From positions 13,082,001 through 13,146,000 of the forward strand of contig OZ024761.1 in assembly GCA_964016885.1 (NCBI GenBank): 64,000 nt of DNA, written 5' to 3'. Under the pieces are notes generated by a model. That model was given only the letters and a program-made list of their open reading frames with translations. It did not search any database and had not been told where the DNA came from. Positions within the stretch are counted from its first letter, which is position 1, and each line of letters begins with the position of its first letter. A program made the position numbers and the translations under genes. The DNA comes from Eledone cirrhosa. Lineage: Eukaryota. Positions 1 to 64,000 of this stretch are shown here, in pieces.

Positions 1-17073: not shown

Positions 17074-17687
17074 TATATATATATATATATTTAATACAAT
17101 AACAGAGATAGCTTAAAGCTAAACTCTGACTGGTAACCATCTCACTCAACAAACATCAGGTTATATGTTAGTATAAACCCAATTTAAGTGTTTGGGGTGC
17201 TAACTATATGTATTATGTGGAAAGCCAGTTGTATTATTTTATGAGATATAATTAAAGTTAAAATACTACGAATGTGTATATGAAATTAAATAAATACTTA
17301 AATTCAATGTGTCTATAACTACACATGGTTTGTTTTAAAAATCTAAATAATGCACATAAAACTTACTCATCACATTAATAGAGTATACACACATATATAT
17401 ATATATACACATATATAAATGCGTGTGTCTGAGTGTTTGCATGTATGTAATTATATATAAGTATAGATACATATATATATATATATATATCCACAGGTAT
17501 CTATATACATATATAGGTAAACATACATAAATGTATACATAAGCGTATATATATTATTAATTATAATGAAAAATCCGCGAACAACCGGGAGCGCGAATGC
17601 CGGGCTTCTCTATATCTAAGTATATCTATAAATATATATATATATATATATATACCAATATATATATATATGTGTGTATATATATAT

Positions 17688-18063
17688 GCAGCTTTGACTG
17701 CTATTTCTAGCATAAAAAACAAAAACCCGGAATTGGAGAAAATTGAAAAACTTCTTCTTTTCCCCCCTCTAACTTTTCAAACAAAAGAAAATTTTATGTA
17801 AACAAAAACGAAATTTTTCGCAAGAAAGATAACTCTTCCCTGACTTAAATCCAAAATTGGGGTACAAAAAAATTGCGTGTGTGCAATTTAGATACACACT
17901 TATTATTACTAAGTAGTCCTTCTTATTTTGGCTTGTTTTGGGGCCTTTCACTGTTATTTCTAGCAAGTCCTTCCTTTTTCTGTTGTTCTGTATGTATGTA
18001 TGAATAAACATATATATATATGTGTGCGAGTGTGTATATATGTAATACATACAGACAAACACG

Positions 18064-18100
<37 letters not shown>

Positions 18101-18527
18101 CTATATATATACATACATACATATATAGAACACCACAGAAAAAGAAAGGACATGCTAGAAATAGCAGCTATATCCCATAAAATGTGAACAAAGGAAGAAT
18201 ATTTATTAGAAATAGCAGCCAAAGCCCAGAGAACAAGAGAAAAAGGAAGGACTTGCTAGAAATAGCAGTCAAATGTCCACAAACAAGACAAAATAAGAAG
18301 GACTAGCTACTAATAACAAGTCTGTATCTAAACTGCACACCCGCAATTTTTTTGTACCCCAATTTTGGATTTAAGTCAGGGAAGAGTTATCTTTCTTGCG
18401 AAAATTTTCGTTTTTGTTTACATAAAATTTTCTTTTGTTTAAAAAGTTAGTGGAGGAAAAAGAAGAAGTTTTTCAATTTTCTCCTCTTCCGGTTTTTCTT
18501 TTTTATGCTAGAAATAGCAGTCAAAGC
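17688..18527. mobile_element. Long-TIR foldback element (~280-bp arms)
   Basis: gctttgactgctatttctagcataaaaa... mirrored by ...ttttatgctagaaatagcagtcaaagc. Confidence 0.8.
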
Positions 18528-19172
18528 AATATAATATGTATATATATATGTATATTTATATATATATTTATCTATATATAATGTACCCATGGCATTCGCG
18601 GAATGTTCCTTAGAACCTAACTAATAATTATACGTGGAAACCCCTCCATATTCGCGGAATCCTGAATATTTTTCGCGATTCTTTAATGACTTTTTTGTGG
18701 CAATTTATCTTTTTTAACGCTAAATTAATAATAACGATATACCGTATTTGCCGGCCTATTGGACGACCCTTCGCATAAGACATTCCCTGTATTTTTATTT
18801 TATTTTACGTCATACGGTGACGTTTATATGGATTTTTATGAATCACATCCAATATTCGCTCTTCGCGAGTGTTGTAGGAACGGGACTTCCGCGAATAGCG
18901 GGGGACAACTGTATATGAATATATGGTCTAATATATAGTATATTTATATACTTACCAATATATATACACATATATGTACATACACATATATATAATCTAT
19001 GTATATATATATATATATATGCATGCATATATTAATGTACATTCATATCTATATATATATATATATATGTGCACATACATATTTATATATACAAACATGT
19101 TTATGTAAAGCGCTATCTATCTATCTCTCTGTCTGTATCTATATATATATATACATACATACACACACACAC

Positions 19173-19203
<31 letters not shown>

Positions 19204-19228
19204 GTAATATATATATATGTATATATAT

Positions 19229-19273
<45 letters not shown>

Positions 19274-20126
19274 TCACGGTTTATTACACATCAGACCCAG
19301 AGTGAGAGATATGGCTGCGATTTTTAGCAGATTTAGAAACTTCGGTAAACGGTTTATTTTTTCTTATTCCCGGTACTCTGAACTCGTTTGAAATGACTGG
19401 AGTGAGTTTATAAAAGGGTAAACTGAGATAGTTGCACCGGTAATATAATTAGAGTTACACCGTAATCCCAAAACATAATGTCTTTGGCATTCGTTGTAAG
19501 AGGTAACATTTTTTATGCCGTCTGTCTTCGTGTATAACTGTAGATTAACTTCCTTTGTTTATATAACATGTTGTCAACATGCATATTATTACTATATACT
19601 TTCACACACACTTACATACATTACATTTATACACATATAGGATTTCATTATTAATCTTGGATTCTTTCTAATGAGAAGTGTTAGAAATAATAAGTCAAGT
19701 CAAAGCATATATAACAAGAGTATATAATAGTTTTCTCCACTTTATTCAGATTCAAACGTTTTAAACAAAGAAACATGATAGTAAAAGAAATATATTTAAT
19801 ATCATAACATATAATATTTCAGGTAGGATGGTCGTTTCTGTTGTCTTCCACATCTAGTTGTAGATTCGTCATGTTCAGTGAATGTCCTCTCCAGCCTTAA
19901 TTATGTTGTCGATGTAAGCATAAGTTTAATTTCTTCTAAAGTGAAATGCAATACCTGAGATAACCTTCTTTGTGGTACATTTATTAGCTTTAATTCATGT
20001 TTACACTCCTTGTAATAATTCGTACGATTTTTACTTTAGTTGAGACATATACAGAAAAATATTTGTGGCTTTAGATCATCTATATTTATTTTATATATAT
20101 GAGTATAAATATACTCGTTTTTCCTG

Positions 20127-20570
20127 TCACACCGAGCTAAACCTGATCATCAAACAGACCCTGGCTCGGGTTAATATCTCCACAATTCTGGAACCAGTTG
20201 GTTTATCCAGAAGTGATGGGAAGAGACCAGACGTTCTTACCCTTTGTCCCTGGGTGTGAGGTAGATGTCTCATCTGGGACGTCACAGTCAGTGAATCTTT
20301 TGCCCCCTCCCACATCATGAAAGCTGTTGTGAATGCGGGGGTTACCGCTTCCACTGCCGAACAGAATAAAATTTTGAAATACCAGGACTTATCAAACAAT
20401 TATTTTTTCCAGCCTGTGGCATTCGAGACGTTCGATGGTGTTGGGTCACTGACAGCGAAGTTTTTGTGTTCACTGGCAGCTTGTCTTATTGAGGTTTCAG
20501 GTGATGCCCGTGAGGGTGTCTGGTTATTTCAGCGCCTTAGCCTCGCCATCACTTTGAAATCTATTTCTTA
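20127..20570 (+). mobile_element. Relic restriction-like endonuclease domain of a CRE/R2-group non-LTR retrotransposon
   Basis: H..LN.IIK..L...EPVGLSRSDGKRPD.LTLCPWV*GRCLIWDVTV...AEQNKILKY...FQPVAFETF: PD-(D/E)xK RLE signature with an in-frame stop. Confidence 0.75.
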
Positions 20571-21866
20571 GGTTGCTTAGATCTACAAACCTTATATCAG
20601 TGTCCCTTCTTTTGATAATTTCTACGGAGTGAATCCTTAACTGGACATTTTATTATGGGTTGTACTTCCCCACCTCACCCATGACAGCGTGAAGCAGAAA
20701 TAGTAAAAACAGGTCCTTGACAGTGAAGTCTAACATGAGTTATGTTGGATTCTAATTGTAGACGTAAAATGTTGAGGTTTATTCAATCTAAGAGAAGAAA
20801 AAGGAATTATAAGTTAAGTGCAAAATTAACGTTTAAAGACAATAAATGTATCTCTCTTTCTCTCTGGTAAAAAAAATCGGCTGTTTTTAGACTAGGGGGG
20901 GGGGGGGATTGACTCAGCCAGGTATAAATGGCCACATGACGGTGATTGCGGCATCCCTACTACAATAGTTAAGTGTCTCTGAAACCCACGCATTTCTGAG
21001 ACTGAAAACCTTACAATGTATTTTTATTTTGGTACTGGAAAATAAAAAATAAAAAATATTAATATTTTTTAATTCACGAGTCAGGAACGAACATTATTCG
21101 ATCATTCCTCGAACTGTTTCGCATTGAAACATATGTAATATGTAATTAAATATGTATATGATATATTTAAATGAATCTATAGATGGGATTTCAAAATCTG
21201 CCAGGAATTAGGAAATAGTGAAATATATATATTTTTTAATTTAAAACTAATTTTCAAAGGAATAATAAAGAGATACAAGACACATCTCCAGTGGGGTTAT
21301 TTCTGAGATTGGAAACCATATCGATGTATTTTGTCAGTGAAAAATTATAGAAAAAATAATATATATATATGTGTGTGTGTATGTTTGATGTAAATGAAAT
21401 TAAAATAAATCTGTATATGGGGTTTCGATACCTACCAGAACTTATGAAACACTAAAATAATTTTTTTTTTTTTTTTTTTTAAATAATGGCATTTATTGTA
21501 TGTGGTTCTTTATTAAATATATTAAATTTGCACAGTAGAATTATGACCGCCTAAAGGCGTTTGGTATCGTAGGTAGTGGTTGTGTATTTAGGTAGTGATG
21601 GTTCGAGTGGAGGGGGAACTAGAAATGTGACGCAGAGGGTACAAAACATTATTTTAATTTTAAAATAAAATTATTTTACACAAGGTAGATTGAAACCCTA
21701 CCTTCAATTTATACATACCTAAACTCTGCACAGATACACCACAACTACCCACACGGCCACCTACAGATCGACAAAGACACATTGAAAATTAGCACACTTA
21801 AAGCTATTTTACTATTTGACTGAAAATAAGTTTATATATATAAATATTGACCAAAGTATTGTGTCA

Positions 21867-21930
21867 GTCTTTGTAGTCCAGTGGTAAGACATAGAACTAG
21901 GGAATGCCGTGGTTGGCTTTCGAATCAACT
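21867..21930 (+). pseudogene. Degenerate tRNA-like head (also at 15203-15265 and 37694-37757)
   Basis: A-box/D-arm TAGTCCAGTGGTAAGAC, T-arm-like GTTGG-CTTTCGAA-TCAAC, TA-rich box ~30 bp upstream, T-rich tract downstream; no acceptor stem. Confidence 0.4.
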
Positions 21931-23658
21931 TATAATTTCATTTCTTTTATTCTCAGGCCGTAGACGAACTTACTTAATTTCAACACGTAGTCATACCATT
22001 TTAAACTTTATTTTCTCTCTCCCGAGACACAGGACAATCGGGAAATAACCTTGTTTCATTTCAAGACGTAGTCACACCATTTTAAACTTTATTTTTCTCT
22101 CTCTCTAAGGCAGTCAGGAAATAAATATACTTGTTTCATTTCAACACGTATTTATACTGTTTAAAACTTTATTTAAAGATAGGACAAAGACACATAAATA
22201 CACTAGGTAGTAACCCCTTGAGGAGGATGTGTGTCCGTTAATATCAAAGTTTCGTTAAATTTAGGGATCATTTTTATGGTTTTTAATGCCCCTTAATAAA
22301 ATACAATATACACATGTACAAGATATGTCAGAAAGAATTATTTTGATTTTATTGTTTTGTCAAACCTTGTGTTTACTCTACACATACACACGTGTGGCCT
22401 AAACACTTGCTCAAATGGGCTTTCCTTTTTCTTTATAGAAATACCTAAACGGAGTTGCATGTACTTAAACATTTGGAAGCCTACATTTTATAGAAAGCCG
22501 CAATGAGGGAGTTCCACGAAGCCGATATTTTCCACGGGAAGGACTGGACATAATGAGAAGTGTCGGGTTTGAGCAGATAAACAAACCGTGACGAGAGAAG
22601 GAGATGCAAAGATGTCGGGAGTGTCTTGGAGGAGGGGCTGACATGAGAGCAGTAAGCTCCGAACAGATGAAATCAGTAATGGAGATGTAATCCTAGCTAT
22701 GTGAAGAATATATGTAACAAACATGTTCTATTAATCTAACAAGTCAAACTACAGTTATACTCAAACTCAGAAGACAAATAAAACTTTACCTCTATCATGC
22801 ATGTCGTTACCAATGTGTTGTTATAGGAAAACCGGTGAAACACTGAATATGCCACCGGTGAAGCGATCTTATATTCTCTCTGCTTCATTGTACAACCCAG
22901 TGACATGAAACTGTGTTCAAATCCCTGGGAGGTAGAATTACGTCGCTTTAAAATAAACACACTGGGTTCAACTTGAATATTGATTTCGTGTGAAAAATAT
23001 ATACTCACACATACACCTATATATATATATTATGAATGTACCCCGAGCTATCAATATTAAAACAATTCTAATGTGCCAATAAAGTTTATATATATTACAA
23101 CAACAGTGTCTTCGGTTTTTCTTACTTTTTTATTCACACTCTACAGCCGCTTTAACTCTGGAATAAAACCAAACACGAGATGGACGTTAACTGCAGTTAC
23201 CCACCAAATTAACACACACACAAATATATATATATACTACAAAAGTTTATGTAAAATTAAATAATAAATACTTAAATTCAATGTATGTATAACTACACAT
23301 ACAATATGTTTTGTTGTAAAAACCTAAAAGATTTAAGAAATGTTGTTAATCGCTTTGTACAGAGAAAAACATTAATTTATGTATATGCATTGTATGTATA
23401 TATACTCCATTTAAGACAACGAATAAACCAGTACCTCCTTTTAAGGAATGCCAAATAGTTTATGCCAGAGGTATACCGGTGTAACACTAATAAGGTTACC
23501 GGTGTAGATATTTCAATTGAACCTTGCTCCAACAAACACCCCGGTAACTTGAAAACAAGTTCAAAACAATTCTGTTTGGAAAATAGTAAACTGTAAACCT
23601 GTTAGAAATAGCAGCCAGAGTTAGTACTTTGGGTACAAGGTGGGACTCGTCTTACCTC

Positions 23659-23718
<60 letters not shown>

Positions 23719-23989
23719 TGTGTAGATTCACGAGTCGTGTCGTAGGGAAACCACAATAAATAAAATGTACTCAATAGACTGGTAGATTATATATATGTAT
23801 ATATAATAAATGTATACATACATATATATACACACAAGCACACACACACATATATATATATATATATGTCTGTGGCTGTATTTGTATATATATATATCAT
23901 TATTAGTTAGGTTCTAAGGAAAATTCTGCGAATAACCGAGGCCTCAAATGCCGGGTTACACTGTATATATATATATTATAGAGATATAT

Positions 23990-24057
<68 letters not shown>

Positions 24058-25499
24058 ATGTATACAGCTTTGACTGCTATTTCTAGCATAAAAACCAAAA
24101 ACCGGAAGAGGAGAAAATTGAAAAACTTCTTCTTTTCCCCCCTCGAACTTTTCAAACCTATTAAAAATCCACAAAATCCTTTTAATATTGTCGTTTTCGT
24201 CCATAGCAAGTGTTGTTTCGAAATAATTTTTGCACCCATTTTTGCGATTAAGTAAAGACAGAGTTATCGTTCTTGAGATTTCGTCCTGGTGAAATTTAAG
24301 GAACTGATGTCGCTAAAGCGTCAACTTATTTACCCGCACTGTTGCATCATGGGAGCGGTTTGGGTTGATTTTTTTTTTAAATAAAAAGGCGAGTTTTTTA
24401 ATTTACTCCTTGCCACCGTGTTTGTTGTTTGATATAAATAAATAAATAAAAGAATTAATTCCATTCCACACCTCCCTGTAATCTGAATATCTAATTACCA
24501 TGGTGTCGGGAGTGGTTAATGTAAACAAAGGGCAATATGTAATCGCTACACCGGCCTCATAATAATTACTATTGTTCTCCTATTTTTCTTCAAAGTGATT
24601 TCGCTTGTTTATTTCATAGAATCATGGCTAATTAATTTAAAGCCACTCACTGACGATCTCCGGCCTCTCACCCTCAGATGTTCTGTCTTCTACAACCCCT
24701 TTTAAAACAATGAAAGGTGCATTCAACGATGTAGATGTGGGTACCTTGATAATCATATAAACACAGGATGGTCACGGCAGGTATACCATCGATTACACAC
24801 ATGTCGGGTCATCTTGTCTTGCTCGTTCAAGACCTGTGAATAAAAGTAAACAACAGCAACACGTCTCTACGTCTACGCTCCACTTGCTAGAAATAGAAGC
24901 CAGGTTTCCTAAGAATTACGGAGGTGAATTAGCTGTGACACATGTAAATACAATCTTTTATATTTTATCTGTGTAGGAAGATATTAACAATGTTTTTACT
25001 TTTGATTATGTATATGTAAATATATGTCTTGATCGCTCAGGTCTGATTTGTCAATGAAAGTAAACAACAGCTACCTTATGAAATTTTCACCATTTAAACC
25101 CCAACAAAATGCATACAGACATATATAAGTATATATATATACTCGAAATTATATATATATACGCCAAATTTTTACACGGGGGACAAACAGTTCCCATAAC
25201 CTGAATAGGTCCTCTGAGAACCGACTTATGTATATAGAATCAATGAGATTCCAGCGTTGACCAATATGTGTATATATGACTATCTAAAATTACATCTTCT
25301 AATGTGTCCTTCATTATTTTAAAACGTGGCGAGCGATAAATATTTGGCTGCTATTTCCAGCAATAATTCTAATGTCACTTTTGTGTGAATATCTCGTAAT
25401 TAGTATATTCTCTTCTAAATCTTTCTTGTTTGTTGGGGCTTGTTTAAGACGTCAGCCCCCGTCGGGCTTGACCCAGCAGAAGTACGAAGGTTGGCTGAC

Positions 25500-25780
25500 T
25501 ATGAAGGACTGATGCAAGAGCTGGGAAATTTTGCATGAATTAATTTCAAGCCTTCTTATTAATAACTGCATTGTTTCTTTCCAAGTAAACTGACATCTGA
25601 CTGTTGAAAGAGTTCTTCAAATGTAATTAGTAATGACCTCTTGAAAATGGACAACATTTGGCATCGTGGTATTATCAAGTACCTGTAGAAAAGGGGTTTA
25701 TCCCCCAAGGACATTCATGTTGACAAGGTTGCTACATTAAGGGATGACACTCCAGCTTTATCAACAATTCAACAGGCTCT
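25500..25780 (+). mobile_element. Mariner 5' relic
   Basis: KGLSPKDIHVDKVATLRDDTPALST resembles a mariner HTH N-terminus. Confidence 0.5.
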
Positions 25781-26389
25781 GGTCCACAATTATTGTCTCT
25801 CCTCCTTCTGCACATTATACCTCTACTACAATGGTCTCTGCTCCTCCCCAACCCTAAATATGCTGTTCCCTCTCTACCTCTACTACAGTGGTCTCTGCTT
25901 CTCCCCAGCCCCTAAATATGCCGTTCTCTCTGCCTATTCTATCTCTACTACTGTAGTCCCTGCTCCTCAGAGGTTGCTGGTCTCCACTGAAACACTCATC
26001 AGTTATGTTGAAAGCCTCTGGTCTATATAGTCACTACATTGAAGACATCCAACTCTGTTTTCTTCAAACCCATCATAACTTAATTCCTCTGCTGCTGTAG
26101 CTGAAACAATGGTTATGTTTTTCACTCACCATGGATACCTTTCCATCCTGTTCTAAGTTACCCTTACCAGTGTCTGTGGAGTCCATTGCTCTACCAATCT
26201 TCCCCCTTCACACGACAATCACCTTCTGTTATTTTTCCCCTTTCAAAAAACCTACAACCATAAGAAACTCCTTGTCCACAGTTCCTGAAAAAGTTTCGGG
26301 ATAAAATAACTGGTGTAAACCTCCTTTGAGATGTAACCTTGTAGGAGGTCAGTGTATATATATATATATGTAAGTGTAAAGAGAGCTGG

Positions 26390-26800
26390 ATGATGATCAA
26401 CGAGATTACAGGAAGGAAGAGAGGGAGTTTGAGTTAGATCTGGGGATAAGAAGAGGCTGGACCATTTTAAGACCCTACTAGGAGAGCCACCTTCGACAGC
26501 CCAGAATACCAGAGATCAGACAGCTGTTTGAGGAACTGGATATTGAGACAGGACCTTCGCCAGAGAGGGGCTTCAGCGAACCAAGAAGATCAAGACCCAT
26601 GGAGAGGCATCAAAAGTGATGAAGGGGTGTGATTTTGATGATATCATCCTGGAGTTCTGTAACCAGGCATTGGAGAAAGTTGCCCTTGATCACTAACATC
26701 ATCTCAGTACCAAAGAAGGGAGATCTTTCTAACATGAACTACAGGGGAATCTCATTGATGTCACTTGTGGCAAAGCCCCTCAACAGAATCCAGCCCGAGA
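26390..26800 (+). mobile_element. Degraded LINE reverse-transcriptase fragment
   Basis: IISVPKKGDLSNMNYRGISLMSLVAK motif; frameshifted. Confidence 0.7.
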
Positions 26801-28472
26801 TGTATATATATATATATTATAAGAATTTTCTGTACTATGGACATATATTGTTTCCTTTATTTAAGTGTTGTGTTTGCACCACCTTAATCCATAAACTTTG
26901 GTGTAAGCAGGATTAAGCACTCTATGTATCCAACAGTGGTATTGGATTGCTTATAACACATTGAAGTATCAGTGTATATATATAGTTTTTTTTTTTTGTC
27001 CCTTTCATTTCATAAAACCAAATACCTAGTTAGCTACAACTACACTGTACTAAACACACACTATATATATACTATGTATGATGATGTCCAAGGATGATTC
27101 AAGTTGGCATTAGTTACATTCTAGAAATATCCCATATTGCTCAATGCACACTCTGAAGGTTTCCTTTTGTCTTCCTCACATGAAACAGAACTATCAGAGT
27201 CATTCTTTTTCACCGATGAATCAAGAACATCATAAAGTTGTACATGAGTTGGCAGTGAATTTTGATTGCTCCACCAAGTCCTATGATAATGAACCTAACT
27301 ACAATATCTCGCAGTTCTAGCATCACTTCTTCAAAGCCAGCCTATGAGCTTTTCAGCTGATCCTCTTTTGTAGAGAAGAATGTTTATATAAATGTAGCTT
27401 TGTGTGTCTGACTAGAGAAGATTTAGTTGTGTTTATTTGACAAGGTAAGTATTTATATATAACTGTATCTATGTGTAAGTCTAGAGTAGGTTTAATTTCT
27501 TAGAAGAGGTATATATAAATGTAGCTTTATATGTTATGTGTGTAGAGAGAGAAGATGTTTTGTTTATTAGACAAAGTAAGTATGTATATATGAATGTAAC
27601 AGAATGCCTTCAGTTCTCTGAATTAAAATCCTGCTGAGGTCAACTTTGCCTTTCATCCATTTGAGGTTGATAAAACAAAGTACCAGTCTAGTATTGAGGT
27701 TGATTCTTCTGTTTCTCTGGAAGAAATCTGCTGTATTCAAACCTGGAGAGGAGATGGGTCTGCCAGGTTTTAAAAAGTGCCCTAGAAATACTGTATGTCA
27801 ATGTGTGGCCTGTATGACTCCCTTAGGAGTTGCAGGTCCATGCATACATGTAACTCTCACAGTTTGGAAGTTCTGCATTCATCACATTGCTCCAGTACTC
27901 ACAGCCGAGGAGTTAGTCCTGTGGTAGACCAGCGTACTATCCAGGGAGAGTCTTGTACTCTCAGACACTTAACACCAAGTAAACTGGTCATAAGCTGAGA
28001 ACAGTCTTTATATATTATACTAAATTTTGGTCTAATCACATATCGATGAAGGAAATCATGGTCTTAAGATGCATATTACCAAAATAGATAATTAGTGATT
28101 GATACTAATTACTAAGATCGATGGTTTGCATTTTTTATTTTCTGTATTAACATAAACATTACTACCTTGAAGTAAATATACTTATTGTTCTGTATATATA
28201 TATGTATTAAATACTAGTAGTTTAAACTTGTTACATATAGAAACGGGATGAAAGTAAGGTAACACGGTCGTGAAAAAGTAATTTCTTTCTGAAAATATTT
28301 CGGAGACGAAGTATAATATTGATAATTATTCGGTAGAGATCTCAACTCTCACCATACGAAATATATTCAGAAAGTGATATTTCTCCACGCCCTCAGTTAT
28401 CTCGTCTTCATTCCGTTTCTATATATATATATTTTTAATAAATAAAATTCTAACTATAAGTATGACTAATTT

Positions 28473-28634
28473 ACTCAGTAGCGTTACGCTCTGTGCATGG
28501 CGCTGCACGTAACGTTTCGGGCTTCGCTGTCGTACTTCGGTATGGCATGACCATTCTATGTGTCTGAAGATCGAATCGTTGCGGCGGCAGCCCGGCTTTA
28601 TGCTGGCCTGCGTCCCCACCTCGCATTGAGTTTT
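28473..28634 (+). ncRNA. Putative structured ncRNA, unknown family, copy 1 (diverged)
   Basis: TATAAG at 28455. Stems GTGCA/TGCAC, TGTCGTAC-TTCG-GTATGGCA, GCAG.CCGGC-TTTAT-GCTGG.CTGC and a terminal ACTCAGT..GCG/CGCATTGAGT pairing; ends in TTTT. GC island in a strongly AT-rich background. Confidence 0.5.
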
Positions 28635-29140
28635 ACTAAAAAATTCGCCGAGAGTTATCGTTTGAATTACTTGCCCCTGATTGGAACTATTCTCGTTTGT
28701 TGTCATTCTTCTTTATTGAGTTAAACTGTTAACATCGTTTGGATTTACTCGTGTAATTTGATAGAATCGGTCTGGATATTATACTAATGGTCAGAGGTAT
28801 GTAATGTTTTATTTGCCGTATATACACTCACAGACATACATTATTCTATATGCCTTTCATCCTTATGGGGTCGATAAAATAAAGTACCAGTAATGCATTG
28901 GATAATTGCTGGCCTTGTGCCAAAAGTAGAAACAATTATTCTATATACGGAAAGATTCTAGAGACGTACATATTGTTTTATTTAAACCTAAATACACACA
29001 CAAAACTAGATTTATATATATAAATGTTCTTGAACTGAGGTAAAATAGCCTCTAATTTACCTATACGAACGCTTTATTTGCCATGTATATTTTAATTCAT
29101 TGCTAAACACTCGAAAATACAGTCTTAGATATATATTAAC

Positions 29141-30576
29141 ATTCTTTAGTGTATGCATTCACCTCTATAATCCATACACTGGAAGAAACGTTTCCTATCT
29201 AGATCAATATACACATATAAAGCTACATTTATATATACACCTTCATTCTTCTAAAGAGGTATGTAATGTTTTAGTTGTCCCTTAAATTCATCGATAAACA
29301 CGTAGTTATTCCTGAGACACAAGAATATATTTCACTACCCTTCATATACTGGAGGAATGTTAGAGACGTATATGTATAATATAACCGTCTTTTTACTAAG
29401 AATAATAACTAAAACCCCTTCATACTCAGGAAAACTAAACATTCTATCTATATACACCGCCTTCTGTCTTATTCATAGTGGTACATTGTTAGAAGTAACT
29501 AACTAAGCCTTCTCTCGACACTATCATTGCATACTTTAAAATCCACTTCTTTATATACTATATTTAGGTTTAATCAATACATATATTGATGATTGGAATC
29601 ATGGTCTTAAGATTACCCAAATCGATACTAACTATTACAAATACAGATCTCTCTAAGGCTATGTTACCTACATATTAATTGTTCTGAAAAGATGCATCAG
29701 TCTTCTCCTCTATGGAGCAGAAACGTGGCCCCTCACAAAGACAATTGACAGCAGTGCCCTGAGGACCATCACGGCCTTACTCTCGTTCAACGCAGTAGCA
29801 CCTGGTCGGCTCTACCCATGATGATGCCGGTCTAGTCTAACAAGAATAGATGTACAAAATACTCGAATATAAGGTGACCCTCCACCCTATCTTATGTCTG
29901 AGAAGTGGGCAAAAATGCGAACCTTATTTACGTAGAATTTGAAGTTGGCGAAAATGGTCCTTGCTACAAAATATTGACTCCCTATATAAGTCAACCCCTG
30001 ACTACATATTCCCTGGCTTCTATTCGTGTATATCCCGTTATATATGTACAAAACACTAGCAGTTCCTTAATGGCTATATATCCCGTTATATTTATATAGA
30101 AAGAAAGCGAGATAACACTCGGAATATGTCGTGTTATCTCGCTTTCTTTCCGTTTCTTTTTTTTTTTAAAAAGAAGGAAAATGTTAGCTATAAGTATGCC
30201 TACTTGACTCTGTAGAATTGCGGCTTGTGCGTGGCGCTGCACGTAGCGTTTCTGGCTTCGCTCTCGTACTTAGGTATGGCATGACCATTCTATGTGTTTG
30301 AAGTTCGAATTGTTGCGGGGGTCGGCCGGGACCACAGCAGGCTGGCTTTATGCTGGCCTGCTCTCCCCCTCGCATGAGTTTTTGCCAAACAATTTGACGA
30401 GAGTTATCTCCCCTTAATTGGAATTATCTGCCCTTTGTTGACATTGAACTACTTCCGGTTTGTGGAACTCTTCTTACTTTGTTGATATTTCTCTTCAGTG
30501 TATGGAAGCTGTAACATCATTCTATTTACTCTGGGACTATTAACGATATCTGTTTGGATTTTATGTTCGTGTAAAG
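29141..30576 (+). repeat. Left arm of 1,436-bp inverted duplication
   Basis: Reverse-complement match to 35774-37209; paired coordinates sum to 66350 at all anchors checked; about 7 substitutions seen by eye. Confidence 0.92.
30206..30383 (+). ncRNA. Putative structured ncRNA, copy 2 (two hairpin-breaking substitutions; possibly decaying)
   Basis: TATAAG at 30189, TTTTT at 30379-30383. Same stems as copy 3 except G>C at 30263 and C>A at 30272 in the UUCG hairpin. Confidence 0.42.
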
Positions 30577-33500
30577 TTTTATTTGCCGTATATACACACA
30601 CATTATTGAGACACAAAAGTAAGTTGCCATGTCTTTTAAAGAAACAAAACTAAATATATACACGCAGCTACCTCTTCTAACTAAACATACATGTTACCCT
30701 CCTCTATTATGAAACAAAACTAAGTATGATCTGTATATATACACACCTCTTCTAACATGTTACAACTAAATCTTCTCTCGATACTATATACATACTTGTA
30801 AGGAAATATAACCAAGCTTCCTCTCTATACACATTTTATCTTCTGTATATAAACTTTATACCTGAATACACACACAGATATTCTATATACAAGAAGACAC
30901 TTTTTCACGTAAATACACAAACACTTCAGGCATATTTATGTATTAGCCGTAAATTTATTCTAAACCATGTAGAGGAAGAATCCTGGGGACATATGTACAC
31001 ATGAAGCTATATTCATATATAAACGGTCTCCCTTCTATCATAACAGATACTTATGAGGCGCAATATACAAACTTGTTCATACTGGAATAAGACATGAAAC
31101 TAAACCTTCTCTAGACATATAAATATAGAAGCTAAACCATAGTTATATCTAACGAAGCATGGTAGCTCCATTACTTTGCCGTAAGACTCCTTACTACTAC
31201 TTTTTAGCATCCGCACCTGCTTGATAGCTACATCACCCATATATAAACGTTCTTCACTAGATACAAAACTAAACCTTTATATATACACAACTAACCTATT
31301 TTATATTCCTAAGGAACAGCACCAGACCTGGAGACTACTACAACCCTATCTCAAGAAGAAAGGTAAATAAATTGTGAAATAAAAGAATAAACCAGTATTT
31401 TCCTTTGTTGCCTTATTATTTACTCCCTGTATATATACACACACTAGACACCTCTTACACTGTAGGAAGACAAAAATCTTCTGTCACTGTATACTAGATT
31501 CATATTATATAAATTATTTCCTAGATACACACCTATTAGAAACAAGCCATCTCTATATACAGGTAAATAACATCAATGTAGACATGTCTGTATATAAGAA
31601 ACTGTATTCTATAGAATATATCTAAACCCACATTGTGTGTCTCTTTATATTATACACGTGTATGTAGAAACCTGGAAGTGAACATCATACATATAAGATA
31701 AGAGGTTTTGATCTGTACATACATATCAATACATTCTCGCTAGATACTACACATACGTCTCTTAGGAAACTACTACTATTGTTCTTCTAGTTGTGTATAA
31801 GGATCTCACAGTAGAACGTGTACATGCTTCCTAAGAAGTAAGAGAGCTAACTGTATAAATACAAAGAAATTTAGTGTTCTTTACATACACACATATATAG
31901 AAAAACTGTATTCAATATGACACACAAAGCTTACTTCATGTCTATAATATACTTTCTTCTCTATATTGGAAGAAGTACCTCCATTATATATTGAAGTTGT
32001 GTTCAATAGAGTACAGTATGTAGAACCATATGTACGCAGTTACCCTTTTCTTTCTAGGCAGGCATACTCACCATATAAACACTTTTGTGTATATAAAGCA
32101 TATCTTCATTGTAAATTTAGAAGTTACACTACACAGATATAAAGACAACAACCTACATACATATTAGTACCCTTATATCTCTACACTACTGTATTATATA
32201 AATATAGCTAAGGAATTAAAGATGTATGTATATACATACGTATATATATACATATGCATGTATATATATACATACGTATATATATACATACACATCTATG
32301 TATATATACATACACATGTAGGTATATATATATAAATACATATGTATGTTTATATATATATATACATACATTTGTATATATACATATATACGTACGTATG
32401 TATGTATATATACGTACGTACGTATATATACATACGTACGTATGTATGTACATACATATGTATATATAAATACATACAGATGTATGTATTTATATATACA
32501 TATATATGTATGTATACATACATATGTATGTATACATATATACATACGGATGTATATATAAATACATATGTATACACACATACGTATGTATATATACACA
32601 TGTATGTATACATACGTATGTATATATACATACGTATATATACATGCATGCGTATGTATATATACATACATACGTATATATATACATACGTATGTATGTA
32701 TACATACATACGAATGTATACATACATACGTATGTATACATACATACGTATGTATATATACATATGTGTGTATGTATACATACATGTATACACACATACG
32801 TATGTATATATATACATACGTATGTACACATACACATGTATGTATACATGCGTATGTATATATGCATATATAAATACATATGTATGTATATACACATACG
32901 TATGTATATATACATACATGTATATATACACATACGTATGTATATATACATACGTATGTATATATATACATACATATGTATGTACACATACGTATGTATA
33001 CATACATATGTATGTATACATACACATGTATGTATACATACACATGTATACATACATGTGTATGTATACATACACATGTATGTATACATGCGTATGTATA
33101 TATACATACACATGTATGCATATATACAAACGTATGTATATATATACATACATACGTATGTATATATAAATACATACATATGTGTATATACATATGTATG
33201 TATATATACATATGTATGTATATATACATATGTATGTATATACGTATGTATATATACATACGTATGTCTATATAGATATACATACGTATGTATCTATATA
33301 AACATACATGTATATATACATACGCATGTATACATACATATGCATGTACACATACGTATGTATACATACACATGTATGTATATATACGTATGTATATATG
33401 CATATATACATACGTATGTATATATATACACGTATGTATATATGCATACATACGTATGCATATATAAATATATACATATGTATGTATTTATATATACATA

Positions 33501-35773
33501 CGTATGTAAATATACATATGTATGTATATACACATACGTATGTATATATACATACGTATGTCTATATAGATATATAGACATACGTATGTATCTATATATA
33601 CATACATATGTATGTATACATACATACGTATGTATATATACATACACATGTATGTATATATATATACATACGTATGTATATATACAAACGTATGCATATA
33701 TACAAACGTATGTATACATACATACGTATGTATATATACATACATATGTATGTTTATATAAATATAGCTAAGGAGTTGAACTTTTTTATCTTGATAGAGA
33801 CAAGTATGTGTATTCTATAGGATACTATTACCTTAAAACCATGTGTGTATATACACTTACTTCTATAGAATCCATACATATTAACACCCTTCTATCTCTA
33901 GGCATATGTATACATACAGAAAGAAATGGCCTCACTAGAATACTGCATTATATACATTACTTTCATGAAAGATGTTTCGAACTGAATTCATACTTCTATT
34001 CCTATATACATACTGGGAGAGATATAGAATACAAATCTATTCTATATACAGAAGGAAATAAACTTACTAGAATACTGTATATATACACATTATAAATGTT
34101 TATAATATGAAACTTCTTTATTAATACCTCTATACCTACTGGTGGGTATGAGAGAGATATAGATTATCATCATAACCCTGTATATATAGATATTATAACC
34201 TCTTACAGGAGATATAGAATACCTATATACACAGAAAGAAATAAACTTGCTAGGATTACTGTATTATATATATATACAGTTTCCATTCTCAAAGAAACTT
34301 TTCTATAGCACCACACTTACTTCTTTCAGTAAGAAGGGTGTTTCTTACTGGGATTCTATAGTGTACATACACATTAATTAATCTATTCTATATATACACT
34401 TCTTTCAAGAAGGATGTTTCTCACTAATTACATAATTGAATTCTCTCGCATGTTAATACCTTTTTATCTCTAGGCATGTGTTTAACAATCCACTAGTTAT
34501 ATATACACAGCTGTTAATTCCTATATATTTAATGTGAAAGAAAGTTAAACGATCTACATGTAAGATACTACCTGTGTATATATATAAGAAACGAAAATGT
34601 GAAATAAAGATCAATAAATAAACTACATTTTGTTGTTGGAGTTATTTTATTTCTTGAGACGACTGTGTGTATTTACACACTAAGTTGAGCTGGCGGAGAT
34701 CTTCAACATACCTGGAAAGAAGCAGAGGGTATTAATAAAAACAATCCAGATTACACAGCTCTAACATCAATACTTTTCTAGAGGCAGAAATTAAACCTCT
34801 TTATCATGAACAGTTTAGTTTCTTAGGAGAGTGGGTATAGGGCTGTGAAATACAGTTTCTTATATGCCTCTGGATAAGGTATTACTGTATATATGGGTTT
34901 TTTTTTTATTATAGAGAAGGATAGTAAATATAAGCCTTCTAGATGTTCAAGAGGAGTCTCTACATACAAAAAGTAGATTCTTTGCTGTGTACACACAATA
35001 TCTAGTAGTAAGTTTCTATATATATAGAAGTGTATTATATACACACATGTGTACAATATTTATATAACAAGGCAGTGTATTCTATAAAAAACTGTATGTA
35101 TGGGGAGTTTTTTTCCTCTATTGAGAAGGATAGTGAATATAATGTCTTCTACATACAAAAAAATAGATGCCTTGATAAAATATCCAGAGTTTTATGTAAG
35201 TATCCTCGGGAAAAGTAGTAGAGATGAGGGTTTTAACTTTGCCTTGTGTGTATGTAGATGCTGCATATATACGATACTTCGAAGTAAGTGTGTTTATGTA
35301 TAGAGAGAGGGTCTGTATTCTATATACTACAGTTTCTGATATAGCTCCGGATACTGTGTATAATGAGGAGATATATCTTTCTTCTAAGTAAGTATATACA
35401 GAGAAGGTGTAATAGAGATACGATTATAATATAAATATATAGTTGATATGATGTGTGCAAGAGAGAATGCTGAGGTGGTGATGCCGAGGTAACTCGACGT
35501 AGAAATTACGATGGTATAGTATAGAGGAAAGTAACATGTATGTTTAGTTAGAAGAGGTAGCTGCGTGTATATATTATTTATTTTGTTTTGTTTCTCGGAA
35601 GGAGGTTTAGTTCTGTGAAGAGTGTTTAGAATAAATTTAAAAGACATGGCAACTAAGACACTACAAGAATGTATTTATATTGAAGAATTAAATGTATGTA
35701 TATTTCCAAGATAGTGAAATGTATTTTTGTGTCTCAATAATATTCGTGAGTGTGAATAAAACTTTACATACCT

Positions 35774-37209
35774 CTTTACACGAACATAAAATCCAAACAG
35801 ATATCGTTAATAGTCCCAGAGTAAATAGAATGATGTTACAGCTTCCATACACTGAAGAGAAATGTCAACAAAGTAAGAAGAGTTCCACAAACCGGAAGTA
35901 GTTCAATGTCAACAAAGGGCAGATAATTCCAATTAAGGGGAGATAACTCTCGTCAAATTGTTTGGCAAAAACTCATGCGAGGGGGAGAGCAGGCCAGCAT
36001 AAAGCCAGCCTGCTGTGGTCCCGGCCGACCCCCGCAACAATTCGAACTTCAAACACATAGAATGGTCATGCCATACCGAAGTACGACAGCGAAGCCAGAA
36101 ACGCTACGTGCAGCGCCACGCACAAGCCGCAATTCTACAGAGTCAAATAGGCATACTTATAGCTAACATTTTCCTTCTTTTTAAAAAAAAAAAGAAACGG
36201 AAAGAAAGCGAGATAACACGACATATTCCGAGTGTTATCTCGCTTTCTTTCTATATAAATATAACGGGATATATAGCCATTAAGGAACTGCTAGTGTTTT
36301 GTACATATATAACGGGATATACACGAATAGAAGCCAGGGAATATGTAGTCAGGGGTTGACTTATATAGGGAGTCAATATTTTGTAGCAAGGACCATTTTC
36401 GCCAACTTCAAATTCTACGTAAATAAGGTTCGCATTTTTGCCCACTTCTCAGACATAAGATAGGGAGGAGGGTCACCTTATATTCGAGTATTTTGTACAT
36501 CTATTCTTGTTAGACTAGACCGGCATCATCATGGGTAGAGCCGACCAGGTGCTACTGCGTTGAACGAGAGTAAGGCTGTGATGGTCCTCAGGGCACTGCT
36601 GTCAATCGTCTTTGTGAGGGGCCACGTTTCTGCTCCATAGAGGAGAAGACTGATGCATCTTTTCAGAACAATTAATATGTAGGTAACATAGCCTTAGAGA
36701 GATCTGTATTTGTAATAGTTAGTATCGATTTGGGTAATCTTAAGACCATGATTCCAATCATCAATATATGTATTGATTAAACCTAAATATAGTATATAAA
36801 GAAGTGGATTTTAAAGTATGCAATGATAGTGTCGAGAGAAGGCTTAGTTAGTTACTTCTAACAATGTACCACTATGAATAAGACAGAAGGCGGTGTATAT
36901 AGATAGAATGTTTAGTTTTCCTGAGTATGAAGGGGTTTTAGTTATTATTCTTAGTAAAAAGACGGTTATATTATACATATACGTCTCTAACATTCCTCCA
37001 GTATATGAAGGGTAGTGAAATATATTCTTGTGTCTCAGGAATAACTACGTGTTTATCGATGAATTTAAGGGACAACTAAAACATTACATACCTCTTTAGA
37101 AGAATGAAGGTGTATATATAAATGTAGCTTTATATGTGTATATTGATCTAGATAGGAAACGTTTCTTCCAGTGTATGGATTATAGAGGTGAATGCATACA
37201 CTAAAGAAT
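35774..37209 (-). repeat. Right arm of 1,436-bp inverted duplication
   Basis: Mirror ORFs in the track (29905..30099+ / 36251..36445-; 30184..30375- / 35975..36166+) confirm the inversion. Confidence 0.92.
35967..36144 (-). ncRNA. Putative structured ncRNA, copy 3 (intact)
   Basis: Reverse complement of copy 2 with intact TGTCGTAC-TTCG-GTATGGCA hairpin, extra GGTC-GGCCGG-GACC hairpin, GCAGGCTGGC-TTTAT-GCTGGCCTGC hairpin, TATA-like box and T5 end. Confidence 0.5.
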
Positions 37210-37810
37210 ATGTGTGTGTGTGTGTGTGTGTATGTTTGATGTAAATGTGGGGTTTCGATACCTGCCAGAGCTTATGAATGACAAAAATAATTTTTTTTTT
37301 GTTTTTTAAATAATGGCATTTATTGTATGTGGTTCTTTATTAAATATATTAAATTTGCACAGTAGAATTATGACCGCCTAAAGGCGTTTGCTATCGTAGG
37401 TAGTGGTTGTGTATTTAGGTAGTGAAGGTTCGAGTGGAGGGGGAACTAGAAATGTGGCGCAGAGGGTACAAAACATTATTTTAATTTTAAAATAAAATTA
37501 TTTTACACAAGGTAGATTGAAACCCTACCTTCAATTTATACATACCTAAACTCTGCACAGATACACCACAACTACCCACACGGCCACCTACAGATCGACA
37601 AAAGTGAACTGAAAATTAACACTCTTAAAGCTATTTTATTATTTGACTGAAAATAGGTTTATATATATAAATATTGACCAAAGAATTGTCTCAGTCTTTG
37701 TAGTCCAGTGGTAAGACATAGAGCTAGGGAATGCCGGGGTTGGCTTTCGAATCAACTTATAATTTCATTTCTTCTTTTTATTCTCAGGCCGTAGAGGAAC
37801 TTACTTCATT
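37210..37810 (+). repeat. Near-identical partial copy of unit C (21365-21975)
   Basis: Long identical stretches, e.g. gtagaattatgaccgcctaaaggcgtttg...cagatcgacaaa. Starts exactly where the inverted arm ends. Confidence 0.88.
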
Positions 37811-37870
37811 AACCTAATATATCCCTTCCATATACTGTACCGATTGTGTTGTTATTTCTGTTTACCTTTT

Positions 37871-37904
<34 letters not shown>

Positions 37905-38364
37905 GCCATAAATAATAATAATAATAATAATAAAACACACCCACTGTTTGGTTTGGATTGTGTGATGAAAGAATTTTGATAGACTATATATATATTTATA
38001 TTTATATCTGTATTTTTAACCGTTGGTCAATCAATGATAAACATTGATTGACAGATAAATTAACTATGGAGATATAAAAGATACAGAAGCAAAAACCAAT
38101 CCAAATCAAACACTGAGTGTGTTTTATTATTATTTCTGGCAGTGGATTGGCAGTATCGGTAGAAGGTCGGACGCCATGCTTTCCAGCATAGTTACGTCCC
38201 TTTACGATCTGAGTTCAAATCCCGCCGAGGTTGACTTTGCCTTTCATCCTTACGGGGTCGATAAAATAAAGTACCAGTAATGCACTGGATATTTGCTGGC
38301 CTTGTGCCTAAAGTAGAAACAATTATTATTTCTGGCAATATTATAACAATATGATCCTCCCTAA

Positions 38365-38729
38365 ATATAACAATATATATACGTCTTTATTATTAATCTT
38401 TTATTCTTTTTAATGAGAGAAAATATGAATAAGTCAAGTGGAAAGATATAACAACAGTATATAATAGTTTTCTCCATTTTATTCAAATATTTTTAGGAAA
38501 AAAATGATAGTAACAGAAATTTATTTAATATCATAACATGTAATATTACATAACATGAAATAGGATGTCGTTTCTGTTGTATATTCGTCATGTTCAGTGA
38601 ATGTCCTTTCCGGCCATAATTATGTCGTCGATGTAGGTCAACAGGTTAAAATTAACTTCATTATCATAGTTGTTGTTATATACATTTCAGTGATACCTGT
38701 TGTACAACAGCTATGACTTCATTAGACAG
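38365..38729 (-). other. Candidate non-coding terminal (3'UTR) exon of DHX36
   Basis: Strong minus-strand acceptor ttttctgttttttctgttcaatttttatag| at 38730, followed by several AATAAA (tttatt on + near 38386, 38400, 38478, 38520). Link to the post-stop donor is inferred, not shown. Confidence 0.35.
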
Positions 38730-39199
38730 CTATAAAAATTGAACAGAAAAAACAGAAAAACATAAAGATGAAATAAAGCTTACTTGTTGTTTTTATCCAT
38801 ATATATACACACACACACACATATATATACACATGACTATATATATTAGAGTGTTGTTGTTTGCTTGTAGTATTGTTGAATAGGAAATATAAATTTAAAT
38901 AATTTTAAAAGCCATACAATGCATTAGAAAATTAAAGGTGCTAAGATAACGATAAAACTTTACCTTAGCAAATTTAATAATCCTAAATATTTGGGGGTTT
39001 AAAAATTCATTATCAGGGGAGTATCTCTGTGAAGGTCTTAAAGAGTGGGTCGGAGATGAGTTTTTAGGAAGGTAGATTTAACTGTGAGCAAATCACAGTC
39101 CCTGCATTGATCTCTCACAAAGGGACAGCCTGTCCTACCCATGCTAGCGTGGAAGATGATTGTTAAATGATGATGCTGATGATTATATATCTATCTACC

Positions 39200-40005
39200 T
39201 ATCAGTCTGTTCGGTAGGACCTTCCGCCCGAGACCGATGGACAACTTCCAAAAGTCCCTGGCCTGGCAGTGCTACCAAGGAGCTCTACCAGTTCGAGACA
39301 AGCTCTATAGACATGGGCGCCCGGGCAGGGACCCTGCAAAAAAGATCTGTCCGAGGAGCGTGAAAGACGAAGAAACCGTCGCGCACGCATTCATACACTG
39401 CCCGGGCGTCACCGACCTGTGGGGCTATGTAGAACGACTTTTGTCGCGGGTGGGACCAATCCGGTTGACCACCGAGTCCATTGTCATGATCAAACCGCCA
39501 CCCTCCTTCAAAAACGAAGGAGAGGCGGTTTTCCTATGTGTGATAGCTATGGCGAAAGAGGTTGTATGGTGGACGAGGTTAAAAGGGCTGAGGTCAGACA
39601 CCTTTCTCTCCGGCCAACAACTGATTCTTTTTTTCAAATACCACTTTGGAAGAAGAATCAGGATGGAGAGAGAGGTGCTGTACCCCAGCAAGTTTTATGA
39701 AAGGTGGGTGAAAGTGGCGAGAATGGCCCGAGTGAATGGGCCTTCTCTCTATATCAGCCTGTAGGTTGAGGAAAAAGAGGAGGAGAGGAAAGGAATACAA
39801 ACTCTTCGTAACTCCTGGAGATAAGGGTTGCACATTTTTTTGGGAGTATGTGTTACCCATATGTAATGTTTTCCCCCTATTGGGGAAAATCGACTAATTT
39901 TTTAAATTGCATTTGTGATAATATTTTACACGTTTTTATTGTATGTAAACTTCCCCCTTTGTATTTGTCCCTTTCTTTTGTGCCGCTGTGGCTAATAAAG
40001 AAATA
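39200..40005 (+). mobile_element. L1/Tx1-clade LINE 3' fragment with zinc-knuckle-like domain (related minus-strand pieces at 54875-55040, 60600-60640, 61110-61470)
   Basis: LAWQCYQGALPVRDKLYRHG...CPRS..EETVAHAFIHC (zf-RVT-like); ends at gctaataaaga. Confidence 0.75.
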
Positions 40006-41721
40006 TATCTATAACCAAATATACACCCCAACCCACTACCCCTACTCCATCCTCCCACTCCCACCAACACCACCCTTTCTCTATAAAGTTATGTTGGTAC
40101 CACAACATCCAGCCCAAACTAATGAGGTCGTGTAGGTGTCATGACAAAAAAACAGTCCACACTGTAATGTGGCCGTGTAGGAGACACGGTAAAAACCTCC
40201 CAGTCCACACTGTAAACGTGGTTGATGTTAGGAAGGGCATCCAGCCGTAGAAAACCTGCCAGACAGTCCTGTACGAGCGAGACACGGTTACCCGACCAAT
40301 CTTGCCTCAAATGGGACAATTCCCGTCTAACCCATGCTAGTGTGGAAGATGGACGTTAAACGATGATGATGATGATGACACATATATAAATATAAAGGAT
40401 AAAATGAAAAGAATAAAGATCCCATAACTCCTCGTAGAGTCATAGAAGCACCGCCACACAGCGTGTCTAGGGCTCTTTACACCTGGCGGTACCCAATCTT
40501 CTCTAGACCTGAACACAGTTGATATTTTTCTATAGAGGAAGATACAACCCAAGTACTGGACTGGTACTTTATTTATCGACCTCAAAAGGATGAAAAGCAA
40601 AGTTGACCACGGTGGGATTTGAGCTCAGATCGTGCAACGAGGTGGCGTGAATACCACAAAGCATTCTATCCGACATCTTAACGACTCGCTGCCACGTACA
40701 TATATACATACACACGCACACAAATATAGAACTAGTGTCAACTCACACACTGTCAGACAATAAGTCAATATTTACTTACAAGATAATATTGTTGCTTAGT
40801 TTTCTTCTAAAGTCACTTCATTTTCATAGCAACCATCTGTGTCGTTAGCAATGGTAGATTGGTCTGCTGCTGCTGGTGGTCAGATGTTTAACAGACACTA
40901 AATATACATATATAAAAATGTAAACATCAGGTTGACTTAACCCTTTACCATTTACACTACTCTATATATACTATTGTATTGTTGCAGTAAAACTTTTATA
41001 TCACATTATTTTGGCAGTATCGGTAGAGGGTCGGACGCCATGCTTTGACGCCATAGAGTTACGGCCTTTGCCATTCTGAGTTCAAATCCCGCCGAGGTTA
41101 ACTTTGCCTTTCATCCTTACGGGGTCGATAAAATAAAGTACCAGTAATGTACTGGGTAATTGCTGGCCTTGTGCCAATAGTAGAAACAATTATTATCTCA
41201 CATAATAACGAATCTACAAGATTCTGATATTATTTATGTTGAGAACAATACCTTAACATAAGTATGAGTAGACAGCCAGTTTGAACAGAAAGAGGTGAGA
41301 GAATTCTGGCCAGTTTAAATACTAAAGAGTTAAGAAGCATTTGGAAAATGTGAAATGTGGTCATCCATGTTTAAATAAATATTATATATTTTTTATTTTA
41401 CTATACTATATAATAAATAATTGTTTCTACTTTAGGCACAAGGCCAGCAATTACCCAGTGCATTACTGGTACTTTATTTTATCGACCCCGTAAGGATGAA
41501 AGGCAAAGTCAACCTCGGCGGGATTTGAACTCAGATCGTAAAGGGACGTAACTATGCTGGAAAGCATGGCGTTCGACTCTCTACCGATACTGCCAATCCA
41601 CATAATAAATAATATAATATATACTATGCTCCAAACACTAATTTAATAACAAGATAATTAGTTATATTACCAAATTCCACCAAATAATTGATTATTTTTT
41701 AAATGATTTGGAAAGGATAGG

Positions 41722-43052
41722 TAGTGTCTTTCATTAGAAATATGGTAATGAAAGGGTTAATGACATAGACAGTGTCTTTCATTAGAAATATGGTAATGAA
41801 AGGGTTAAGGACATAGGTAGTGTCTTTCATTAGAAATATGGTAATGAAAGGGTTAAGGACATAGGTAGTATCTTTCATTAGAAATATGGTAATGAAAGGG
41901 TTAATGACATAGGTAGTGTCTTTCATTAGAAATATGGTAATGAAAGGGTTAATGACATAGACAGTGTCTTTCATTAGAAATATGGTAATGAAAGGGTTAA
42001 TGACATAGGTAGTGTCTTTCATTAGAAATATGCTAATGAAAGGGTTAATGACATAGACAGTGTCTTTCATTAGAAATATGGTAATGAAAGGGTTAATGAC
42101 ATAGACAGTGTCTTTCATTAGAAATATGGTAATGAAAGGGTTAATGACATAGACAGTGTCTTTCATTAGAAATATGGTAATGAAAGGGTTAATGACATAG
42201 ACAGTGTCTTTCATTAGAAATATGGTAATGAAAGGGTTAATGACATAAACAGTGTCTTTCATTAGAAATATGGTAATGAAAGGGTTAATGACATAGGTAG
42301 TGTCTTTCATTAGAAATATGGTAATGAAAGGGTTAATGACATAGACTGTCTTTCATTAGAAATATTGTAATGAAAGGGTTAATGACATAGACAGTGTCTT
42401 TCATTAGAAATATGGTAATGAAAGGGTTAATGACATAGACAGTGTCTTACATTAGAAATATGGTAATGAAAGGGTTAATGACATAGACAGTGTCTTTCAT
42501 TAGAAATATGGTAATGAAAGGGTTAATGACATAGGTAGTGTCTTTCATTAGAAATATGATAATGAAAGGGTTAATGACATAGACAGTGTTTTTCATTAGA
42601 AATATGGTAATGAAAGGGTTAATGACATAGACAGTGTCTTTCATTAGATATATGGTAATGAAAGGGTTAATGACATAGACAGTGTCTTTCATTAGATATA
42701 TGGTAATGAAAGGGTTAATGACATAGACAGTGTCTTTCATTAGAAATATAGTAATGAAAGGGTTAAAGACATAGACTGTCTTTCATTAGAAATATGGTAA
42801 TGAAAGGGTTAATGACATAGACAGTGTCTTTCATTAGAAATATGGTAATGAAAGGGTTAATGACATAGACAGTGTCTTTCATTAGAAATATGGTAATGAA
42901 AGGGTTAATGACATAGAGAGTGTCTTTCATTAGAAATATGGTAATGAAAGGGTTAATGACATAGACAGTGTCTTTCATTAGAAATATGGTAATGGAAGGG
43001 TTAATGACATAGACAGTGTCTTTCATTAGAAATATGGTAATGAAAGGGTTAA
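41722..43052. repeat. 48-bp minisatellite, ~28 copies, in the DHX36 post-stop intron
   Basis: Unit agtgtctttcattagaaatatggtaatgaaagggttaatgacatagac. Confidence 0.95.
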
Positions 43053-43073
43053 ATATAAAAGTATTGACTTACC

Positions 43074-43220
43074 TCAAAAATATTCAGAGGGGCAAGGCTG
43101 TGCGATGAGATCAATAATAGCCTTCATTAAGGCTCCTTCTTTCTTATTCACACTCCACATCGTGGGGCCAGGGTTCCTGATTTTCTCTTCAAGCAATTGG
43201 TCCAGTTCTCTACGCAAATC
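43074..43220 (-). CDS. DHX36: DHX36 last coding exon with TGA stop
   Basis: tctgatcag|GATTTG...TTTTGA; DLRRELDQLLEEKIRNPGPTMWSVNKKEGALMKAIIDLIAQPCPSEYF*. G|gtaagt donor directly after the stop. Confidence 0.93.
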   Translation of the reverse strand, partial: DLRRELDQLLEEKIRNPGPTMWSVNKKEGALMKAIIDLIAQPCPSEYF

Positions 43221-43351
43221 CTGATCAGAAAAGGATATAATATATATATATGTGTATCGAGGTGCAAATAAATAGATACACACATATACATGTACACACA
43301 CACGCATATATATATGCACACATACACACAATGCACATATATCTATATATA

Positions 43352-43872
43352 TACGAGGTGTGTCAGAAAAGTTCCAGGACTGATGTCACAAAAGATTTAT
43401 TTCAAACCCAAACTTCACACTAAGAGTTTTCTCCTTCAAAGTAATCCCCCTGGAGTCTAATGCACTTTCCCATCCTTTTCTGCCACGCTTGCATGCACTT
43501 CTGGAAGGATTCTTCCGGGGTCCTCCGCAGTTCCGTCGTCACGGCCTTTTTGATGTCGTCCACGTCTTCAAAACGGGTCCCCTCCGGGTCGTACTCGAAG
43601 ATCCATGACTCATCACCGGTGATGACTGTCCCTAGCAAGTCTGGTTCGGTTTCAAGACACTCGAGGATGTCCTGGCACACTTGCATGCGTCGATCCTTCT
43701 GGTCATCGTTCAGCAGTCTTGGCACCATCTTCGCGCAGTGAGAATCTTCCAGAAGCTGCCCCGATTCATGCCCAGCTCATTTGCCATCAGTCGAACGGTC
43801 AGCCGACGATCGCTACGCACTATCTGCCTGACACGCTCAACGTTGACCTCATGCCTGGTTGTTGAGGGCATC
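43352..43872 (-). mobile_element. Internally deleted mariner transposase relic
   Basis: VPRLL..DQKDRRMQVC...VITGDESWIFEYDPE and GTRFEDVDDIK...KCIRLQGDYFEG; TIR tacgaggtgtgtcagaaaagttcc next to a TA run. Confidence 0.88.
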
Positions 43873-44026
43873 TGATCCCTCTTATTCCTAATTTCTCACT
43901 TGAGATATATATTCTCACCTGAGATATATATATATATACATGTACAAATATATATACACACACACACACACATACACACATACATCTACATGCAATAACA
44001 TGTCTAGGTGATGTTATAATACATAC

Positions 44027-44104
44027 TTTAACTAGTGCTGCTGTTTTAGGGGAAGCTTGGAACACAATCCACTCATCGACAGTAATACAGTCTTGGTCAC
44101 CATC
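44027..44104 (-). CDS. DHX36: DHX36 coding exon
   Basis: ttacag|GATGGT...GTTAAA|gtatgt; 78 bp; DGDQDCITVDEWIVFQASPKTAALVK. Confidence 0.94.
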
Positions 44105-44944
44105 CTGTAATGGGAGAGAGTGAGAGAGAGAGAGAGGTACATATATTTATATAGAGAGAAAGTTTGTGGTACTGAGACTGAACAGAGCCCTAATGCATGG
44201 GGGGGAAGATGCACAGTAGGTATAATGCTGAAAGCGTTTGGTGCTGTGGACACGATTATACCTCTCTCTCATCATCATCAAGGTTTAGTGTCCATTTTTC
44301 CATGCTCACATGGGTTAGACATTGCATCTATACATATTTATACATATTTATATATATATATATAGTAATAATAATAAATGCGAAGACTAAAATCCAAAGG
44401 GGGCTCGTTAAGGGTGGAAGCAGCGATTCTTTGCTTACACTTTAATCTGTTATTTTAGTAAACATATAGTAATACAGTTGACCCAACCCCCCACAGGAAC
44501 AAGCCGAAGCTGAAGCATATAGACAATATGCCCCTACACGCTCCCACTGCAAAGTGGTCGTGTAGACGCCACGGAAAAAAGCACCCAGCACTCACTGTAA
44601 ATGAGGTTGGTGTTAGGAAGGGCATCCAGCTGTAGAAATCAAGCCAGAATCAGTTCCCGTATGAGCAAGACAAGATCTGGCGACCGGACACTGCCCACAA
44701 CAGGACAACTCGTCTAACCCATGCTAGCGTGGAAGAACGGACGTAAAACGGTGATGATGATATATATATATTTATTAAAATAACAGATTAAAGTTTAAGC
44801 AAAGAATCGATGCTTTCACCCTTGACGGGACCTTCTGAAACTAATAAATATTTGCTCTACGGTTCTTATATATTTTATATATATTTATCCTTATCGAGGC
44901 CTCTTTGGATTTTAGTCTTCACATTTATTATTATTACTATATAT

Positions 44945-45332
44945 ATATGTTGGTGCCACAAAATCCAGGCCGAAACAAATGAGATCGTGTAGGTGTCACG
45001 ACAAAAAAACACACAGTCTGTAATGTGACCGTGTAGGCAACACGGTAAAAACCTCCCAGCCCCACACTGTAAATGTGGTTGGTGTTAGGAAGGGCATCCA
45101 GCTGTAGAAAACCCGCCAGAGAGTCCACGCTGTAATGTGGCCGTGTAGGCAACACGGTAAAAACCTCCCAGCCCCACACTGTAAATGTGGTTGGTGTTAG
45201 GAAGGGCATCCAACCGTAGAAAACCCGCCAGACAGTCCTATGCGAGCAAGACAACCACTCTTGCCTCAAGTGGGAAAACTCCCGTCCAAACCCATGCAAG
45301 CGTGGAACATGGACGCTAAACGATGATGATGA
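44945..45332 (+). mobile_element. RTE 3'UTR/tail fragment (similar at 40030-40378 and 44520-44760)
   Basis: ggtgttaggaagggcatccagctgtagaaa ... cccatgcaagcgtggaa...ggacg..aaacgatgatgat shared with the LINE at 49550. Confidence 0.8.
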
Positions 45333-45579
45333 TATAGTAATAATAATAATAAATATTGTTGCATAATATATGCAGACAGAGGGTGCAGTGCACCTTACTG
45401 CTGCATTTGTGCGGCCGAAACTCGAGTCCAGGAACTATTATAGGCTCCCGTTTTACGTGTGTTGTATTGAAGCGAATAACTATGTGTATACTCTGGGAGT
45501 GTATCTTACATTACCTATTGAGTACGCTGAGATACAACCGGTACTGGCATTGATAAATATGGTAGGTCCGTCAACTCCT

Positions 45580-45908
<329 letters not shown>

Positions 45909-46394
45909 TATATATATATATATATCATTCATTTCATTTTACGTCCACTTTTCCCTGCTTGCAAGGGTGGGACGGGAACTGATTCTGGCTTGATTTCTAC
46001 AGCTGGATGCCCTTCCTAACACCAGCCTCATTTACAGTGAGTGCTGGGTGCTTTTTTGCCGTGGCACCTCCACGTCCACTTTGCAGTGGAATGATAGGGA
46101 CCCCAGTCCCTATCATCTCATTTCTACAGCTGAGTAAACTGGAGCAATGTGAAATAAAGAGTCTTGCTCAAGGAAACAACACATCACCCAGTCTGAGAAT
46201 TGAACTCACAACCTTTCAATTGCAAGGCCAATGCTCTAACCACTAAGCCATGTGCCTCCATATATATATATAAATATATATAGAGAGAGAGAGACAGCAA
46301 TCCAGTCTTGGTCACTATCTTGTGGGGGAAAGAGAGTGAAGCAGAATTTTCATGAGAGGGAGAGAGATAGAAGAAAAGAAAGAATAGAGTTTAC

Positions 46395-46469
46395 CTTTGT
46401 GATACCTATAGGTCCACCAAAGAATAGGAGGGGATAAGGTGAGACAATGGTACAGTCATGGAGGAAGAT
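46395..46469 (-). CDS. DHX36: DHX36 coding exon
   Basis: ctccccag|ATCTTC...ACAAAG|gtaaac; 75 bp; IFLHDCTIVSPYPLLFFGGPIGITK. Confidence 0.94.
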
Positions 46470-47130
46470 CTGGGGAGTAGAACCAACAACTAATTAATCA
46501 ATAACAGGTAGAATTTAATTAAAATATGTTAATTGACAGAAAGAAACAAAAGGGAAGATAATACACAACACATTATTATTATTATTATTATTATTAGCAC
46601 AGAGTTACGTCCCTTTACGTTCTGAGTTCAAATCCCGTCGAGGTTAACTTTACCTTTCATCCTTACGAGGTCGATAAATAAAGTACCAGAAATTTCTGGC
46701 CTTGTGCCAAAAGTAGAAACAATTATTATTATTGTTATTATTAGAGAGTCGGACACCATGCTTTGAAGCATAGAGTTACGTCCCTTTATGATCTGAGTTC
46801 AAATCCCGCCAAGGTTAACTTTGCCTTTCATCCTCACGGGGTCGATAAAATAAAGTACCAGTAATGCACTGGGTAATTGCTGGCCTTGTGCCAAAAGTAG
46901 AAACAATTATTATTATTGGGCGGTGAATTATCGGTAGAGGGTCGGACACTGTGTTTTCAAACCTAGTTACGTCCATTTATTGTCTGAGTTCAAATCTGGC
47001 TGAGGTTAACTTTGCCTTTCATCCTTACGGGGTTAATAAAATAAAGTACCAGTAATGCACTGGGGTCCATTTAATCGACTTTCTTCTCCCCTTCAACATC
47101 AATAAGACAACATCAATAAGACAACAACAA

Positions 47131-47162
<32 letters not shown>

Positions 47163-47173
47163 GCATTACTCAC

Positions 47174-47297
47174 CCCAGACGTCTTTAATATTTGATGGTA
47201 AATCAACCATTTTGATTCAAACTCTGTTTCTGTGGAATTAACTGATTTAGGGTGAAGAGTGACCCTGTTCTCAGTCTTGGTTTGTAGTAAGGGTGGC
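47174..47297 (-). CDS. DHX36: DHX36 coding exon (OB fold)
   Basis: tgttccag|GCCACC...TCTGGG|gtgagt; 124 bp; (R)PPLLQTKTENRVTLHPKSVNSTETEFESKWLIYHQILKTSG (HPKSVN motif). Confidence 0.95.
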
Positions 47298-47372
47298 CTG
47301 GAACACAGAGCACAGGTGACATATACAGTAATGACAGAGGTACCCTGACTATATAATACTATATACCCTGAT

Positions 47373-48244
47373 GTATACAAGGGGGCTTCAAAAAGTTTGT
47401 GGAAAAAGGACAGTTGGTTTAAGTTAGCATATTTATTTTCAACATATGCTCCATCTCGTACCAATACACTTCTGCAAGTGTTGATACCAGACTTTAAGTC
47501 CATCTGTGTAAAACTGAGGGCTAATGTGATATAAACCTTGTCAAAGCAGCTTGTTTTTACATCTTCTACTGGGGCTCATCTTCAACCTCATCTCTTCCAC
47601 TTCTAAAACAACTTATCCATTTGTAGGTTGTTGATATGAGACACATGGCTTAGTGGTTAGAGCATTGGCCTTGCAATCGAAAGATTGTGAGTTCAATTCT
47701 CAGACCGGGTGATGTGTTGTTTCCTTGAGCAAGACACTTTATTTCACATTGCTCCAGTTTACTCAGCTGTAGAAATGAGATGATAGGGACTGGGGTCCCT
47801 ATCATTCCACTGTAAAGTGGTCGTGGAGGTGCCACGGCAAAAAAGCACCCAGCACTCACTGTAAATGAGGTTGGTGTTAGGAAGGGCATCCAGCTGTAGA
47901 AATCAAGCCAGGATCAGTTTCCGTCCCACCCTTGCAAGCAGGAAAAAGCGGACGTAAAATGATGATGATTTCTTTGGGGCATTGTCCCCATAAACCTGCC
48001 CCACATTGTCAATGATTTGGCTGCTCTTCCACCCTAGCTTCACCACGAATTTGATGGAGGCCACGTTGCTTGTGCGGGTACTGACTTCCGACTGGCGGGG
48101 CCGTGTTGCAACATGCATTTAAGGGTTCATGTTAGGACATGTTAGGACATGTTAGTACGAGAACATACAGGTGCATTGAGATCAAAATCCCTGCAGATGA
48201 CTTTTAGCTATGTACTTTTTCCACAAACTTCTTGAAGCCCCCTC
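47373..48244. mobile_element. Mariner-type non-autonomous element with a nested SINE
   Basis: TIRs agggggcttcaaaaagtttgtggaaaa (47380) / ttttccacaaacttcttgaagccccct (to 48243); HTH-like relic IKFVVKLGWKSSQIIDNVGQVYGDNAP. Confidence 0.8.
47638..47970 (+). mobile_element. SINE family 2 (~330 bp; tRNA head, RTE-type tail). Other copies + 58468; - 45926, 56268, 56975, 63610
   Basis: A box TGGCTTAGTGG, B box GAGTTCAATTC, ccttgagcaagacact core, 3' end shared with the RTE LINE, (GAT)n tail. Confidence 0.88.
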
Positions 48245-48294
48245 AGATAGTAATGACAGGGGTAGCCTGGAATATAGAGCACAGGTGATGACAT

Positions 48295-49082
48295 GGATGA
48301 TGATGATGGTGATGGTGGTGGTGGTGGTGGTGATGGTGGTGGTGGTGGTGGTGATGATGGTGGTGATGGTGGTGGTGGTGATGATGGTGGTGGTGGTGGT
48401 GATGGTGGTGGTGAGGGTGGTGGTGGTAATGATGGTGGTGGAGATGGTGGTGGTGGTGGTGATGGTGGTGGTGGTGGTAGTGGTGATGATGGTGGTGGTG
48501 ATGGTGATGGTGGTGGTGGTGATGGTGAGGGTGGTGGTGGTGATGATGGTGGTGGTGGTGGTGATGGTGGTGGAGATGGTGGTGGTGGTGGTGGTGAAGG
48601 TGGTGATGGTGGTAATGGTGAGGGTGGTGATGGTGGTGGTGATGGTGGTGATGGTGGTGGTGATGGTGGTGATGGTGAGGGTGGTGGTGGTGATGATGGT
48701 GGTGGTGATGGCGGTGGTGATGGTGATGATGGTGGTGGTGATGATGGTGGTGGTGATGATGGTGGTGAAGGTGGTGGCGGTGGTGATGGTGGTGAAGGTG
48801 GTGGTGGTGGTGATGGTGGTGGTGGTGGTGGTGATGATGGTGGTGGTGATGGTGGTGATGGTGATGATGGTGGTGGTGATGATGGTGGTGAAGGTGGTGG
48901 TGGTGGTGGTGGTGACAATGATGATGATGATGATAATGACAATGATAACGATGATAATGATGATGATGACGATGACAATAATGATGATAATAACGATGGT
49001 GATGATAATGATGATGACGATGACGATGATGATGGTGATGATGATGGTGACAATGACAATGACAATCATCGTCACCATCATC
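48295..49082. repeat. (GGT/GAT)n trinucleotide tract
   Basis: Direct reading; source of the poly-G/D, poly-P/S and poly-T/I ORFs. Confidence 0.97.
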
Positions 49083-49129
49083 ATGTTACACCTGTTATTC
49101 CACCCCTGCACTCTGAGCAGTTGACTTAC

Positions 49130-49214
49130 CTTTTTTTTGAAGGAACTTTGTTAACCTTGGCAACATTTGGGTAGAGACCAGCACATACAATGGCTTTTAT
49201 CAACTCCAGGTTCT
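49130..49214 (-). CDS. DHX36: DHX36 coding exon (OB-fold start)
   Basis: tttgtcag|AGAACC...AAAAAG|gtaagt; 85 bp; (E)NLELIKAIVCAGLYPNVAKVNKVPSKK(R). Confidence 0.94.
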
Positions 49215-49398
49215 CTGACAAATATATACAATCATTACATATATATATATACAATAAAATAAAGTACCAGTAATGCACTGGTTAATTGCTGGCCTTGAGC
49301 CAAAAGTAGAAACAATTATATATATATATATATATACGATAAAATAAAGTACCAGTAATGCACTGGGTAATTGCTGGCCTTGTGCCAAAAGTAGAAAC

Positions 49399-49468
<70 letters not shown>

Positions 49469-49549
49469 GATAAAATAAAGTACCAGTAATGCACTGGGTA
49501 ATTGCTGGCCTTGTTCCAAAAGTAGAAACAATTATATATATATATATAT

Positions 49550-51632
49550 CATCGACCCAATAGAGGGACCAGCAGTGTTAGTCGAGGGGAGTATAATAAG
49601 TAAGGCAATCAAGGATATGAAGACGGGTAAGGCGGCTGGGCCTTCGGAAATAGTTGCTGAGATGCTGAAGGCATCTGGCACGGTGGGACACACCATGGTC
49701 ACCCGCATAGTTAACCAAGTCGTACAGAATGGGGTTGTTCCGAAGGACTGGCATAGCAGCATCATCGTTAACTGTTATAAGGGTAAAGGAGACGCCCTAG
49801 ATAGGAGTAACTATAGAGGCATTAAATTGATCGACCAGGTCATGAAGGTCACGGAAAAAGTAATAGCACAACTAATCAGAGAGAGAATTGACCTAGATGA
49901 AATGCAGTTCGGGTTTGTGTCAGGCAAAAGTACCACAGACGCTCTTTTCATTGTACGACAACTACAGGAGAAGTACCTAGCTAAAGGTAAACCCCTCTAC
50001 TTAGCTTTTGTCGACTTGGAGAAAGCCTTCGACAGAGTCCCCCGCTCCATTATCTGGTGGGCTCTTAGAAAACTAGGCGTTGACGAATGGCTTGTGAGAG
50101 CTATACAAGCCATGTATAAAGAAACAGTCAGCAAGGTTAGAATTAACAACGAATATAGTGAAGAGTTTAGCGTAAAAGTTGGCGTCCATCAGGGCTCTGT
50201 TCTCAGCCCCCTACTATTTATTATTGCCCTTCAGGCTATAACAGAGGAGTTCAAGACCGGCTGCCCATGGGAACTCCTATACGCAGACGACCTGACACTC
50301 ATAGCGGAATCAATGGCCGAGCTAGAGAAGAAATTCCAAACATGGAAGCACGGCCTAGAATCAAAAGGCCTTAAAATTAACCTGGCTAAGACTAAAGTTC
50401 TAGTTTGTAGGAAAGAAAATAAGGCGGCGGTCCCTTCTGGGAAATGGTCGTGCTCGGTGTGTAGGAAAGGCGTAGGTAGAAACTCCATTTTATGTCCTAA
50501 ATGCAAAGTATGGGTGCATAAAAGATGTAGTGGGATCACAGGTAAGCTAACTAAGAACATAGATTTTACATGTGGCCGGTGCTCTGGTGCAATAAGTAGC
50601 AGCAAGTGCCCACAAAATACTAGCTCTTTCAATTGCGCAGAGGGTTCTATAGAAATAGTGGACAGTTTCCGTTACCTGGGTGATAAAATCAGCAGTGGGG
50701 GAGGGTGCTCTGAAAGTACAGTAGCTAGAGTCAGAACTGGTTGGAAAAAGTTCAGAGAACTTATACCACTATTAGCTGCTAAAGGGTTCTCCCTAAAAAT
50801 GAAAGGCAGGTTGTACGATGCCTGCATACGAACAGCAATGTTGCATGGCAGTGAGACCTGGGCATTGTGTGCAGAAGATATACGCAGACTAGAGAGGAAC
50901 GAAGCTTGCATGCTCCGCTGGATGTGAAACAGTAATATACGTGAACGGCAAAGCATAAACGAACTAAGGAAAAAATTAGAAATAAGAGGGATCAGATGTT
51001 GTTTACTCGAGAGAAGGCTACGTTGGTATGGACACGTGATGCGCATGAAAGTCGATAGCTGTATAACAAAGTGCAGGGCAATAAAGATAGACGGTAGCCA
51101 CGGAATAGGCAGACCTAGAAAAACCTGGGACGAGCTGATAAACTCCGACCTCACACACTTACACCTCTCCAAGACAATGTCACTGGACCGAGACCTTTGG
51201 CGGTACTCAGTAACAGAGAAGACCCGCCTTACCTAAATACATAGTAAAACCTACTACAGCCAGTAGGCATCTAACAAAATAAACCCCCCCCCCCGTCCCA
51301 CCACCCCCAACCCATCCACGCCACCCCGTTCTATGTAAAGTTGTGTTGGTGCCACACCATCCAGGCCGAAACAAATGAGATCGTGTAGGTGTCACGACAA
51401 AAAAACACACAGTCCACGCTGTAATGTGGCCGTGTAGGCAACACGGTAAAAACCTCCCAGACCCACACTGTAAATGTGGTTGGTGTTAGGAAGGGCATCC
51501 AACTGTAGAAAACCTGCCAGACAGTCCTATGCGAGCAAGACAATCACTCTTGCCTCAAGTGGGACTACCCCCGTCCAAACCCATGCAAGCGTGGAACACG
51601 GACGTTAAACGGTGATGATGATGATGATGATG
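49550..51632 (+). mobile_element. 5'-truncated RTE-clade LINE: RT with Cys-rich insertion, one nonsense codon, 3'UTR and (GAT)n tail
   Basis: ORF 49575-50927 has RT motifs (NYRGIKL, QFGF, AFVDLEKAFDRV, GVHQGSVLSP, LYADD, YLG) and a CxxC..CxxC..H..C cluster. TGA at 50925-50927 replaces a Cys codon and the frame continues to 51236 (RRLRWYGHV, GRPRKTW). Confidence 0.93.
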
Positions 51633-51697
51633 ATACGATAAAATAAAGTACCAGTTATGCACTGGGTAATTGCTGGCCTTGTGCCAAAAGTAGAAAC

Positions 51698-51731
<34 letters not shown>

Positions 51732-51869
51732 GATAAAATAAAGTACCAGTAATGCACTGGGTAATTGCTGGCCTTGTGCCAAAAGTAGAAACAATTCATC
51801 ATCATCATCATCATCATCAGGTTTAGCGTCCGTGTTCCACGCTTGCATGGGTTATATATATATATATAT

Positions 51870-52548
51870 ATACGACAGCTGTATAAAAAAGTGCAGGGTG
51901 ATCAAAATAGACGGTAGCCACGGAGTAGGCAGACCCAGAAAAACCTGGGACGACTTGATAAACTCCGACCTCACACACTTACACCTCTCCAAGACAATGT
52001 CACTGGACCGAGATCTTTGGCACTACACAGTAATACAGAAGATCCGCCTTGCCTAAGTACAAAGCGAAACCTACAGTCAGTAGGCACCTCTAACAAAATA
52101 CACGCCCGTCCCACTACCCCCACCCCATCCACACCACCCTCTTAAATGTGAAGTTATGTTGGTACCACAACATCCAGTCCGAAACAAATGAGGTCGTGTA
52201 GGTGTCACGACAAAAAAACACACAGTTCACGCTGTAATGTGTCCGTGTAGGCAACACGGTAAAAGCCTCCCAGTCCACACTGTAAATGTGGTTGGTGTTA
52301 GGAAGGGCATCCAGCCGTAGAAAAGCCGCCAGACAGTCCACGCTGTAATGTGGCCGTGTAGGCAACACGGTAAAAACCTCCCAGTCCACACTGTAAACGT
52401 GGTTGGTGTTAGGAAGGGCATCCAGCCGTAGAAAACCCGCCAGACAGTCCTATACGAGCAGGACAACCAATCTTGCCTCAAGTGGGAAAACTCCCGTCCA
52501 AACCCATGCAAGCGTGGAATATGGACGTTAAACGATGATGATGATGAT
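51870..52548 (+). mobile_element. Second RTE 3'-end fragment (C-terminus plus 3'UTR)
   Basis: DSCIKKCRVIKIDGSHGVGRPRKTW; 3'UTR homologous to 51240-51632; (GAT)n tail. Confidence 0.85.
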
Positions 52549-52687
52549 GTATATATATATATGTATTTATAGAAGTGTATATATATATGTTTATGTATCT
52601 ATATATATATATGTTTATCAAATAAGGAGAATATTTACTTACCAGCTGTTGTCAAAAGTATCTATCTATATATATATATATATATAT

Positions 52688-53101
52688 ATATTGAATTCAC
52701 AAGAATCAAAGCTATGTTCAAAACATTTATCCGCTGACAATTGTTTCTTCCAAACCTAGGCTTGGAGTCTTCGGAGCATTTTTAATGTTTGTACATATAT
52801 AATTGACCTCCTACTCAACGTAAGAGACATACAGATACATATATATATATATTGATGTACAGTGTAGAGTTTAATTTGAATTACTGTACAAATATAGTAT
52901 AGTATAATATATGTCGCATCAACTCCAGACTGTACATCAATATATATATGTATCTGTATGTCTCTTACGTTGAGTAGGAGGTCAATTATATATGTACAAA
53001 CATTAAAAATGCTCAAAAGACTCCAAGCCTGGGCTTGGAAGAAACAATTGTCAGTGAATAAATGTTTTGAACATAGCTTTGATTCTTGTGAATTCAATAT
53101 T
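52688..53101. mobile_element. Palindromic MITE (~180-bp arms) in a DHX36 intron
   Basis: attgaattcacaagaatcaaagc...attgatgtacagt / actgtacatcaat...gattcttgtgaattcaat. Confidence 0.85.
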
Positions 53102-53235
53102 ACTGCTCTGTAAAACAACTGATGTTCTTACATTGAGCTATTTATCTTACTGGTAATAAGGTAGTAATAAATTACTGACCTTCACTGTTTATAGTTGTTT
53201 ATGGTTTAAAATATACCTAACTATAAATAGTATCC

Positions 53236-53279
<44 letters not shown>

Positions 53280-53520
53280 GTGGGAAAGTAAGAAATCGGA
53301 GAATAGACGTGGGAAAGTAAGAAATCGTTCTATTCTCCGATTTCTTACTTTCCCACGTGCTTACGCTCTGCTAACTCTCTAGCCCACTAAATATTAACAC
53401 TTCGAATATTTAATACTGCCAGCACTAGTATCGAGCACCTTTGGCATACGCTACTTGGCAAATCACTATATCTATCACCTATCCTCCCCTTTTTTTCTCT
53501 CTCTCGATACGTAAATACTG

Positions 53521-53570
<50 letters not shown>

Positions 53571-53590
53571 TATAAGTAGCAAGGATGATG

Positions 53591-53771
53591 GGTTACTCCT
53601 TCATTACATTTATTGGTTGGTGACGCGCGTTTCGCCAGACCTCTTAAAATGCTAGTAGCATTTTAAGAGGTCCGTCGAGCTGCAGATTACAGAGTCGGGA
53701 TAGATCGACACAGATCGAACCTTGAGCTGATCAGTGGTGAAACACGTGTCACCAACCAATAAATGTAATGA
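53591..53771. mobile_element. Small TIR element (~45-bp TIRs, internal hairpin)
   Basis: ggttactccttcattacatttattggttggtgac / gtcaccaaccaataaatgtaatgaaggagtaacc; inner gacctcttaaaatgcta-g-tagcattttaagaggtc. Confidence 0.75.
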
Positions 53772-54751
53772 AGGAGTAACCAATCGTCCTTGTTATCTTT
53801 TCAATACAATACACTCGGTATAGCTCTACACCTCGACACAGAAGTGAACCTAAACATCGAGTGCTCTCCCGGGTGAACCTACAGTAACTCCAAGTTACAC
53901 TCCCTAGATGTATATATAAGTATGTATACGTACATACATATATGTATACAGACGTACAGTAGTATGTATATACATACATGCACACATATATATATACGTA
54001 TGGGTTTACCGAACATTTATTATAATGGTCGGTTTGTTTGTAAACAAACAGCCCGAATTATTAGCCGTACAGTGTTCGGCAACCATGAACTAGTTTCTAG
54101 CTTATTAGCTGTCATCAGCACCGTATACCTTCCTGTCAGTTGATTGAACGTTTGAAAGTATATACTTTCCTTATGCATATTAACGGCTGAGTAGCCTAAT
54201 TTGCATATCGAGTGAGTTAGTCGGCCGAGTGTACCGAAAACGATAAATGTAAAAAATGAAATTTCGATATATGTATGTATCAATATATATGTACCTATAT
54301 ATGTGTGTCTATATATATGTAGCTATATATGTGTGTCTATATATATATATGTACCTATATATATGTGTCTATATATATATGTACCTATATATGTGTCTAT
54401 ATATATATATATCTATATATATGTGTCTATATATATATGTATCTATATGTGTCTATATATATGTAGCTATATATGTGTGTCTATATATATATGTATCTAT
54501 ATATGTGTGTCTATATATATATATGTATCTATATATGTGTGTCTATATATATATATATGTATCTATATATGTGTGTCTATATATATATATGTATCTATAT
54601 ATGTGTGTCTATATATATATGTGTGTCTATATATATATGTACCTATATATGTGTGTCTATATATATATGTACCTATATATGTGTGTCTATATATATATGT
54701 ACCTATATATGTGTGTCTATATATATATATATGTACCTCTGAAAGGCTCAC

Positions 54752-54851
54752 CTGAATTTTTGTTGGCGGCAGGATCTGAAGGATTTGGTTCTGATATGAA
54801 GCCAAGCTGGTGGATCAGAGAAGCAAATTGGCCCTTCATCTCTTTCAATAG
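54752..54851 (-). CDS. DHX36: DHX36 coding exon
   Basis: tattag|CTATTG...ATTCAG|gtgagc; 100 bp; LLKEMKGQFASLIHQLGFISEPNPSDPAANKNS(E). Confidence 0.93.
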
Positions 54852-55442
54852 CTAATAATAATAATAATAATGATTTATTTATTAACCACAAAGGGTTTAC
54901 ATGTAAAATACATTAAGGACAGTACAAATATAGGTTTCTGCATGTAAAAACAAAAAAATATAACAAAAAAAAAATGGAAACAAAAGAAAAATCCCCAATT
55001 GGAGTGAGATCACTGAGGGTTACTCATGGAGAAAGCCAACAAAAAGCCACGGTAACCCTGTATATGTGAGTGTGAGTGTACATGTGAGTGTGAGTGTGTG
55101 TGTGTGTGTATGTGTATGTACGTGTGGGTGCATGTGCATATGAGTGAGTGTATGTGTTTATGTGTATGAGTGAGTGTGTATGTACGTGTGAGTGCATGTG
55201 TGTAAGTGTATGTGCATATGAGTGAGTGTATGTGTTTGTGTATGAGTGAGTGTGTGTGTGTAAGTGTATGTGCATATGAGTGAGTGTATGAGTGCATGTG
55301 TGTAAGTGTATGTGCATATGAGTGAGTGTGTGTGTATGCATGTGTGTACGAGGGTATTCATATCCAGATGCTTCAGAAATGATCATTGAGAATTTATTTC
55401 TCATGAGAGGACAACTAGTAATAACAACAAAGGTTTCCTTAC

Positions 55443-55520
55443 CTTGAGAGTGTTTGAAGAGAGAAAGTTCTCGTAGCAGTAGGAATGGTCATAGCGTCCA
55501 GTCAGCGCCTTTCTCCAGCC
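55443..55520 (-). CDS. DHX36: DHX36 coding exon
   Basis: ccccag|GGCTGG...CTCAAG|gtaagg; 78 bp; GWRKALTGRYDHSYCYENFLSSNTLK. Confidence 0.94.
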
Positions 55521-55639
55521 CTGGGGATATAACAGAACACACCTATCACCTTCTGTTGTCACATTTGGTCATTTCAGGTTTAACATATTTCCATCATTCC
55601 TCAATTCCCAACACAAAACATATCAAACATACCATAACT

Positions 55640-56120
55640 TGGGCCCTTAAAGTCCTGATGGAGTCATAGGGGCACTGCTCTGGGCCCTTAAAGTCCTGAT
55701 GGAGTCATAGGGGTACTGCTCTGGGCCCTTAAAGTCCTGATGGAGTCATAGGGGCACTGCTCTGGGCCCTTAAAGTCCTGATGGAGTCATAGGGGCACTG
55801 CTCTGGGCCCTTAAAGTCCTGATGGAGTCATAGGGGCACTGCTCTGGGCCCTTAAAGTCCTGATGGAGTCATAGGGACACTGCTCTGGGCCCTTAAAGTC
55901 CTGATGGAGTCATAGGGGCACTGCTCTGGGCCCTTAAAGTCCTGATGGAGTCATAGGGGTACTGCTCTGGGCCCTTAAAGTCCTGATGGAGTCATAGGGG
56001 CACTGCTCTGGGCCCTTAAAGTCCTGATGGAGTCATAGGGGCACTGCTCTGGGCCCTTAAAGTCCTGATGGAGTCATAGCGGCACTGCTCTGGGCCCTTA
56101 AAGTCCTGATGGAATCATAG
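55640..56120. repeat. 41-bp minisatellite, ~12 copies
   Basis: Unit tgggcccttaaagtcctgatggagtcataggggcactgctc. Confidence 0.95.
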
Positions 56121-56623
56121 GAGCAGTGTCTTTCATTAGAAATATGGTAAATATATCATCATCATCATCATCATCATCATCACTATCATTGTTTAATGTC
56201 TATCTTCCACGCTAGCATGGGTTAGACACATTAAATACACATACACAAATGCATACATATATGTAAATCATCATCATCATCATTTTACGTTCGCTTTTCC
56301 CTGCTTGCAAGGGTGGGATGGGAACTGATTCTGGCTTGATTTCTACAGCTGGATGCCCTTCCTAACACCAACCTCATTTACAGTGAGTGCTGGGTGCTTT
56401 TTTGCCGTGGCACCTCCACGACCACTTTTCAGTGTGGGCTGGGTGCTTTTTTGCCGTGGCACCTCCACGACCACTTTGCAGTGGAATGATAGGAACCCCA
56501 GTCCCTATCATCTCATTTCTACAGCTGAGTAAACTGGAGCAATGTGAAATAAAGTGTCTTGCTCAAGGAAACAACACATCATATATATATATATATACAT
56601 ATATACACACACACATACATTAC

Positions 56624-56710
56624 CTTGTAAGCATTGATCAACATGATATGGTCACTCTTGCTACCTCGGGCTAGAATCTTTCGCTGGACATCTGCTTCTT
56701 TCTCTTTTCC
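56624..56710 (-). CDS. DHX36: DHX36 coding exon
   Basis: ttttattag|GGAAAA...TACAAG|gtaatg; 87 bp; GKEKEADVQRKILARGSKSDHIMLINAYK (conserved SDH motif). Confidence 0.95.
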
Positions 56711-57399
56711 CTAATAAAAATAACAAACAAATAAATATACATATACATACACTTATACATATATATATGTATATCAGCATCCTCATCCTCATCACTATTT
56801 AACGTCCCTTAGCCTGGGTCCTGTTTTGAGACAAGGCAAATCACATGACTGTGTTTTGCTCATAAAGACCTGATTCTGGCCTGGATGCCCTTCCTAACAC
56901 CAACCACATTTACAGTGAAGACTGGGTGCTTTTTATCATGGCCCCAAAATGACTAATATATATATATCCTTTCATTCATCATCATTTCATTTTACGCCTG
57001 CTTTTCCCTGCTTGCAAGGGTGGGACGGGAACTGATTCTGGCTTGATTTCTACAGCTGGATGCCCTTCCTAACACCAACCTCATTTACAGTGAGGGCTGG
57101 GTGCTTTTTTTTCCGTGGCACCTACACGACCACTTTACAGTGGAATGATATGGACCTCAGTCCCTATCATCTCATTTCTACAGTGGAGTAAACTGGAGCA
57201 ATGTGAAATAAAGTGTCTTGCTCAAGGAAACAACACATCACCCGGTCTGAGAATTGAACTCACAACCTTTCGATTGCAGGGCCAATGCTCTAACCACTAA
57301 GCCATGTGCCTCCATATATATATATATATATACACAGAGAAACATGTATAATACTTTTAGTTAATGATTCTCTTAGCACTGATGTACCAGTGTTATATT

Positions 57400-57625
57400 A
57401 GGGGTTAATTTACCAGTGGGTTAACTTACAATGACTAACTTACCACTGGAACGACAAGGGGTTAACTTCTTAGTGGGACAACAGTGATTAATTTACCAGT
57501 GGGACAACAAGGATTAGCTATAATTAACTTACCAGTGGGACAACAAGGGGTAACCTCCTAGTGGGATAAAAAATGTTAACCTACCAGAGGAACAACAAAG
57601 GTTAACTTACCAGTGGGACAACAAA
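57400..57625. repeat. Degenerate ~26-bp tandem repeat of the DHX36 exon end plus donor site
   Basis: Repeats of ggttaacttaccagtgggacaacaa; the last copy is the real exon-intron junction at 57611. Confidence 0.8.
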
Positions 57626-57784
57626 GGCGTTTTTGAAGCTCAAGCTTGCAGCTACAGTGAGGATTGGGTCCAGACAACAGAACATGGCACCAAATAGGAT
57701 CATTTTCCCAGAATGTGGGTCAACAGGCATCCGGGCTAAATGTTTTCCCAGCGGCAGTAGGTTTTCGTCCTCATCTAGAGCATT
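57611..57784 (-). CDS. DHX36: DHX36 coding exon (HA2 domain)
   Basis: tttgtag|AATGCT...CCACTG|gtaagt; 174 bp; [58 protein letters not shown]. Confidence 0.96.
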
Positions 57785-57875
57785 CTACAAAAATAAGAGA
57801 GTATTGTAGGAGACAAGATAATTTTAAAAGAAAATAAATAATCTTAAACACATGATTGAAATAAGTTTATGAAGT

Positions 57876-58092
57876 TTAACCTTTTACCATTTACATTACT
57901 CCATATATATTATTATATTTTCATGGTAAAGGCTTTATTTTACATAATATCGAATCTATGAAGTTTTGATGATATTTATTTTGAGAACAATACCTTAACA
58001 TCAGTATGAGTGGCCGGTTACTGCCGGTTTAAACAGAAAGAGGCGAGAGAATTCTGGCCTGATACAGCAGGTTTAAATACTAAAGGGTTAAA
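57876..58092 (+). mobile_element. TTAA-flanked piggyBac-type MITE (also 40937-41333 with SINE insert, 61954-62158, 62351-62553)
   Basis: ttaaccttt/ttaacccttta ... taaagggttaa termini and a conserved ~200-bp interior. Confidence 0.75.
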
Positions 58093-58184
58093 CACATCAT
58101 AGAAATAATTTTATGAAGTTTAAGAAGGAGTGAAATTTCAAAGTTTATATTTGACATTGCAGCTATTAAAATAACTGTGAATAT

Positions 58185-58502
58185 ATATGGAGGCACATGG
58201 CTTAGTGGTTAGAGCATTGGCCTGATATGGAGGCACATGGCTTAGTGGTTAGAGCATTGGCCTGATATGGAGGCACATGGCTTAGTGGTTAGAGCATTGG
58301 CCTGATATGGAGGCACATGGCTTAGTGGTTAGAGCATTGGCCTGATATGGAGGCACATGGCTTAGTGGTTAGAGCATTGGCCTGATATAGAGGCACATGG
58401 CTTAGTGGTTAGAGCATTGGCCTGATATGGAGGCACATGGCTTAGTGGTTAGAGCATTGGCCTGATATGGAGGCACATGGCTTAGTGGTTAGAGCATTGG
58501 CC
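58185..58502. repeat. 40-bp tandem repeat of the SINE-2 5' end (A box), ~8 copies
   Basis: Unit atatggaggcacatggcttagtggttagagcattggcctg running into a full SINE. Confidence 0.93.
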
Positions 58503-58924
58503 TTGCAATCGAAAGGTTGTGAGTTCAATTCTCAGACCAGGTATGTGTTGTTTCCTTGAGCAAGACACTTTATTTCACATTGCTCCAGTTTACTCAGCTG
58601 TAGAAATGAGATGATAGGGGCAGGGGTCCCTATCATACCACTGCAAAGTGGTCGTGGAGGTGCCATGGCAAAAAAGCACCCAGCACTCACTGTAAATGAG
58701 GTTGGTGTTAGGAAGGGCATCCAGCTGTAGAGATCAAGCCAGAATCAGTTCCCGTCCCACCCTTGCAAGCAGGGAATAGCGGACGTAAAATGATGATGAT
58801 GATGATGATTAACTACTTGTAGGGGAATGAACTGGGGAATAGGCAGTAATTAGTGGCTGACCCCTTTAATGTAATGGTGTTCTTGCCTCCAGCTCTCCTC
58901 TGCCACATCCCTAATACACCTTTC

Positions 58925-60360
58925 CAGTCCACCCTGTAAGGTGGTAGTGCTGGTGCCGCAAGAATAGCACCCAGTCCACCCTGTAAAGTGGTAGTGCTGG
59001 TGCCAAGACAAAAAGCACCCAGTTCACCCTGTAAAGTGGTAGTGCTGGTGCCAAGACAAAGAAGCACCCAGTTCACCCTGTAAAGTGGTAGTGCTGGTGC
59101 CAAGACAAAGAAGCACCCAGTCCACCCTGTAAAGTGGTAGTGCTGGTGCCAAGACAAAAAGCACCCAGTTCACCCTGTAAAGTGGTAGTGCTGGTGCCAA
59201 GACAAAGAAGCACCCAGTCCACCCTGTAAAGTGGTAGTGCTGGTGCCAAGACAAAGAAGCACCCAGTTCACCCTGTAAAGTGGTAGTGCTGGTGCCAAGA
59301 CAAAGAAGCACCCAGTCCACCCTGTAAAGTGGTAGTGCTGGTGCCAAGACAAAGAAGCACCCAGTCCACCCTGTAAAGTGGTAGTGCTGGTGCCAAGACA
59401 AAAAGCACCCAGTCCACCCTGTAAAGTGGTAGTGCTGGTGCCAAGACAAAGAAGCACCCAGTTCACCCTGTAAAGTGGTAGTGCTGGTGCCAAGACAAAA
59501 AGCACCCAGTCCACCCTGTAAAGTGGTAGTGCTGGTGCCAAGACAAAAAGCACCCAGTCCACCCTGTAAAGTGGTAGTGCTGGTGCCAAGACAAAAAGCA
59601 CCCAGTCCACCCTGTAAAGTGGTAGTGCTGGTGCCAAGACAAAGAAGCACCCAGTTCACCCTGTAAAGTGGTAGTGCTGGTGCCAAGACAAAGAAGCACC
59701 CAGTTCACCCTGTAAAGTGGTAGTGCTGGTGCCAAGACAAAAAGCACCCAGTCCACCCTGTAAAGTGGTAGTGCTGGTGCCAAGACAAAAAGCACCCAGT
59801 CCACCCTGTAAAGTGGTAGTGCTGGTGCCAAGACAAAAAGCACCCAGTCCACCCTGTAAAGTGGTAGTGCTGGTGCCAAGACAAAAAGCACCCAGTTCAC
59901 CCTGTAAAGTGGTAGTGCTGGTGCCAAGACAAAAAGCACCCAGTCCACCCTGTAAAGTGGTAGTGCTGGTGCCAAGACAAAAAGCACCCAGTCCACCCTG
60001 TAAAGTGGTAGTGCTGGTGCCAAGACAAAAAGCACCCAGTCCACCCTGTAAAGTGGTAGTGCTGGTGCCAAGACAAAAAGCACCCAGTCCACCCTGTAAA
60101 GTGGTAGTGCTGGTGCCAAGACAAAGAAGCACCCAGTTCACCCTGTAAAGTGGTAGTGCTGGTGCCAAGACAAAAAGCACCCAGTCCACCCTGTAAGGTG
60201 ACAGTGCTGGTGCCAAGACAAAAAGCACCCAGTCCACCCTGTAAAGTGGTAGTGCTGGTGCCAAGACAAAGAAGCACCCAGTTCACCCTGTAAAGTGGTA
60301 GTGCTGGTGCCAAGACAAAGAAGCATCCAGTCAACCTTGTAAGGTGGTGGTACTGATGTG
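58925..60360. repeat. 48/49-bp minisatellite, ~30 copies
   Basis: Unit cccagt(c/t)caccctgtaaagtggtagtgctggtgccaagacaaa(g)aagca. Confidence 0.95.
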
Positions 60361-60462
60361 CCACAATCTAGAAAAATGTACATTAAATAATGTTGATAAT
60401 GATGATGATGTTGATGATAATGACCCCCAATGACAATGAAATGGGTTCAAACCCCAACTTAC

Positions 60463-60561
60463 CAAGTCTTGTAATATTTTGATGGCAGAGTTTAGTGCCT
60501 TTAAGGATGGAGTCTGAATCGCTTTCTCCACAAATGGAACAATTTTCCCCAACTTCAATAA
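60463..60561 (-). CDS. DHX36: DHX36 coding exon (winged-helix/HA2 start)
   Basis: ttttccag|TTATTG...GACTTG|gtaagt; 99 bp; LLKLGKIVPFVEKAIQTPSLKALNSAIKILQDL. Confidence 0.93.
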
Positions 60562-60641
60562 CTGGAAAATACATAATAATAATAACAATAATAATAATGC
60601 TTTCTTTATTAACCACAAGGATTGACACAAAGTATAACATT

Positions 60642-61110
60642 AAGGACAACACAGGACAACACAGAACAATACAGGATGGTACAGGACAACACAGGACAAC
60701 ACAGGACAGCACAGAACAATACAGGATAATACAGGACAACACAGGACAATACAGAACAATACAGGACAACATAGGACAATACAGGACAACATAGGACAAT
60801 ACAGGACAGCACAGAACAATACAGGACAACACAGAACAATACAGGACAACATAGGACAATACAGGACAACATAGGACAATACAGGACAACATAGGACAAT
60901 ACAGGACAGCACAGAACAATACAGGACAACACAGGACAACACAGAACAATACAGGACAACATAGGACAATACAGGACAACATAGGACAATACAGGACAGC
61001 ACAGAACAATACAGGACAACACAGGACAACACAGAACAATACAGGACAACATAGGACAATACAGGACAACATAGGACAATACAGGACAACACAGGACAAT
61101 ACAGGACGGT
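60642..61110. repeat. 10-bp-period repeat (acaggacaac/acagaacaat)n inside a Tx1-like LINE 3'UTR
   Basis: Direct reading; flanks resemble the reverse complement of the 39200-40005 element. Confidence 0.9.
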
Positions 61111-61581
61111 ACAAATGGGCATTTCAGCATGTAAAAAAGCAAAAACAGAGGATGTAACAAAATATTGAAAACAATGAAAAATTCCCCAATAGGGGGGAGA
61201 CTTCCGAGGGTCGCCCGTGGAGAAAGCCCACAAAAAAGCCACGGTTACTCTGACTGCTAGGGCAAATGCCCTCTTCCAGTTTTCTATGCTACAGGCACAC
61301 GCTAAGGGTAGACCCATTCACACGGGCCCTTCTTACCTCTCTCACCCACCTTTCAACAAACTGGCTGGAAGGCAGCACTTCTCTCTCCACCCTGATTTAC
61401 CTTTTCAGGTGAAACCTGAAAAAGTTAATGAGGGTGTCACCGAAGAGGAAAGTACCCGTCTTCAACCCTTAATAATAATAATAATTGTTTCTACTTTTGG
61501 CACAAGGCCAGCAATTACCCAGTACATTACTGGTACTTTATTTTATCGACCCCGTACAACAATAACAGCCATATGTCTCAC

Positions 61582-61699
61582 CTTAATCTGTAAACAGAGT
61601 TCCTCTAATCGTGTCCTCAACATCTCAGGTAAAAGATAATCATCCAATAAGGTCTCCGTAAAGGTTGTATACAGGTGATAACATTCACCTGGTTGCACT
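61582..61699 (-). CDS. DHX36: DHX36 coding exon
   Basis: aag|AGTGCAA...ATTAAG|gtgaga; 118 bp; (R)VQPGECYHLYTTFTETLLDDYLLPEMLRTRLEELCLQIK; phase matches previous exon. Confidence 0.95.
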
Positions 61700-62610
61700 C
61701 TTCCAGTGGAATCAACAAAGACAAGAAAGAAAGAGAAGGTCTTCCATTAATTCTTAGCATCCTGTACCAAATAGTATCACATAAACAAGACATTCTTTAA
61801 AAATATAAAACAACACTACGACTGCAGACTGCATCACATTATTAACCCTTCGCCGAGGTTAACCTTGCCTTTCATCCTTACGGGGTCGATAAAATAAAGT
61901 ACCAGTAATGTACTTGGTATTTGCTGGCCTTGTGCCTAAAATAGAAACAATTATTAACCCTTTAGCATTCACATTACTCTATATATACTGTTGTATTTTC
62001 ATGGTAAAGGCTTTATCTCACATAATATCGAATCTATGAGATTTTGAAGGTATTTATTTTGAGAACAATACCTTAACATCAGTTTGAGCGACCAGTTACA
62101 GCCAGTTTCAACAGAAAAAGGTAAAGAATTCTGGCCGTTTTGAACATTAAAGGGTTAATCTTTAGTGGATTGGCAGTATCAGTAGAGTCGGATGACATGC
62201 TTTGCAGCATAGAGTTACGTCCCTTTACGGACTGAGTTCAAATCCCGCCGAGGTTAACTTTGCCTTTCATCCTTACAGAGTCGATAAAATAAAGTACCAG
62301 TAATACACTAGGGTAATTGCTGGCCTTGTGCCAAAAGTAGAAACAATTATTAACCTTTTAGCATTTAAACTGGGCTTATCTGATCAGAATTCTCTTCCTG
62401 TTCAAAAATGGGTTGCAACCGGCCACTCATACTGATGTTAAGGCATAGTTCTCAAAATAAATAATATCAAAATCTCGTAGATTATGTGAGGTAAAGCCTT
62501 TACTGCGAAAGTACAACAGTATATATAGAGTAATGTAAACGGTAAAGGTTTAAGTCAACCTGATGTCTATATGTTTATATTTAGTGTCTGTTAACTCTTT
62601 AGCATTTAAA

Positions 62611-63094
62611 CCGGTCATATCCGGCCAGAATTCTCTCACCTCTTCCTGTTCAAACCAGTCATATCCAGCCAGAATTCTCTCACCTCTTTCTGTTCAAACC
62701 GGTCATATCCGGCCAGAATTCTCTCATCTCTTTCTATTCAAACTGGTCATATCTGGCCAGAATTCTCTCACCTCTTTCTGTTCAAACCGGTCATATCCGG
62801 CCAGAATTCTCTCACCTCTTTCTATTCAAACTGGTCATATCCGGCCAGAATTCTCTCACCTCTTCCTGTTCAAACTGGTCATATCCGGCCAGAATTCTCT
62901 CACCTCTTTCTGTTCAAACCGGTCATATCCGGCCAGAATTCTCTCACCTCTTTCTGTTCAAACCAGTCATATCCGGCCAGAATTCTCTCACCTCTTTCTG
63001 TTCAAACCAGTCATATCCGGCCAGAATTCTCTCACCTCTTTCTGTTCAAACCGGTCATATCCGGCCAGAATTCTCTCACCTCTTTCTGTTCAAA
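62611..63094. repeat. 44-bp minisatellite, 11 copies, from a TTAA-MITE subterminal region
   Basis: Unit ccggtcatatccggccagaattctctcacctctttctgttcaaa. Confidence 0.95.
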
Positions 63095-63372
63095 CAATAA
63101 TAATTGTTTCTACCATAGGTACAAGACTAGCAATCTGTAGGAGGCAGGGAAAGTCGATTAATTGGCCCCCAGTGCATTACTGGTGCTTTATTTTATCGAC
63201 CCCGTAAGGATGAAAGGCAAAGCTAACCATGGCAGGATTTGAACTCAGAACGTAAAGGGTCACAACTCTATGCTGCAAAGCATATTGTCCGACGATCTAC
63301 CGATTCTACTGCCAATCCACCACCCAAATAATAATAATACTAATAAGACAAGAATCACCACGCTCCACTTAC

Positions 63373-63516
63373 CTGCCAGCTCGACCGCGCCTCTGTTTAG
63401 CATTTGCTTTTGACACCTGTTGTGGTTCTAATGACGTGAGGTTTTTCTCTGGTTCAAAATGTTTCACCTTGATTTTACCACAGTCGATGACGAAAACAAC
63501 ATCATCTATAGTAATA
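63373..63516 (-). CDS. DHX36: DHX36 coding exon (first in window; helicase motifs Va-VI). Gene continues beyond window end
   Basis: ctgcag|TATTACT...GCTGGCAG|gtaagt; 144 bp. Translates (S)[47 protein letters not shown](R), matching DHX36 [17 protein letters not shown]...[15 protein letters not shown] as I recall it. Confidence 0.95.
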
Positions 63517-64000
63517 CTGCAGAAGAGAGGAATATATATATATGTGTGTGTGTGTGTTTGTATATATATATGTGTGTGTATATATATGTGTGTGTGTGTG
63601 TGTATATATCATCATTATCATCATCATCATTTTACGTCCGCTTTTCCCTGCTTGCAAGGGTGGGACGGGAATTGACTCTGGCTTGATTTCTACAGCTGGA
63701 TGCCCTTCCTAACACCAACCTCATTTACAGGGAGTGCTGGGTGCTTTTTTGCCGTGGCACCTCCACGTCCACTTTACAGTGTGGGCTGGGTTCTTTTTTG
63801 CCGTGGCACCTCCACAACCACTTTACAGTGGAATGATATGGACCCCAGTCCTATCATCTCATTTCTACAGTGGAGTAAACTGGAGCAATGTGAAATAAAG
63901 GGTCTTGATCAAGGAAACAACATATCACCCGGTCTGAGAATTGAACTCACAACCTTTCGATTGCAAGGCCAATGCTCTAACCACTAAGCCATGTGCCTCC

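Follow-up and report, generated by a model that had tools for sequence, protein, structure and literature searches.

A candidate family of structured Pol III RNA genes, probably spread in multi-kilobase duplicons, in the genome of Eledone cirrhosa

The genome of Eledone cirrhosa (GCA_964016885.1) contains a family of at least 168 elements without an Rfam match, and we consider it rather probable that these elements encode a structured Pol III RNA of 150-185 nt and were spread by duplication of multi-kb DNA segments. The best reading of our analysis is a lineage-specific family of structured Pol III RNAs that would work like snaR or 4.5SH, a function that we infer. The lineage-specific Pol III RNAs that we found described (4.5SH, 4.5SI, snaR, BC1 and BC200) are all mammalian and come from SINEs or 7SL. 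If our reading is true, a small RNA gene family of more than 160 copies originated and was amplified independently in an invertebrate, and it combines a promoter of 7SL type and an organisation in palindromic pairs with the lack of a detectable parent. The reading predicts exact species of 149 nt and 164 nt with defined ends. Were the element only a passenger, it would still mark a fold-back duplicon of an unusual kind, carried by several small chromosomes.

Results

Three elements of two sequence types

The window, i.e., the whole stretch of 64,000 nucleotides analysed here (contig OZ024761.1, positions 13,082,001 to 13,146,000), had been described in an initial annotation as holding three locally amplified GC-rich elements of 160-180 nt. 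The elements are real and, on inspection of the sequence, CTATAAGTATG indeed precedes each of them and each terminates in GAG-T4/5. However, they are not independent local copies: copies 2 and 3 lie in the arms of a single 1488-bp inverted duplication with 98.3% identity (29141-30621 versus 37209-35722) and show 2 differences within the predicted RNA, so that there are two sequence types and not three. The predicted RNAs are shorter at the 5' end than first described (28486-28634, 30220-30383 and 36130-35967). The features are as follows.

24156..37209, no strand: non-coding duplicon with A, B and inverted B elements; pieces matched at other loci
28455..28462, + strand: TATA-like box TATAAGTA of copy 1, from the sequence; -31/-24 of the predicted start, in register with SRP genes
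28486..28634, + strand: copy 1 (of subfamily A), for which an RNA of 149 nt with a T4 end is predicted; start predicted
28498-28508 and 28568-28578, + strand: A-like and B-like boxes of copy 1
29141..30621, + strand: inverted duplication, left arm, with 98.3% identity to 35722-37209
30099..30157, no strand: upstream inverted repeat (DNA hairpin), imperfect in older copies; not a U6-type PSE
30189..30196, + strand: TATA-like box of copy 2, from the sequence
30220..30383, + strand: copy 2 (of subfamily B), for which an RNA of 164 nt with a T5 end is predicted
30232-30242 and 30302-30312, + strand: A-like and B-like boxes of copy 2
32225..33766, no strand: central array of TA-rich simple repeats between convergent copies 2 and 3
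35722..37209, - strand: right arm of the inverted duplication
35967..36130, - strand: copy 3 (of subfamily B), for which an RNA of 164 nt is predicted; convergent with copy 2
36118-36108 and 36048-36038, - strand: A-like and B-like boxes of copy 3
36154..36161, - strand: TATA-like box of copy 3, from the sequence

When four runs were mapped over 28000-31000, X2-X4 filled 30 of 30 bins in a DNA-like pattern. Run X1 gave one 151-nt contig, which lies within copy 2 at 30224-30374 and has 2 differences, and no contig on the flanks of that copy; this contig was given no weight, since the run had been chosen for holding the element and most X1 records are of single-read length.

Copies in the genome and their duplicons

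Exact matches in the genome numbered 168 for an 18-nt B-box motif and 143 for a 21-nt promoter motif, and both reversed controls gave 0. As exact-motif matches these counts are lower bounds and more distant members may be missed; family membership was confirmed for 29 of the first 30 loci with the B motif. The idea of three locally amplified copies thus has to be replaced by at least 168 related sequences on many chromosomes. Convergent pairs 3-10 kb apart are common inside multi-kb non-coding duplicons, and 25 of the 47 neighbour pairs closer than 20 kb are convergent. Colinear pieces of the duplicon in the window were present, with 85-97% identity, at 6 of the 7 other loci compared (C22, C23, C25), and flanks were homologous between loci upstream in 16 of 30 cases and downstream in 23 of 30. 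Apart from read-through of the element and LINE fragments, the duplicon has no shared ORF, and no shared transposase or viral ORF was found among 12 regions.

Hundreds of dispersed copies with target-site duplications had been named as the mark of a SINE or MITE. Number and dispersal agree with this, but homologous flanks and the lack of tails make most of the copies unlike SINE insertions. The sole possible SINE-like exception is the flank-less copy L179 (C4), which begins close to the predicted 5' end and continues into the 3' tail of the local SINE. We take duplication of multi-kb DNA segments, and not reverse transcription, to be the likely route by which the family spread.

Promoter layout and predicted start

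The Pol III gene layout recognised initially, with a TATA-like box near -30 and an oligo-T end, is present. The promoter had been taken for type 3, an assignment that we abandon because a U6-type PSE is missing, A- and B-like boxes lie inside the element, and the upstream register is common with SRP genes. In this genome the three distinct upstream classes of U6 genes have in common a TATGC..AAT.AG...CCT block, located between about -78 and -60, and this block is absent upstream of the element. The A-like box, TGGCG(C/A)TGCAC at +12/+13, has 3 mismatches to the tRNA consensus TRGYnnARBGG and ends in C, as 7SL-type boxes do (PMC7279448). The B-like box, AG(T/A)TCGAATC, agrees with GGTTCRAnYCY at 9 of 11 positions in subfamily B and 8 of 11 in subfamily A, and is placed at +83 versus the usual +54-64.

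Over the 45 nt upstream, the element matched the SRP genes L091 and L093 at 24/45 and 23/45 positions with offset 0, against a background of 13±3 in which 0.14% (L091) and 0.07% (L093) of positions were as high; a third SRP upstream class reached 18/45 only, so that two of the three classes are significant. No such register match was seen in 3 U6, 1 7SK and 13 tRNA-like loci. One vault class gave 25/45 at offset -4, the best of 13 offsets, and the upstream match, being common also to this class, may therefore be general promoter grammar. The absence of a U6-type PSE, the internal boxes and the -31/-24 box in SRP register together point to a type-2 layout with an upstream box, which predicts that transcription of copy 2 starts at G30220. 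Counted over 123 distinct copies, TATAAGTA is exact in 93 and the A-like box has at most 1 mismatch in 103, while a T4 follows within 115 nt of the B box in 111 and stands ahead of it in 11.

Folding and evolution of the predicted RNA

Compared with 200 shuffles, copies 1, 2 and 3 fold with z values of -3.59, -1.98 and -2.62, and 0, 5 and 2 shuffles were as good. In the predicted RNA a stem would close the two ends, the centre would be a long helix whose three-way junction carries two hairpins, and a further hairpin would form on the 3' side. The helices proposed in the initial annotation stood in part. Its 5' hairpin competes with the closing stem formed by the 5' end and the bases ahead of the T-run, and folds computed from the predicted start prefer the closing stem. 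The cUUCGg hairpin is found in copies 1 and 3 but not in copy 2, from which private changes at 30263 and 30272 remove it; older family members carry UUAU or UUAA loops in place of UUCG. The hairpin regarded as extra in copies 2 and 3 is indeed absent from the subfamily of copy 1, but it is the remnant of a longer segment in older copies, and the folds predicted for copies 2 and 3 do not contain it. In the 3' hairpin, a change described as structure-preserving is accompanied by an adjacent G-C to C-C break in the subfamily of copy 1. Bulges were repaired separately per subfamily, by the gain of a G in the UUCG hairpin (A and B) and of an A in the next hairpin (L105 lineage). RNAalifold gave a weak consensus of -7 kcal/mol for 33 copies. 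In only 20 of 33 copies was the fold of the predicted strand better than that of the complementary strand (mean z of -1.84 versus -1.31).

Some selection on RNA pairing, as claimed initially, is consistent with the substitution pattern, in which stems are slower than flanks and C>T is favoured over G>A at pairs. In a tree of 123 copies, the RNA/flank ratio of substitution events per column was 0.41-0.67 and the paired/other ratio 0.18-0.76 in all four branch classes, conservation being inflated because the element was the query for finding the copies and the helices were chosen from the same sequences. The RNA/flank ratio was 0.52 on terminal and 0.57 on recent branches. The AT-rich flanks align badly, and the partial copy L133 was excluded from alignment A2. 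At 22 C-G pairs there were 68 C>T events, which keep the pair as U-G, versus 32 G>A events, which break it (14 pairs up, 5 down; Wilcoxon p 0.018), and unpaired RNA and flank sites were symmetric for C>T and G>A (3.2/4.0, 4.3/4.4 and 4.8/4.3 per site). An untranscribed upstream hairpin also leans towards C>T (35 versus 23), as do flanks scored by the column-majority base (7.9 versus 3.8 per site), so that the asymmetry depends on the control.

Covariation, offered initially as evidence, is not significant: 5 pairs changed on both sides versus 4.5±1.5 in shuffles (246 of 500), in a comparison of paralogues only that has low power. The clearest double change falls at two CpGs and could be deamination. 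Over all branches, pair-breaking events exceed pair-keeping ones (159 versus 125), and of the 5 changes on the long branches leading to A and B, 3 were pair-breaking. Many copies have decayed, showing 3'-half deletions, broken pairs or truncation. It is likely that some copies are functional sources and many are decaying.

Comparison with known RNA classes

In accord with the initial reading, the element matches no Rfam family. Genuine U6, 7SK, SRP (C12) and vault (C3) genes sit elsewhere in the genome. The RNA body was not significantly similar to the SRP, 7SK, U6 or tRNA-like loci, nor to vault RNA (30-494 of 500 shuffles as good); RF00006 and the SRP models of Rfam had no match to the element at E<=10, and the family model had none in the SRP, 7SK, U6, tRNA-like and vault loci. 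A test of 7SL ancestry was significant only with the upstream region included (6 and 0 of 500) and not for the RNA body. A tRNA was rejected, as no cloverleaf was called at the default threshold and the 540 calls over 149 loci at a lowered threshold are noise. A putative initiator-tRNA motif had 0 matches anywhere in the genome and so gives no weight for or against such an ancestry. The head of the local tRNA-SINE gave no HMM match (39-98 of 500 shuffles as good), and no SINE parent was found for the family. By eye, neither helix II nor the cleavage triplet of a hammerhead-type core was seen, and no Rfam ribozyme matched. There is no common ORF that would indicate coding capacity, and the 2 metagenome matches cover only a 22-nt pattern in GC-rich coding-like DNA. 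On these comparisons, the family is unrelated in sequence to every RNA tested. At the level of titles and abstract starts, outside Repbase, Dfam and most subscription papers, we found no description of it, and a repeat catalogue may list it as unclassified.

Discussion

In the mechanism that we propose, TFIIIC would bind inside the element, at the A-like box (+13) and the B-like box (+83), the TATAAGTA box at -31/-24 would position TFIIIB, and Pol III would start at the G 31 nt past this box and stop at the T4-T5 run. The convergent pairs would likely come from fold-back duplication at TA-rich centres and would be homogenised by arm-to-arm conversion. Granted all this, the role that we favour for the RNA, though we would not bet on it, would be that of a decoy or scaffold for double-stranded-RNA-binding proteins, as for snaR with NF90. 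Quite improbable is the more specific idea of an abundant cephalopod-specific Pol III RNA whose long helices are rich in G-U pairs and whose high dose is maintained by self-correcting palindromic gene pairs. Such an RNA would act like VA or snaR, as an endogenous decoy for double-stranded-RNA-binding proteins such as ADAR, and would thereby tune RNA editing or dsRNA sensing.

We think it unlikely that a once-functional Pol III gene has left copies of which every one, or almost every one, is now a silent passenger in an unstable duplicon, with an inherited structure signal and an amplification due to TA-rich fold-back and not to any need for the RNA. The many broken pairs, 3'-half deletions and truncated copies fit such a history, as do the 13 kb of colinear flanks amplified together with the element and the non-significant covariation, but the slower change of stems extends to the terminal and the recent branches, and the promoter motif is intact in 143 copies. 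Dispersal over many chromosomes, the 25 convergent pairs among 47 close neighbour pairs and the flank-less copy running into a SINE tail might instead indicate that the element belongs to the interior or the subterminal region of a non-autonomous mobile element (a fold-back/Helentron-like DNA element or a SINE source gene), whose RNA, if made, aids its spread. This seems to us distinctly unlikely, as no common termini or target-site duplication were found in the flanks examined, the 12 regions share no transposase or viral ORF, there is no homology to the local tRNA-SINE head, and the terminator comes directly after the structured part.

Highly improbable is a diverged SRP (7SL) or vault RNA paralogue that was duplicated with its upstream flank and then remodelled. 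It would explain the register that the upstream region has with SRP genes, the TGGCG that both have at +12/+13, and a short likeness to the Rfam vault consensus (AGcGGUU..ACuUCg, ucGA..CgCggg); however, the RNA bodies are not significantly similar, neither the family model in SRP/vault loci nor the Rfam SRP/vault models (E<=10) gave a match, and the upstream match, common to a vault class, may be general promoter grammar.

We return to the proposed lineage-specific family of Pol III RNAs and to its closest known systems. The SRP and vault RNA genes of this genome resemble it in the upstream box in register, the internal promoter, the T-run end and the clustered copies, but differ in lacking significant sequence or model similarity to it. 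Adenovirus VA and EBV EBER RNAs are similar in length to the family, and each come from two related genes in tandem. Their promoters are of type 2 with upstream elements (PMC7279448), but no viral gene surrounds the family elements, and the core motif has 0 matches in viral contigs.

A type-2 promoter with a -31/-24 TATA-like box is also the layout of rodent 4.5SH and 4.5SI. The 4.5SH box, TTCAAGTA, resembles TATAAGTA, as does that of 7SL genes, and the hundreds of 4.5SH copies each lie in a 4-5 kb repeat (PMC7279448), while paired ends stabilise 4.5SI (PMC3440375). Both RNAs differ from the family in their 94-98 nt, their origin from B1 or probably B2 SINEs, and their tandem head-to-tail arrangement. 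The snaR genes of African great apes are lineage-restricted genes for structured Pol III RNAs that spread by segmental duplication in kb-sized duplicons (PMC3045588). At about 117 nt and derived from Alu, snaR is unlike the RNAs of 150-185 nt predicted here, which have no detectable 7SL or SINE ancestry and are found on many chromosomes, often in convergent pairs. Common to both would be lineage-restricted genes for a structured Pol III RNA, predicted here, and spread in kb-sized duplicons.

Copies in the window and across the genome

The three GC-rich elements reported by the initial annotation were found in the window sequence and could be aligned with one another. They lie among the following features:

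28486-28634 (+): copy 1, subfamily A, predicted RNA
30220-30383 (+): copy 2, subfamily B, predicted RNA
35967-36130 (-): copy 3, subfamily B, predicted RNA
7881-9219 and 16090-16300: 88-bp tandem array (15 copies, 95%)
25689-25780: short fragment, presumably mariner-like
28851-28940: high-copy SINE 3' fragment
49479-50927: 482-aa frame that we take to be reverse-transcriptase-like, from a LINE

Copies 2 and 3 are arms of a 1488-bp inverted duplication (98.3% identity) and differ at two RNA positions, while copy 1 shows 76-77% identity to both, confined to 28396-28659. The proposal of a three-copy, locally amplified family did not hold: in the 3.0 Gb searched, exact matches numbered 168 for an 18-nt B-box pattern and 143 for one of 21 nt from the promoter, against 0 for either reversed control, and old copies occur on many chromosomes. 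True family members made up 29 of the 30 first-listed B-pattern loci, and every candidate scored in DNA searches (the best 40 of 231, 40 of 280 and 40 of 249) matched. In a tree of 100 distinct copies, the scattered old copies are long-branched; subfamilies A, with copy 1, and B, with copies 2 and 3, are young and have expanded on chromosomes C22, C23 and C25. Old copies have common flanks of ~200 bp upstream and 300-400 bp downstream.

Among the first 100 matches listed, 47 neighbour pairs were less than 20 kb apart (25 convergent, 5 divergent, 17 same-strand), the convergent ones being spaced by 3-17 kb, mostly 5-10 kb. The duplicon of the window, whose start lies near 24156, shows colinearity with six of the seven other loci compared (85-97% identity); the 88-bp array adjoins it at four of the seven, and at one C23 locus the duplicon builds a larger palindrome centred on this array. 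No common ORF was present across 12 regions except element read-through and LINE fragments. Of 14 convergent pairs, 9 had arms that were nearer to each other than to any other locus compared (1 tie, 4 not). Since such arms are mutually closest in loci with the whole layout in common, arm-to-arm conversion between convergent copies is suggested, and the pairs would have formed by fold-back duplication and conversion.

In the subfamily of loci L189, L190 and L191, ~20 bp upstream, including the TATAAGTA box, are gone and the RNA part is largely intact. The copy at L179:1428-1560 (C4, 37.04 Mb) has neither flank, lacks about the first 9 nt of the predicted RNA and passes directly into the 3' tail of the local SINE; it is possibly a retroposed chimera, or else a double truncation. 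Two C20 palindromes (pairs L134 and L140) are centred on a GC-rich repeat, one frame of which reads as Pro/Gly/Asp-rich repeats.

Promoter layout

In U6 genes of the same genome, a TATA box at -30 is preceded by a PSE-like block spanning roughly -78 to -60. When the element was compared with them, its TATA-like box stood, and the U6-type PSE-like block was absent. The predicted RNA start of copy 2, G30220, was chosen prior to the SRP gene comparison, because three features agree on it: the TATAAGTA box, a start placed 31 nt beyond it, and a closing stem predicted to begin two bases later. Aligned on this start, the 45 nt preceding it agree with two SRP upstream classes, themselves diverged, at 24 and 23 positions (background 13±3) and with a third at 18, and show no match to any of 3 U6, 1 7SK and 13 tRNA-like loci. 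One of two vault upstream classes also matches, at offset -4, so that the likeness may be a general grammar of internal-promoter genes with an upstream box. PMC7279448 describes boxes at -31/-24 for 4.5SH and 7SL genes, and also gives the A/B consensus.

Internally, the element has an A-like box (+13), which is atypical, and a B-like box (+83). Since these accompany an SRP-like register and no U6-type block, its layout, as read from sequence, is that of a type 2 promoter plus an upstream box, and not the type 3 first assigned. With these boxes and T-runs, Pol III would transcribe the element, between predicted ends.

Fold and selection

Recurring in the predicted folds are an 18-bp helix at the centre, which ends in two hairpins, and a 3' hairpin of 10 bp; subfamilies A and B also have a predicted closing stem whose changes match on both strands. 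Folding of copies 1, 2 and 3 beats dinucleotide shuffles (z -3.59, -1.98 and -2.62). Pairing holds in 91% of cells across 33 representative copies, and covariation shows no excess over controls; covariation, invoked initially, thus drops out as evidence. On a tree built from 123 distinct copies, the RNA evolves 0.41-0.67 times as fast as the flanks; within the RNA, the ratio of paired to other columns is 0.18-0.76. Ascertainment, along with the poor alignment of flanks, inflates these contrasts. Among substitutions at 22 C-G pairs, C>T exceeded G>A (68 vs 32, p 0.018), and the two types were balanced at unpaired and flank sites when scored by root state; flank rates scored by majority base were also skewed, and an untranscribed upstream hairpin had the same, weaker lean (35 vs 23). 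Pair-breaking events outnumbered pair-keeping ones (159 against 125). Taken together, these patterns are moderate evidence that selection acts on a putative RNA in some members of the family, and many copies are in decay.

Identity and other RNA genes

In keeping with the initial annotation, the element matched no Rfam family: nothing reached the gathering score over the whole window, and four narrower scans over the element gave no relevant match at E<=10; ARAGORN found no tRNA in it. U6, SRP, 7SK and vault genes were located elsewhere in the genome, and the RNA body has no significant similarity to them. Run against 12 sources including these loci, the family covariance model matched the three window copies only. 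Ancestry from the local SINE head was rejected by HMM and pairwise tests.

The vault RNA genes (L166-L175; C3, 221.18-221.25 Mb) form a tandem cluster of two sequence classes with T-run ends; 14 matches exceed the Rfam gathering score of 34 bits, the best reaching 43.3. To our knowledge, vault RNAs have been described mainly from deuterostomes, and our literature search found no paper on a cephalopod one. U6 genes (L077-L086; C19, 31.78-31.84 Mb) are in tandem with a period of ~1.8 kb, and 5 of 10 units examined carry a SINE next to the TATA box, on its upstream side, in place of the PSE-like block. More than 20 tandem SRP RNA genes of three upstream classes lie on C12 (L087-L098; 42.10-42.13 and 42.86 Mb). 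Dispersed, near-identical tRNA-like copies (L152, L154-L162) have flanks in common and varying anticodons, and are probably a tRNA-derived repeat.

Comparison with known RNAs

On balance we favour, with some reserve, a real, apparently undescribed multi-copy family resembling a lineage-specific type-2 Pol III RNA gene. Speculatively, by analogy with snaR (PMC3045588), its RNA might serve as a decoy or scaffold for dsRNA-binding proteins, and end pairing might stabilise it, as PMC3440375 has it for 4.5SI. Although a member of neither, the element has an anatomy like that of snaR and 4.5SH.
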